64,000 nt of DNA from a virus (Duplodnaviria; Caudoviricetes). Where the stretch lies: the IMG/VR virus record IMGVR_UViG_3300011008_000038, positions 22,871 to 86,870 of that record, one strand, 5' to 3'. The translations under genes were made by a program, and so were the position numbers. Positions 1-64,000 of the stretch are shown piece by piece; the stretch's first letter is position 1; the number at the start of each line of letters is the position of its first letter. The notes beneath the pieces are model-generated. The model searched no databases and was not told the origin of the DNA. It was given only the letters and a program-made list of their open reading frames with translations.

Positions 1-326
1 TTTCAGCACATCTCAGAGTTTCTGACTGTGGTCATACAGAATTGATTGTTTGGGACAAAACAAGAGACATTTTCAGAAAATCTCGCAAGGGATACAAGTT
101 CACTTTCATGCCAATGAAAGACGATTGGGCATGGGGAATTAGGGTTGAAATGTTTAATTGGAAAATTTTCAACTATGTTGTTCTGTCGAAATGCTCGAGA
201 ATTGTACTCAATTCTGACACACAATCGTTTGAAGATCATGTCGATCAATTATTTGCAAAAAAAATTGCCTATTTCCTAAAGAAAGGAATTAGAGCTATGC
301 TTTGCGAAATGAAAGACCAGAAATAA
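1..326 (+). CDS. hypothetical protein, 5'-truncated by window edge
   Basis: Frame of ORF 42..326 is open back to base 3 (SAHLRVSDCGHTELIVWD...); followed by a terminator-like hairpin. Confidence 0.6.
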   Translation, partial: SAHLRVSDCGHTELIVWDKTRDIFRKSRKGYKFTFMPMKDDWAWGIRVEMFNWKIFNYVVLSKCSRIVLNSDTQSFEDHVDQLFAKKIAYFLKKGIRAMLCEMKDQK

Positions 327-348
327 AATTTTAAAAAGAATTAATAAA

Positions 349-390
349 GGAGATCTCTCTGAAAAGAGAGTCTCCATTTTTTTTATTTTT
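349..390. terminator. intrinsic terminator, probably bidirectional
   Basis: GGAGA-T-CTCTCT-GAAA-AGAGAG-TCTCC hairpin followed by a long T tract, between convergent genes. Confidence 0.75.
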
Positions 391-393
391 TTT

Positions 394-3300
394 TTATAAT
401 TGGAACCAGATATCACCCATACAAAATTCTTCTGGATTATGAGCTGATATTATTGTGTTACGTAAACTTCTTCTCTCATAATTTGTATGTTCTTCAACTT
501 TTGTATATGATGGAATAGTTTGATCTCTAGCAATTTTACTTCCAGTAATATTTCTATCTTTTATTTTTCTTTCTGTAATAGAATTATCATATATATGAAT
601 TTCTTTAATCATTTCTTCTTGCGCTAATTTGTTTTCTCTAATTGTATGATTAAGAATTTTATCATTCGTCACAGATTCATCTAATAAATTATTAGTATGA
701 ACAGAATTATTTTCTAACATATTATGATTAATTTTCATCCACAGAGGTTCATCATTTGCATTAATAACTCCCAATATCACATTATCAGTATTAGATGATT
801 CAATGAATTTAGTTTTAATAATCCAATCATCTACCATATCATGTGTTACTTTAGTATATACAGGATCAGAATTTGCATCTATTACTGCCAATACCATATT
901 ATCTTCTATTGATGTAAATAATTTTCTACTTGTAATTGCTCTATCTTGAATAAATGATGTGATAACAGAATTATCCATTAATGGATAACCTTCAAATACT
1001 TTTTCATATGTTTCATATAAAGTAACATCAGCAGCTTTAGTAAATTCAGATTCAAAATTATTTAATAATATATCATATAGTCTTTCTTCTTTAATTGGTG
1101 TAATTACTTGATTATTTATTAAAACATCTTCCATATAATCTATATTCAATTCATCATCATTTATAATATCATGAATCAATTGTCTACTAATTGAAGAAAA
1201 TACATTATCTTTATAAATTATATTATCTGGAGTTAAAGGAATCGATATTCCATTCATCAATTCTAATATAGTTTCTTCTTTTATCGATGTAATGAAAGAA
1301 TAATCTTTATTTCCAAAACACATACATTCATTATCACGATATCCATTATAAATATCATAATAATTATTATCAGCTTCTTCAGGTTCTTCTTCATTATTTA
1401 AAATTCTAATTAATTTATTTTCATCTATGGATACAAATGTAGTTTCTAAATTATCATCAGTATAATGTTTAGATGGTAAAGGTTCTATTTCTCCAAGTAT
1501 AATTCCTTTAATTTGATCATATTGTATTGGTCCAATTTTATTACTATAATCAACAAATGTTGGACTATTTGGTGCAGGATTGATCTCATCATTCAATATT
1601 TTATTGAGATCTTCTTCAGTGATTCTTTGTATACGTAAATGATTTGCATCTATTTTTTCAGGATCTGGTGGCTGTAAACAACAAATTTTAGCTTGTAACT
1701 TTTCATAAAATTCTGCACCATTTCTTACTAATTTATCATTTACCCATTGACTATCAACAATCTCATTACCAGTTCCTAATTCATCTGATGATTCTGGAGA
1801 AGGTCTGACATCTAAAGTTGGAGAGCCTAATAAATTTATATCTCTTTGTAATTTATTTGTGGTAACTGCAGAATTATCAATCATTTCTTCTGATATAGTT
1901 GTAAATTCTACATCATTATTTTTTATACCTAAAACTTTTGGTTTATCTTCAGTAATCTCTAATTTAGATAATGGAATTGAATGATCTTCTACTTTATCAA
2001 CATTAATATCAATTTTATCAATACCTGTTATTTCATTGATTCGTTCGTTTACCCATTTGGTATCAGCAATTGTTCCATCATTGGAAAATTTATCAGGATG
2101 CTCTTCAAGATGAGGTGAACCAAATAAAATTAAATCTGGTAATAGTTTAGATGAACTGATTTGTTGATCTTCAATCATATCATTCTGCAACAATAAAAAT
2201 TGAGGATTATCAGTATCATTCTTTACACCAATTATTCTATTTGGAAATTCTGATTTTTGTAATCTATCTAAATCAATACCATTATCTTTAATGAAATCAG
2301 ATGTTAATTTTTTCCATCTAGGAATATCATTATCATCATTCCCAATTGTTAATATCATTGATTTTGATCCGTCATGAAACCATGTACGTTTCATTTGAAC
2401 TAATTCTGAATCAGGAATTATTTCAGTTTCCGGTACTTCGAATATTTCTGGATCTAAATGATAACGTTTAATACTTCCAGTTGGAATATGTCTATCCTGA
2501 AGAAATTCATCTTCTACCATATCAGAATTTATCTTCATATATTCTGGATGATCATTTCTATTATGAGCTGCTAACACAACATTATCATTATTTGCAGGGT
2601 ATATTTTATCTTTAGTAACAGCACTTTCACTAATCATTTGTGAAGATACTTTAGTCCATTTAGGATCAGTACTCATGTAATCAGTAGCTAATACAGAATA
2701 TGAATCATCTGAATGTTGAATTTTATCCAACGTAACTGATTGATTCTTAATATTTTGAGTATTTACTGATTCTAAAGCTAGCATATTTTCTGTTACTTTA
2801 GAATAAACAGGATGTAGTGTTGAATCCGAAGCCAACACCATATCAGCTTCATTAGCTTTATATATTTTTTCTGATGTAACAGATGATTCTTTTAAATGTC
2901 TTGGTAATATAGAATCATTATCAATTACTCTTGCTGAAACAGAATCATCTGCAAATTTAGATTCAGTAACAGTTTTATCAATTATATTATTACTTCCAAC
3001 ACTATTATCATCTAACATTTCATGATTAACTTTACCCCAAACAGGATCTTGATTCGTTTCATAAACACCAAGAATTCTATTCTTAATATTAGATGAAAAT
3101 AATACTCTTCCATCTACACTTCTATCAGCTAAATTAATATTGTTTAATACGGATTGATGAATTAAATCTTCAACGTAATCATGATCTGCAATTGGTATTC
3201 CATTCACTGTTGGTCTACCTATTAAATCAATATCATCAGATAATTTTTCAGATGTAACAGATTTATCAATAAGATGTCTAGTTTCTATTAGATCATCCAA

Positions 3301-4674
3301 TAACATATCAGATGATATTGGAGACCAAACAGGATCTGTTCCATGTTGATTTACAAATAAAAAGCTTTTATCTTGATTAGATGAAAACAATTTATTTCCT
3401 GTTACAGCTCTCGAAGAAATATGTCCTTCTCTAATACTTTCACTAAAAATCTTTCCACTTGTTACACTACCTTCAGCTAATTTATCACTAGTAACACTAA
3501 AATTTTTAATTGCTCTTTCTGTTACCGATTCATCACCTAAATTGATAGCAGTAATTCCTTTATCTTTAATATGAATAGATGAAATTGCTTTATTAATAAT
3601 ATTACCAATCAATTCACCATTTTCACCTATGTCAATATCAACAGTATCGGAAGTATATCCTTCTACATATAATGATGATAAATCAATATTGATTTTTCTA
3701 CCAGAAACTTCAATAAAAGTCATTACATGTGTTTCTTGGTCAAATTTTACTTCATCAATTAATTCTCCAGTACCAATGATAGTTGATTCTGTTGTATTAT
3801 CATTAAATACAAATATTAATTTTCCACTTAATACATCATATTGTAAATCTACAACATATTTAAAATTTTCGACATTTATACCGAGATCACGTAATATTCT
3901 ATTAATTTTATCCAATTCATTTTGAGTAGCTATAGAGATTGGTTTATTCATATCCGATGTATTATTAACATTTCCCAATCCAATTTGTTCTTTAGTTACA
4001 AAATGGGGATTATCAAAATCATTGATATGTGAATCAAAATCTTCTTGACTGGCCGCTCCTATTGATGATGGAATTAAATTATGTGGATTAGCTGAATTAT
4101 TGATATGATCATTTAATATATCCGATGTATTTGATAAATTTGTATTTAAATCATTAATATCATTATCTAATCTATCAGCTAATGAATTTATTATATTGGA
4201 TAATCCTGATTGTGAAATTAGTCCAAAATCATCATTGCCCAATTCACTATAAATAGTTGGTCTATTTATAATATTTTTCCATAATAATTTTTCTGATATT
4301 GTTCCATCAAATACACCATATTTTGTTAATAACATTCCAACAGCTTTTTCAGTTGGAATTTTATCATCACTCCATAAATCAGGATCAACATCTATAGTAT
4401 GAGTCATAGGAACTGCTCCTATAGCTCCTTCTATTCCACCATATTGTACAAGATAATTACTTGATTTAGCTGGAAATATTTTTTGTTTATATGCCAAACT
4501 TTGATAGATTTCATCTAAAATATCTTGTAAAGATTTACTATTCAGATCCATTGCTTCATGAACAGCATCTATTGTTGTTGCTGGCCATATTTCTTTATAG
4601 TTAACATTTTCAGAAGGTTTTGTATTAGTGATTTCTGCTCGTAATAATTCAATACCTCTTTCTACAACTGGCAT
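394..4674 (-). CDS. long tail-fibre-like virion protein (1426 aa)
   Basis: HINxxxNPH / VTKEQIGLGNVNNTSD motifs, many SVTxxK[IL] repeats, periodic DPxWxK[IV] units and a C-terminal GDIWF motif, all typical of phage fibre proteins. Confidence 0.7.
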   Translation of the reverse strand: MPVVERGIELLRAEITNTKPSENVNYKEIWPATTIDAVHEAMDLNSKSLQDILDEIYQSLAYKQKIFPAKSSNYLVQYGGIEGAIGAVPMTHTIDVDPDLWSDDKIPTEKAVGMLLTKYGVFDGTISEKLLWKNIINRPTIYSELGNDDFGLISQSGLSNIINSLADRLDNDINDLNTNLSNTSDILNDHINNSANPHNLIPSSIGAASQEDFDSHINDFDNPHFVTKEQIGLGNVNNTSDMNKPISIATQNELDKINRILRDLGINVENFKYVVDLQYDVLSGKLIFVFNDNTTESTIIGTGELIDEVKFDQETHVMTFIEVSGRKINIDLSSLYVEGYTSDTVDIDIGENGELIGNIINKAISSIHIKDKGITAINLGDESVTERAIKNFSVTSDKLAEGSVTSGKIFSESIREGHISSRAVTGNKLFSSNQDKSFLFVNQHGTDPVWSPISSDMLLDDLIETRHLIDKSVTSEKLSDDIDLIGRPTVNGIPIADHDYVEDLIHQSVLNNINLADRSVDGRVLFSSNIKNRILGVYETNQDPVWGKVNHEMLDDNSVGSNNIIDKTVTESKFADDSVSARVIDNDSILPRHLKESSVTSEKIYKANEADMVLASDSTLHPVYSKVTENMLALESVNTQNIKNQSVTLDKIQHSDDSYSVLATDYMSTDPKWTKVSSQMISESAVTKDKIYPANNDNVVLAAHNRNDHPEYMKINSDMVEDEFLQDRHIPTGSIKRYHLDPEIFEVPETEIIPDSELVQMKRTWFHDGSKSMILTIGNDDNDIPRWKKLTSDFIKDNGIDLDRLQKSEFPNRIIGVKNDTDNPQFLLLQNDMIEDQQISSSKLLPDLILFGSPHLEEHPDKFSNDGTIADTKWVNERINEITGIDKIDINVDKVEDHSIPLSKLEITEDKPKVLGIKNNDVEFTTISEEMIDNSAVTTNKLQRDINLLGSPTLDVRPSPESSDELGTGNEIVDSQWVNDKLVRNGAEFYEKLQAKICCLQPPDPEKIDANHLRIQRITEEDLNKILNDEINPAPNSPTFVDYSNKIGPIQYDQIKGIILGEIEPLPSKHYTDDNLETTFVSIDENKLIRILNNEEEPEEADNNYYDIYNGYRDNECMCFGNKDYSFITSIKEETILELMNGISIPLTPDNIIYKDNVFSSISRQLIHDIINDDELNIDYMEDVLINNQVITPIKEERLYDILLNNFESEFTKAADVTLYETYEKVFEGYPLMDNSVITSFIQDRAITSRKLFTSIEDNMVLAVIDANSDPVYTKVTHDMVDDWIIKTKFIESSNTDNVILGVINANDEPLWMKINHNMLENNSVHTNNLLDESVTNDKILNHTIRENKLAQEEMIKEIHIYDNSITERKIKDRNITGSKIARDQTIPSYTKVEEHTNYERRSLRNTIISAHNPEEFCMGDIWFQL

Positions 4675-4825
4675 TAGAAATCATCCTCCTTTGTTTATAA
4701 AATATAAATATCAAACCTAATTACATGAGAGTTTCACAAACTCAATATGTGTATAGTACAAGAAAACCAGAAGTTAATCTTTATAATTTAATATTATATA
4801 TTTAAAATTGAGGAGGTATTTTATC

Positions 4826-5593
4826 ATGGCTATTACAGAACATAACTGGTTAGATCAGAAAGGTGTTCAAATTGTAAAAAAAATAATGCTAGATATTATA
4901 GCTAATAATCTCATAGAAAATTCTTTTACTAATGTATTAGATGAAAATTCTGATGATAAACATCGTTTATCTGCAGATATATTAAATTCACTAATTGAAA
5001 GTTTAAATAGAAAATTAGATAATTTAATAATATCTGAAGAAAATACTAATTCATATTTTACTGAATTTAATATTACACCAATAATATTTTTTGAAGGCAA
5101 TCCGAGTGATAAATTTACAAATCCATCAGATGATTTTGTTTATGTGCAAATAAATGATACTAGTAAAGAAAATAATTCAATATGGTTATATCAAAAAGTA
5201 AAACATGCTGATGTTCAAAATACATTTGAATTGGATGATAATGGAAATTTATTAATTCATACTGATAATAATGCTCCTAATGTATCATTTGAGATTACTA
5301 CTGAAGGAGATTTGTTAGTAACAACAGAATATGATTATTGTAATTTTTCCATTATTGGAGATGATTTATACTTTACATATGATATTGATAATTCTAGTGG
5401 AATAAATATTAATAATGAAAAGTATGAATGGATTTGTATAGGAAAACAATATTATGATATAAACAATTATTGGGAAAAGGATAATCTCGAAGAACTTAAA
5501 AATGCTTTATATGCAGGATATGATGAATATGAATTTAATAATATTGATGAAAATCATATTCATGAAAAAGTTGTTAGTGTATTTAATGAATAA
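4826..5593 (+). CDS. fibre-associated structural protein, paralog of 35216/35778/36636 genes
   Basis: SD GAGGAGG before ATG 4826; shares WLDQKGV and IGKQYYDINNYWEKDNLEELKNAL with IGKSEVNISNYWSKDEISELKEAL of the 36636 gene. Confidence 0.6.
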   Translation: MAITEHNWLDQKGVQIVKKIMLDIIANNLIENSFTNVLDENSDDKHRLSADILNSLIESLNRKLDNLIISEENTNSYFTEFNITPIIFFEGNPSDKFTNPSDDFVYVQINDTSKENNSIWLYQKVKHADVQNTFELDDNGNLLIHTDNNAPNVSFEITTEGDLLVTTEYDYCNFSIIGDDLYFTYDIDNSSGININNEKYEWICIGKQYYDINNYWEKDNLEELKNALYAGYDEYEFNNIDENHIHEKVVSVFNE

Positions 5594-5597
5594 GAAT

Positions 5598-5635
5598 AAT
5601 TATAGATGGAACCTTTATTGGTTCCATCTATAATT
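5598..5635. terminator. inverted repeat between convergent genes
   Basis: 16-bp arms AATTATAGATGGAACC / GGTTCCATCTATAATT. Confidence 0.7.
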
Positions 5636-5671
5636 ATATATTTAATTAAGAAGCTTTTATTATGAAAAAAG

Positions 5672-6142
5672 TTATTCTGTGCTTTCTGAAGCATCTGCAC
5701 GAAGTTCACCGATAGCTAATTTCTGAATAGTTGATATAACCAATTTTTGAGCATCTTCAACTCTAATAAATACATTACTGAGTTTTTTAATCAGTAAATC
5801 AGCAATTTGATCAACTAATTTATCAATATATGAAATAGATTTCGTATCATCTTTATCTGTTGATACTTTATCATTGGTAGCATCAACTTTTTTTACATCT
5901 TCTGTAATATCAGATTCTTTTCTAGGTTTTAACTCCAAATCTCTTTCAGGTATTTTTTCAACATCTATTTCATTCTGTTTAAAAGGTTTTTTAACAGTTG
6001 TTTTTTTACTTGATTTAGTTGATGTTGATTTCTTTGTTTTCTTAGTAGTTGATTTAGATTTTGTTTCAGATTCTATAACAGTTTTAACTCCATCTAATCC
6101 TATAACTTCTGTTTTAACAGCACTTGATTTTTTTCTTGGCAT
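5672..6142 (-). CDS. hypothetical protein with Lys/Ser/Thr-rich N-terminus
   Basis: ORF track; low-complexity basic N-terminal half (KSKSTTKKTKKSTSTKSSKK). Confidence 0.65.
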   Translation of the reverse strand: MPRKKSSAVKTEVIGLDGVKTVIESETKSKSTTKKTKKSTSTKSSKKTTVKKPFKQNEIDVEKIPERDLELKPRKESDITEDVKKVDATNDKVSTDKDDTKSISYIDKLVDQIADLLIKKLSNVFIRVEDAQKLVISTIQKLAIGELRADASESTE

Positions 6143-6187
6143 TTTTACATTCCTCTTTCTATTTATGTTTTCATCTTAATAAAAAAA

Positions 6188-6221
6188 TATAGAATAGATT
6201 TTATATAAAATCTATTCTATA
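6188..6221. repeat. perfect 34-bp palindrome
   Basis: TATAGAATAGATTTTAT-ATAAAATCTATTCTATA with no spacer. Confidence 0.85.
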
Positions 6222-6248
6222 ATAATTATTTAGGAAGGATTGTGTATG

Positions 6249-6539
6249 TTAATCAACATCTTGTTCAATATTTGATTCCATATTTGATGAATTATATGTT
6301 TCGGAAGATCTATAATAAGTTGCTTTCTGAGTTAATATAACATCATTAGCAACATCACGTCCACTTTTATCAGTAGCTGGTTCAATCTCAACCTTATCGT
6401 TTTCTTTCAAACCTTTAAAAAGTCTACCTTCTAAAATATCACGCCAACGAAAACGATATGTTTTATTATCTTCACCACGAACTACTCCAAAGCCCTTATT
6501 TAAATCAAACCATTCAACTGTTCCAGAAATTCTGCTCAT
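6249..6539 (-). CDS. cold-shock domain protein
   Basis: GTVEWFDLNKGFGVV (RNP1 region) and FKGLKENDKVEIE...ANDV match the CspA fold; acidic tail. Confidence 0.85.
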   Translation of the reverse strand: MSRISGTVEWFDLNKGFGVVRGEDNKTYRFRWRDILEGRLFKGLKENDKVEIEPATDKSGRDVANDVILTQKATYYRSSETYNSSNMESNIEQDVD

Positions 6540-6629
6540 TTTCAATTATCTCCTTTTTTATTATTCAAAAAAAAAATATTATAAGAATTATATTTCCCTA
6601 TATCTTGATGTATATAGGGAAATAAATTT

Positions 6630-7391
6630 TTATTTACTTAATAATTCAACAACTCTTGGATCTTGTGTTTTTACTGTTTGCTTCGGCATAATGTATACAA
6701 GATATTCAACAAGATCTTTACTAATTGGATTGACTTCAGAGATTTTGATTTCTCCATCCAATTTACCAGTTTCAATTGTAGTTAGCATATCCTGTAAAAT
6801 TAATTCTGGTCTGGCAGCAAATGCTACCCAATCTTTTTCATCATTTCCAGTTATCAATCTAGGTCTACAATTTTCTTTAATAGATCTGATAAATTCTTCT
6901 GTCATACCTAATGTTTCTTCAAGATATTCCATCTTTCGAAAATCTTTTAGCCAAGATTCAACATCTTCTAATCGATAGGCATATTTCTTAATTATAATAT
7001 CAAATAGACTTTTCTTAAATCTGATATTCGATCCTGTTGCTCCAATCTTGCCATACCAACCAAAATCTTGTTTATCTTCCATAGCTTCCTCACTAAATGC
7101 TATTAGTAATGAAGCATATGAAGCTCTTGGAAGATTATCATCATGATGTCTACGTTTCTTTTCTGTATATCGTGGAATAACTGTCACACGTATATTAGGT
7201 ACAATGCTTCGAGCCTTTTCAATCAAAAATTGTGAAATTTCATCGGTTGTAAATCTATAACATGCGATATACCCAAATGGTTTCTTCTTACAGCGAACAT
7301 TTGGAGATAACATTTTAGCATTTACATCAATGAGAAATTCATTCTTTTCTCCACATTTTGGACAAACTGCTTCAACTTTAATCTCAGGCAT
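6630..7391 (-). CDS. hypothetical protein with N-terminal Zn-ribbon-like motif
   Basis: CPKCGEKNEF at N-terminus; SD AGGAGG upstream. Confidence 0.7.
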   Translation of the reverse strand: MPEIKVEAVCPKCGEKNEFLIDVNAKMLSPNVRCKKKPFGYIACYRFTTDEISQFLIEKARSIVPNIRVTVIPRYTEKKRRHHDDNLPRASYASLLIAFSEEAMEDKQDFGWYGKIGATGSNIRFKKSLFDIIIKKYAYRLEDVESWLKDFRKMEYLEETLGMTEEFIRSIKENCRPRLITGNDEKDWVAFAARPELILQDMLTTIETGKLDGEIKISEVNPISKDLVEYLVYIMPKQTVKTQDPRVVELLSK

Positions 7392-7495
7392 AATTATAAA
7401 AGCCTCCTTAATTATTTATTATGAATTTTAATATATATGGTAATAACTCAAACGATATTTTATTCCATATACAAATATAATATATCATTTAAATT

Positions 7496-8404
7496 TTAAA
7501 CTAATTCTTTTATCATATTAATAAATTCTTCTAAACTAATAATATCATTATCATCATAAACATTAATAACTTTATTATTCATATTTAATATATCATTATA
7601 ACATTGAATAATATATGATAATAAATTATCAGTTTGATATTTACGTTGAGAATCATCAAATGATTGTTTATCAGATAAATATCCTTTTCGTTTATTTGTA
7701 AATGTAACTATTCTATTAGTTTGATTTTTATCATGTATACTTCCATCTATATCAACAAATATATCACATTTATTTGTTAATATTTTAAAATCCCATCTAT
7801 GAAATGGTGATACATAATTACTACCGGTTATAGGATTATATGGAAATAAATTATTAAATTCAGGATATTCAATAATATTATAATATTGATATATAAATTT
7901 AATATTATTCTCATATAATAATTTCATAAAGATTCCTTCTATTCCATTAACATCAGTTAATGATTTTTCTATAATAGTTTTTGTATATTCTATTGATCCA
8001 TTATTATAGTTAATAATAAATTTTAATTCTTTAGCTACTCTATCATCATATAATAAATTATCATATGCATTTTTAATAGATATTGATGTTTTATAATGTT
8101 CATTCAATTTTTCATATCTTTTAAATGATGCTATACTATGATTTTTTCTCATTCTTTGTTTATCTTCATCTGTCATATTTTTTAATCCATTTTGTAATCT
8201 TTCGATCATCTTTTCTTTTTTTGATTGATCAGTATATAGATTTTTTAAAAATTTACTTTGTTTTTCAAATTTATATTTTTTCATACATTCGAAACATAAA
8301 TTTGGATTATTTCTAAATTTTCTAACCTTATATGTATTATTACTAATTTCGTATGAATTACCACATTTATCACAAACCATTGTATGAATTTTTTTACTGC
8401 TCAT
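7496..8404 (-). CDS. putative PD-(D/E)XK (Vsr/DUF559-like) free-standing endonuclease with Zn finger
   Basis: CDKC...CFEC Zn ligands; EGIFMKLL..NIKFIYQY..RWDF..IFVDIDGSIH pattern. Confidence 0.6.
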   Translation of the reverse strand: MSSKKIHTMVCDKCGNSYEISNNTYKVRKFRNNPNLCFECMKKYKFEKQSKFLKNLYTDQSKKEKMIERLQNGLKNMTDEDKQRMRKNHSIASFKRYEKLNEHYKTSISIKNAYDNLLYDDRVAKELKFIINYNNGSIEYTKTIIEKSLTDVNGIEGIFMKLLYENNIKFIYQYYNIIEYPEFNNLFPYNPITGSNYVSPFHRWDFKILTNKCDIFVDIDGSIHDKNQTNRIVTFTNKRKGYLSDKQSFDDSQRKYQTDNLLSYIIQCYNDILNMNNKVINVYDDNDIISLEEFINMIKELV

Positions 8405-8469
8405 ATATAAATTACACCTTCTTCATAATATTTTATATATAAAGAATATATAATTATAAGATAAAGAAT

Positions 8470-8510
8470 AATATTAATAGATTCTCTATTATAGAGAATC
8501 TATTAATATT
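8470..8510. terminator. long inverted repeat after RNAP gene
   Basis: 20-bp arms AATATTAATAGATTCTCTAT / ATAGAGAATCTATTAATATT, 1-nt spacer. Confidence 0.7.
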
Positions 8511-8523
8511 AATTTATGAATTT

Positions 8524-9920
8524 TTATATATCTTCAACTAATGTGTCTGGATCAATGGTTATTAAGTTTATGCTCGAGTCATGTTTAGCCTTCATACCCA
8601 AGTTAAGAGAGGTGTATGATAGTTGTATACTAAAAAGTCCTGCCATTTGTATATTTAATTTATTGAATAATTCACCTGCACATTTGTTACAAATTTTATC
8701 ATTCAAACATGTCATTGGTGATCTCATTTCAACTGTCTTACCAATATATGAATCAATATTTTCCGATGTTAATAATTTTAATTGAGATCCTTCTTTAATG
8801 TATGAATACAATAAATCTTTTTTATTTGTTTTATTTACAGTGATTGGAACTGTTCTTTTTGTTCCACAATCAGTACCAGGTTCATCAACTTGCATCATTT
8901 GTAATAAAGCCAATAATTTTTTACCAATATAACCTGATTGTCTAACTGCTATACTCATTGGATACTGTGATGCTAATATTGATGCATACTGACTAGGTAT
9001 ATCTTTGATTTCCGATCCTGTCATTAACGATGAATCAACAAAATCAAATCTATCATCTATCTTATTCATTACAGGACCTCTCATAATTGCATTATTACGA
9101 TAATTATTTCCAAAATTAAGGTTACCACTAAGATATTGATTCATACCAGGATCACCTTCTAATTCTTTTTTGGCATAGTCAATTAATTCATTTACCATTG
9201 AAACCATTGCATCAAGATCATGATTATTAATTCTTTCACCATATTTTTTCCATAATTCTTTTTTCTTTGCTTCCATTCCTGGTAATGGTTTACTCATCTT
9301 TTCACTAATCGTATGGGATAATATACCAATTAACCAAAATACCAATGTATCACGATGATTGATATAATCATCAAATTGTGATTTAGTTATGTCATCATTC
9401 ATTAAGTATTTTCCAATGAGATCATCCAATTCTCTTATTTTACTACCAACTGTTTCATTCATATACTTTCTAATTTGAATAGTTCCTGAACCTTGTAATA
9501 CAAATTTATTGAATATGAATCTACCTATTGTAGATTCTATTTTTGGTTGTCCGTCGTAAAAATAATTTGCTGGAACTATAAATTTTGACCATGGTTTATA
9601 TTTACTTTCTTTTCTATTTGCATTTCTACCATTGGTAATATCTACAGTTGCAGCAAAAAATTCAACCAACATAGATCTTGTAATATCATCAGGTTCTGTA
9701 TTTAATAATCTATCAACATCTTCTTTCGATGTATCAACTGCTTTTATTTTATCATCAATTTTTGTTAATTCATATGAAGAATCAAATGTGTCGACAATTA
9801 CGAATTTACCATTAGTACCATTAATGTTTAAGCCGCTAATTTTTTTATTCATAATTTCTTCACATTCAGCATTTGCTTCATCTGACCAAATACCTCTGAC
9901 TGATACTGTATCTCCGTCAT
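8524..9920 (-). CDS. rpoC: phage multisubunit RNA polymerase beta-prime, exon 2
   Basis: Frame upstream of ATG 9852 reads DGDTVSVRGIWSDEANAECEEI; downstream CGT..RSPMTC..CNKCAGE Zn site and trigger-loop-like NLGMKAKH. Confidence 0.88.
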
Positions 9921-11312
9921 TATTTTATATTATAAATAAAAATATTACAACACATCTACATATATGTAATCTTAAAAAATTACTGACGAGGAGATGTGTA
10001 TTAATATGTCATTATCACAATCTAAATTAGAACGTAATCGTGAATTATTAAAAAATTTTATTTATGATCAACCAATTGATCCTGCTTATAGCATACCATT
10101 TGGTTCCAAAGCTTTTGGATGCATATATTGTATTCTTAATAAAATTAATAAGAAACGCTATATTGGTGCAACATATGCTATATGGGTTGGAACAGCTCAT
10201 GAAGATCCAATTACACAAATTAAAAAACGTGCAACTGATTATTTATATGACTACAATAAAGCTATAAGTGAAACTAGTTCATCACAAAAAACTTTAAGAC
10301 CTATTATAGAAGCTATGGTTAAATATGGATTTGAAAATTTTATTATATATCCAATATGTGAAACTACTGAAGATACTCATTATGATTTAGAAAAATATTT
10401 TATTAGTTTATATAAAACATTAGATCCAAAATTTGGATATAATGTAGTATTTGGTGGAAATAGTATTAGAAAAATTGGAAGTAGAATGACTGCCGATTAT
10501 AAACGTACTAGATCAGATCCAATTATTTGTATTAATCTAAATGAGAAAAAAATTATATTTTCAGAATCTATGAAATTATTTGGTGATTACATGAATTCAA
10601 GTAAAGATATGATTAAGAATGTAAATCGTTCTGCATTATCATATAAGGGTTGGTTTGTATTTTATATTGATAAAGAAAAACGAGATTATATTCTGAATTC
10701 ACAATATGACCCAAAATTCAATCCAACTAGAAAACATTCTTCAGAAGCATTAGCTTTTTATACAGGTCTACATAATTCAGTGTCACATTATTTAGATAAA
10801 GATGATAAAACAAATAATGAATATTTTTCTGATTTTGAAGTATTACCAGAATTAAAATATTCAGATTAATATTTTTTATTTAGCTTAATATTTCTATTAA
10901 GATTGGACTATCTCTTCATCCTATAATATCAAATTATAGGAGGTTGGCACTACGAAATATAGTTTTCATTTCCATATTCCTCTCAATTGAAGCAGATTCA
11001 TTTCTGCTTCAATTTTTTAGTCTCTACATCTTCTCAATATTTTTTTTAAATATTGAGCTTGACACGGTATTACCAGCTATCTTATAAATAAAATAATTTA
11101 TAAGACCTCAGGTTCTCTTACGAAGTGTATTCGTTTGTTTAAATAGATGAATTGTCATAGGATTCATCCCAACTTATATAACTTCTACCGTTAGCAATAT
11201 AATCAACTATATATCACACCGCTTGTTAAGCGTTCACCAACTTTTTCTTATACTGTATTACTACAGTAGATGACCATGACCATTTTCATTGAAACATAGT
11301 ATCAAGGGGTTT
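9921..11312 (-). mobile_element. group I intron (IA-like), 1392 nt, in the RNAP catalytic codons
   Basis: P7 strands AGAGACUA (11018-11025) and UAGUCC (in 10905-10916), P4 ACGGU/ACCGU, P3 GUUGGU/GCCAAC, P9 hairpin with GAAA loop (10884-10901); IGS GUCAUGGUC (11272-11280) pairs with exon junction GACU|AUGAC. Confidence 0.9.
10006..10869 (+). CDS. GIY-YIG homing endonuclease, antisense within the intron
   Basis: GCIYCILNKINKKRYIGAT, YGFENF, LEKYFI, GYNV motifs; SD GAGGAG at 9988-9993. Confidence 0.88.
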   Translation: MSLSQSKLERNRELLKNFIYDQPIDPAYSIPFGSKAFGCIYCILNKINKKRYIGATYAIWVGTAHEDPITQIKKRATDYLYDYNKAISETSSSQKTLRPIIEAMVKYGFENFIIYPICETTEDTHYDLEKYFISLYKTLDPKFGYNVVFGGNSIRKIGSRMTADYKRTRSDPIICINLNEKKIIFSESMKLFGDYMNSSKDMIKNVNRSALSYKGWFVFYIDKEKRDYILNSQYDPKFNPTRKHSSEALAFYTGLHNSVSHYLDKDDKTNNEYFSDFEVLPELKYSD

Positions 11313-12783
11313 AGTCGCCTGACATAACTCGAAGATGAGACGAAGCAACCTTTAAAGTATCAATAAAATATTTTGCGACATCCTCATCTGAAAATTTATA
11401 ATCTTTTTCTAATCCAAAATATTTTGCAACATCTTCTGGAACATTAACATGTACTTTGGGATAATATTTATATTCTCCTCCATTGTATAAAATATGCTGA
11501 TGTTCTTTTGTTGTTTCAACATTTATTTTCGTAAAAAACATACCTTTATCAATTCCAACTGGATATCTAGAAACCATTACATGTCTATTTTTACATGTGT
11601 GATAACATGCTAAATACATGACATCACATACCGTTAGTGGTCTATTTAATTCTTTATAAACATTATTTGGTAAAATTTCTTTACCTTTAAATCTATAATA
11701 CACTTCAACAATTTCTTTCTTTCCATTAGCATATGTTTTTTGCATTTTCAACATTATTGGATCAAATCTACTATCTGCATTTAGAATGAAATTATTAATC
11801 ATCTTATTAATATTCTTATCGGAGAATTGTAATTCTGGATCCACAATTAATCCTTTAACCAATTCTTTTGTTTTCGGGTCAAAAAATTCACTCTCATATT
11901 GTTTGTTAATTAAAAATCTCATAAAGAAATCTTTAATATAAGCTTTTATGAATGGATGAAATGCAGAAGCACACTGTGAAATTGGAACTGCTGATTCTGC
12001 AAGACTTACCATAGAATCTGATATTCTTTCATGATTATATGAAGGAGCTGCAATAACTGATCTTACTCCCCAATCTGTTGATTTACCAAGTAATGATCTA
12101 CGAATAAGTCCTTGTTTAGTTGCCAATAACTCTTTAAAATAGTTAAATATATCAACTAACAATGATTGTATTTTTGATTGTGTTGCAAATTGTTTTCTTG
12201 CAAATAATCCACCTTGTTGAAGAAGTGCAACATTACGAATTACTGATGTGTATAAATTATTTAATTCATTTACATAATCTGAAGAATCTAATGTACCAGA
12301 AAGCATGATATCTCTATAAGAAGGTGGACAAACTAATAGTTTGTTTGTAAATACTAAATCTTTTGGCAATTTTGTAATTAGATCTTTATTAATTGTATCG
12401 GCAGATAAACTTACACTCCAATCAATCTTATCCCAATTATCATATAAATCATCTAAACCAGTCCACGCATCTGGACCAGAATCTTCTTGGATATAATTAT
12501 TTTTTATTGAAAATTTTTTCTGTCCTGAAACTAAATAAATTATATCTTTAAATAATCTATTCTTCATGACATTTTGATATATGTGTGGATGTAGAAAATG
12601 TCTTCTCAAATCAATATATGCATATGTTGATAGACGATCAGTTCTACTTAATCCAAATATTGAATTTGATAGAATACCTTCATCATCAAAAGTCATCTTT
12701 GTAGAAAACAGATGAGGAGATGATACTTCTTTTAATGAATTAACATCTACCAATTTATCAATATTTAATATTTCGATTTTCAA
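11313..12783 (-). CDS. rpoC: phage multisubunit RNA polymerase beta-prime, exon 1
   Basis: EGILSNSIFG, LLVCPP..RD, GLIRRSLLGKSTDWGVRSVI, VSRYP; ends MSGD just before the intron. Confidence 0.9.
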
Positions 12784-12819
12784 TTATAAAACCTTCTTTC
12801 TTAATTTATGGAAAATTAT

Positions 12820-12859
12820 TATATTAAGTGAGAGGTTCTAATACCTCTCACTTAATATA
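12820..12859. terminator. hairpin between co-directional genes
   Basis: 17-bp arms TATATTAAGTGAGAGGT / ACCTCTCACTTAATATA. Confidence 0.65.
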
Positions 12860-12874
12860 ATTTAAATATAATTA

Positions 12875-13333
12875 TTATTTTTTATTATGATATCCAAAAA
12901 CATGTTTTTCTATCAATGTACTAATCATGGAATTAATTTTTTCTTTTCCACCTAAAATTTCCAATGTTGATGAATTTTCATTTAATAATGAAGATGGTAA
13001 TGATTGTTCTACTAAACGTTTACAAGAATTTTGTAATTCTGTAATATCATCCATTTCTAATTTACCATTATTTCGTTCCTTTAATTTCTTTGCCAATTGC
13101 ATATTTGATGCTACAGCTGCTTCTACAGTGGAATCTAAGATTCCATAAACTTGTTGTCTAATTTGATTTTCTGATGATATTGCTACTAATTCTACTTTAG
13201 CTGCTATAATTCCTTTAATTTGTTTAACTATCTTTGTACCAATATATGATAATATTCCAAGAATACTTACCACTACTGGTATTCCAATTGCCTCCCAAAT
13301 ATTATTTAATATTAATTTCCAATCCATTAACAA
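12875..13333 (-). CDS. putative holin-like single-pass membrane protein
   Basis: One N-terminal hydrophobic helix (AIGIPVVVSILGILSYIG) followed by a helical soluble domain, resembling LL-H-type holins. Confidence 0.4.
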   Translation of the reverse strand: MLMDWKLILNNIWEAIGIPVVVSILGILSYIGTKIVKQIKGIIAAKVELVAISSENQIRQQVYGILDSTVEAAVASNMQLAKKLKERNNGKLEMDDITELQNSCKRLVEQSLPSSLLNENSSTLEILGGKEKINSMISTLIEKHVFGYHNKK

Positions 13334-13383
13334 TCATCCTTCCTAAATAATTATCATGATTTTAATAAATTGTCCTAAACTTC

Positions 13384-13396
13384 AATGATATATTAT
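13384..13396 (+). promoter_or_regulatory. candidate phage promoter motif AATGATATATTAT
   Basis: Exact copies on the coding strand upstream of genes at 13436, 25909, 7391(-) and 46213(-). Confidence 0.45.
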
Positions 13397-13435
13397 TAAT
13401 ATATAAATAATTTAAATCAAAGGAGATTTTTAAAA

Positions 13436-13918
13436 ATGAATTTACTTGATATTATTCATCATGCAACTTATGATCCAATTAATAATCCAATCGATACATG
13501 TATTAAAAATTTATTGGAATCTGACATGAGTGAGAAAGACATATTAGATTTCAAAACTAAATTGTTATTCCAATTATTAACTTCAATGACAAATGATAAA
13601 CTTTCTGAAGAATCAGAAGCCAAATTTAATAAAATTCATAAACAATTGAAAAGTATTAAATCTAGCATTGACGATTTACCAACAAAAAAGAAATATGATA
13701 AATTATTAAAAGACATCGATAAAAAATTTCCCAATTTTACTAAAATGGCCGAATGGCATGGATACATGCTTGGAAAGTATTATTATAGTAATTTATTGGA
13801 TGGAATTCCTGATCCTTACAAAAAGGAATTAAAAAATGATTTTAAAGATCTTGATAAAATGATAAATTTATTTGGTAAACCCGATACTGAGGATAATCAA
13901 CCAGTTATAGAAGTATAA
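13436..13918 (+). CDS. hypothetical protein
   Basis: ORF with SD AAGGAG, preceded by the promoter-like motif. Confidence 0.7.
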   Translation: MNLLDIIHHATYDPINNPIDTCIKNLLESDMSEKDILDFKTKLLFQLLTSMTNDKLSEESEAKFNKIHKQLKSIKSSIDDLPTKKKYDKLLKDIDKKFPNFTKMAEWHGYMLGKYYYSNLLDGIPDPYKKELKNDFKDLDKMINLFGKPDTEDNQPVIEV

Positions 13919-13978
13919 AAATAATATAGTCGGGAGGATATTGATTCCTCCCAACTATATTTAACTTATTATTATTTT

Positions 13979-16900
13979 TTAATCTAAATCATATTCTTTT
14001 TCTCTAATAATAATTCTAGCATTCTTTTCAACATTATCAATTCTTAAATAATTTGAATCTGTTATAAAATATGCAGCTTCTGATATATTTGTAACAAATT
14101 CTCCATATTCGTTAAACATTCTAACTACGTATCCATACCATTCATTATTACCAATGACAGATCTTTCACCTATTACATTATTTTCAATCTCTTCATTCCA
14201 AACTTCATTTAACATATCAACTATCATTTCATCTGTAATTGGTTTAAATCCAAATTGACTAAATGTCATATTTCTATCAGCAAATGGTTTAGCTTCTAAT
14301 GTTGGAGTATTTATTATTAAATATTGATATGTTGCTTCTGTTATTTGATCCAATGTATCAGTTTCTTCAACTCTAGTAAGTATATCTGTTTCATTATTTG
14401 TATTAATCGGATACTGTTTGAATTCTTCATTATCAACAGATACTTGTTTCCAAACTGGAGTTAATAAATACTCTTGCTCTTCTAAAGTATAATTATCTCC
14501 TTCTAAATTACCTGTTAAAGCATCATCTAAATATGTTGTTAGATTATATCTTAAATGAGGTCTATCATATTTTGTGAATTCTACTTCTAAAAAATTATCA
14601 CTAAAATATTCATTACTATCACGATTAATTTCAACAATTTCAAAATTACGTAATGATTGTAATCCGTGAAGTATTAATTTAGTTGGAGTTATTATTGTTA
14701 CTTCGTTATCTAATAATCTACCATTCATCCAAAACTCATAATATTTTTTATTTAATGGCTTATTCAGTTTTCCAGTTAAATCAATATATCCATTTGAAGG
14801 AACTAAATGCTGTGTATAAACTGATCTCATTGGATAAGGTACAACATGAAATTCTAATTTATCAAATGCTTTGTATAGATTCAAAAATGTTATATCAGTT
14901 CCACTTTCAGTTTCATTTACTAATAATGATGGTTTGCCAGTACTTGGATTTACCAGTGGATATCTGCCTTGTTCTGTCATCAAATAAATTCTATCTGAAG
15001 GAATTTGATAATCATCAATATGAATCGTTGGACTCATAATCCAATGGTCATCTATAAATGTATAAACTCTAGAAGTTTTTGATATGATAACTTCATACTC
15101 AATTGGCTCATATAAATCATACAGGCAAACTATTTTAATTTCTTCTGGTACAGGAGCTAATTTATTTGTTACATTATGAATATATCCATCTCCATAAACT
15201 TCTATCTTTTCTGTTACAAATTCAATATTAATTCTAGCACATTGTTTTTGAGATTGAGAATCTCTTTGATAACATTCGAATTGTAATGTAATATTTTCTT
15301 TAGGCGGATTCACAAAATGTAATGGTTTAAATGTTAAAATTCCACTACCATTATTTGACATATCAGCCGTTACTATACCAAATACATGTGTATCATAGAA
15401 TTGATTATAACACCAAACATTTCCATTTACAAATTCATCACCCGTTTTGGCAATAGCACAATTAACTATTTTTGTTTGAGTTTCAAATCCTCTATTAGTA
15501 GCTTTATCATCTTTAAATCTAATTTCAAACTTAGTTGTATCTGATAAATCTTCAAATCTATTAGCAGATTTATTAAATATTTTAATATCTTCTAAATGAA
15601 TTTCATTTCTATAGTGCATGTAATTAGCTAATTTAAAGTTAATTTCATATCCATAATCATTACCAAGAATGAACGTTTCTCTCTGTTCAAATGGTAATAA
15701 TTTTCTAATCTTAACTTTATTATTTGTATTTATTGAAATATTAATCGGATCAGTAATAACTTTATCTATTATTGATGATTTAATACTAATAGTAGCATTA
15801 CGTTTTAAATTTTCATTTTTCATTTGACTATACGCTGATTTGTTTAAATATAGTCTCATATCATAATTATGTATTTCATCATTATGGTATAATAAATCAA
15901 ATCCATAATCAAATGTTTCCAATGTCCATATATTAGTATCTGATAAATTTTCCCATCTTTTCAATGTATAATTATATACACTAAGATCAGATAATTTAAT
16001 TTGATGAATGTATGAATTGGTATCATAAAAATCAACATGAAATTTATTCCATTCATTATCAACAATAATCGGATCATCATAAATATATCTATTCGATCCA
16101 CTAAATGTTTTGATTCTGTATGCTGTTCTGTGTCCATCATAATTTGGATCATTTTCAATAATTATCCAATCATTAATATTTCCATCTTCCCATTCATCAG
16201 TATCATATGGTAATTTATCAAATACATATCCATTCATATTACTTCCATTATTACAAATTCTTTCTCTTTTTAAAAATTGAAATTCGTTTTTAAATGATTG
16301 ATTATTCGGAATTCTATCTTCATATGGAATAATTCCATCAATAGGTTCGATAACATTTTCAATTCGATTATATTCATGACCTTTATCGTATGAACTTCCA
16401 ATCAGCCAGTGAAATGTTGGATCACCGATTGATTTATTCCAGTCTATTGTTGGATATATAAATGATTTATTTCTGTCACCGATTGCCAAATCATCATATC
16501 GTTTTGCTATATATGTATATTCTTCTTTATCTGGACCATTTATTGCATATTTGGCAATTCCATCCGAAGTTAATTTATCATAATATCCATTATTATATTC
16601 ATCATCAATATTATTGACAGAATCTTTTATAACTGAACCAGCTATAATCGCAGGATTAGTTTTTTCAACCACAATTGATGTATCATCCGTATCTAATGAT
16701 TTAATTCCTTTAAATGGAGTAGAATCTAATTCTGATACTATTGCTTTCACATATGATTCAGATCCATCTATAAAAATATCTTGTCCAGTTGAATATCCTG
16801 CTCCTGGATCTATAATTGTAAAATCATTTATTTTATAAATAAAATAATCTTTTCCTGGAATATAAATTGAATTATTCTTGATATTCATTATTTTATTAGC

Positions 16901-19900
16901 TTTTATATAAATTTTATCTTTATTATCAGCATGACGAATTATAAAATCAGATGTTTGTTTTCCTCCAATAAATACTTCATATGAAGTATTCAAATCATAT
17001 GTATTATTTAAATCAAATCTAACTAAATCAGATTCATTATATTGATCATTAATATATTCATCGGAAGATTCATCCCATAATAACGTAAATAAGGATGATG
17101 TGATTTTTGATGATGAAATATTAACCATTAATTTTTTACCATTTCCAACTCTTGCTATAGTTTTGTATGATCCTGAAAGTTGATTTGGTAATGCATAATT
17201 CATAATTGGAGCTACCGAAATAACTTCTCCATTGGTATCGATTTTTCTAACTTGATATAATATTATATCATTCTCGTAATCTAATTGAACGATATCACCA
17301 ATTTTATATCCTGATCCACTATTTCCAATTGTTGAAGATTTAATATAATAATAAGGATTTAATAATTCAAACAAATCAGAATTTTTTTCTATATCTCTAT
17401 TTATTTTATCAATCTGATTTAATATCGGATTATATTCTTTTGACAATAATGGAATATTATTTATCACATATTCAATACTATTAATAATAGAATTGAATAA
17501 ATTATCAAATTCATCTTTATGTAAATCTTCAATATCCCAATTATAATAAATACGTAATTCATATGTAATATCTTTCAATATTGATATTAATTCTTCTCCA
17601 TTACTCCAATCAGTTCCATTATTGTAAAAATTACTTAAATTAGAATAATTATTTAAAAATCTCTCATGATAAAAATTATATTCCACAGTAGTTTTATTAT
17701 TAGTTTTAGCATACTCATAACTATCAGTAACCAATGATTCAATATTTGTTATGATACTATCAACATCAATATTATTTCTAATATCAATATATGTGTTACA
17801 CAATCTATTTATTCTTTCCAATGATCTAAATAATGTATCAACATAATCTACAGTATCCTGTTGAATATGATTTACACATTTCTCTTTAATAATATCCCAT
17901 TTATTTTTTATTACTGAAATTGAATTAAGTATAGATTCCAAATGTTTATTATTATATCGATTTGGATTTGAAAGATTCTTACCAATTTGATTTAATATAT
18001 TAATAATCTCACTAATATATGATTTAGCAAGACTATCGTCTGTATAATAAATATGCTCAACTGATAATGGTTTTACTAATATTCCAATACCATCACCATT
18101 TGTAATTCCTTCAAACAAATTTAAATTATCTTTAGGATTTAACAATTGCCAATTATAATAATTCAATGATTCAATTGTAGTAGCTCTTTGTATATTATCA
18201 CTTACTTCAGTAATTCTATAAAAACCTAAATTTGGAATAAATAATTCGTCACCAAATTTATGTAGTACTCCACCGCTAACTATTTCAATATCATTTATTT
18301 TATAAAAGTCACTATAATTTGGATGAGTATTAACTTCAAAAAATTCTTCATTAACTCTATTAAGATAATTAGCTAAGCTAATCAAAATATCATGATATGG
18401 TATTACATATGTAACAAACACATTAGTATCATTACTAATGGAATATATCCTATCAAATACTTCAAATTCATGATTAATAAATTCTTTCCATTTATTAGAT
18501 TCACTGATAGCATTTAATAATTCAGAGTTAGACCTTACACTATTATTTTTCCCAGCTATATATGATACATAATACAATATCTTATCAATATAATTTCTAA
18601 TATTATTATCAAATTCTTTTTCAGTATTTCCTAAATATAATGATTCAAATTCTTCCAAGATTGAATATACTAAATTAAATGAATCTATTAATTTAATTCT
18701 AGCTTCCATATATCTTTCAATATTGAATTGTAATAAATTAATAACATCATATGCATTGTCTAATTTTGTTAAGAGATCTTTATCTTCTTTTTGATCAAAA
18801 TATATCCAATATTTATTAATTTCTTTTGATAAATTATTTAAATCATTTTTAACTTCTGATACTGTATCAATGAAATCATTAATTTCTTCTTCTGTATATG
18901 ATTTATCTGGATCAAATTTTGCATGTAATAAAGATGTTGATTTGAATAATTTAGTACGTTTTTCTTTCACATCATGACCCCATGAATTTTCAAATTGGTT
19001 TATATATCCAATTAATGAAATATCATTTTCGCCAGTTTCTTTATTATAAACTTTATAAACACTTAATTCATTCATAATTCTCATAAAGTTATCAATATCG
19101 AAATTATTCATTATACTACAAATATTATCAACTTCATACGATACTTTATTCTCCAATGCAATTTGTAATCTATCCTGAATATCTTTTTTATTCTCACAAA
19201 CATCTTTACTTACAGAATCATTATGAATATCAGATAATAAAGTATTAATATCATTTACCAATGCTTCATGTATTTTAATGGAATTTATTAATGAATTAAT
19301 TTCTTCATGTCCATAAATTGCTAAGTCCAATTTATTAATATCATTTAACAATTTATCAGAATTAGATTGTATTATTGATAAATTATTTTTTAATCTAGTA
19401 TAAAATTCAATAATTAAATCATAATCTTCAATTAATAAATTATTTAGTATCCAATCAACATCAATTTCAAGATTTCCTATATGATTTTTAATATCATTTT
19501 GTAAATTAAAAATTATTGGTATAATTCTTTCAATATCAAATGAATAGTCCGGTCTATATAAAACATTTTCTTCAATAATTTTATTTGTATCTTGTAATGT
19601 AAATTCTGAATCAAAATACTGAGGACTCCATGTCTTATATAGATAATTTTCATATGCTGTTATTTTTTTATAATTCATAAAATTACTATTAATAGCTTCA
19701 TTCATTTTATCTACTGAATAATCAAAAGGAAATTCATTATTCGATGATTTTAAATAAGTAGCTAAACCCATTTTAAAATAAGGATCTGATGATTGAATAA
19801 ATAATTGATTAAATCGATTATATGATTTATTATCTATAATATATTCAATAGCTTCCCACCGATATTTTGTATTTAATATTCCTTTATAGATTGAACGTAC

Positions 19901-21799
19901 TCCTAGCCAATAAAATTTCTCCATAAATATATCTTGATAATTTCCTCGTTTATCAATTTCATATTTTAAAACATCATCATTCCATGAAGGTGAAGATTTT
20001 TCAATTTCTGTTGATATGTCTAATTCATTAATAGTATCTGAATAAAAGAAAAATGTTTTAAATATTCTATTAACAATTTCTTTAGATTCATCTGATTCTG
20101 TTGGGATATATACATCAGGAAAATGATGTTCTATATTCAATGGATATGGTTTCCAAACCTTATTATCAAAATCATATTCAAATGTCCAGAAATCTGTTGA
20201 TTCTATTGGTCTTCTAAATCTTAATTGATGAGATAATTCTTGTATATTTTCCCATTGAATAAATCTATTTTTAACTTGACCAATTAATTGTGAAATATAA
20301 TATTTATCAACCAATAATCTTGGAATATAAATTATTGGACTAAATTTATGAAAAAAATTTCTATTACTATTTGATTTTGTTAATAACCATTCTGAATTAT
20401 CTTGTTTTATTTCCAATGATTTAATTATTTCTAAATATAAATCAAATAAATCATTATATTCAACATCAAGATCCATTTGATGTTTGTATAAAAAATCATT
20501 GTATAATTCTTTTACAATATTTCCACATGTTTTTAGTATATCACATTGATCAATAAATTCTTCAGATGTATGAGATGATTTTAAAAAGAATCTAAAATTT
20601 TCATAAGAGTTTGCTAATTCAACAGTAGCATCTCTTAATGGTTTCAATTCAATTTCTAATTTATCATACATTTCAATTTCAGGTGAATTGAACGAATCTG
20701 ACAAAACAATTGGTCTTATCATTGTTTTCCATTCAGATTCTACATTTTCATCACCCGATCCAATATCCGCATATACTTGTTTTAATTCTCCTTCAGATGT
20801 TTTTACAAAGAAAGCTTGTTGATTTTTCAATACAGCTACTCGATCCATATTTGATGAATATGATCTATAAATTACATCTGTTGGTAATAGGATTGGATAT
20901 TCGTGAAAATATTTTGGAACAATAATACTCATATATATCCATTCTCGTGGTTCTGAATAAATTATATTCTTATTTCTTTCACTAATATTATCTAAATTGA
21001 TATACCAATTATCATTAACAGATAAAAATTCAATATTCTCTCCTATAACATCTACTGTTTTATTATCATTTCTACCTTCTTGAATCCTATTAAATGTACA
21101 AATAAAATGTTTATCTTTTAATACTCTTTGATCCTCAATATATTCTGCTGGAATTCTCCACTTCCACTGATTTAATACTAATTCATTTGTAATCTTAATT
21201 CTACATTGAGCTATTGTATCAAATTTATAAATATAAATAGGATAATTATTTTTTAACCATCTTTCATTAAATTTAAATTCTAAAATAGTTTCTCTATCAT
21301 CAATTCTAATTTTATATTCAGAATAAATTCGTTGGTTGATGAATAATAAGATAGCAAAATGAAATACATCATAATTATTCAATATTTCAGTAATATCAAT
21401 CCATTTACGAAAATATTGTTTTAATTTAAAATTATTTCTATCTGATACATTTAAAATACTCTCAGTATTAATTCTAACTTGACATGTTGATGTATTTGAT
21501 AATATTGTAACATCACTCATATGTCCAAACCAACTATAGAAATTTACATTAGCATGATTAGAAGCTTTTAATTTATTTGAATTATTAAAATATAATTCAT
21601 TTAGTGATTCATTTAACAATTCTTCATTAAATGAATTATTCAATATAGCTTCATTTCTAATAATTGATGATCTACTACCATCGCTATCGGGTAAAACATA
21701 TCCTTCTTTAGTTAAATTATCTTTATAATCATTAACATCTGATGTATTTGGAAAATCATCATGATGATTATTATTATCATTGGGAAACATTGTTTTCAT
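13979..21799 (-). CDS. very large virion structural protein, probably baseplate/tail (2606 aa)
   Basis: Uninterrupted 7.8-kb ORF with repeated IxxxGxGY motifs (IVSGGVLH, IGNSGSGY, IIDPGAGY) typical of baseplate-wedge-like proteins. Confidence 0.6.
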   Translation of the reverse strand: MKTMFPNDNNNHHDDFPNTSDVNDYKDNLTKEGYVLPDSDGSRSSIIRNEAILNNSFNEELLNESLNELYFNNSNKLKASNHANVNFYSWFGHMSDVTILSNTSTCQVRINTESILNVSDRNNFKLKQYFRKWIDITEILNNYDVFHFAILLFINQRIYSEYKIRIDDRETILEFKFNERWLKNNYPIYIYKFDTIAQCRIKITNELVLNQWKWRIPAEYIEDQRVLKDKHFICTFNRIQEGRNDNKTVDVIGENIEFLSVNDNWYINLDNISERNKNIIYSEPREWIYMSIIVPKYFHEYPILLPTDVIYRSYSSNMDRVAVLKNQQAFFVKTSEGELKQVYADIGSGDENVESEWKTMIRPIVLSDSFNSPEIEMYDKLEIELKPLRDATVELANSYENFRFFLKSSHTSEEFIDQCDILKTCGNIVKELYNDFLYKHQMDLDVEYNDLFDLYLEIIKSLEIKQDNSEWLLTKSNSNRNFFHKFSPIIYIPRLLVDKYYISQLIGQVKNRFIQWENIQELSHQLRFRRPIESTDFWTFEYDFDNKVWKPYPLNIEHHFPDVYIPTESDESKEIVNRIFKTFFFYSDTINELDISTEIEKSSPSWNDDVLKYEIDKRGNYQDIFMEKFYWLGVRSIYKGILNTKYRWEAIEYIIDNKSYNRFNQLFIQSSDPYFKMGLATYLKSSNNEFPFDYSVDKMNEAINSNFMNYKKITAYENYLYKTWSPQYFDSEFTLQDTNKIIEENVLYRPDYSFDIERIIPIIFNLQNDIKNHIGNLEIDVDWILNNLLIEDYDLIIEFYTRLKNNLSIIQSNSDKLLNDINKLDLAIYGHEEINSLINSIKIHEALVNDINTLLSDIHNDSVSKDVCENKKDIQDRLQIALENKVSYEVDNICSIMNNFDIDNFMRIMNELSVYKVYNKETGENDISLIGYINQFENSWGHDVKEKRTKLFKSTSLLHAKFDPDKSYTEEEINDFIDTVSEVKNDLNNLSKEINKYWIYFDQKEDKDLLTKLDNAYDVINLLQFNIERYMEARIKLIDSFNLVYSILEEFESLYLGNTEKEFDNNIRNYIDKILYYVSYIAGKNNSVRSNSELLNAISESNKWKEFINHEFEVFDRIYSISNDTNVFVTYVIPYHDILISLANYLNRVNEEFFEVNTHPNYSDFYKINDIEIVSGGVLHKFGDELFIPNLGFYRITEVSDNIQRATTIESLNYYNWQLLNPKDNLNLFEGITNGDGIGILVKPLSVEHIYYTDDSLAKSYISEIINILNQIGKNLSNPNRYNNKHLESILNSISVIKNKWDIIKEKCVNHIQQDTVDYVDTLFRSLERINRLCNTYIDIRNNIDVDSIITNIESLVTDSYEYAKTNNKTTVEYNFYHERFLNNYSNLSNFYNNGTDWSNGEELISILKDITYELRIYYNWDIEDLHKDEFDNLFNSIINSIEYVINNIPLLSKEYNPILNQIDKINRDIEKNSDLFELLNPYYYIKSSTIGNSGSGYKIGDIVQLDYENDIILYQVRKIDTNGEVISVAPIMNYALPNQLSGSYKTIARVGNGKKLMVNISSSKITSSLFTLLWDESSDEYINDQYNESDLVRFDLNNTYDLNTSYEVFIGGKQTSDFIIRHADNKDKIYIKANKIMNIKNNSIYIPGKDYFIYKINDFTIIDPGAGYSTGQDIFIDGSESYVKAIVSELDSTPFKGIKSLDTDDTSIVVEKTNPAIIAGSVIKDSVNNIDDEYNNGYYDKLTSDGIAKYAINGPDKEEYTYIAKRYDDLAIGDRNKSFIYPTIDWNKSIGDPTFHWLIGSSYDKGHEYNRIENVIEPIDGIIPYEDRIPNNQSFKNEFQFLKRERICNNGSNMNGYVFDKLPYDTDEWEDGNINDWIIIENDPNYDGHRTAYRIKTFSGSNRYIYDDPIIVDNEWNKFHVDFYDTNSYIHQIKLSDLSVYNYTLKRWENLSDTNIWTLETFDYGFDLLYHNDEIHNYDMRLYLNKSAYSQMKNENLKRNATISIKSSIIDKVITDPINISINTNNKVKIRKLLPFEQRETFILGNDYGYEINFKLANYMHYRNEIHLEDIKIFNKSANRFEDLSDTTKFEIRFKDDKATNRGFETQTKIVNCAIAKTGDEFVNGNVWCYNQFYDTHVFGIVTADMSNNGSGILTFKPLHFVNPPKENITLQFECYQRDSQSQKQCARINIEFVTEKIEVYGDGYIHNVTNKLAPVPEEIKIVCLYDLYEPIEYEVIISKTSRVYTFIDDHWIMSPTIHIDDYQIPSDRIYLMTEQGRYPLVNPSTGKPSLLVNETESGTDITFLNLYKAFDKLEFHVVPYPMRSVYTQHLVPSNGYIDLTGKLNKPLNKKYYEFWMNGRLLDNEVTIITPTKLILHGLQSLRNFEIVEINRDSNEYFSDNFLEVEFTKYDRPHLRYNLTTYLDDALTGNLEGDNYTLEEQEYLLTPVWKQVSVDNEEFKQYPINTNNETDILTRVEETDTLDQITEATYQYLIINTPTLEAKPFADRNMTFSQFGFKPITDEMIVDMLNEVWNEEIENNVIGERSVIGNNEWYGYVVRMFNEYGEFVTNISEAAYFITDSNYLRIDNVEKNARIIIREKEYDLD

Positions 21800-21909
21800 A
21801 TAATTATCATTCCCTTCGAGAAAATTGAAATAAATTAAGTCAAATATTATCTATTTCGTTGAAAATGTTACCTTTCTTTAATATTAAGATATATATAATT
21901 TTTTAAATA

Positions 21910-22824
21910 TTGGAGGTTATTGAAATGAATGTTGAAATAATTAATAATATACAAAAGAAAATAGATTCATTGGAATCATCATTCGAGAATATGAATAAAA
22001 AATTAAATGCTTTATTAATTGATAATCAATCACTTGTTAAGAGAAATAATTTGATAAAACCATCAATAGCTACAAAGATTTCATATGACGGAAATGGATT
22101 AATATTAAAAGGTGAAGATTTAGAGGAATCTGATATTCCAACATTATCAATTGATAAGATAAAAGGATTAAGAAGAAAATTAAATAAAAAAATTAATAAA
22201 TCAGAAATAAATAATTTATTAGTTAATGAAGATAGAGAATTAAAGAAAACTGATATAATTGGTACTGGATGTAAAGTAAATTATGATAGGAATGGATTAA
22301 TAATAAATACATCGAATTTATTACAAGAAGATATTCCAGAATTATCAATTGATAAAATTATTGGATTATCAAAAGAATTAGATTATATTAAATCATTAAT
22401 TAATAATGCTACTGAAGAAAATAAATCAAATGATAAAATTATTGATAATAATATTATACAATTCAATGATAATAAAAAATTAACAGAAAATGATATTCCA
22501 ATATCAATAATAAATAGATTGAATAAGTTAGAAGCAAATTTTATAAAATTTGCTTCTAAACAAATATCATCAGATAAATTAATTAAACTAATAGAGAATA
22601 TTAAATCAGAAAAAGATAATAATGATAATATTATAAATACTATTAGTAAAAAAGAATCATCTAAAAATAATGATAATGAAAATATTTTAAATAGAATAAA
22701 TTCATTAGAATTATCAATGCAAAAAATATTAAATCAATTTCATAAAATTTCTGAATTATTAAAATTAAATAAGAGATTAGAATCTATAGAAAATAGATTA
22801 ACTAAATTAGAAAATAATAAATAA
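21910..22824 (+). CDS. tail-fibre-repeat / coiled-coil protein
   Basis: Two copies of K[IV]xYDxNGLI..xL..xDIPxLSIDKIxGL plus heptad-rich termini. Confidence 0.55.
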   Translation: MEVIEMNVEIINNIQKKIDSLESSFENMNKKLNALLIDNQSLVKRNNLIKPSIATKISYDGNGLILKGEDLEESDIPTLSIDKIKGLRRKLNKKINKSEINNLLVNEDRELKKTDIIGTGCKVNYDRNGLIINTSNLLQEDIPELSIDKIIGLSKELDYIKSLINNATEENKSNDKIIDNNIIQFNDNKKLTENDIPISIINRLNKLEANFIKFASKQISSDKLIKLIENIKSEKDNNDNIINTISKKESSKNNDNENILNRINSLELSMQKILNQFHKISELLKLNKRLESIENRLTKLENNK

Positions 22825-22876
22825 TTTTTATTTTTTCAAAATTAAAAAATTGAACAATATCCCGAAGAATTATTTT

Positions 22877-22981
22877 TACAAATAATTTGTATATCATATA
22901 AATATGATATACAAATAGTATATCATATTATACAAATTACTACAATGTAATTTGTATAATTTTTACAAATATATATTTGTA
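22877..22981. repeat. array of seven TACAAAT/ATTTGTA heptamers in inverted pairs
   Basis: TACAAAT at 22877, 22910, 22931, 22964; ATTTGTA at 22885, 22950, 22975. Confidence 0.75.
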
Positions 22982-23080
22982 AAAATATATCATTGAAATT
23001 TTGACTTTCTGCAAAATTGAAAATAAAAATATTATTAATTATATACATAATATTATAAGCAAAAAATAAAATAATAAAAA

Positions 23081-23120
23081 ATATTGATATGTATCGGAAC
23101 GTTCCGATACATATCAATAT
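23081..23120. repeat. perfect 40-bp palindrome at the end of the helicase gene
   Basis: ATATTGATATGTATCGGAAC-GTTCCGATACATATCAATAT. Confidence 0.9.
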
Positions 23121-24545
23121 TTACATATTTAAATAAATTACTTCTTTAACCAATGTTTTTATTTTTTTAAATCTAGATTTAAAATACCAATTCACAGGAG
23201 GAATACAAACATCAATAATATCAAAGAAATATGTATCTTTATCGGAAGCATACTCTCTAAGTCTACCAATCATTTGTTGTGCTAATACTTTAGATGCTAT
23301 TGGTATTCCAAGTATAACGCATCTTAATCCTTTGATATCTGTACCTGTACCTAAACTTTTTTCAGTAGATACAATTATATCTTTTTTCTTAGTAGATTCT
23401 TTTTCTTCTTTATCAATTTTAGAATGATATGCTCCAATAGATTTATTTGTTATATCTTTTTTTAACTTATCACATACTTCTTCAACAGAATCTATTGTTG
23501 GTACAAATATCAATATCTTGCCATCTAAATTTTCAACTTTCTTTATTATTTCAAGCATTGTGTTATACATGGTTTGATTTTGATCATTGTGATATGCATA
23601 CTTAGCATATTTTGGAGTTGTGAATCCTGGAAAAGCTAATAACTTAGCTCTACTTTTCATACTAATATTACTATTAACATTTACTACGTAATATTGCACA
23701 TGCTTTCTTTGTATTTTAATAGATTCATTTTCTCCAAATGTATCTATCATTTGAAAACATTTTTTAAAACAAGCTGATTCTGTTTTATCTGATCTATCAA
23801 AAGTTGCCGTAATATAAAATGTCTTCTTTGTATTTGAATAAAAATCAATTAGTAAAATATTTGCAAAATTTAAATGTGCTTCATCGTAAACTTTAATTCC
23901 TACTCTTAATTTCTTAATGAACTCATGAAATTGATATCCTCCAACCTGCATAAGATAACTATGTAATGTTCCATGATTCACTATAAAAATATCTGTATTT
24001 TCAATATTTATAGAATCATCCATTATTTGATTTATTATATTACTACCAGTTATATTAATAATATGCTTAGGTTTATAATCAAACATGTTTGTTAGCGTTT
24101 TCAACCATTGTGTTTTGATAATATCAGTTGGAACAATGATCAAAGTTTTAATATTTTGATTTGTTATTGCAAGTGATACACAAACAGTTTTGCCTATTCC
24201 AGTAGCTAGATTGAGAGATAATTGATTAGAATCTTTATTTAAAAAATTAATTGCTCTTTCTTGTAATTCATTTCTAGCTTCAACAAATGCTTCATGTTCT
24301 TCACTCATTTCATCAAATGGATCTGAAAATCTTTTATATGTGGCTTTTTCTGATAATAAATTTTCCAATTTACCAATATTCATTCCTGCTGGTAAATATA
24401 ACTTATTATTCTCAATCATATATCCGCAAGCATATGTTTTATCTGCAAATTTATCAATAGCAGTAAACATATCTTCTATCAATGGAATATCTCCTTTTAT
24501 ATATGGATATACTTCAATATGAGTATTATAAACATCAATATTCAA
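23121..24545 (-). CDS. uvsW: SF2 DNA helicase, UvsW-like
   Basis: LATGIGKT (motif I), VYDEAH (II), ITAT (III), STEKSLGTGTD (V), QQMIGRLR (VI). Confidence 0.85.
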   Translation of the reverse strand: MNIDVYNTHIEVYPYIKGDIPLIEDMFTAIDKFADKTYACGYMIENNKLYLPAGMNIGKLENLLSEKATYKRFSDPFDEMSEEHEAFVEARNELQERAINFLNKDSNQLSLNLATGIGKTVCVSLAITNQNIKTLIIVPTDIIKTQWLKTLTNMFDYKPKHIINITGSNIINQIMDDSINIENTDIFIVNHGTLHSYLMQVGGYQFHEFIKKLRVGIKVYDEAHLNFANILLIDFYSNTKKTFYITATFDRSDKTESACFKKCFQMIDTFGENESIKIQRKHVQYYVVNVNSNISMKSRAKLLAFPGFTTPKYAKYAYHNDQNQTMYNTMLEIIKKVENLDGKILIFVPTIDSVEEVCDKLKKDITNKSIGAYHSKIDKEEKESTKKKDIIVSTEKSLGTGTDIKGLRCVILGIPIASKVLAQQMIGRLREYASDKDTYFFDIIDVCIPPVNWYFKSRFKKIKTLVKEVIYLNM

Positions 24546-24615
24546 AATTTAATCTCACTCCTTGATAAAAAATTAATAGATAACCTTATAACAGGTTATC
24601 TATTAATTTAAGTAT

Positions 24616-25116
24616 TTAAAGAATATGATATATTTGCATTATCGTAAAATTTGTATTTGGTATTACGTTGGTAAATATTTTTTTAATGAAGAATAATGGA
24701 TCAATACCATATTTTATCATATAATAGAAATTATTAAATTCTTTCTTTAATAATCTCAACGGCATGATTTTTTTATTAATTTCAGTTTGATAATTAAATC
24801 CTTCAAGATCTATTTTTATATTGAAACCAGATTCAACTTCAGAATCATTTAATTGTATCCAATTATTTTCATTAATTGATAAAATATGTGGTAATAAACT
24901 TTTTATTCTTTCATTATTAGAGAATTCATATTTTTCCGGAATAACATATGGTGCCAAATCTTGATCTGGAATTATTATTACATATGAAGAATACTTTTTT
25001 CTTCGTCCGAAAATAAATCCATCCATATATTCCAGTCCAGTAAATTTACATCTTTCAACAACGTAGTTGAAATATTCGACTGCGTCTTGAATAGTAGGTT
25101 CTTTCTTTTTTCCCAT
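24616..25116 (-). CDS. hypothetical protein
   Basis: ORF with SD GGAGGAG; overlaps the 3' end of the HD gene. Confidence 0.65.
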   Translation of the reverse strand: MGKKKEPTIQDAVEYFNYVVERCKFTGLEYMDGFIFGRRKKYSSYVIIIPDQDLAPYVIPEKYEFSNNERIKSLLPHILSINENNWIQLNDSEVESGFNIKIDLEGFNYQTEINKKIMPLRLLKKEFNNFYYMIKYGIDPLFFIKKIFTNVIPNTNFTIMQIYHIL

Positions 25117-25805
25117 ATTTTTTTCTCCTCCAATTTTATATTGATATCTGTATCATATAATTTTCGATAATATTCTTCAGCTTGAATTGAATATTTATTT
25201 TTGTATTTCATTCCATCTAATAATCTAGTATAATATAATCCTTTATTATAATTTAATTCATCACCATTATCACCAAATACAATTTTATCCAGATCACACC
25301 ATGTTTCAATTCCATTTGTAATTCTCCAATAATTTGATGATAATTTATCACATAACATTGTAATATTAACATATTCTCTCGTATCTGCAGACAATATCTT
25401 TTCCATTATTTCAATGATTGGTATTGAATGAAACAATACAGAATACAATATTTTTCCATCTATAACATTGAATGGATAATTTGATAAAAATTCTGCACTT
25501 CGATATGCATGTGTTGAAAGTGAGTTATACATTGAATCTGACAAGAAAAATCGTTTTCTGTTAGATGTATTCTTTTGATAAAATGTAGAAAATTTACTTT
25601 CTCTATCCTTTAATAAATCATGACTCCATGCGATTAGTGGAAATAATTCTTTATCAAATTTAAATTTATCATATTTATCTGCAATTATGTTCATGTATTT
25701 TTCCATTACAAAACAATGCCACATGTGATATCCAAATTCTTTTTCATTCATATGCAATAATATATTCAAATTGATTAATGTTTTTAATAAATAAAGGTTA
25801 TTCAT
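24978..25805 (-). CDS. HD-domain phosphohydrolase, YqeK-like
   Basis: H(MWH)...IAWSHDLLK...HAYRSAEFL...ILYSVLFHS...MLCDKL follows the YqeK H/HD/H/H/D pattern. Confidence 0.7.
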   Translation of the reverse strand: MNNLYLLKTLINLNILLHMNEKEFGYHMWHCFVMEKYMNIIADKYDKFKFDKELFPLIAWSHDLLKDRESKFSTFYQKNTSNRKRFFLSDSMYNSLSTHAYRSAEFLSNYPFNVIDGKILYSVLFHSIPIIEIMEKILSADTREYVNITMLCDKLSSNYWRITNGIETWCDLDKIVFGDNGDELNYNKGLYYTRLLDGMKYKNKYSIQAEEYYRKLYDTDINIKLEEKKIWEKRKNLLFKTQSNISTTLLKDVNLLDWNIWMDLFSDEEKSILHM

Positions 25806-25908
25806 GATAAATTAGTTAACCCTCCTATATATAGTTATATATTAATAATATATAATTATGAAATGATATATTATTTATAATATAATAAAGAAATGGAGAT
25901 ATTTATTC

Positions 25909-26562
25909 ATGTTTAAAAACAAATTCATTTTTGTTAAGCTAGCAATATTCATTAAATTATTGCTATTATTTGTGTTATGTTCAGATTCACAAGCTATTGA
26001 ATTCAAACGATCTGAAATTAGACAATATGTTGGAAGTGATATAATTATATTGAATAATTACACACTTAAAAGATATTCGACACCTGATGAATATTATAAA
26101 AATTTAGATTATTATTCTTTTCTGGCATATATGAGTTATAAAAGTATTAAACTTAGAAATAGTCCAGCTTATAAAATAACTCATTCTAATTTAGCATACA
26201 CAGATACAAATGGATATCGTAGATATAAAATTGATATAAATAAATTTTCAATAAATAATCAAGATGATTATATTGTTGCGATTGGGAATTATTATAAAAC
26301 ACAAGGATCTGCTGGTGATAGATTTTTAATTGTAACTGATAAAGCTATGTATACAATCATAGTTGGTGATGAAAAGAGTGATTATCACACAGATAAACTT
26401 CATATGGTAGAAATGAGAAAAAATAATAGAGGTAATATGATAGAATTTATTGCTGATATAAAAAGGCTAGAAAAAAGAGTTAAAAGAATGGGATCTGTAA
26501 CTGCTAGTAAAAATGAAATAATTAATGGTAGAATTACACATATTTACAAAATAATTGAATAA
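25909..26562 (+). CDS. secreted or membrane-anchored protein with putative 3D/DPBB (cell-wall-active) domain
   Basis: Signal-peptide-like N-terminus; GYRRY..YIVAIGNYY..GDRFLI..IVGDEKSD.HTD..IEFIAD. Confidence 0.45.
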   Translation: MFKNKFIFVKLAIFIKLLLLFVLCSDSQAIEFKRSEIRQYVGSDIIILNNYTLKRYSTPDEYYKNLDYYSFLAYMSYKSIKLRNSPAYKITHSNLAYTDTNGYRRYKIDINKFSINNQDDYIVAIGNYYKTQGSAGDRFLIVTDKAMYTIIVGDEKSDYHTDKLHMVEMRKNNRGNMIEFIADIKRLEKRVKRMGSVTASKNEIINGRITHIYKIIE

Positions 26563-26601
26563 TATTAATAGGCTCTCTTTAAAAGAGAGCCTATTATCTT
26601 T

Positions 26602-27681
26602 TTATATCAACATTGGCAAATTAATTGGAAAATCATAAAATCTTCTTGTATTTAATTCTTCCAAAGATTTCATATCAAATTTATCAACAATTTGATTTTT
26701 AATATTTTCTATATTTGCATCATTCATTAAATTATATTGAGTAACTATATCTGTACATTGAAATGATTCTTTAATGTTATCAGCATATTTATCTGGAAAT
26801 ATTTCAATAATACTATCTATTGATTTAAAATCATTTAATAAAATATTATTATTCTTTCCATAGTTAATACAATCTAATAGTTTTTCAATCGCAAAACCTC
26901 TAGGAGATTTTATATTACGAATTTTACTTCCTTTAATTGATAATAATAATTTATAATATAATTCATTACTAAATATTGATAATTCGAATGGTGATTTATT
27001 TTTTATTATACTATAAACTATTTCATCGGGTGATATTAATATTAAAGAATTTCCAAATCTTCTGTTAATATATAGAGTATTAAAATTCCCCTGGAACATA
27101 TAAAGTGAATCAAATATGTCTCCCGAAAGAATTATATTTTTATTATCAGAAAATGTACTGATTGTATATGGAATTATACTACTATCAAACATATCAGATT
27201 CGATAAAATAACAATCAGGAACGTATGATAATATTAATTTTAATTCTTTAATAATTATAGATTGTAGTATATCGCCAAGTTCTTTAAACGCAGCATTTTT
27301 TGTGTAAAGATTTTTATAATAATCGCGATATTGATTATTATAAATTTTCATTTCTTGTGGAAAATTCTTTAATGATGTATAATATAAATAAATCTTTGTT
27401 TTGATATTATCTTTTTTGAAATAAGCTTTATAATGTGCAATTAAATTTAATACACATGATTCTATTTCCAGAACCATATTTTGTTTATACAATGTAACTA
27501 TTGTAGATAAGTTTTTCTGCAAAGTTAAATTTTTCATTATACATTCAAAATTGATATATATGTTTATAGTATCATTTGAATAATATTGAAAATTTTGTTT
27601 ATTTAAATAATTTTTAAATTCAACCCATTTTAGCATATATATGCCAGCACAAATACCTATTCCTGGGATATATTTTTCCAT
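26602..27681 (-). CDS. 5'-3' exonuclease / T4 RNase H (FEN-like) family protein
   Basis: IILSGDIFD motif, helix-turn-helix-like KGSKIRNIKSPRGF segment; position next to primase. Confidence 0.5.
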   Translation of the reverse strand: MEKYIPGIGICAGIYMLKWVEFKNYLNKQNFQYYSNDTINIYINFECIMKNLTLQKNLSTIVTLYKQNMVLEIESCVLNLIAHYKAYFKKDNIKTKIYLYYTSLKNFPQEMKIYNNQYRDYYKNLYTKNAAFKELGDILQSIIIKELKLILSYVPDCYFIESDMFDSSIIPYTISTFSDNKNIILSGDIFDSLYMFQGNFNTLYINRRFGNSLILISPDEIVYSIIKNKSPFELSIFSNELYYKLLLSIKGSKIRNIKSPRGFAIEKLLDCINYGKNNNILLNDFKSIDSIIEIFPDKYADNIKESFQCTDIVTQYNLMNDANIENIKNQIVDKFDMKSLEELNTRRFYDFPINLPMLI

Positions 27682-27698
27682 AATATATTTTTCACTTC

Positions 27699-28658
27699 CT
27701 ATATTCGTATTTTTACAATATTAATATTATCGATTGTAACTCCCACATCTTTTGATAATGAATTCTTACAAATATAAATATTTTTAAATAACCATTTATA
27801 ATCTTTTAATTTTAGTTTTAAAAACTTTTCATTTATATTAGAATCAATATAAATATTGACACTAACATTATTTCCAGCAATTCCTTTGGCTATAGCATAT
27901 TCAATTCCACTAATATAATTAGATCCTAAAGTTGCAATATATACACTATTTTCTTCTCTGAAATTTTTATATATTGATATAACATCAAATATTCCTTCAG
28001 CAATATTTAATATTATATCATCAAATAAATTAACAGTAGTTTTTATTGTGTATAATGATTGAGTATCATTTTCAAATAATTTTAATTTTCTCCATCTGTA
28101 TTTGTAATCATCTGAAAATGATCTATTTAATAATAATGAATTATCATCAGATAAGAATGATATGCTATTATCATTATTTGGTAATATATTTCTAATATTT
28201 GGATCTGTTATTGAATCTTTTATGATATTCATATCACAAATGATTCTAAATAATAAAAAATCATCTACATTTAGACCAGATCCTAATCGATAATTAATAT
28301 AATCAATTTGTCGTTGAATTAAACTAATATCACCTAATTCAATATTTTTATTATTCTTCAATGACATTAATCGATTATATTTTTGATTTTCTAAAACTGT
28401 ATCAAATTTATCACGAATACCTAATTTGTTTAAAAAGAACTTGTTAACTGTACCTTTACTATTACATAGAAAACAATTATACAAAATAGGTTCTGATAAA
28501 TTATTTGAACATTTTAGATAGCAATGAGCATCTTTTAAATTTTTGGAAGAGTCACCACAAATTGGACATCTAATTCTGTATTCTTCTGAATTAATTTTTC
28601 TGAATACATCTGAATGAGATTGAATCTCATTTAACATTTCAAATTTAACATTATTCAT
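27699..28658 (-). CDS. DNA primase, T4 gp61-like
   Basis: CPICGD...CFLC zinc finger; TOPRIM IAEGIFD, IATLG, IYID, KDVG. Confidence 0.75.
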   Translation of the reverse strand: MNNVKFEMLNEIQSHSDVFRKINSEEYRIRCPICGDSSKNLKDAHCYLKCSNNLSEPILYNCFLCNSKGTVNKFFLNKLGIRDKFDTVLENQKYNRLMSLKNNKNIELGDISLIQRQIDYINYRLGSGLNVDDFLLFRIICDMNIIKDSITDPNIRNILPNNDNSISFLSDDNSLLLNRSFSDDYKYRWRKLKLFENDTQSLYTIKTTVNLFDDIILNIAEGIFDVISIYKNFREENSVYIATLGSNYISGIEYAIAKGIAGNNVSVNIYIDSNINEKFLKLKLKDYKWLFKNIYICKNSLSKDVGVTIDNINIVKIRI

Positions 28659-28797
28659 TTTTATTATTTAACAAAATTCCTTTCATTATGATTATAAATA
28701 TATAATATATAATTTTATAATGATATATTCTTATAGAGTATAATGAAGTTTCTTATACAATAATTATTTAAAAACTATTTAGGAGGATTTTAATATT

Positions 28798-29967
28798 ATG
28801 AAAAAATCGACAGTCGTTTTAGGTCTAGGAAATTGTGGAAATCAGGTTGCGTCATTAGCAGTTAAAAAATATCCAGAATTGTTTGATGCAATTTGTATTA
28901 ATTCCTCACAAGCAGATTTATCAATGATTCAAAAATGCGCAGATATGTTAACATTCAAAATTGGGGACGATGAAGAAGTTGAAGGATCTGCAAAAAATCG
29001 TACAAGAATGAAAGAATATTTAAAAGCAGATATTATGAAAATTCTTGGAAATACAGATTTTCAGGAAATGGTATCAAGTAAGAAATATTGTTATGTTGTA
29101 TCATCAGCAGGTGGTGGAACTGGTTCAGCATCAGCTCCAATATTAATGGAAATTTTAAGAACATTTTTCCCTGATACCAACTTTATTTTAGTTGGAGTTC
29201 TTCCTGCAATGAGTTCATCAATTTGTGAACATGGTAATGCTGAAGAATATCTTAGAGAAGTTTACAATACTCTTGGATCTGAAACAACATATATGATCTA
29301 TGATAATGATTCAACTTCAAATCTTCCTCCAGTAAAAGGTCTTGAAGTTATTAATGAAAATATTGTTGAAGATCTTAGAGTACTCACTGGAATTGATAAT
29401 TATCCTGCACAGTTTGATTCTATTGATAGTGCTGATTTGGAATCAATAATTACAACACCCGGACGTTTAGTTGTTGCAAGAATTGTTAAAGGTCTTACCG
29501 AAAAGAATCTCGAAGATACTTTACTTGATGATATTGTGATAAATGCATTTAAGAAATCATCACATGCAGAAACTGATAGAAACAAAGCAATCACAAGAAT
29601 GGGTGTGATTACATATTTTACTCCCGCTGTAAATAATTTATATACAACTAATTTTGAAAAAGTATATGAATTTATCGGTACACCAATTGAACGATTTAAT
29701 CATAATGCTGTAAATGATAAAAATGAATCAATGAATTTCATGTATATTCTTGCATCTGGATTATCTCCTACGAATGATAGGGCAAGAAAGATTAAAGAAA
29801 AAATTGAAGAGTTAAAGAATTCATTAGCATCAGATGAATCAAGTAAATATATTTATGCAGATGAAAATGTTTCATATGACGTTGCTTCTATAAGAAAGAA
29901 ACAGATGAAGAAAGAGAAGCAAGTTAGTCAGTTTAATCCAATGGATATTTTCAAAAAGTTTGAATAG
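28798..29967 (+). CDS. phuZ: phage tubulin PhuZ/TubZ
   Basis: GLGNCGNQ, INSS..D, tubulin signature AGGGTGSA, charged C-terminal tail. Confidence 0.88.
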   Translation: MKKSTVVLGLGNCGNQVASLAVKKYPELFDAICINSSQADLSMIQKCADMLTFKIGDDEEVEGSAKNRTRMKEYLKADIMKILGNTDFQEMVSSKKYCYVVSSAGGGTGSASAPILMEILRTFFPDTNFILVGVLPAMSSSICEHGNAEEYLREVYNTLGSETTYMIYDNDSTSNLPPVKGLEVINENIVEDLRVLTGIDNYPAQFDSIDSADLESIITTPGRLVVARIVKGLTEKNLEDTLLDDIVINAFKKSSHAETDRNKAITRMGVITYFTPAVNNLYTTNFEKVYEFIGTPIERFNHNAVNDKNESMNFMYILASGLSPTNDRARKIKEKIEELKNSLASDESSKYIYADENVSYDVASIRKKQMKKEKQVSQFNPMDIFKKFE

Positions 29968-29987
29968 CTTTTAATTATATATTATTA

Positions 29988-30026
29988 ATTTATATCAGAT
30001 ACTTATTATAAGTATCTGATATAAAT
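29988..30026. terminator. inverted repeat after tubulin gene
   Basis: 19-bp arms, 1-nt spacer. Confidence 0.65.
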
Positions 30027-30057
30027 ATTTATTTTCAATGGAGGAAATTTTATTAAT

Positions 30058-31809
30058 ATGAATAAAACAGTTGAGAAGATTTTGAATGATCGTTTGAATA
30101 ATGGTATCATAGGACCATTAACAAGATTAATTGATGAAAATATTTCTGATATTGTAACTACGTTTGGAAGATATTTTATTAGAACTATTAGAGGAAAATT
30201 ACAACGAGGAATTACAATTAATATTGGCGAGTCTTATTCAGATTGGTGGTTTGAAACAGCTTTATATTCCATATTCAATAAATATAATGATATTAAAAAA
30301 TGTACTAGAGTTGAATTGGGTATTCTTGAGAACGGATATGAGAGTGAGAAAAAACCAACATATCTTTTAGAAGCTGGGCAGGCTCATAATTTAAAATATA
30401 GAAATTGGAATATTTTAGTAGTGGTTATAGCATCTAAAAATCTTATAAATTCCACTGGAAAATATAGAACAACTAGAAGTTATACAATAATAACTTCTGA
30501 TACAAGTCCAAAGTTTATTAAGACTTTTGAAGAAGATATGCTTCGTGAAAGAGATAAACTTTTGAAGATTGATAAAAATAGTCCATATATAAATGTATAT
30601 GCTGATTCTCATGAATATGATGGTTCTACATATTGGTATCAGATGAGTAAACTTAATAAAAGAAAATTAGGTACTGTATATATTCCGAATGAACAAAAAA
30701 GAATATTGATAGATACTTTAAATAATTTCTTTGCTGGTAAAAAATATTACCAAGAACACGGAATACCACATAATTTAAAGATATTACTTTATGGCCCTCC
30801 TGGTCCTCAGCCTGTTGATACAATAATTCCAACTCCAAATGGTAATGTAAAATTAGATGATCTTAGACCAGGTGATGAAGTCTATTCGATTACAGGTGAT
30901 AGTACAATAATAGAAGAAATTTATGAATATGATGATCTCGATGTTTATAAGATAACATTTTCAGATGGAAGAATTTCGTATTGTGGGGAAGATCATAAAT
31001 GGCCAATTAGTACATCCGAAGGCAATATTAATAGAAAAAGTATTTGTGAAATGATTGATGAAGGAATATTAGATTTAAATAGAAATTACAAATTTAGTAT
31101 ACCTTCAGGTCCACAAAATTCTAATGCTGAAAAATTAGATTCTAACAGAACTATTCAGATTGTAAATATTGAAAAATGTAATTATACAAGTAGAATGAAA
31201 TGTTTACATATTGAACATCCTTCTCATATTTATTTAACTAATGATTTCATTCCAACATGTAATTCTGGAAAAGATAGTTTAGTTAAGGCTATTGCATCTG
31301 AATGGAATAGAAATATTTATTACATAACTGGAGGTAAAGGTGGAAAATATATTCCAAATGCATTAACAGATACAGCTCTATTAATTAATCCATTACTATT
31401 AATATCTGATATTGATAAATATCCATTCTTAACAAATGAAGCAACTATTAATTTAGCAGATAAAGATGATTATAAAGAAGAGCAATTACAATATAAACAA
31501 TTGTTTGGTAATATGATTAATGCATTAGATGGAATACTTTCTGGAGAAGATAAATTAATCATAATGACAACGAATCATCCAGAAGTATTTAGTGAAACAT
31601 TTTTACGAAATGGAAGAGTTGATTTATCAATGCATATTGATTATATGACTCCAGAAACATTTAGGAGATATGCATATGATTTCTATGGAGTAGAACTTCC
31701 AGAAAATATTGAATTGAAAGAAAATAATTTGAGCGTTGCAAAATTAAATGCTGATGTTATTTTCTTAAAAATGTCAAAAGAAGATTTTATAAAAAAATAT
31801 GTAAAATAA
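30058..31809 (+). CDS. AAA+ ATPase (BCS1-like) interrupted by an intein
   Basis: After intein removal Walker A reads YGPPG-SGKD; LISDID (Walker B), INALDG, MTTNHPE..LRNGRVD (sensor 1 / Arg finger). Confidence 0.85.
   Translation: MNKTVEKILNDRLNNGIIGPLTRLIDENISDIVTTFGRYFIRTIRGKLQRGITINIGESYSDWWFETALYSIFNKYNDIKKCTRVELGILENGYESEKKPTYLLEAGQAHNLKYRNWNILVVVIASKNLINSTGKYRTTRSYTIITSDTSPKFIKTFEEDMLRERDKLLKIDKNSPYINVYADSHEYDGSTYWYQMSKLNKRKLGTVYIPNEQKRILIDTLNNFFAGKKYYQEHGIPHNLKILLYGPPGPQPVDTIIPTPNGNVKLDDLRPGDEVYSITGDSTIIEEIYEYDDLDVYKITFSDGRISYCGEDHKWPISTSEGNINRKSICEMIDEGILDLNRNYKFSIPSGPQNSNAEKLDSNRTIQIVNIEKCNYTSRMKCLHIEHPSHIYLTNDFIPTCNSGKDSLVKAIASEWNRNIYYITGGKGGKYIPNALTDTALLINPLLLISDIDKYPFLTNEATINLADKDDYKEEQLQYKQLFGNMINALDGILSGEDKLIIMTTNHPEVFSETFLRNGRVDLSMHIDYMTPETFRRYAYDFYGVELPENIELKENNLSVAKLNADVIFLKMSKEDFIKKYVK
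30805..31263 (+). mobile_element. class-3 mini-intein (153 aa)
   Basis: Begins PQPVDTIIPTPNG; block B CGEDHKW, block F MKCL, block G IPTCN followed by Ser+1; no endonuclease domain. Confidence 0.85.
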
Positions 31810-31936
31810 TTAATTATAATATTAGAAGACAAGATCATCTTGTCTTCTAATATTTTTTTATTTTATTTTTTTATATGATATAAAAAAATAAAATGAATTT
31901 GTAGAAGGGTTGTCTAATTTAGACAACCCTTAATTG

Positions 31937-32332
31937 TTATTCCACATCCCAAAGTTTTTCTTTAATTTTGGGAATTGAAATTGTGAAACTACAAATTGTT
32001 GTTATTAAAAACAATAAACTTATTCCAAGAAATATTATTGCGAAAGGCATATACAACAAATATTGTTGTATTGTTAAATTTATTGAGAAAAGCATTTTCA
32101 ATACAAAATATAATGCTTCAGTGGTACCCAATGTACCACCAAGAAATATTGCAAGACCGATGATAAAATCAATTGATTTTGTCATCGTCTTTAAGTGATA
32201 ATCCGAATCACTTTTTATATATCTTACAATATTTGTCGGAATTAATGCGATCATTGCAATTAACGAAAAAATTACTTGCAATGTGAACTTTATAAACTTT
32301 TCCAATTTACCATCTTTCCTATCTCTTTTCAT
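31937..32332 (-). CDS. small multi-pass membrane protein
   Basis: Three hydrophobic segments. Confidence 0.6.
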   Translation of the reverse strand: MKRDRKDGKLEKFIKFTLQVIFSLIAMIALIPTNIVRYIKSDSDYHLKTMTKSIDFIIGLAIFLGGTLGTTEALYFVLKMLFSINLTIQQYLLYMPFAIIFLGISLLFLITTICSFTISIPKIKEKLWDVE

Positions 32333-32438
32333 TGGAAAAACCCCTTTTCAAAAAGATGTAGATTAACATATAATCTACTCAAATTTAAAATATATGATTA
32401 TAAAGTTTACATATGCGATTATAAAGGAGATGGACTTT

Positions 32439-33659
32439 ATGGCAATTATATTTAATGAAAAGAATGGTATAGAAGGTAATATTTTCAAATTTGAAAATAG
32501 ATTACATACTAGAATGAATAAATATATTGAAAATGGAGCTCTCTTAGTTAAATATTTTTCAATAAATCAAAATTCATCCACAGTGGATAGAGGACTTCAA
32601 AGTATAGATGCATTGTTTGGATCACAAGCTCCATTGAGATATAACATTATTAATGATTTTCCATTGTTTGGATTTGGACAAACTAATCCAGAAAATGATT
32701 CAGAAAATAATATGGAAGATATTATTAATAATGGAACATGTTTAATCATTCCATCAACTATTGTACCACAACCAAATGATTTCTTTATTATCAATCATTT
32801 AAAACAAGATGCTTTATTTAAAGTAACAGGGGTAACTTATGACTCTATGAAACAAGATGGATTCTATAAAATAGAATATGTTCTTCAAAGTACAAGTAAG
32901 GAAACAATTAATATGTTAATGCAACAAGTAGTTGATAATTATCATACTGAATTGTCAGCTATTGGAACTAGTGATATGAATCCAATTATAAAAGAAGATG
33001 ATTTTATATATAGAAATAAAATTCTTCAAATGATGAATCAAATGATGATGTCATATAGAGCATTATTTTATAATGATCGACATAATTGTTTTTTATATCA
33101 TGATCCTAAATCAGGATTGGATTGGTTTGATGTTTGTGGGAGTGAATTTATTGCAAAGCATGGATTAATGAATCCGCAGAATAGTATGCGAGTTATTGTA
33201 TTAAATGATAAATTAAAAGATCCACAGTTTCCATATTATTATAATCATTCAATTTACAAATGGTTGGAATTGGATGCTCCCGATAGATTTCTTAGTAATT
33301 TCTTCTTTAGATTAAAAGCTGCATCATTTTATAAATATTCGTCATTTGTATCATGGGAAGATAATAACATTCAAATTATAATTCCATTGTCTAAAGAAGA
33401 GCAAGGAATTAATAATACGAGAGAATATTCATTTTTTGATAATGATCAACTTAATTCATTTTTGAACAGAAAGATTATGCCAGATGCATCAGAATATGAT
33501 TTATTAATATGGAAATATATCAATAAAGAAAAATTATCATTGAATGATATTTCATTATATTTATCAGATTCTTTATTAAATTCGAATAAGTGCTTTGATG
33601 TATTTTTTTATACTCCGATTGTTATTTATATAATTAAAAAGATAATACGAATGAATTAG
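32439..33659 (+). CDS. putative virion structural protein
   Basis: SD AAGGAG before ATG 32439; beta-rich N-terminus (CLIIPSTIVPQPNDFF..LFKVT..YKIEY) reminiscent of jumbo-phage structural proteins. Confidence 0.5.
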   Translation: MAIIFNEKNGIEGNIFKFENRLHTRMNKYIENGALLVKYFSINQNSSTVDRGLQSIDALFGSQAPLRYNIINDFPLFGFGQTNPENDSENNMEDIINNGTCLIIPSTIVPQPNDFFIINHLKQDALFKVTGVTYDSMKQDGFYKIEYVLQSTSKETINMLMQQVVDNYHTELSAIGTSDMNPIIKEDDFIYRNKILQMMNQMMMSYRALFYNDRHNCFLYHDPKSGLDWFDVCGSEFIAKHGLMNPQNSMRVIVLNDKLKDPQFPYYYNHSIYKWLELDAPDRFLSNFFFRLKAASFYKYSSFVSWEDNNIQIIIPLSKEEQGINNTREYSFFDNDQLNSFLNRKIMPDASEYDLLIWKYINKEKLSLNDISLYLSDSLLNSNKCFDVFFYTPIVIYIIKKIIRMN

Positions 33660-33723
33660 AAAAAACCATGGTTATAATATATTCATTTGAATCTTTATAA
33701 TAGTGAAAGGAGATATTAATAAA

Positions 33724-35160
33724 ATGAGTCATATAAATGCATTAGTAAATATTAATGGTATGCCATATTTACTTGGTGAATATCTTGATGATAGATGTTG
33801 GCAACAATTAAATGAGTATGATGTAGTAAATGATATTACAGTTGACACATCAGAAGCTATGCGGGCCATTATTGATATTTCATTAAAAGATATTCCAACT
33901 AATCAAGATGGATCAATGTATTTAATTGGTAATTCTGCATTAGCTAATATTTTATATGGTAAAATTAATAAATACTATAATAATTATTGTGGAAAATTAG
34001 ATACTATTAGAAATACTTTAAAAATTAAGGTTAATTATCAATTAGAGAATGCTCATACTGGACAAATTATTAGATCAACGGTAGAAGAATTTAGATTAAA
34101 CCAAAGAAATTATTTTGTAAAAATTAATGTTGAGAATACTAATGATAATCCTATTCTTTCTAATTTTAGTAATACTATTGTATCATCCATTACTCAATTT
34201 ACACATGGTAGAGAAAGAATGCTACTGAGAATTACTAATATTCAATTATGCTATGAATGTGTGAAACCAAAACCTTATGGATTAAGAGCAGGAGAAATGA
34301 TGAGATTTTCTAGATCTTTAGAATTTCCAATTTTAGATGGTACTGAAGATTCTATTTATGAGTATCACAGAAGAATGCAAAATTCACAATTATTTCCTGA
34401 TGATGGATTACATAGAGAAGGTCCAGATATAGTTGATTTTAATCCTCCTAGATGGGCAAATACAACAGCTTTTTATCATTTTGAAAATCGATATAATTCT
34501 CTCATATTACATGAAAATGAAATATATGACAGAAAGATTAGAGTTGTGGAAATTCCATGTGGAACGATTAATGTTAATAGATCATTCTATATTAATCCTG
34601 GTCATCAGTTAATTTTTAAATTTTCCATTTGGAAAAATGATATTGCAATTATTAATGAACCTGCTAAATTAGCAAAGGCATTACATATTTACAATAATGA
34701 ATACACTCATGATTATCCATGTGATCATGAACACAATTCTCATTCTCATCATCATGATCAATCATCAGATTTATTATATAGAATGCTTGATGATCGTCGT
34801 GATATGGATAATAAGCAAAATGATGCTATAAATAAACTAAATAACATCATAGTAAATAATATTTATCCCGTATTGAAAAAATTAAATGATGAAGTCAGCG
34901 ATGATAATTTACCAAATATTGAAACTCTTCCTGTTAATGAAAATGATAATAATGATCATGATGATCAACATAATCATCATTCACCACATCATCACAATAA
35001 AAAACGAATTATGGAATTATTTAATACTGTAAAATCAATATTAATAGAGATTGAGCAGTTGAAAAATAAAGATGGTACAACATATCAAGAAATTGATGAT
35101 GAAACACTACAGGAAATAATAGATAATGCAGTAGATTCAACAAAACCTGATGATATTTAA
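33724..35160 (+). CDS. hypothetical protein with two His-rich tracts
   Basis: HDYPCDHEHNSHSHHH and HDDQHNHHSPHHH; SD AAGGAG. Confidence 0.7.
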   Translation: MSHINALVNINGMPYLLGEYLDDRCWQQLNEYDVVNDITVDTSEAMRAIIDISLKDIPTNQDGSMYLIGNSALANILYGKINKYYNNYCGKLDTIRNTLKIKVNYQLENAHTGQIIRSTVEEFRLNQRNYFVKINVENTNDNPILSNFSNTIVSSITQFTHGRERMLLRITNIQLCYECVKPKPYGLRAGEMMRFSRSLEFPILDGTEDSIYEYHRRMQNSQLFPDDGLHREGPDIVDFNPPRWANTTAFYHFENRYNSLILHENEIYDRKIRVVEIPCGTINVNRSFYINPGHQLIFKFSIWKNDIAIINEPAKLAKALHIYNNEYTHDYPCDHEHNSHSHHHDQSSDLLYRMLDDRRDMDNKQNDAINKLNNIIVNNIYPVLKKLNDEVSDDNLPNIETLPVNENDNNDHDDQHNHHSPHHHNKKRIMELFNTVKSILIEIEQLKNKDGTTYQEIDDETLQEIIDNAVDSTKPDDI

Positions 35161-35215
35161 TCATTAATTTTTTCATATATTGGATTTAAAACATTTATAT
35201 AGGAAGGTGACTAAA

Positions 35216-35686
35216 ATGCCAGATGTAGAAGCACCAGTTTATGTATTAACTGAACAAAAACTTCAAAGTTTAGTTACATCAATCATGAGAAATGTTAATA
35301 TTCGTATTAACGATTATATTGATACAGCTCCAATTTCTTCAACGTCTCGTGCTGACAAACTTGCTTCACCACAAGCAGTTTATAATGCATTACAAACAGT
35401 TGATTCAGTAATTCCTGTTGTTAATAATAATAAACTTGCTGTTGGTGTAGCATTAATTCCTAATCCAAGTGATAAGGTTCTTTACATTGTTCTTGATTCA
35501 GCAGATGCAATTGATGGAACTCCGTATATTTTTATTCCTGATGAATCAAATGATGATGGTGGCAAATTTGTAAAAGTATGCCCAGCAAGTACAGAAGCAC
35601 CAATAGAACATCAAGAATTTACTGATGCACAGATAAATGCAATCGTTGAAGCAGCAGTTACTGCAACAGTACCTGTATTTGAATAA
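35216..35686 (+). CDS. fibre-associated paralog
   Basis: SD GGAAGGTG; shares S..AVY.AL and NPSDKVLYI motifs with neighbours. Confidence 0.6.
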   Translation: MPDVEAPVYVLTEQKLQSLVTSIMRNVNIRINDYIDTAPISSTSRADKLASPQAVYNALQTVDSVIPVVNNNKLAVGVALIPNPSDKVLYIVLDSADAIDGTPYIFIPDESNDDGGKFVKVCPASTEAPIEHQEFTDAQINAIVEAAVTATVPVFE

Positions 35687-35777
35687 TAATACAAAAATCA
35701 AAATTACATTATATTAAAATATATTAATTTAAATATATTAATTTTTTATTATAATCATTGGAAAGGATGATTGAATT

Positions 35778-36539
35778 ATGAGCGTATATAATTATATGAC
35801 AGCTGTAACTCTTCAGAGTTTTGCAGAAGCATTACTTACCGGAATCAATAGTCGTATTGAAAATGATTATATGGTTCAGAGCCTTGGTGCAAATCCTGAT
35901 TTTGCTACAGTAACTACTGATGCATATAGAGTTCCTTCAGTTGCTGCAGTTAAAACAGCTCTTCGCGCGGTTGCTGGTGCACACCTTAAGATTGAAACTC
36001 TTGAAGGTCAGTTTGGTGCTGGCAAAACATATGAAACATTAGCAGCATTAGTTCAGGCTACTACCGGTGCAGCTCCTCGTACAGATACGATCTATCTCCA
36101 GAAAGATGGTCCTTCTGATACAACCTGGACAATGTATATCTATACGGTTCCTGAAGTTGGAGATCCTGCATGGATTGATATTGGAAACACTGATCTTTCA
36201 TTTGCCGAGATTGAATCACGTCTTGATGCTCTTGAAGCTACAGTTGGTGATGCTACTGCTGGTCTTGTTAAGAAAGTTGCTGACATCGAGTCAGATCTTG
36301 ATCCTGCAACTGCCGGTGGAACCGGTGCAAAAGTTGCAGCTAATGAAGCAGCAATTGGTTCTCTTACCTATGATGAAAATGATGCTTCAGTAGTAACCGG
36401 TGGTACAGGATTAGCAAAGAAAGTTTATGATCTTGAACAGGGCAAAGTTAATGTTGCTGATATGCAGGCACTTGCTCTTGGTACAATCGTTGCAGATGCA
36501 CTTGCAGCAACACCTATCACAACTCCAAGCGGAGACTAG
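35778..36539 (+). CDS. fibre/decoration-like paralog, likely highly expressed
   Basis: PRTDTIYLQKDGPSDTTWTMYIY..WIDIG motif; noticeably higher GC and Ala/Gly content than flanks. Confidence 0.65.
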   Translation: MSVYNYMTAVTLQSFAEALLTGINSRIENDYMVQSLGANPDFATVTTDAYRVPSVAAVKTALRAVAGAHLKIETLEGQFGAGKTYETLAALVQATTGAAPRTDTIYLQKDGPSDTTWTMYIYTVPEVGDPAWIDIGNTDLSFAEIESRLDALEATVGDATAGLVKKVADIESDLDPATAGGTGAKVAANEAAIGSLTYDENDASVVTGGTGLAKKVYDLEQGKVNVADMQALALGTIVADALAATPITTPSGD

Positions 36540-36635
36540 TATTAATTAGACATAATTATACATAGTAATTACATATGAGGAATATCAAGTTCCTCATATG
36601 TAATTTTTTAAGCAAAGGAGGGTGAGTTATAAACT

Positions 36636-37271
36636 ATGCCTGTTCAGAAAACAATCTCATATTTAGATGAAGTTGGTGTACGAGCGCTAGCTCAACAGTT
36701 AGCAGCTGGTATGAATGAAAAAATCTATGATTCAATTATTGATACACTAACTGATAGTGGAACAAGAGATGCCAATCATTCACTAAGTGCAGCAGCATTA
36801 TATGCTTTACTCGGAGCATCGAATGCTACAGATAACTCATCACTAAATGGTAAAATAAATACATTATCTTCTAATCTTACAACATTACAACAAGCTGTAA
36901 ATGGATATACACATTTACAAATTGAAATTGTTACTGGAGCTATAACTTCTGTTTCAAATCCTAGTACAGATAAATTATATCTCCAAAGAGATGATGTAAG
37001 TGATTCAACGTTCATTATGTATATTTACAGACAGAATGTTGAAGTTGCTGTAACTGATATTCATGGTGATCCTGTCTATGAAAATGATGTATTACAGACA
37101 CAAACTGTAAATCAATTCATTGCAATTGGAAAATCAGAAGTTAATATTTCAAATTATTGGAGTAAAGATGAAATTAGTGAATTGAAAGAAGCATTATCAT
37201 TATATAATATTTCATTGATATCTAACCCAAATACAACTATACCAAATAAAGTTAGCACAGCTTTTGCATAA
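36636..37271 (+). CDS. fibre-associated paralog
   Basis: YLDEVGV, NPSTDKLYLQRDD..FIMYIY, IGKSEVNISNYW motifs; SD AAGGAGGG. Confidence 0.65.
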   Translation: MPVQKTISYLDEVGVRALAQQLAAGMNEKIYDSIIDTLTDSGTRDANHSLSAAALYALLGASNATDNSSLNGKINTLSSNLTTLQQAVNGYTHLQIEIVTGAITSVSNPSTDKLYLQRDDVSDSTFIMYIYRQNVEVAVTDIHGDPVYENDVLQTQTVNQFIAIGKSEVNISNYWSKDEISELKEALSLYNISLISNPNTTIPNKVSTAFA

Positions 37272-37288
37272 AAATAAAAAAATAATAT

Positions 37289-37329
37289 AATATAAGAAAG
37301 AGTATCATAATGATACTCTTTCTTATATT
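37289..37329. terminator. inverted repeat between convergent genes
   Basis: 20-bp arms AATATAAGAAAGAGTATCAT / ATGATACTCTTTCTTATATT, 1-nt spacer. Confidence 0.75.
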
Positions 37330-37335
37330 TAGTTT

Positions 37336-38634
37336 TTAATAATTTAATAAATCCATATCAAATTTATCATTTATATTTGTAAATGGTAAATGTTTATCTA
37401 ATACAGGAATTATATATTTCTTTATTGATTCCCATATAGGTTTTTCTTTCATTTCTGTATTAAGATTCTTCCAATTAAATACAAATGATTCATCATCTTT
37501 AAATTTCATTCTATTTTTATTACCATCAATAAGTCCATTATTCTTTCCATATAAAATCAAACTTCTAATGTTATCAAAACCTTTTTGAAAATTAAATACT
37601 AATTCAAATGAAATACCTTTGGAATTATTACCAGATTGATTACTTGAAGATTTTATTGGTTCTACCATTACAATATGGCCATTAAAACCATCAGCATCAA
37701 TTGTAAAATTATCAGATGTTTTTGCTATCAGTTTAGCAATATTCTGTGGATAAAATATCATGGTTCTTCCACCTGGAATTGATTCATCTTGTTTTAAAAA
37801 GTTTTGTTGTTTGGCTACTGGAATAAACGCATTCATACTCATATTATTATTAATATGATTTACTAAGAATACATTAATATTTGCTTCTTTACACATTGGA
37901 AGAGTATCTTTAAAAAATCCTTTTAATGATTTCGCATCTCTAGCTCCATCCGTATTCCCTCTTAATTCTCCTGCAGCATTCACCTCTTTAGCAACGTCAC
38001 TACTATAAGTTTCATTTAAAACAGTTGTAATAGAATCAATAATAATTACTGAAGGCTGTAATATCATAATATCTTTTCCAAATTCATCTGTATATGGCAT
38101 TTTTATTAATAATTCATTTCTCATATTCATTTTTTGTTGCCATAATTTAGCTATTGTTTTTTGTATATCATCCAAACCAATCATACCATTTTTAATTGCA
38201 TAACGGTTATTTCTAAAATAATCAGATGGTAATTCTGTAATATTTTCTGCTCTACTAATATCAAATCTATTTTCACAATCAAAATGAATTAAGTTTGAAT
38301 ATGGATATTGTCTGATGATGTTTGCACCAATCTGTACAGCTAGAGTTGTTTTACCACTTCCACTAAGACCAACTATAAGATTGAAAGTTCCATATGCTTG
38401 ACCAATTCTTCGTTCTTGTGAAACTAATTGTCCTATTTCATCATGAATATTTGCAACGGTTCCAAAATAATAATCGAATAAAGTAAAACCTGTTTTGTGA
38501 AAAGCCATGATAGCATTTGTTTGAAACATATGATTTTTATCATTTTCTCGTAAAGCTGCTATTAATGGATTGAATGTTTGGGATTTTAATTTTTCATCCA
38601 AGATATTATCTACTAAATTTTTATCCTTTGCCAT
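37336..38634 (-). CDS. uvsX: RecA/UvsX-like recombinase
   Basis: GLSGSGKTTLA (Walker A), HFDCE, IIIDSIT (Walker B), LVNHIN, PGG. Confidence 0.85.
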   Translation of the reverse strand: MAKDKNLVDNILDEKLKSQTFNPLIAALRENDKNHMFQTNAIMAFHKTGFTLFDYYFGTVANIHDEIGQLVSQERRIGQAYGTFNLIVGLSGSGKTTLAVQIGANIIRQYPYSNLIHFDCENRFDISRAENITELPSDYFRNNRYAIKNGMIGLDDIQKTIAKLWQQKMNMRNELLIKMPYTDEFGKDIMILQPSVIIIDSITTVLNETYSSDVAKEVNAAGELRGNTDGARDAKSLKGFFKDTLPMCKEANINVFLVNHINNNMSMNAFIPVAKQQNFLKQDESIPGGRTMIFYPQNIAKLIAKTSDNFTIDADGFNGHIVMVEPIKSSSNQSGNNSKGISFELVFNFQKGFDNIRSLILYGKNNGLIDGNKNRMKFKDDESFVFNWKNLNTEMKEKPIWESIKKYIIPVLDKHLPFTNINDKFDMDLLNY

Positions 38635-38710
38635 AATATATGTTAAACCTCCAAAATTTATAATACAAGATTGTTTTTTGATTATACATAAATAATATAT
38701 CTTTGAAATA

Positions 38711-39769
38711 TTATAAACTTATTCTTGGTAAATAATTATCTGTAACATATGTAGCATTTTTTTCATTTAATATTACATTATCTATTACACCTGATCCAAT
38801 GATGTTAACTTCTTTGATGTGATACTTATATTCTTTATTGAATGGAATTATTTCATTTTCATTACTATTAATCATATTCTTTATATGATTTATATAATAA
38901 TAAAATCCTGGATAATTATCTTTACTATGAATAATTTCCAATGCATATTTTCTATTATGAATTACATCTGATGGATATTTATCACTCGAATAATGATACG
39001 TTGGAAAATAATAAATTTTTGAAGGTATTGCTAAACTATATAATATTTTTTGAAATTCTTTTAATATATATTCATTTTCATGTAATATTGTATTCACATA
39101 TGGAAAATATTCAGAATTATATCCAACATCAAATATTGCTCGAATAAATTGTTTTCTATCATTTAATGAAGCAAATTGATATTCAAGTGGAATAATTGGA
39201 TCATTCCAATTATGAGTTTTTGCATAAAAATTATAATTTGGGAAGAATTCTTTCCATGTGATTCTTTCATTCAAATTATTTTTATGAGCAAAAAACATTT
39301 TATTATTTTCCAATATAGTAGCATATTCTACTTTATATTTATATGAGAATGTACTATTACCATTTACGATATCACTTGGTAATGAAATATACTTATTTTC
39401 ATAATCTCCGTAAAATAATAATAATCCTGCAGTATAAGGATCAGGAAATAATAGATTCTGCAGTTCATTAAATTCAAATTCTCTCATTTCAATGTTTGAA
39501 TGCACCCAATTTAAATTATCATTTAATTGCATAATATAATTATCTCCTATATAAATCATATCATCCAATCCTATTAATTGTGATCTATTATCACTATAAA
39601 TGACATTACAAATATATTTATATTCTATTGGAATAACTTTTTCTACTATTAAATATTTATTAAACCTATAATCATATAATTTATCTCCTGGATATAAGTT
39701 ATCTATAAATTCAATTCCTTTATTTGTTAATACTTTTATTTTATAATGATTATTATTTCCAAATATCAT
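38711..39769 (-). CDS. free-standing degenerate intein-like protein (HINT + LAGLIDADG-type domain)
   Basis: KVLTNKG..DNLYPGDKLY (block A-like), DPYTAGLLLFYGD and IPLEYQFAS..DRKQFIRAIFD (DOD blocks), TYVTDNYL (block G-like); no exteins, no terminal Asn. Confidence 0.65.
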   Translation of the reverse strand: MIFGNNNHYKIKVLTNKGIEFIDNLYPGDKLYDYRFNKYLIVEKVIPIEYKYICNVIYSDNRSQLIGLDDMIYIGDNYIMQLNDNLNWVHSNIEMREFEFNELQNLLFPDPYTAGLLLFYGDYENKYISLPSDIVNGNSTFSYKYKVEYATILENNKMFFAHKNNLNERITWKEFFPNYNFYAKTHNWNDPIIPLEYQFASLNDRKQFIRAIFDVGYNSEYFPYVNTILHENEYILKEFQKILYSLAIPSKIYYFPTYHYSSDKYPSDVIHNRKYALEIIHSKDNYPGFYYYINHIKNMINSNENEIIPFNKEYKYHIKEVNIIGSGVIDNVILNEKNATYVTDNYLPRISL

Positions 39770-39883
39770 TTTTCTCTCAACTCCGTGTAAAATGTTCAAT
39801 ATATTAATTCAAAGTTTTCAACATGGATATTAAATTGTACATGATATTTTATTATTTTTTATATAAAGGAGACTAATTATAAC

Positions 39884-40876
39884 ATGAGCAAAGAACAAGA
39901 AAATGTTTCTTCTTCGATATATAGTATTTATGAAAAATTGATGAAAGAAAAATCTGAGAAGAAAGAAGAAAAGAAGAGACTTAAATTAGAAAAGAAATTA
40001 GAAAAATCAGAAAAGAAAAAAACCAAACAAGAGCGAGAAGAAGAATATAAAAATAATTTAGATAAGTGGGAAGAATCATTATACAATCTTACAGGTGATG
40101 AATTAGAATATTCTGAAAAACCTAAAAAGAAAAAGAAATATACTAAATGGATTGGTGAAGATGATACCGTAACAAATCTTGTTAAGAAACCTAAAAAGAA
40201 AAAAAAGATTAGTCATAAAAAAGCATTTGAAAAAGATATAGAAATTGCCCAAGCATTTTTATCTGAACAAAATAAATTGAATGCTGATCTTCAGAAACGA
40301 TTTAATTTGATTGCTGGACCAGCTGACAAGAATAGTATGCCATTGAATAAAACAACTGTTGATTTATTATCGGTGTTAATGAGTGGAAGAGCAAATTCAT
40401 TAGGTATTATTAGAGAAATTGGTAATCTTAAAAAGATTAGTGCGGATCTTGATATTAAACAACAACAAATTGATTTGAAAAAATATGGCGAATCTGATGG
40501 AGCTGATACAAATTTAGGTTTATCTGGATCAGATATGATGACTTCAATATTTAATAATAATATTGGATATAATTCTCCAATACAAGCACAGAATCCAAGT
40601 TTTGATAATATTCCATCAATTGATTCATCTAGATGGGAAGCCCCAGAATTGGAATCAAATTATGTTAAATATGAAAATGTTCCTCATAAAGTTGTTGTTG
40701 AACGAAATATGATTACGGGAGATATGAAATTTAAAGCTGTTAGAACTGATAATGGTGAAGAAATCAATGACTATCCATTACCAACTACGGATGTAAATAA
40801 ATTGCAAATTAATGAAGATACTAAAGTTGTTAAAGGAAAATTTGATGAATTATATCCATTGATAGATGTTCATTAG
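39884..40876 (+). CDS. hypothetical protein with Lys/Glu-rich N-terminus
   Basis: ORF with SD AAGGAG. Confidence 0.7.
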   Translation: MSKEQENVSSSIYSIYEKLMKEKSEKKEEKKRLKLEKKLEKSEKKKTKQEREEEYKNNLDKWEESLYNLTGDELEYSEKPKKKKKYTKWIGEDDTVTNLVKKPKKKKKISHKKAFEKDIEIAQAFLSEQNKLNADLQKRFNLIAGPADKNSMPLNKTTVDLLSVLMSGRANSLGIIREIGNLKKISADLDIKQQQIDLKKYGESDGADTNLGLSGSDMMTSIFNNNIGYNSPIQAQNPSFDNIPSIDSSRWEAPELESNYVKYENVPHKVVVERNMITGDMKFKAVRTDNGEEINDYPLPTTDVNKLQINEDTKVVKGKFDELYPLIDVH

Positions 40877-40894
40877 AAGGAGATGAATTTAATT

Positions 40895-43800
40895 ATGAGT
40901 ACTTCTAATACGAAACAATCAAATCCAATTCAACAAGTATTTTTAGAAATTAATAAAATTTTAGAATTTGTTGAATTTAAAGATAAAATTAAAGCACAAG
41001 AAAATGAAACTGATGAAAGTAGAAAATTAGCAGAAATTTATATGGGTGCAGTAATTGAAGATGATACTTATCTGAGATATCATAATTGGTGGACTAAAGA
41101 AATATTCCAAGAAATAATTCCGAATGCTCGACTACAAGATATAATGTATTTTATGAAAAATCCATATTCAGTTCCATTAAATTTTCATAAAGATTTGTTG
41201 GAAAAAAGTAGACAAAGATTTCTTGATTTGTTTGAAGAGCAAAATGACTACTATAGAACACTATTAGGATTGCCTCCATATGAGGAAACTAAAAATAATT
41301 TTATTTATTTAAGTGAAGAATTACAAAATAAATTTCAAGTTGATAATATTCCAATACATGAATTATCTGATATGATTCAGAATAATTATATGGCTACGGA
41401 TGAATACAAACAAGTATTATTGGATAATCCTGATAAAGAATATTTAAAATATTTGGGAATGTATAAGATTGATTTATACACGGCAAGAAAAGCTAAAGAT
41501 TTTGAAATTATTAGATATCCAAAAAATAGATCAGATATTAATCCCAATCTATTAAAAGTATTTTCACAATTATATGATAACTATAGAGAATATGTTGTTG
41601 TAGCTTTATACAACGAAAAGTTAGAAAATGTTTACACAAATTATAGAACATTTATGAAATTATTGATACAAACATTTGTATTATTACATATAAACAATAA
41701 ATGTTTGGAAGCATCAATAGATCATAATTATCTTGATGATTTTGTTATATATACTCTATTATCAATGTATGGAATAGATGATAGTTTATTATTATCAAAA
41801 GAAGTAAAAAGAAAATTAGCTACTCATATTCGACAATTAATTCAAGATAAAGCAACTAATAATATTTATTATGATTTAATAAATATACTTGGATATGAAG
41901 ATGTTAATATTAGTAAATTATTATTAATGAAAGGCCAAGATTTTGATAATACAAAAGCTCTTAGTACAAATACACCATATTTTTTAAAAGTAAATTTGCA
42001 AGATGATGATTTGTATAAAACTATTACTAATGGAAATTATTCATTATATTCATATAATGATATAATTGATAATGATCCAATGTGGTGGAACCTTGATGAT
42101 GTAAAAGATATAATCAATAGCAGTGAATACACACTATCCGATTCAAAATATATTACCATAGATGCAACAATTCATCAGATGCAATATATGATGGAATCAA
42201 TATTCTTTATAAGAATGATATTGGATAATAAATATTCAACTAATGATTTTAAAATTCAAATTCCAGAATTATTTCAAGAAAGTATTAGCATATTTGATAT
42301 CATAGTATTTATTATTACAGCTACATGTATGGCTAATGGTTTAACAGGTGAAATATTACATTCTGATTTTATATATGGATATTATCATGATAATAAATTT
42401 TATACAAATAATGAATATACAGAATTATGTGAAAAATCAACTATAAAATTTTATGTTGATTTATTAACCAATGAAGTTTATAAATATAATTATTTGACCA
42501 AATCATTTTATGTGGTAACTAATATCGTTCAACAAGATCAATTACTTGCAATGAGCGGATTTAATTTTGATTTGAATATTCCTGATTTATTAAATTATAT
42601 CAATAATAGTAAATATTTGGATAAAGATAAATTAATTTCATTTATTTCAAACTTATCAATGAATGATATATCAGATGTTAGCAGAGTATATAATACCATA
42701 CTAATTCCACTGAGAGAATGGTTGGATAAAAAAATTATAAATTCTACAAATAGAATTGAATATGTTGAATATGAAAATATTTATAGAGCTTTATTTACAT
42801 ATGATGCTACCAAGAATACATTTTATGATGAACATGAAATGCCATTACAAATTATTCAAGAGAAATATAATTTATCGGATGATGATTTATTAGCATATAA
42901 ATATTTTTATCCACATAATTTGGATAATACAGCAATTACCACTGATAACAATGGAGCAATTAATGATATAAATGATCGATATAAATATCCTTTCTTAAAA
43001 TATGATAACCAAATCGATTGGTTTATTCATATATTTATTAATACCGCAAATGGAGAAGAAGATAGAGGCTTTGTATATTTTTATGATATTCTCAATAGTG
43101 ATGATCTTAGAACATTAACAAATCCTGATGGAACTAGAATATTTATGGATTATATAGATGAAGAAATTGGATGGCAAATTAATGAAAAAGCTGTCGAAAA
43201 GGCAATTGAATTAATTGATAATTTACCAGAAAATGCATTATGTAATGCATATTTTCAAGTATATACACCAATTCCAAAATCAAATGGTAAAGAATTTTAT
43301 CAGGATGAAAAACTTCCATCTATAATTAGATTTGGTAATACATATAAAAATATTTTAATTGATAAACTTAAAATGGATATGGATGGATTATCAGAACCAC
43401 CAAAAACATATAAAGAATATTTATATAGACAGAACGAAAATTTATATAATCTATTAATGAAAGATAATAGATTTGAATATAATAAAGAAGCATGGTTAAA
43501 TGATATATCTATAATAATAAATCATTTAGAAGTTGAATTAGGAATACAACTAAAATATTTTGAGCAATATGCTTTAGGAGAAGATTTATTCTTTAAACCA
43601 TTAATTACTCTTATTAAACGATTTAAATCTAATTTAGTTGATATTGCAAAAGTTGGATTAAAATATGTATTTGATGATAAGATTGATACTGGTGGAAATG
43701 GTAATGTGATAAAATTATTTGATGATATTTCATTCATAACTCATTTTGTTACAATGAAAGATAATTCATTTTCATCTCTTATGGGATTATATGATGTAAT

Positions 43801-44068
43801 GTCTAATTTTAAACGACATTTAATAATCAATGACAAAGCTTCTCAGATAATACAAAAAATAAATGGAATTAAAGTAATTAAACGAAGTGATGATATTGGA
43901 TCATTACGATTAGTTGATGAAATGAAGTTTTTCAAAAATGGTGAAAATATTGATCCGGATGGACAACCATCATATTGGGATGCCAGTGAAGAACATGTTG
44001 GAAGATGGGAAGATCACAATAATTTTGAAATGAGAGATTATACAGATATTGTAAAAATAAAAAAATGA
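40895..44068 (+). CDS. large putative virion structural protein (about 1060 aa)
   Basis: Long ORF with SD AAGGAG, in structural-gene context; start could also be 40883. Confidence 0.55.
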   Translation: MSTSNTKQSNPIQQVFLEINKILEFVEFKDKIKAQENETDESRKLAEIYMGAVIEDDTYLRYHNWWTKEIFQEIIPNARLQDIMYFMKNPYSVPLNFHKDLLEKSRQRFLDLFEEQNDYYRTLLGLPPYEETKNNFIYLSEELQNKFQVDNIPIHELSDMIQNNYMATDEYKQVLLDNPDKEYLKYLGMYKIDLYTARKAKDFEIIRYPKNRSDINPNLLKVFSQLYDNYREYVVVALYNEKLENVYTNYRTFMKLLIQTFVLLHINNKCLEASIDHNYLDDFVIYTLLSMYGIDDSLLLSKEVKRKLATHIRQLIQDKATNNIYYDLINILGYEDVNISKLLLMKGQDFDNTKALSTNTPYFLKVNLQDDDLYKTITNGNYSLYSYNDIIDNDPMWWNLDDVKDIINSSEYTLSDSKYITIDATIHQMQYMMESIFFIRMILDNKYSTNDFKIQIPELFQESISIFDIIVFIITATCMANGLTGEILHSDFIYGYYHDNKFYTNNEYTELCEKSTIKFYVDLLTNEVYKYNYLTKSFYVVTNIVQQDQLLAMSGFNFDLNIPDLLNYINNSKYLDKDKLISFISNLSMNDISDVSRVYNTILIPLREWLDKKIINSTNRIEYVEYENIYRALFTYDATKNTFYDEHEMPLQIIQEKYNLSDDDLLAYKYFYPHNLDNTAITTDNNGAINDINDRYKYPFLKYDNQIDWFIHIFINTANGEEDRGFVYFYDILNSDDLRTLTNPDGTRIFMDYIDEEIGWQINEKAVEKAIELIDNLPENALCNAYFQVYTPIPKSNGKEFYQDEKLPSIIRFGNTYKNILIDKLKMDMDGLSEPPKTYKEYLYRQNENLYNLLMKDNRFEYNKEAWLNDISIIINHLEVELGIQLKYFEQYALGEDLFFKPLITLIKRFKSNLVDIAKVGLKYVFDDKIDTGGNGNVIKLFDDISFITHFVTMKDNSFSSLMGLYDVMSNFKRHLIINDKASQIIQKINGIKVIKRSDDIGSLRLVDEMKFFKNGENIDPDGQPSYWDASEEHVGRWEDHNNFEMRDYTDIVKIKK

Positions 44069-44077
44069 AGAATTATA

Positions 44078-44111
44078 AAAAGAGGTTGGGAAATGTTTCC
44101 CAACCTCTTTT
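44078..44111. terminator. bidirectional terminator-like hairpin
   Basis: AAAAGAGGTTGGGAAA-TG-TTTCCCAACCTCTTTT between convergent genes. Confidence 0.75.
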
Positions 44112-44126
44112 AAAATCTCTTTAATT

Positions 44127-44873
44127 TTATTCTGCTTCGACATAAGGTTCAGATTCAACATCTGAAGTTTCAACATCAATGATTTCAGTTTCAGAACTTT
44201 CAACGGTTGTTTCATCGTCGGACTTCTTCTTGTAGTAGAAGAATCCGCCAGTTGTTGCTACAACCAACAGAGTTGAAATTATTCCGCCATAAATCCACAT
44301 TGTTTTTTTCTTTATGGCATTTGCAATTTCTTTACCATTTGCTGCCAGTTTTTCAACAATGTTTCCATTGATTCTTTTTGAAATGAGTCCATCATAACAC
44401 TTTCCGAAAACAATTTCGGGAATCTTTTTGATAGACACTTCTTTTTCAAATATTACATTATCCCGTCTAGCAGGGATCTTTGTTATATCAGTGTCATCAT
44501 CTGATACAACTTGAAGATTTTTATAAAATTCTTCAATTTCGTCATTAAACTTATCTGCTAGATAAGCAAGTTGGCTTATCTCTTTTTCAGACAAGTCATA
44601 TTCTCTGAAAAGAAGGGATAATTCTCCTTCTTTTGTTTTATATACTTTTGCACCTAATGTTACAGGTACAAGTAAATAATTAAATGGAACGATTATCTTT
44701 CTAATCAACTCTTCTTCTGTTTTCACAGAATGCATCAGTTTGGGTGCTTCCGTGTCAATGAAAAACATTATGTCAAACATAATGTCGCTCACTGTCTTTG
44801 TTTCTTTCTTTTCTCCGAACAAATTACCAATAAATTTTAACATAATAATACCTCCTAAAATTTTATAAATCAA
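44127..44873 (-). CDS. hypothetical protein with C-terminal transmembrane helix
   Basis: WIYGGIISTLLVVATTGGFFYY followed by an acidic tail; likely start at MLKF. Confidence 0.65.
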   Translation of the reverse strand: MIYKILGGIIMLKFIGNLFGEKKETKTVSDIMFDIMFFIDTEAPKLMHSVKTEEELIRKIIVPFNYLLVPVTLGAKVYKTKEGELSLLFREYDLSEKEISQLAYLADKFNDEIEEFYKNLQVVSDDDTDITKIPARRDNVIFEKEVSIKKIPEIVFGKCYDGLISKRINGNIVEKLAANGKEIANAIKKKTMWIYGGIISTLLVVATTGGFFYYKKKSDDETTVESSETEIIDVETSDVESEPYVEAE

Positions 44874-45279
44874 ACATTTTGCAGAAGTATTTCAATACAT
44901 CTGCTATTGTTTCGAACGCTTGTGAGATTTTCAGTTTTCCCACAGTTCCTTTGAAATAGTATGGGAATTCTTTCCCGAGTTGATATATAATTCCCAATTT
45001 AAAATCTGTTTTTGATTTTAATTCCTCACCAACCACAATTAGTGATATATCAGCATTTTTTTTAATAATATCAACTAGTGATGGTTTACTTAATTCGAAA
45101 TTGTATATTACAATATCAACATCCCTACTATGTTCTTTATGGAAAATCGTTGTTTGAATTCGTATCTGATTAGTATCAGATACGAAGATTTTTGGTTCTT
45201 TCAGAAAATTTTCGCCATTCAATGAAATCATTCCTTGAATGTCTTTTATTAAAACAGACAAGATTTTACCTCCTTTCAA
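44863..45279 (-). CDS. hypothetical protein
   Basis: ORF track; SD AAGGAGG. Confidence 0.6.
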   Translation of the reverse strand: MKGGKILSVLIKDIQGMISLNGENFLKEPKIFVSDTNQIRIQTTIFHKEHSRDVDIVIYNFELSKPSLVDIIKKNADISLIVVGEELKSKTDFKLGIIYQLGKEFPYYFKGTVGKLKISQAFETIADVLKYFCKMFDL

Positions 45280-45378
45280 TTATTTACTTACTATTATAAT
45301 ATATAATCATATTTTAAAGCTATACTGAGGAATTATAAAATTATAGAGGATCCAGTAACAAGGATCCTCTATAATTTG

Positions 45379-45630
45379 TTAATGTAAATTAAGAAGATAT
45401 TCTCGAATATTATCATGATGAACAATATCATCTGAAATTGGAGTATTATTGTGATAATAATATCGTTGAATTCTAAATGTTCTGTCTGGATTAGTTGGAT
45501 ATATTTTAAAATATCCTTTATGGAATTTTAAAATTAATCCGTTATTTAATCCACTACTTTCAAAAACCTGTATAGGTTTTTCTGGAAACATGTTAATTAT
45601 ATCATTAACAGTTTCATTCCTCAAATACAT
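45379..45630 (-). CDS. hypothetical protein
   Basis: ORF track; closely follows the HU-like gene. Confidence 0.55.
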   Translation of the reverse strand: MYLRNETVNDIINMFPEKPIQVFESSGLNNGLILKFHKGYFKIYPTNPDRTFRIQRYYYHNNTPISDDIVHHDNIREYLLNLH

Positions 45631-45640
45631 TTAACACCAT

Positions 45641-46213
45641 CTACTTTTCAATTAAATTACCAGATGGGTCCTTTCTAATCTTTGTCTGTAAATAATCGGG
45701 AGTTCCTGATTTAGCTCTTACCTCAATATGGTCCTGAGTTGTAATTTCAGTGGTACCCAAAAATTCTTGAGTTTCGGGATTACGAACATTGACAGTACGA
45801 CTTTTCCCTTCCTGATTGGTGAGGTAGATAGAACCCTGAAATTCTGGCTGAGTTGGAAGATCAAATTTCTTCCCACATTTAATCCACTCCTCTACAATTA
45901 CAGGAATAGCTTGAGCAAGTCCAGATGTAACAATTTCAGTTGAATCAAATTTATCAATTTCAGATTTCTGAGGATATTTTGCTTTATCCAAAGTTTTCTT
46001 AAAATCTGAACGGATAAGTTCTGAAACATTCATAGTTCCAGTTTCTTTTCCATCTTTATCATAAGTCTTGATATTGAATGTTGTATCATTTGAAATTGCT
46101 GATACTAAATCTGAAAATCCATTCTTGCTAAATGAACCTTTTCCTGTGAGCGTTTGGGAAACTTTATCCTCACCTTTTAAGTTTCCAAGTGTTTCATTCA
46201 TTAATTTTGTCAT
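45641..46213 (-). CDS. HU/IHF-like DNA-binding protein (extended)
   Basis: C-terminal KKFDLP..GSIYL..RTVNVRNPETQE..ITT resembles the HU beta-arm RNPxTGE. Confidence 0.5.
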   Translation of the reverse strand: MTKLMNETLGNLKGEDKVSQTLTGKGSFSKNGFSDLVSAISNDTTFNIKTYDKDGKETGTMNVSELIRSDFKKTLDKAKYPQKSEIDKFDSTEIVTSGLAQAIPVIVEEWIKCGKKFDLPTQPEFQGSIYLTNQEGKSRTVNVRNPETQEFLGTTEITTQDHIEVRAKSGTPDYLQTKIRKDPSGNLIEK

Positions 46214-46374
46214 AATAAGATTCCTCCTATAAATTATTAAATAATATTAATTTAAAATTAAAATTTTGATCTGTATATATAGATAATTATATCTAAAATC
46301 AACTTTAATTCTATAGTAATAATATATCATTAAATTTATTAGGAGTTTCCCGAACATAATAAAATATCATAAAT

Positions 46375-46782
46375 TTATGATTTATACAAATCCATCAATA
46401 CAGAATATTTTCTATCCAGTTCATCGTATTGTTTCGATAAATCTTTAATGACATTTATATTCTCATCTACTTCATTTTTTAATGATTCACTAACTTCAAT
46501 TTCTAATTTTTTAGATATATTTATATCAATATCCAAAATATACAATAATATTTTATCAATAACAGATTGATGTTTTAATGCAATTAAAGCTATTTGGTTT
46601 TCAACGTCTTGTTTATGTTTCAATATGTTATTACTCTTCTCTATTTTATCTGTGATATCATCTTGTTTTCTTTGGAGCAATACAGTTAGAATTGTTGTAA
46701 TAGCAGCAATGATAGCTAAAATTATTTGGGCCAAATACTCCATGATGTATAAGTCACCTCTTTTTATATGTAGTATTTTCAA
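46375..46782 (-). CDS. single-pass membrane coiled-coil protein
   Basis: YLAQIILAIIAAITTILTVLL then heptad-rich helix. Confidence 0.6.
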   Translation of the reverse strand: MKILHIKRGDLYIMEYLAQIILAIIAAITTILTVLLQRKQDDITDKIEKSNNILKHKQDVENQIALIALKHQSVIDKILLYILDIDINISKKLEIEVSESLKNEVDENINVIKDLSKQYDELDRKYSVLMDLYKS

Positions 46783-46797
46783 GTTTAATTAGTCAAC

Positions 46798-47439
46798 TCA
46801 ATATCGAGATGAAGTATTTTCCGTTTCTGTTCGAATCAATGAATAACATTTAATACTCAATTTATATATGAAAAAATGGTTTAATAAAAAAGATACAAAC
46901 ACAAGACACATTACTCCACCGCAGATGAAATTGAATAGCCATAAATATTTTATTATTGATCTTCTACTATAAATCATATATAATAATTTTCCATTATCAT
47001 CAATATTCCATTTAAAATAAATATTTGCTTCATAATTATTGTGTTCAAATGTCGTTTGTCCTTCTTCTAGTGTTTGTAATTGTTTCATTAATTCTGGATG
47101 ATCTTTGATATTCATTGTTGGATCAGAATTATCCAATATAATAGAAAATACTGAATTGAATTTATCATCATATATTTCAATTCTTTTGTATGCTTCTGGT
47201 CTATAATTTTTTAAATATTTTGATAATTCTTCTCGATTCGATAACATTAAATTATCATTTAGCATCATTGCTTCTTTACTAGATATTTCTAGTTCTTTTA
47301 ATTTACTATTCGTAAACTGATTTAAAAATAATAACGAAATTCCAATTGTAAGCATTATCAGTATATTCACATACTGATAAATATGTCGTTTATTCGACAT
47401 AACCACATCATTCCTTCCTAAATAAATAAAAAATTCCAA
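46798..47439 (-). CDS. two-TM membrane protein with an intervening soluble domain
   Basis: TM1 ILIMLTIGISLLFL, about 130-aa loop, TM2 YLWLFNFICGGVMCLVFVSFLL. Confidence 0.6.
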   Translation of the reverse strand: MEFFIYLGRNDVVMSNKRHIYQYVNILIMLTIGISLLFLNQFTNSKLKELEISSKEAMMLNDNLMLSNREELSKYLKNYRPEAYKRIEIYDDKFNSVFSIILDNSDPTMNIKDHPELMKQLQTLEEGQTTFEHNNYEANIYFKWNIDDNGKLLYMIYSRRSIIKYLWLFNFICGGVMCLVFVSFLLNHFFIYKLSIKCYSLIRTETENTSSRY

Positions 47440-47547
47440 TTTCAGATATTTATTAAAAATTCAGTAGTATTTACATTTTGGTAAATTACGATAAATATTG
47501 ATAATGGGGAACTTTTGAAGTTCCCCATTATCATAAATAATAAAAAA

Positions 47548-47671
47548 TTATCTAGAATATAATCTATAGATCATTTTAATTTTATCACCTGTAATCAATG
47601 TTAATGATGGTCTTGTATATAATGAGAATAACCGCAATGACTCATATTCATCTTTTTCAGAGTTGTACCAA
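47548..47671 (-). repeat. 124-bp copy of the 3' end of the 48595..49560 gene
   Basis: Matches 48595-48718 with two mismatches; encodes WYNSEKDEYESLRLFSLYTRPSLTLITGDKIKMIYRLYSR-stop. Confidence 0.92.
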
Positions 47672-47768
47672 TTTTTTACAATATTAATTATGATTTCTAA
47701 TTAAAAAAATAATAATAATATATTATATTTATAATATATTATAAAATATTAATGAGGAGAAGATTATT

Positions 47769-48545
47769 GTGATTAAAGATTTAGATAATAATATTATTTG
47801 GAAAGATATTATAATTAATGGAATTTTAACTTATTATGAAGTATCTAATACAGGATTAGTAAGAAATAAGAAAAGAGGTAATATATTAATTCCAGATAAT
47901 ATAAATAAAGGATATTTACGAGTAATTCTTTATGTTGATAAAAAAATGATGCATAAATTTATTCATGTATTAGTGGCTTTAGCTTTTATACCAAATGACG
48001 ATCCAGAACATAAAACTCAAATAAATCACATAAATGGTATAAAATATGACAACAGAGTTGAAAATTTAGAATGGTGTGATCAATCTCATAATATAAAAGA
48101 AGCATTTAGATTAGGATTGATTAAATCTAAATATGGAGAGGATCATCATAATAGTATTTATACAAATGATGAAATAAATTTAGTATGTCAATTATTAGAA
48201 CAAAAAATTCCTATGAAATTAATTACTAAATTAACTAATATTTCTTATAGTAAAATAAAAAGCGTGAAAAGTGGAAATACATGGAAATATATATCTTTGT
48301 CATATAATATTAATTATAAAGAAAATTATAATTATAAAAATATTAAATATAAAGATTTAAAAAAGATATTAATTAAATTAAATATATTCAATACTATTGA
48401 TTTATCTGACCTATTATATTCTAAATATATAATTAAAAAGAAAAAATTAATTAAAGATTTAGAAAATCTAGGATATGAAATATTTATAGATAAAAAATTA
48501 ATAAAAGAATTTAAAAAAGATTATGAAGATAATGATGATAAATAA
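47769..48545 (+). CDS. NUMOD4-HNH homing endonuclease (free-standing)
   Basis: YEVSNTGLVRN, GYLRV, HVLVALAFI, INHINGIKYDNRVENLEWC..HN; SD GAGGAG. Confidence 0.9.
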   Translation: MIKDLDNNIIWKDIIINGILTYYEVSNTGLVRNKKRGNILIPDNINKGYLRVILYVDKKMMHKFIHVLVALAFIPNDDPEHKTQINHINGIKYDNRVENLEWCDQSHNIKEAFRLGLIKSKYGEDHHNSIYTNDEINLVCQLLEQKIPMKLITKLTNISYSKIKSVKSGNTWKYISLSYNINYKENYNYKNIKYKDLKKILIKLNIFNTIDLSDLLYSKYIIKKKKLIKDLENLGYEIFIDKKLIKEFKKDYEDNDDK

Positions 48546-48586
48546 ATTTAATATAAATGAGGATTAATCCTCATTTATATTAAATT
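48545..48586. terminator. perfect 42-bp palindrome between convergent genes
   Basis: AATTTAATATAAATGAGGATT-AATCCTCATTTATATTAAATT. Confidence 0.75.
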
Positions 48587-48594
48587 AAATATTA

Positions 48595-49560
48595 TTATCT
48601 AGAATATAATCTATAAATCATTTCAATTTTATCACCTGTAATCAATGTTAATGATGGTCTTGTATATAATGAGAATAACCGCAATGACTCATATTCATCT
48701 TTTTCAGAGTTGTACCAACCTGTCACTAATCCAAATTCATTAACTCTTGGAGTTGTGTTAATAGAATCAAAATATTCTCTACAATCTTCACTTGATAATG
48801 ACATATTGATTTCAACATATGATTCAATTGCATCTGATGTTGTATTGGTAAATACAGTATCATCTACAGGAACTAATTCTTCAGTATTGTCAGTTACCCA
48901 AGCATGTACAATATGAGGAGAAGGATTATCAAATTTTTTAACATAATATGATGTTACAGGATATACTGAATTGGATTCATTATATGAAACTAATTTTCCA
49001 TAGTATTGTCCAGTTGGAATTTCAGAAGTATCTCTCGTCATTCTAAATGGTATTGGATTATAAAGATTTCTTTTTTTATATGAAGGAGTAATTGCTGTAA
49101 TATTATCTTCTCTGGCTCCTCCAGAACCAACCATAAATCCAAATATATAATTCATTGCTGAAATATTAATTCCACTATTAATAACTAATGATGAATCACT
49201 TATACTAGTTTCTGTATCATAATAGGGTGACTTGTATTCTGCTTTGGGAACACCGATTTTCATCTGAGGTGCTTCGTCATTGAGATCTCCAATTCTTAGA
49301 GGAGATTCTGCATCCAAAGCAATATTAAATAATTTATCAAATATAAATTGATAAGCCCCAATAGTTATGATGTTTGAACTTTTATATATTTCTCTTTCAA
49401 ACTCACTTCTATATGATTCAACACCAAATGGATTGGTATATTTTATCTGATGTCGTCCAATTCCAAAACTAAGTTCACCTCTTAAGCCTCCAATACCTTT
49501 TTTATCACTTAATTTTATTTTATCACTCATTTTAATAATTCGACTCATTATTACAAACAT
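48595..49560 (-). CDS. putative baseplate / tail-fibre attachment structural protein
   Basis: C-terminal RVNEFGLV..LFS..P pattern resembling fibre-attachment domains; structural-gene context. Confidence 0.5.
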   Translation of the reverse strand: MFVIMSRIIKMSDKIKLSDKKGIGGLRGELSFGIGRHQIKYTNPFGVESYRSEFEREIYKSSNIITIGAYQFIFDKLFNIALDAESPLRIGDLNDEAPQMKIGVPKAEYKSPYYDTETSISDSSLVINSGINISAMNYIFGFMVGSGGAREDNITAITPSYKKRNLYNPIPFRMTRDTSEIPTGQYYGKLVSYNESNSVYPVTSYYVKKFDNPSPHIVHAWVTDNTEELVPVDDTVFTNTTSDAIESYVEINMSLSSEDCREYFDSINTTPRVNEFGLVTGWYNSEKDEYESLRLFSLYTRPSLTLITGDKIEMIYRLYSR

Positions 49561-49599
49561 CCTTTCAATATAAAATATTTAATTTTAATTATATGGAGT

Positions 49600-50964
49600 G
49601 TGAAATTTAAAATGGCAAATGAAAAAGATGAAATTGATGTTATAGATTATCTTTGTAAATACCAAATACCTACCTTATCATTTGTATTGGAAGATGAAGA
49701 AATTCAAGTAAATAGTACTGATATTATTTCACTTACCAAATTTGATGATTATGATTCTAATATAAGATCTATGTTAAAACTTATTATACGTATAGATAGA
49801 CGTAAAAAATTATGGTTAATTAAAAATAAACGTAAAGTTATATGTAAAATAGAATTAGTTATGATTGGTTTAGATTCTGCAGATTCCAGTAGTAATGAAA
49901 ATGAAAATATAATTTTAGATCAAGAGGATATATTTAATTTAGAATTCGGAGTTTTCTTTAATGATGATGAAGAAGCTTATGATAATGAAATGTCTAATGT
50001 TAGCACAGTATTAGATGAACGAGGTAATGATAACATCAATGAAGATATTGCAACAGAAAACTATGGCGAATTCGAAAATTATCTTGATATTTATTTATTC
50101 AATTTAGAATTACTAAATCCATCAAATACAATGGTTAATGAAGTCTACACAAAAGATACATTACAACAAATAGTTGCTCATTTATTAACGAAAACTCAAC
50201 ATAAAAAAGTTATTATGAGTCCATTTGAAAATGATGAAGTTTATAACGAATTATTAGTTCCAGCACATCCAATATATGAAGCTCTTGCTTATTTGGAAAA
50301 TTATTATGGTTTTTACAAAACAGGAGCTATGATCTATTATGATATCGATACTTTGTATATATTAAATACAAATGGTGAAATGTCAGCTAAACAAGAAGAT
50401 GAATGGATTGAAACTACAATATTGATCAATAATCATGCATATGCTTCTTCAGAAAATGGAATGCTTCGAAGAACTAATGAAAAAATAAATTATATCCAAA
50501 TTGAAGAAAAAGATTTTCATGTTAATAAACCATCCATAATTAATAATAATAGTATGGGTAGTGATTTAACAATGGTAACGATAAATGGTACAGATCTTCA
50601 AGAAATTAAAGCAGACCAATCATATACTGATAAACGCAATAAACGTGTTATGTACATGAAACAGGGAGACAATAAATATTTAGGTAGTATATTGGAAACT
50701 CGAATGGAAGAAAATGAAATTGTTGTTGAAATTGCTGCAATGAATTTAGATATCCGAGCTTTTACACCAAATAAAGTATTTACATTAATATTTGATGATG
50801 AAAATAAACAAGAAAAATATGGTAAATGGAAATATCGTCTTGTGCGAGCTTTCCATAAAATAACATTAGATGGTATTAGATGGGCAAAATCAGTCCATCA
50901 GTTTGCATTGAAGAAAACACAAACAGATCATGAGGTTGAAGAATCACATGATGATGTTGAGTAA
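49600..50964 (+). CDS. putative virion (baseplate hub-like) protein
   Basis: ORF track; beta-rich sequence; function assignment weak. Confidence 0.45.
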   Translation: MKFKMANEKDEIDVIDYLCKYQIPTLSFVLEDEEIQVNSTDIISLTKFDDYDSNIRSMLKLIIRIDRRKKLWLIKNKRKVICKIELVMIGLDSADSSSNENENIILDQEDIFNLEFGVFFNDDEEAYDNEMSNVSTVLDERGNDNINEDIATENYGEFENYLDIYLFNLELLNPSNTMVNEVYTKDTLQQIVAHLLTKTQHKKVIMSPFENDEVYNELLVPAHPIYEALAYLENYYGFYKTGAMIYYDIDTLYILNTNGEMSAKQEDEWIETTILINNHAYASSENGMLRRTNEKINYIQIEEKDFHVNKPSIINNNSMGSDLTMVTINGTDLQEIKADQSYTDKRNKRVMYMKQGDNKYLGSILETRMEENEIVVEIAAMNLDIRAFTPNKVFTLIFDDENKQEKYGKWKYRLVRAFHKITLDGIRWAKSVHQFALKKTQTDHEVEESHDDVE

Positions 50965-52172
50965 TTTTTTTGCTCTCGTCATTGCAGAATATAATAATAT
51001 TTTTTTAAACATATTATCTGTTATATCATCATTAATTAATGTAACTTTATCCCAATATGAATATCTAGATAATATTGGTGTTAGTGAATATGCATATTCA
51101 ACATTTAAACAATAATCAGGAATATCTTGTTTCGATATTACTGAATTAATATTGTTTAAATAAAATCTATCTATATAAATATCTTCAAATACATCATAAT
51201 AAAATTCTGGTCTAAAGTCAATATTAAGATATTTTGTGTTAATTCCATGATTCATACATCTAGTAATATTTCCAACTAATCCTTTATGTAAATATATTTT
51301 AACACGTTTTTCATTTTTATTTGATAATACTTCATTATATAGAGAATTTGTTAATATTAATTTTTCTCCTATAATATTTTTACTAGTAGAAACTTTTAGT
51401 ATTTTTTCTCTATATATATTATTTATCAAATCTCTTAATTGATTTGATAATGTAATAATCATATCAGATGCTTTCAAATTATATATATTCATATCTTTTT
51501 TACTAGTAATAGATAATTGATTATAATTTCCTATAATTAATTTTTTATCATTTAAAATTTGATTAATAAAAAATATGATAGGATTTTGTAATAATTCAGA
51601 ATTACTTTCATGAAGTTCAATATTAGGAATATGATTATGAATATATGAATTTTGTATTGGTATTAAAAATGGATCTCTTATTAAGATAATTGGAATATTA
51701 TATATAGTAAGACAATTAACATCTTCTTGTGTTAATAATGAAGAATCTTTTATAATAATCAACTTGTATTGAATTGATGAATGTTTTCGAATCTTTTTTC
51801 TATATACATAACTAACATGTATTGAATTGATGAATGTTTTCGAATCTTTTTTCTATATACATAACTAACATGATTATACTTGGGATTCATAATAGGCATA
51901 GTATCTAAGTCTACGATACGTTCATATTTATACAAAAAACTATCAAAAAAATAACAATGGCTTCCAGTGGAAGCTATATCTAGAACTTGTTTCTGATTCT
52001 TAGATAAGTATAAAATTTCATATGGTTTAAATTCATGATATTTAATAAATTCATTTACTACTTCATTTATTCCAGTATTAATAGTTCCAGATAATTCTAT
52101 TATTTGATGATTACATTTATCATACCATTTATTTAATTTATTAAATGCTATATATTGATCATTAGTAATCAT
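50944..52172 (-). pseudogene. Dda/RecD-like SF1 helicase homologue frameshifted by a 53-bp tandem duplication
   Basis: Removing one repeat copy fuses ORFs 51759..52172 and 50944..51762 (..HSSIQYKLIIIKDSS..) into a 391-aa protein ending LLYSAMTRAKK (motif VI). Confidence 0.7.
51765..51870. repeat. exact 53-bp tandem duplication
   Basis: TGTATTGAATTGATGAATG...ACTAACA at 51765-51817 and 51818-51870. Confidence 0.92.
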
Positions 52173-52292
52173 AATATTTAAAAACCTTTCACTTTAAATT
52201 ATATAGAATTTTTAAAATATACGTATTTTGTCCAAACAAATTTAATAATTATACTAATTTTATAGTTAAATAATAAAGGAGTTGTTTAAATT

Positions 52293-53894
52293 ATGGCACA
52301 AACATATGGTGAATTAATGAAAGAATTTAATGCTATTTCATATTCTAAAGATGTGTTTGAGATTGAGAAAGACTCAGCTGAATTAATGATTATGGAAAAA
52401 TATATAGAAAATCAACTTTATATCAGAGAAAATTTTAATGAGAATGTATATGTTGATTATATGCTTGAAAAGGTTGATGATGGAAAATTATCATCAGTAT
52501 TTAAAAGAGCAAAAGAGTTAGCTACTAACGTTGGTGAAAAAGTGTGGAAATTTTTCATTAGAGTTATGGATATGATAACGAGCTTAATTAGTTCAGTTAT
52601 TAAATGGGTAAAAGATATATATAATAAATTCACATTTAAAAAAACTGCATCTATATTAAAAGAGATAACTTCAAAATCATCTAATAATACAAACATAAAA
52701 GAAAGTGTTGATACATTATATATTGAGAAGGATACAGAAAATACTAATAAAAATGAAGATAAAAATAATAAAAATACTAATAAAGATAAAAATAAAACAT
52801 CAGCTTTATACTCTAAAGTTTTAGATGTATTTACAGAATCTTATCAAAAATCAGCTAAAATATTTAATGATAATATTATTCATAAATTAAATACTGCTGA
52901 TTTAAAAAATATATTGGATACAATGAATATATATGTGCAATCTGCCAAAATTACAGATGATGCCAATCAAACAGTTGAATCAATTAATTATGAATCAGGA
53001 AATATTAAAAAATTCTTCAATGTTAATGTAACTAATTATCAAGATAAAATTAACTTAGCAAAAAAATTTTTGAATATAATAAATAATGAGAAATTATATG
53101 TTATATTTGAAGTACAAAATTCTGATAAATTTCCATTAATGAGTATAGATGATTATGAAGAATCATTATATAAATTATCAAATAATTGTTTTAATGTTCC
53201 GAAATCTTTAACTTGGTTATTGAAACAGAGTGCTAGTATTTTTGGTACAGGATTTGCAGGATATAAAATGTATACAGTATTCAAAGCGCTTGGTTTAATG
53301 GCATCTATAAAGTCTTTTGCATATTGGTATCTTGGTGTCTTTGCATCTATAATTATAATCGATGTAATTGGTAAATGGCTTAATAAAGAAAATAAATCTA
53401 TTAACAGATTAACCATAGATATTTTTAATGATGGATCTAAAATATATAACAAATCAATGAAAATAAGTAAAAATTTTAATATGACATTTGAACAAATTTT
53501 AAAAGAATTATCATTGTTTGCTGATGTACATGAAAAAGATTTTGCCAATAATAGTACAAATACTTATTTCAGTAAAGATAATGGAAATTTTACAAAACTC
53601 ATCAATAGTATTAAAAATAGTGGAACAGCAGTCTGGACAGTTTTAAACTATTTAGGTAAAAATGCACCAGTTGCAGTAACAATTAATGGTCCAACTAAAA
53701 ATGTTGATTGGAAAGAAATACTTTTTACGAAGAGTAAGAATTATGAATATATTAAAAAATATAGTGAAATTGGAATTAATATAATGACATTATATAATAT
53801 TTCAGCAAGTATTGTAAATGAACTATATAAATTATCAAATACTATTAATAAAACATATGATGAATTTTCTAAAAAAATGAATGAATTTATATAA
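52293..53894 (+). CDS. paralog-array protein 1 (putative internal head/ejection protein)
   Basis: N-terminal TYGELMKE..YSKD.F.IEK..AEL..MEKYIENQLY.RENF..VDYMLE family motif. Confidence 0.65.
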   Translation: MAQTYGELMKEFNAISYSKDVFEIEKDSAELMIMEKYIENQLYIRENFNENVYVDYMLEKVDDGKLSSVFKRAKELATNVGEKVWKFFIRVMDMITSLISSVIKWVKDIYNKFTFKKTASILKEITSKSSNNTNIKESVDTLYIEKDTENTNKNEDKNNKNTNKDKNKTSALYSKVLDVFTESYQKSAKIFNDNIIHKLNTADLKNILDTMNIYVQSAKITDDANQTVESINYESGNIKKFFNVNVTNYQDKINLAKKFLNIINNEKLYVIFEVQNSDKFPLMSIDDYEESLYKLSNNCFNVPKSLTWLLKQSASIFGTGFAGYKMYTVFKALGLMASIKSFAYWYLGVFASIIIIDVIGKWLNKENKSINRLTIDIFNDGSKIYNKSMKISKNFNMTFEQILKELSLFADVHEKDFANNSTNTYFSKDNGNFTKLINSIKNSGTAVWTVLNYLGKNAPVAVTINGPTKNVDWKEILFTKSKNYEYIKKYSEIGINIMTLYNISASIVNELYKLSNTINKTYDEFSKKMNEFI

Positions 53895-54010
53895 TTATTA
53901 TAATATTATAATTTGCAGAGGTTATGTAACCTCTGCAAATTATATTTTTCTATTTCACCAAATCTATAATATTGTTTTATTAGTTTATTTATAGGAAGTG
54001 AGATTCCAAT

Positions 54011-54080
54011 ATGAATTTTACAATTAGAAATATTGATGATTATGAATGAATTTTACAATTAGAAATATTGATGATTATGA
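54011..54080. repeat. exact 35-bp tandem duplication of a gene start
   Basis: ATGAATTTTACAATTAGAAATATTGATGATTATGA twice. Confidence 0.92.
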
Positions 54081-55209
54081 CATTGATACTAATTCAAAGA
54101 GATTTCAAGAAGTTTATAATCTTATAGAAAATTTTGATAATTATATATATGAGGAAGCTTATCTGTTCGAAGGTGCTGTAAACAATAATAATCTTGGAGA
54201 TACATTAAAAGATGCTTGGAAAAATAATTACGATAGTACAGTTTCTACTACAAAAACAGCTTTTACAGCTGCTAACAAAGTCGCAAGATCTTTAGGAAAA
54301 CTTTATAAACATTTATACAATTTAGCATTTAACTGTATTCATTTTATAGCGTCAACAATTTCATTTATCTTAGATAGTATCACATCAATTCCACGAACTA
54401 TCAATAATTGTTTGGATAAATTAAAATCTGTATCAGATTCTGTAATTGCCAACTTATCGGGAGACATCATGTTATATATTACACATAAAGATATAGAAGA
54501 ATTATATAAATCTAACTTTATGAATTATTTAACAAGATTTAAACAAACTGCAGAATTATTACAAAAAGATGAAATTTGGCAAATAACAAAAAAAGTGTTT
54601 TGGGAAGATACAAAAGTATTAAATTATCAAGCATTACTTGGACATAAACAAGCATATAAAGATCGTATAGTTAGTTCTAAAAAAATTAAAGGCAATCCTG
54701 AAGAATTAAAGAATAAAGGTATTATACCAACATTGGAAGATTTAAATGAAAAAATGAAAAGAATAACCTTTACAAAAACAAAAATTAATATGAAATTGGA
54801 AGGAAATAAATCTATATATTTAAAGAAGCCTGAAAATAAATCTAAAGATTTAATCAAAATAAGTTATCAAGGAAAAGTAACAACATATGCATATTATTTA
54901 GATGCAATGAACCAATTAAATACTGACTTATCTACAGTTAAGGATGAATTGAAAAAACTGAATAATGATATAGGTGCTAAGATATCACAACAAGCATATC
55001 AACATTTTGCTGAATTGCCAGAAGATGTTCAGAAAAAAATTAATAAAGTATTAGTCTATATCACAAATATTTGTAAAACAACAAGTCAGTTAACAGTTTA
55101 TATTCAGAAAGATATAAAAACTGTTGAAAATATGATTGATAAAATTATACAATCATCTGAAAATAATAATGAAAGTGATGGTGGAAATAATAATGAAAAC
55201 ATACAATGA
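54046..55209 (+). CDS. putative head protein within the paralog array (divergent member)
   Basis: Acidic N-terminus ending YLFE-G, then amphipathic helix as in neighbours. Confidence 0.55.
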   Translation: MNFTIRNIDDYDIDTNSKRFQEVYNLIENFDNYIYEEAYLFEGAVNNNNLGDTLKDAWKNNYDSTVSTTKTAFTAANKVARSLGKLYKHLYNLAFNCIHFIASTISFILDSITSIPRTINNCLDKLKSVSDSVIANLSGDIMLYITHKDIEELYKSNFMNYLTRFKQTAELLQKDEIWQITKKVFWEDTKVLNYQALLGHKQAYKDRIVSSKKIKGNPEELKNKGIIPTLEDLNEKMKRITFTKTKINMKLEGNKSIYLKKPENKSKDLIKISYQGKVTTYAYYLDAMNQLNTDLSTVKDELKKLNNDIGAKISQQAYQHFAELPEDVQKKINKVLVYITNICKTTSQLTVYIQKDIKTVENMIDKIIQSSENNNESDGGNNNENIQ

Positions 55210-55951
55210 TCTCAGGTTAGAAATATTATCAATTCCATATTCTAATGATATGTTTCAAATTGAAAAAGAATCTGCTGAGTTACAAATTATGGAGAAGTAT
55301 TTAAATAACCAAATTTATCTACAGGAGAATTTTCATTAAAATTCTCCTGTAGATTATATGTTAGAAAAAGTTAGTGATACTAAATTATCATCATTAATTA
55401 ACAACATAAAAGAAACAAGTGCCAATGTTGCAAAAAAAGTATGGAATTTATTTATGAAATTATTAGGAATGATGAATCGAGTTTTTGTTACAATTCAAAC
55501 TTGGTTTAGTAAGAAATTTAAAAAAGATAAAATAATTAAAGCATCAAATTTATTATCAAAAGCTATTACATATAATGAAAGTACTGATAATGTGTTTACC
55601 GAGGAAAAAGAGAACACTAAAAATAAAGTATTACAAGCATTTATTAAATCATATATAAATGCATCAAAAAGTTTTACAACTAAATTTAAAAATTCTCCAG
55701 GATCGTTGAAAAATATATTCAATGATATGAAAATAACTTTAGGTGATACTAGTACAAATGTCAATTTAAAAGATTTCTTTAATTTAGAAGAATCTTCAAA
55801 AAGTGAACAAGATGTAATCAATTATGCAAAACTATTTATAAGTATATTAAAATCTGATATATGTAAATTAACATTTGAAATAGATAATCCTGATTTTAAA
55901 ATATTATCAATTGAGAAATATTTATCTATTGTTGAAAAAAGAAATAGATAA
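55193..55951 (+). pseudogene. disrupted paralog-array member
   Basis: MKTYNDL..ENFH-TAA(55337-55339)-NSPVDYMLEK in one frame; then a 64-bp duplication and early stop at about half the paralog length. Confidence 0.75.
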
Positions 55952-56004
55952 TCCTGATTTTAAAATATTATCAATTGAGAAATATTTATCTATTGTTGAA
56001 AAAA
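55877..56004. repeat. exact 64-bp tandem duplication
   Basis: GAAATAGATAATCCTG...GTTGAAAAAA at 55877-55940 and 55941-56004. Confidence 0.92.
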
Positions 56005-56099
56005 ATATGAAGAGTACTGTTGTTTAGAAAAATAATAGATGAATTAGAATTTGTTAATATATAATTTATTTAAATAATAATAAAGGAGTTATTTAAATT

Positions 56100-57530
56100 A
56101 TGTCACAAACATATGGTGAATTAATGAAAGAAATAGTATCCATGCCATATAGTAAAGATATGTTTAATTTAGAAAAAGAATGTGCAGAATTATCAGTATT
56201 AGAATCATATATTGAAAATCAACAGTATTTATCAGAAAATTTTGATGATAATGTAAATGTAGATTATATGTTAGAAGCAGCAAATGAAAGTACTATTAAA
56301 AAAATAATGAATAGTATTGGAACTAAAATTACTAATATTGGTAAAAAAATATGGGATTTATTTATGAATTTATTGGATATGATTGGAAGAGCTGCAGGTG
56401 CTATTGTAAAATGGTTTAGAAAAAGATTTAATAAAGAAACTTTTACTAAATGTAAAAATAATTTAACTAATACATTATCAGCTAAATCTTCCAATAAAAA
56501 TGAAAGTGTTGTGTATACTGAATCAGATAATATGTTAAATCCTACTATACTATCAGCTTTTAAAGCAGCATATCTTAAAGCTCAATATAAATTTGATCAT
56601 GATATTTTAAAAGAAAAAAATAATAAACAATTAACAAAAATGTTTAATATGATAAAAGATGTATATGTTGTAAATGAGAGTAATAATAATTGGATATCAA
56701 TTAGAGAATTTTATTTAATTAAAGATATTGAATCTCCAAAATATATTGTTGATAAATTGAAAAAATTTATTGATATTTGTGATATTATACCAATAAAAGT
56801 TGTATTTGATTTTGGTGATAATAATTTTAATTTTCCAATAATAAGTATTGATGATTTTTGTAATATGTTATCTAACACTCATGAAAAATTTAATAAATTG
56901 ACTACTGGACCAAAAGGAGTTTTTGGTCAAATTGAAAATGGTTTGATGTTATCATCTGTTATTACTTTTATTACATATTTAATTAATATTAAATCTAAAT
57001 TTGTTACTTTAGATAATTTAATGATAGTGGGAGCTGGATCAATTGGTGCTATGCTGTCAGTAGTATTGATAGATTCTTTTAATAAGATTATATTAGGTAA
57101 ATATAAAATTGATGATCCGAAATATCCTACTATATTTGAAGTTAATTTAGAAAAAAGTGGTGATAAAGTGTATGAAATATCAACAAAATTTAAAGAAAAC
57201 TTTAATAATTCATTTAAAAATGTTGAAAAAATTCTTGGTGAATATATGAAGAAATATAAAGAAGATATAGTAATTAATAATGATATTAATGATACAGATT
57301 ATATGCAAATTGGTAAAAAAATTTTTAAAAAAGCATGTAATGCTATAGGGATAGACTATAAAGCAAGGGATACATTTTTAGAAGAGTCTAAAGGTTCAAA
57401 AACATATGCTATTTATATAAAAAAATATTATGAAATAAATTCTAATATTATGACACTTATTTATACAGCTGAAAATATATCAAATATACTTCTAAATATG
57501 GCTAGAGAAATTAATAATTCATGTAAATAA
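56100..57530 (+). CDS. paralog-array protein (putative internal head/ejection protein)
   Basis: MSQTYGELMKE..PYSKDMFNLEKECAEL..YIENQQY..ENF..VDYMLE. Confidence 0.65.
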   Translation: MSQTYGELMKEIVSMPYSKDMFNLEKECAELSVLESYIENQQYLSENFDDNVNVDYMLEAANESTIKKIMNSIGTKITNIGKKIWDLFMNLLDMIGRAAGAIVKWFRKRFNKETFTKCKNNLTNTLSAKSSNKNESVVYTESDNMLNPTILSAFKAAYLKAQYKFDHDILKEKNNKQLTKMFNMIKDVYVVNESNNNWISIREFYLIKDIESPKYIVDKLKKFIDICDIIPIKVVFDFGDNNFNFPIISIDDFCNMLSNTHEKFNKLTTGPKGVFGQIENGLMLSSVITFITYLINIKSKFVTLDNLMIVGAGSIGAMLSVVLIDSFNKIILGKYKIDDPKYPTIFEVNLEKSGDKVYEISTKFKENFNNSFKNVEKILGEYMKKYKEDIVINNDINDTDYMQIGKKIFKKACNAIGIDYKARDTFLEESKGSKTYAIYIKKYYEINSNIMTLIYTAENISNILLNMAREINNSCK

Positions 57531-57574
57531 ATATATAATTAAAGGTAAATAAATATATAAAATATATAATAATC

Positions 57575-57612
57575 AATATACAATCTACCATTATAATGGT
57601 AGATTGTATATT
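57575..57612. repeat. perfect 38-bp palindrome
   Basis: AATATACAATCTACCATTA-TAATGGTAGATTGTATATT. Confidence 0.85.
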
Positions 57613-57663
57613 AATATTTTTACCATTCTTATAATAATGACTTATTATCTTATATAGTAAAGG

Positions 57664-59064
57664 ATGAATATAATAATGACTTATAATGAATTAGTATTAG
57701 AACTGCAAACATTACCATATTCAAAAGAATTCATGGAAATTAAAAAAGAATCATATGAATTGGAATTAATGGAATCGTATATAGAGAATCAATTATACTT
57801 GAGAGAAAATTTTAATAATTTTGATGTTATACAAAATGATATTATATTGGAAGGAATATCTGATAAAATTAAAACCATAGCATCCAATATTTGGACTAAA
57901 ATATATAATTTTTTTATAGGTATTTTAAAAATGATTCATAAGGCTTTAGGATCATTAATTAATTTTATTGAAAGACATTTTAATCCAACATTAGAAGGTA
58001 GAGCTAAAGCTGAAGCTGAGAAGGTTGCTAAAGATTTATTAGATGCTGGAAAAAATATTGGAAAAGATTTAATGAATAAAGTAAAAAATAAAATAGATGA
58101 TGGATTAACAGTGGAAGCAACTGATCCATTTACAAAATATAATTTAAATATGAATGATGAAAATAAACGAAGATTTCGTGAAGTTAATTTACATGAATCT
58201 CTACATCCTAGAGATTTTATTAAAAATTATAAAAAAATTATTAATAAATTTAATAATTTAAAGGTATTTTTAGATAAAAAATATATTATTGCATCATATG
58301 TACAAAAAGGTGATATAGATAAATTTTTAAAAAATGATGATACTGAAAATATTGAAAAAATTTGTAAAATTTTTATAGATTTATTAAAAAATGATTTTAA
58401 TAAAAGAACTATTATATTTTATATTGATCCTCATAATATTACATTGGATAATCCAATACTATCAATTGAAAATTATATAGATTTATTTAAACCTTTTACA
58501 GATAATTTTATAATACCTGATAAAATTATGAAGTATTTTTGCTTTAAATTTAAAGATAATAAAATTAAAGGTAAATTAAAAAATGATAATTATTATTCAT
58601 ATATAGCATCAATGTTATTAATGAATTTAATTTCAATGAGAATCGGTTATAAATTAGAAGATGCAAATAGAAAGAAATGGTATGCTAATAAAAAATATAT
58701 AGAGCTTAAAATGGATTATAAAAAATATGGAACAGATTTATATTATTCAATTGATAAATTAATGGGTAATGCTAATAAATCAATAGATGATATTACTAAA
58801 CATATGAAAACTATCTATAGTTCTAATATTAAATTAGATGATAATAAATCAATTAAAATGGATATTGCAAAACTTTTAAAAATTCCTAAGGAATATATTA
58901 AATCACAAAAAATTTTTACAGATTTTAATGGAATTTCTACAAATGTTGATAGTGTGAATATTAATTTAAAAAGATTATCTATATTAAATAATAATTTATT
59001 ATCATTATTTAATTATGGATTAGAAATAGAAGATCTTATTGAGTCATTTATTTGGAATACATAA
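57664..59064 (+). CDS. paralog-array protein (putative internal head/ejection protein)
   Basis: TYNELVLE..PYSKEF..KKESYELELMESYIENQLYLRENF..IILE-G. Confidence 0.65.
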   Translation: MNIIMTYNELVLELQTLPYSKEFMEIKKESYELELMESYIENQLYLRENFNNFDVIQNDIILEGISDKIKTIASNIWTKIYNFFIGILKMIHKALGSLINFIERHFNPTLEGRAKAEAEKVAKDLLDAGKNIGKDLMNKVKNKIDDGLTVEATDPFTKYNLNMNDENKRRFREVNLHESLHPRDFIKNYKKIINKFNNLKVFLDKKYIIASYVQKGDIDKFLKNDDTENIEKICKIFIDLLKNDFNKRTIIFYIDPHNITLDNPILSIENYIDLFKPFTDNFIIPDKIMKYFCFKFKDNKIKGKLKNDNYYSYIASMLLMNLISMRIGYKLEDANRKKWYANKKYIELKMDYKKYGTDLYYSIDKLMGNANKSIDDITKHMKTIYSSNIKLDDNKSIKMDIAKLLKIPKEYIKSQKIFTDFNGISTNVDSVNINLKRLSILNNNLLSLFNYGLEIEDLIESFIWNT

Positions 59065-59084
59065 ATAGAAGGAGTTGTTTATAA

Positions 59085-60581
59085 ATGGCAAAAACTTATG
59101 CAGATTTATTTAATGATATTCAAATATTTCCATATGGAGATGAAATATTTGAATTACAAAAAGAATGTTCAGAAATAGATTATATGGAAGCATACATAAA
59201 TAATCAATTATATATTAGAGAAAATTTTACAACACCAAATGATTTATTAATGGAATCATTAGATGATGATAGATTGAATAGATTAATAACAGAAGCTGAA
59301 GAAAAATCAAATTCTTGGTTTGAAAATATTAAAGGTTTTATTGAAAAATTTTTCAAATGGATTTTAAAATGGCTCCAAGGATTTTGGAAATTCATCACAT
59401 CACCTTTTCAGAAAAAAATGAGAGAAGAAGCTACTGTAATAATAGATGAAGGAACAAATGCATCAGCAAAATCATCAAATAATGATTCTACTAATAATAA
59501 ACCTGAAGTTATGATTAAAGCTGGTCAAGCAGAAAAAACTCCTGAAGAAAAAAGAAAAGAAGAAGAACTTGCACAAGAACTTGGAGAATCTATGTTAAAT
59601 TTCAATCTTGATGATTTATTATTTGTAGAAGCAGATGGTGAAGAATCAACCGGTAAAAGAGTAGCTAAAGCTATTGGATCAGCTGCATTAAGTGGTGATG
59701 GTAAAGCAATTGCTGGAACTGCTAGTGGAACAGTAAGATTTGTGAAATGGATATTTAATCTAAATCAAAATATAAAACCAACATTTGAAAAATTAAATGC
59801 AAATAGTCCATTAACATTAAATGCTCTTGGTATTTCATCAAATAGTTCAACAGGTGGATATAAAGTGTCATATCAAATATCAAAAATAACCTCTATGATT
59901 GAACAAGCAGTTGAAGCAAAAGAACTAAAAAGTGATTTTGCTGAAGTATTGAAAGCTTCGGTTAACTTTAAAAATATTACTTATGTATTTATCACAAAAA
60001 AATCTAATACTCCACTTATCTCATTAGACACATTTAAACATACATTTGATATGTTAAATTCTAATAACGGTAAAGGTACATCAGATATGTTCAAAGGCAC
60101 AATACTTAGATTGTTTGGTTCAAAAGATTTAGCTAACAAAATTCATGAAGAAGTATTAAAATATAGCAACCAGAATACACAATATCCATTTAGAATAACA
60201 AGTGTTACAGATTTTGAAGGAGTAATTAAAGCTCTTCATAAAGTTCTTGTGAGTAATCAAAAAGATAATTCTGAAAATAAATATAATTATAGAGGAACTA
60301 AGAATAAGAGTGAGGCCGATAATAAAACAAGTGGAATTACACAAGGATCTTCACTTGGAAATGGATATGTTAGAACAAAAGCTAATACCGATACTCACTT
60401 TAATTTAGATCCAGATACTCATAGAAGACGTGTATTAAAATTCTATAATGAATTCTCAAAAGCATCAGCTAATATATTGAGAGGCATGCAAGTTGCACAA
60501 TCAATTTCAGATATGATTGTGAAATCAATTCCAGGTATGAAACGTGATAAATTTGTACAAAACCAAATTACAAAAGGATAG
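59085..60581 (+). CDS. paralog-array protein (putative internal head/ejection protein)
   Basis: MAKTYADL..PYGDEIFELQKECSE..MEAYINNQLYIRENF..LLME-S. Confidence 0.65.
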   Translation: MAKTYADLFNDIQIFPYGDEIFELQKECSEIDYMEAYINNQLYIRENFTTPNDLLMESLDDDRLNRLITEAEEKSNSWFENIKGFIEKFFKWILKWLQGFWKFITSPFQKKMREEATVIIDEGTNASAKSSNNDSTNNKPEVMIKAGQAEKTPEEKRKEEELAQELGESMLNFNLDDLLFVEADGEESTGKRVAKAIGSAALSGDGKAIAGTASGTVRFVKWIFNLNQNIKPTFEKLNANSPLTLNALGISSNSSTGGYKVSYQISKITSMIEQAVEAKELKSDFAEVLKASVNFKNITYVFITKKSNTPLISLDTFKHTFDMLNSNNGKGTSDMFKGTILRLFGSKDLANKIHEEVLKYSNQNTQYPFRITSVTDFEGVIKALHKVLVSNQKDNSENKYNYRGTKNKSEADNKTSGITQGSSLGNGYVRTKANTDTHFNLDPDTHRRRVLKFYNEFSKASANILRGMQVAQSISDMIVKSIPGMKRDKFVQNQITKG

Positions 60582-60655
60582 AATATTATCATAGATAGCT
60601 CTCAATATTGAGAGCTATCTATATTTAACATTTAATAATAATTTTATATAAAGGA

Positions 60656-61111
60656 TTGATTTATATTATGATAAGTCAGATATTACCAGTTTCTCGTGTA
60701 TGTGAAGAATCATGGTGTAGAGCAGCTAAAGATTATAGATTTAACGAAATTGGAGTATATAAGATTCATTCGACATCATTGATGCCGTTAATTCCATTTG
60801 AAACAGCAAAACAACAAAAAGAAAATATTGATGAAACTATTTTTCTTAATGATGATGAAACTAAATTAACTTTGAATAAACAAATTGGTACACAGAATTA
60901 TTTAGAGACTAGATATGTTGGAAGAGCTCCATTAAAACAATATAGCAAATCATCAAAATCACCAGAAGGTGAAAAATTTATATTAAAATGCTATGAAGGC
61001 AATCCTAACACAGAATTTAGAGTATTTGGGACTGAAGATGCTATCAGAGGTTACAATAAGGATGCCTCGGAGAATAAATATTTACCTGGAGGCGGAGAGC
61101 ACACTGATTAA
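60656..61111 (+). CDS. hypothetical protein
   Basis: ORF track. Confidence 0.6.
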   Translation: MIYIMISQILPVSRVCEESWCRAAKDYRFNEIGVYKIHSTSLMPLIPFETAKQQKENIDETIFLNDDETKLTLNKQIGTQNYLETRYVGRAPLKQYSKSSKSPEGEKFILKCYEGNPNTEFRVFGTEDAIRGYNKDASENKYLPGGGEHTD

Positions 61112-61160
61112 TTTATATTTTTTTATTAGTATAAAGCATACTAATAATTAGGAGGTGAAC

Positions 61161-61607
61161 ATGTTGAGTAACACAGCTGAAATATCAATGAGTATCATTA
61201 GTGGACATAATGCGGTTATAAATATGAAACGATTATATGAAACAGCACTAATATCAGATAGTGATGATTCATCTAATTGTTTCAGAATCCCATTTAATGA
61301 TTTCTTTTTAAAATATAAATTAGAATTAGATAGAATTAAAGAAACAATTAATTTGGAATATTATTGGAAAGAACAAAATAAAGATGATCCAAAAGTTTGG
61401 AATAAATGGGAAGATAGATATTTTTATAAACCAAAAACATTTAGTTATGATTACTACAACACAACAGAGTTATGGTTAGCTGTAATACGTGCAAATAATA
61501 TGAAAAATGTGTATGAATTTCATCAACCAATAATTCAAGTATATAATAATATTAAATTAAAACGATTAATCACAATATTTAAAAAACGAGAAGAAAGGAG
61601 GAAATAA
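61161..61607 (+). CDS. baseplate wedge / LysM-like protein (T4 gp53-like)
   Basis: YFYKPKTFSYDYYNTTELWLAVIRAN..EF motif; SD AGGAGG. Confidence 0.6.
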   Translation: MLSNTAEISMSIISGHNAVINMKRLYETALISDSDDSSNCFRIPFNDFFLKYKLELDRIKETINLEYYWKEQNKDDPKVWNKWEDRYFYKPKTFSYDYYNTTELWLAVIRANNMKNVYEFHQPIIQVYNNIKLKRLITIFKKREERRK

Positions 61608-61610
61608 TAG

Positions 61611-62939
61611 ATGCCACTACCAAATGAATATGTTGGGAATTCAACACTGGGAGATCCAAATATCCATTTAGCAGGAGTTCAATATGAAAGAAATCCTAAC
61701 GCTGAATATGGATATCATATTAATAATACTGGAACTATTTGTGTTACATCAATTACGCATACATATGGTAATGTTTTAGGTATAATAGAAAAATTTCTTA
61801 TTGATTTATTTCCTATTGATTATTTTAAAACCGTATTACCAGCTACACAAATAGCAGCCAGACAACTAAAACACACTCCCAATAAATTAAGTAAAAAAGA
61901 AGCTCCAATTATGTTATTATCTCCTAGAGTAGTTTTTGGTCAGGATGAAAATCGTTTTTTAGGTCATACTCCATTTAATGATAGAATGACAAATACACAT
62001 TCCTATTGGGGAGATGGATCATTAATATCATTGGCAGAGGATAAAAGAAAAAATATTTATATACATGGAAATTATAATAGAATGGTTATGTATGTTGATG
62101 TTGTGTGTACGTTTGATACTTATGGTGAACAATTAAACACAACTAATTATATTTATAACATGTTTCCAATTGGACATACACAAAGTATTGCAACTCCGCT
62201 AGAATTATGTATACCTAAACACATGTGTTCTGTAATATCAGGTTTGTCCAAAATTCCAATAAAAGATGGTAAAGGATCTGTATATGATTTCTTAACTTAC
62301 ATGAATACAATATGGAATGGTACTATCACATATAAACTCAGAGGTGGATCCAATACTGATGATTTTTTGTGGCACTATTTAACAAATATAGATGTAACAT
62401 TTCAAGATGTACAAATGGATCAGGGTCAACGAAGTGGACAAACAGTTCATAATTATAATATAACATTTACAATTAGATGTGATTTTAATACTATTGGTTT
62501 TTTAAAAATAACCCATCCAGAATTTAAAACTTTGGTAACAGTACCTGATACGTCAGATAATACAATTCATACAATATTTACAGATGTAATTAATATTAAA
62601 GATTTTACAATTCCAATGGGATGGACTATTTTAAGTTGGCCAATATTTAAACTAGAAGAAAATGAAAATACAATTGATATATCATCAATATTAAATGATT
62701 CTTTAAATACTGCTATAGATTATCATTTAAGAATAAATAAACCAATTGAAAATTTCATTAATATTCAATTTCGTGAAAATGGTCAAGTTATTAGTAAAGA
62801 ATTATTTTATGTTGATTGGGAAAAAAGAATACTTCACATATTACAACCTAATTACAAAAAAACTTATAGGATGATAATTACTGTGTGTCCAGAATATATA
62901 AATAATTTAGTTAGTGTAATATACAATTTAAATGAGTAA
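61611..62939 (+). CDS. putative virion structural (tail-completion-like) protein
   Basis: ORF track, structural-gene context; function weakly supported. Confidence 0.45.
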   Translation: MPLPNEYVGNSTLGDPNIHLAGVQYERNPNAEYGYHINNTGTICVTSITHTYGNVLGIIEKFLIDLFPIDYFKTVLPATQIAARQLKHTPNKLSKKEAPIMLLSPRVVFGQDENRFLGHTPFNDRMTNTHSYWGDGSLISLAEDKRKNIYIHGNYNRMVMYVDVVCTFDTYGEQLNTTNYIYNMFPIGHTQSIATPLELCIPKHMCSVISGLSKIPIKDGKGSVYDFLTYMNTIWNGTITYKLRGGSNTDDFLWHYLTNIDVTFQDVQMDQGQRSGQTVHNYNITFTIRCDFNTIGFLKITHPEFKTLVTVPDTSDNTIHTIFTDVINIKDFTIPMGWTILSWPIFKLEENENTIDISSILNDSLNTAIDYHLRINKPIENFINIQFRENGQVISKELFYVDWEKRILHILQPNYKKTYRMIITVCPEYINNLVSVIYNLNE

Positions 62940-63125
62940 TTGTAAAGAAACTTTAATGATAATATAAATTTATCTTTATATAGTAAAGGAGATTACAAAC
63001 TATGAATGGTCTTTTTAATTTAGATGCTCTGTAATTGTAAAGAAACTTTAATGATAATATAAATTTATCTTTATATAGTAAAGGAGATTACAAACTATGA
63101 ATGGTCTTTTTAATTTAGATGCTCT
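62936..63125. repeat. exact 95-bp tandem duplication containing SD and start codon
   Basis: GTAATTGTAAAGAAAC...AAGGAGATTACAAACTATGAATGG...GATGCTCT at 62936-63030 and 63031-63125. Confidence 0.92.
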
Positions 63126-64000
63126 GTTTGATGAGTCAACAGACATGGATGATTTAATGGATTTAGAAATTAATATGGAAGATGCTGAATTTAGTACTAA
63201 AAATCCTGCAACTAACCCAACAATGGATATTGATAAAGATGCGACTGGAGCGCACGATATAAGCATTCCTGTTCCAGGTGGATTAAAAGAAACACCAAAT
63301 GCAAAACCAAAAGATGAGCAAAGTATTCCAATCCCAGGTGGACTTAATGAAACACCAACAGCAAAACCTAAAGATGCTATGAGTATTGGAGTTCCTTCAG
63401 GTACGACATTATCATCTGCAGCATACAATAATGCATTAGATCTTTTAAAGAAATCATATAAAGAAAGTATGGAAGCAATTGATATGTTGAAACATGTTCA
63501 AGTTTACGATGAATCATATGATGATCTTATTCTTGAATCATTGGATAGTAGCGAAAAATCAGAAATTAAAGCAATAACTAAAAAACTAAAATCAAAAATT
63601 AAAGAATCAAAATATGGATCTAAATTTGAACCATATTCAAAATGGGAACTGTTTAAAGCAGTTTTTAAACAAAATAATATAAATAAATTAGTTGCTGATG
63701 TTACAGTATTAAAGTTCGATACAATTCTTAAACAAGTCTTCAATACACATGGTTTTCAAGTTTTAGGATTTTATTCTGGTACAAACATTACTTCAATACT
63801 TACTGATTTAAACAAAATGTTTGCAGATGATCTCGAAGAATATAAATTATTTGCCATCGATGTATCGAGTAGTAATTTTGGAGATGGGTATATTGTTTAT
63901 GTTGATAAAAAGAAAAATAATCTTTTCTCAACAAATTTCAAAACAGCAAGTGCTAAATTAAGTCAAGCTGCAAAAGAAGATAAAAAATCAAAAGTATCAG
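63097..64000 (+). CDS. hypothetical (putative head) protein, 3'-truncated by window edge; missing from the ORF track
   Basis: SD AAGGAG, ATG 63097, open to the end: MNGLFNLDALFDESTDMDD...; internal 20-aa repeats SIP[VI]PGGLxETPxAKPKD. Confidence 0.75.
   Translation, partial: MNGLFNLDALFDESTDMDDLMDLEINMEDAEFSTKNPATNPTMDIDKDATGAHDISIPVPGGLKETPNAKPKDEQSIPIPGGLNETPTAKPKDAMSIGVPSGTTLSSAAYNNALDLLKKSYKESMEAIDMLKHVQVYDESYDDLILESLDSSEKSEIKAITKKLKSKIKESKYGSKFEPYSKWELFKAVFKQNNINKLVADVTVLKFDTILKQVFNTHGFQVLGFYSGTNITSILTDLNKMFADDLEEYKLFAIDVSSSNFGDGYIVYVDKKKNNLFSTNFKTASAKLSQAAKEDKKSKVS

Follow-up and report, generated by a model that had tools for sequence, protein, structure and literature searches.

Several group I introns of phages, bacteria and eukaryotic nuclei serve as points of reference for the one described here. 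The jumbo phage AR9 has a virion RNA polymerase gene, g145, that is annotated as a three-piece join with the homing endonucleases g146 and g147. In phage T4, introns are inserted in conserved active-site codons, and their endonuclease gene is looped out from a peripheral element of the ribozyme. Phage PhiPA3 carries a mobile group I intron, the gp210 intron, in an RNA polymerase beta-subunit gene, adjoining conserved catalytic aspartate residues; alleles of competing phages that lack the intron are the target of its endonuclease (Birkholz et al. 2024, PMC11620839). Endonuclease genes encoded antisense to the ribozyme occur in nuclear rDNA group I introns, for example L2066 (PMC9548176).

A terminal guanosine (omega-G) counts among the hallmarks by which group I introns are defined, and automated calling of their boundaries assumes it. 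In the Tetrahymena intron, replacing omega-G by A is said to prevent the exons from being ligated unless the binding pair is altered as well, a result associated with Price and Cech in 1988 and with Been and Perrotta in 1991. A natural intron, Cbu.L1917 of Coxiella burnetii, studied by Raghavan and colleagues, reportedly has A as its terminal base and self-splices in vivo as well as in vitro. According to its title, the 2007 paper by Raghavan et al. (J Bacteriol 189:6572; ref. 20 in PMC3428280) deals with a C. burnetii 23S intron that lacks the canonical omega-G. Expectations also extend to the other boundary, one recent intron database requiring a U at the 5' splice site (PMC11835236).

Here we analyse a window of 64,000 nt (the whole stretch of DNA under study) that sits in an 86.9-kb IMG/VR virus fragment with an estimated completeness of 32% and a G+C content of 22–28%. 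Its source is an uncultured, AT-rich gut jumbo phage. The original prediction, made from the letters of the window, proposed that a group I intron splits the catalytic motif of an RNA polymerase gene and ends in A beside a canonical guanosine-binding site, and that its splicing, perhaps guided by P10 or a protein cofactor, is needed to make the catalytic subunit. It suggested as checks a search with the Rfam group I models, an alignment to intron-less homologues and a verification of the base at 9921.

Results

An unsplit beta-prime gene interrupted in its magnesium-binding loop

In tblastn searches, exon 1 showed 29–33% identity to the N-terminal halves of jumbo-phage beta-prime subunits, including AR9 g145 and Goe21 rpoC1, with matches also in Staphylococcus, Listeria and Yersinia jumbo phages. 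Exon 2 matched AR9 g264, the C-terminal half of the virion RNA polymerase beta-prime subunit, from residue ~59 onward, and the unsplit gene of the Fusobacterium phage JD-Fnp1 from residue 1. Both g145 and g264 are annotated as virion RNA polymerase subunits. The two halves are distant genes in AR9-type phages and form one gene in the window phage and in JD-Fnp1, whose beta-prime is a single intron-less CDS of 930 aa. Pfam models detected neither exon, megablast of the locus against isolated phages gave no match, and a profile search of genome contigs with exon 2 found no relatives. By its homology to both the N- and C-terminal halves, and by the DxDGD loop regained on joining the exons, the host gene is an unsplit 955-aa beta-prime gene of a virion-type multisubunit RNA polymerase.

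Exon 1 ends at 11313 with ...ATG TCA GGC GAC T and exon 2 starts at 9920 with AT GAC GGA GAT; as predicted, joining them produces one 955-codon frame containing SGDYDGD. Unspliced, the message continues with AA after 11313, which creates a TAA stop directly after SGD; within exon 2, an in-frame start is first met with the ATG at 9852, 23 codons beyond DGD. Only splicing would therefore yield a product with all three catalytic aspartates, in agreement with the proposal that the catalytic subunit depends on it.

The suggested alignment to intron-less homologues also supported the proposed junction. Goe21 reads ALGGDYDGDTVSLRG across the interruption point (GGDYDGDTVSLRG for its intron-less reading across the junction) and JD-Fnp1 reads GMDGDLDGD, while more than 30 intron-less IMG/VR homologues have an unbroken G[GA]D[YF]DGD and the full DxDGD is kept in every homologue. 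Placed on this alignment, the intron splits the Tyr codon, after its first base, of the SGD-Y-DGD magnesium-binding loop. The features of the locus are listed in Table 1.

Table 1 Features of the interrupted beta-prime gene and its intron (positions in the window), followed by the P1 and P10 pairings of homologous introns at the same site
Feature	Position	Strand	Description
Exon 1	11313..12783	-	490 codons plus first base (U) of the Tyr codon; ends ...M S G D + U
Group IA intron, 1,392 nt	9921..11312	-	P7.1/P7.2-type insertions between P7 and P3'; boundaries from homologues
Internal guide sequence GUCAU/GGUC	11272..11280	-	Just 5' of P2, in a tandem AUGGUC-AUGGUC duplication
P2 hairpin UACUGUA-GUAA-UACAGUA	11251..11268	-	7/7 pairs with compensatory changes across 8 introns
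P7 5' strand GAGACUA	11018..11024	-	Bulged A and G of the G-binding G-C pair; invariant in 8/8 aligned introns
P7 3' strand UAGUCC	10905..10910	-	Within conserved GAAGAGAUAGUCC; family-invariant; matches Rfam consensus AAGAUAUAGUC
P9 hairpin UCUUAAUA-GAAA-UAUUAAG	10884..10902	-	Aligned to the last hairpin of RF00028
Probable GIY-YIG (SegE-like) homing-endonuclease gene	9994..10869	+	291 codons; opposite strand to intron and host gene; 3' of P9
Last intron nucleotide (omega position), A	9921	-	Reproduced in Logan contig; G in 10/12 relatives
Exon 2	8524..9920	-	Last two Tyr-codon bases, then DGDTVSVRGIWSDEAN... up to stop; 464 codons
Nearest downstream G	9918	-	First base of Asp codon; in-frame splicing after it would give SGDYGD, one catalytic Asp lost
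L012, exon/guide pairings			P1 GCGGAUU / GAUCCGC; P10 AUGACG / CGUCAU
L017, exon/guide pairings			P1 GGGGACU / GGUCCCC; P10 ACGAUGG / CCGUUGU
L018, exon/guide pairings			P1 7-8 bp; P10 AUGAC / GUCAU
L022, exon/guide pairings			P1 GGCGACU / GGUCGCC; P10 UUGAC / GUCAA
L005, exon/guide pairings			P1 GUGAC / GUCAC; P10 UACGA / UCGUA

A covarying group IA core

The 1,392-nt insertion contains no sense-strand frame, and the plus strand holds an ORF of 291 codons. We aligned its core with those of homologous introns, eight complete introns in all. RNAalifold applied to the aligned introns recovered P1, P2, P3, P4, P5, P6, P7.2 and P8. With P7 added as a pseudoknot, 95.7% of the cells (8 introns, fifteen helices) were paired, versus 33–45% in slid controls, and 46 of the 85 pairs exhibited compensatory changes, versus 6–11 in slid controls; the observed values were reached by none of 500 shuffles. 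The fold comprises the core helices P3-P8 and P4-P6 with the P3/P7 pseudoknot that characterize group I. With such strong support from covariation the insertion is a group I intron, which upholds the class proposed from the single sequence. The hairpins between P7 and P3' place it in subgroup IA.

The guanosine-binding site, a G-C pair in P7 beside a bulged nucleotide, is present and is the same in all eight aligned introns, both those that end in A and those that end in G. The P9 hairpin was found in the window intron and in L005 only; elsewhere the endonuclease gene begins almost directly after P7.

The Rfam search suggested with the original prediction gave a partial match: a local search with Intron_gpI (RF00028) aligned 11000-10884, from the P7 3' strand to P9, at 40 bits (E 2.7e-8), under the gathering score of 50, and the related introns were missed as well. 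A search of the whole window with Rfam returned no match at the gathering threshold, and one by E-value none at 0.001 or better. The RF00028 model handles this insertion-rich IA family poorly. Blastn with the intron core produced only short core matches, in Enterocloster and in crAss-like phages. A candidate closing helix between the A/U run that follows P9 and the 3' tail was discarded as chance-like in A/U-rich sequence and not conserved in L005.

The guide sequence and the splice junction

The internal guide sequence pairs with both exons in the way initially described. Its GGUC pairs with GACU of exon 1 to form P1, with a G.U at the cleavage site, and its GUCAU pairs with AUGAC of exon 2 to form P10; together, guide and GACU/AUGAC make nine consecutive pairs. 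When the 75 bases at the start of the intron were shuffled 200,000 times, a 9-bp complement occurred in 695 cases (0.35%). The U.G wobble at the 5' splice site is present in 7/7 aligned relatives, the exception being L005 with a C-G pair. P1 has 4 bp in the window versus 7 bp in most relatives, a shortness that could reflect decay. The 5-bp P10 (AUGAC/GUCAU) co-varies across the same-site introns, and the homologous guide sequences track their own exons on both sides, that is, in P1 as well as in P10 (Table 1).

Given the motif of the intron-less homologues, the only mRNA that restores it reads ...GAC UAU GAC..., and the last intron base is therefore A. The alternative cut GACUA/UGAC leads to an identical mRNA, and the last intron base is again A. 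On this comparative evidence the splice junction is fixed at GACU/AUGAC, in keeping with the claim of an A ending next to a canonical P7 site (GAGACUA/UAGUCC). The exact sequence pattern of the 3' junction had no match in IMG/VR.

The terminal nucleotide in the same-site family

The window intron has no terminal guanosine. To the suggested question of a base-calling error at 9921, an independent assembly answers with A as well: a 228-nt Logan contig from run X1, a gut metagenome, covers positions 9837-10064 with zero differences. Run X1 is probably the source sample. The local word depth of this confirming contig is low, about 4-fold, against about 3–6-fold in run X1 as a whole range, and the sequence was found in one sample. 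Among the sequencing runs listed as containing it there was no RNA run; the contigs obtained were Logan DNA contigs of this single gut-metagenome sample.

When the endonuclease and exon profiles were used as queries, twelve homologous introns came up that occupy this site in further metagenomic phages. They share the layout exon 1, intron with antisense endonuclease, exon 2, and all of them are metagenome assemblies. Ten end in G (L005, L012, L013, L014, L015/16, L017, L018, L019, L023 and L024; the junction of L005 is shifted by one base). A is the last base in three of the 13 lineages, namely the window, L022 (...CUCCACA/UUGAC) and L026 (...GCAAUUA/AUGAU). Ten Gs at the junction of otherwise G-poor tails show that the junction is correctly assigned and that G is the selected state.

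The L022 intron lies on a 265-kb contig, where open frames of 477 and 462 codons flank its junction, and it has a matched 5-bp P10. L026 has a P10 of 3 bp only, and P10 is no stronger in the A-ending introns than in several of those ending in G. Among ten aligned cores, no column separated the two kinds. A tree built on the intron cores groups the window with L005 (G) and L022 with L023 (G), the latter two having cores 98% identical; L026 stands apart. As the A-ending introns are not each other's closest relatives in this tree, the A state arose, or was lost, more than once. The P10 of L022 matches its own exon 2; its sister L023 ends in G, with P10 unmatched. The A endings of L022 and L026, unaccompanied by any compensating change in the core, suggest that the same-site family tolerates the loss of omega-G.

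We also called terminal bases automatically at 70 IMG/VR loci sharing the P4-P5 motif, on the basis of P1/P10 complementarity and frame continuity. This survey proved unreliable in AT-rich DNA, where it missed known junctions, and we set it aside. Its best apparent A-ending intron, L126 in a DnaE-like gene, was false: by homology its true 3' splice site, preceded by a G, lies 84 nt further upstream.

An antisense gene for a probable GIY-YIG endonuclease

The protein encoded on the opposite strand of the intron scored 20.7 bits with the Pfam GIY-YIG model (cut-off 22.6), and the SegE_GIY-YIG model matched five of five family members, with a best E of 3.9e-6. The motif IYCI..N..KKYIG plus R, E, N and many other columns are invariant among the family members. 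A PDB sequence search with the endonuclease gave no match. Its homologues, 30–73% identical, are all antisense in the same intron site, and in all members the gene is located 3' of P7/P9. The second ATG (10006) may be the true start, judging from a GGAG ribosome-binding site. The closest relative of the endonuclease, P0002 (73% identity), is found on an 8.3-kb Logan contig, and the window's own endonuclease is present on a second contig.

Discussion

We consider it probable, at roughly 60%, that the intron splices functionally at the A junction and yields the polymerase subunit. The first step of splicing would be normal, with free guanosine attacking after the U of the U.G wobble in a P1 of just 4 bp. 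For the second step, it would be chiefly P10 (AUGAC/GUCAU, 5 bp), stacked on P1, that keeps the 3' splice site in place. An A at the intron end would fit the G pocket poorly, and exon ligation with A in the pocket would probably be slower or leakier than in the G-ending relatives, yet enough to supply the polymerase subunit.

The most serious competing explanation is that the A-ending introns are splicing-crippled alleles, the outcome of a recent G-to-A change or of the loss of the G, which make little or no functional beta-prime and were simply captured in metagenome assemblies, perhaps from defective phages that co-infection propagates. A canonical G-C pair should not recognise A, which, together with what is said of the Tetrahymena mutants, argues for impaired splicing, and here the pocket is of the canonical type, nothing in the core having changed to compensate. 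In the window only 4 bp of P1 are left after erosion, G is the selected state (10/13 lineages), and all the data come from low-depth metagenomes. However, the same A state is found in three separate lineages; in the window and in L022 the exons and the endonuclease gene are fully open, with otherwise no sign of decay; L022 has retained a P10 that fits its exon 2, whereas that of the 98%-identical, G-ending L023 is unmatched; and an assembly consensus represents the majority genotype of a replicating population. The natural Coxiella intron without omega-G reportedly self-splices, which also counts against crippling. We regard this explanation as the less likely one, though with an appreciable probability.

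A different outcome would be that the ribozyme uses the next G, at 9918, so that the main product lacks one codon and reads SGDYGD. Such a subunit would have no catalytic activity, or the choice of splice site would toggle the enzyme between a working and a dead form. In favour of this outcome, group I ribozymes whose terminal G has been mutated are known to resort to other G residues close by, and the G at 9918 is only 3 nt downstream and in frame. Nevertheless, with the 3' site moved there, P10 would be reduced to 1 bp versus 5 bp at the A junction, and to 0 bp in L022. Moreover, a +3 G exists in every member of the family (exon 2 always begins NN-GAY) and is hence not special to the A-ending introns, and all homologues keep the full DxDGD. 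Use of this G as the main splice site thus appears improbable.

Even less weight can be given to a sequencing or assembly error at 9921, with G as the true base. The word depth of about 3–6-fold in run X1 and the presence of the sequence in one sample only leave some room for it. Against it stand the identical base in the independent Logan assembly over 228 nt free of differences, the location of 9921 outside any homopolymer and the A that two unrelated contigs, assembled from other samples, show at the corresponding position. Scarcely credible is that the insertion stays in the RNA and each half is translated on its own, in the manner of AR9 and phiKZ, whose beta-prime naturally comes in two pieces: the break in jumbo-phage beta-prime falls slightly downstream of the DxDGD motif (PMC7598289) and an in-frame ATG is available at 9852, but exon 1 ends at SGD and the second protein would start 23 codons after DGD, so that two of the three catalytic aspartates would be lost, and the intron has a complete covarying group I fold with a guide that matches both exons. 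Taken together, use of the +3 G, a base-call error and the absence of splicing account for a small part of the probability.

Functional splicing at the A junction, our preferred reading, can be extended to the whole same-site family in a more tentative way. It is possible, at somewhat less than even odds, that the terminal guanosine is dispensable in these introns, the 3' site being set by P10 and possibly helped by the long 3' tail. If so, A- and G-ending versions would both be functional and would interconvert in nature, and they would constitute the first protein-coding and phage example as well as the first natural allelic series bearing on the contribution of omega-G. A possible side effect would be that the A form throttles the virion-polymerase beta-prime or yields some Asp-deleted product via the +3 G. 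A- and G-ending introns with an identical catalytic core, along with L005 and its C-G pair at the 5' site, provide a natural test of P10 versus the G pocket. The position in the host gene raises the stakes: a slip of one codon would drop a catalytic aspartate from an essential polymerase.

The novelty of the locus was overstated in the original prediction, as a Coxiella intron without omega-G has been published and AR9 has a group I intron in the same DYDGD motif. An A ending is rare but has precedent. What appears unusual here is the A ending together with its recurrence in one family, the conserved antisense gene for a probable GIY-YIG enzyme 3' of P7/P9 and the unsplit beta-prime.

Like the window intron, intron 2 of AR9/PBS1 g145 is a group I intron with a homing endonuclease in the DYDGD loop of the orthologous virion RNA polymerase beta-prime gene. 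Its position, which we found by mapping the intron-less Goe21 protein onto AR9, is DYD/GD, 5 nt downstream of the window site, and it ends in G (...UUUUG/GGU). The AR9 endonuclease is Hef-like and encoded on the same strand as the host gene, whereas that of the window is antisense and probably a GIY-YIG enzyme; AR9 beta-prime is encoded by two distant genes, that of the window by one 955-aa gene. Blastn found no DNA similarity between the two introns. A third insertion point, MG/GD, is located 7 nt upstream of the window site and holds a small intron in L023 and L040, and across phages there are at least four insertion points within ~12 nt of the magnesium loop. As these mapped positions indicate, the polymerase magnesium loop is a recurrent target of mobile introns, and the splitting of a catalytic motif is in itself not new. 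Such repeated insertion bears on intron-mediated competition between co-infecting jumbo phages. In PhiPA3, the gp210 intron lies in the beta-subunit gene and its endonuclease is of the HNH type, versus beta-prime and probably GIY-YIG in the window, and no peculiarity is reported for its splice sites.

The T4 introns of td, nrdB and sunY (subgroup IA2; I-TevI / I-TevII) resemble the window intron in their IA-type core with the AAGAUAUAGUC P7 strand, but their endonuclease genes are sense and they end in G, whereas here the gene is antisense and the intron ends in A. Nuclear rDNA introns share the antisense orientation of the endonuclease gene; they are eukaryotic, with His-Cys box enzymes and spliceosomal introns, in contrast to a GIY-YIG enzyme in a phage protein-coding gene. 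Finally, Cbu.L1917 of Coxiella, going by the title of its description, is like the window intron a natural group I intron without the canonical terminal G. It is a bacterial 23S rRNA intron of subgroup IB2, not one of a phage protein-coding gene, and lacks an endonuclease polymorphism series, whereas the family of the window intron allows A- and G-ending versions to be compared at one and the same site.

Guide sequence and splice junctions of the introns

Only the second of the two tandem AUGGUC copies in the guide-sequence region of the window intron provides a good P10, the pairing with exon 2, and P1, the pairing with exon 1, has shrunk to 4 bp, compared with 7 bp in most of its relatives. 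The strong hairpin in the 3' tail overlaps the ribosome-binding site and the start of the antisense endonuclease gene, and this region also contains a stretch, AUCUCC(U)CGUCA, almost complementary to UGACGGAGAU of exon 2. In L005 and L022, two metagenomic phage loci with homologous introns, a separate AUCUCC is found immediately 5' of the 3' splice site and can pair with the GGAGAU of exon 2.

The junction of the L005 intron is displaced by one base relative to that of the window (GAC/...CCAG/UAC GAC, slashes marking the splice sites). Its 5' splice site is preceded by C, and a C-G Watson-Crick pair replaces the near-universal U.G wobble; the complementarity of its guide sequence, UCGUAGUCAC, to the ligated exons is perfect.

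Coordinates of introns and related features
Feature	Location	Strand	Remarks
Tandem duplication AUGGUC-AUGGUC	window 11272-11285	(-)	guide-sequence region
Strong hairpin ACACAUCU...AGAUGUGU	window 9950-9990	(-)	3' tail of intron
Single-gene virion-type beta-prime, ~940 aa	window 8524-12783	(-)	likewise L001 (Fusobacterium phage JD-Fnp1)
Homologous intron	L005:5473-6837		IMGVR_UViG_3300011005_000104; closest relative of window
Second, small group I intron, ~190 nt, terminal G	L023 reverse complement, sense ~1984-2181		also L040:2560-2600
Additional group I intron	L026 reverse complement, sense ~1310-1660		after YITRYPLNFS, upstream in same gene as main intron
Related group I intron with sense-strand ORF, terminal G	L126:3483-4318		IMGVR_UViG_3300043006_000143; also L097
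AR9 g145 region	L139, KU878088.1 118000-123300		two introns

Patchwork similarity and additional introns

L022 and L023, another locus with a homologous intron (compared regions, sense ~3053-3441 and ~3059-3453, respectively), have intron cores 98% identical and exons 96-97% identical. The 3'-most 390 nt of their introns, encompassing the endonuclease N-terminus and the tail, show no relation, and the first codons of exon 2 are likewise unrelated. Judging from these sequences, the 3' intron end and exon-2 start look as if they had been swapped by recombination. The L022 intron has a terminal A and a matched P10; that of L023 has a terminal G and has lost the P10 match.

The small intron of L023 and L040 is inserted at MG/GD, and the main site follows 7 nt downstream; a 7-nt mini-exon (GGTGACT) is left between the two introns of L023. 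Given its additional upstream intron, the short L026 contig has at least two introns in its beta-prime gene. The intron of L126 and L097 splits a DnaE-like polymerase gene directly before the DIDID motif (...KERVELP/DIDIDL) and is another case of a window-type intron core in catalytic Asp codons.

Comparison with other jumbo phages

Virion-type beta-prime is encoded by a single gene, ~940 aa long, in the window's clade and in Fusobacterium phages, whereas in AR9, PBS1 and phiKZ-type phages it is encoded by two, split after the double-psi beta-barrel. Intron 1 of AR9 g145 is located at ~residue 389. A break is also seen in several Staphylococcus jumbo phages, at ~residue 409 of the query. Intron 2 of AR9 g145 interrupts the same catalytic motif as the window intron, but at DYD/GD and with G as its last base.
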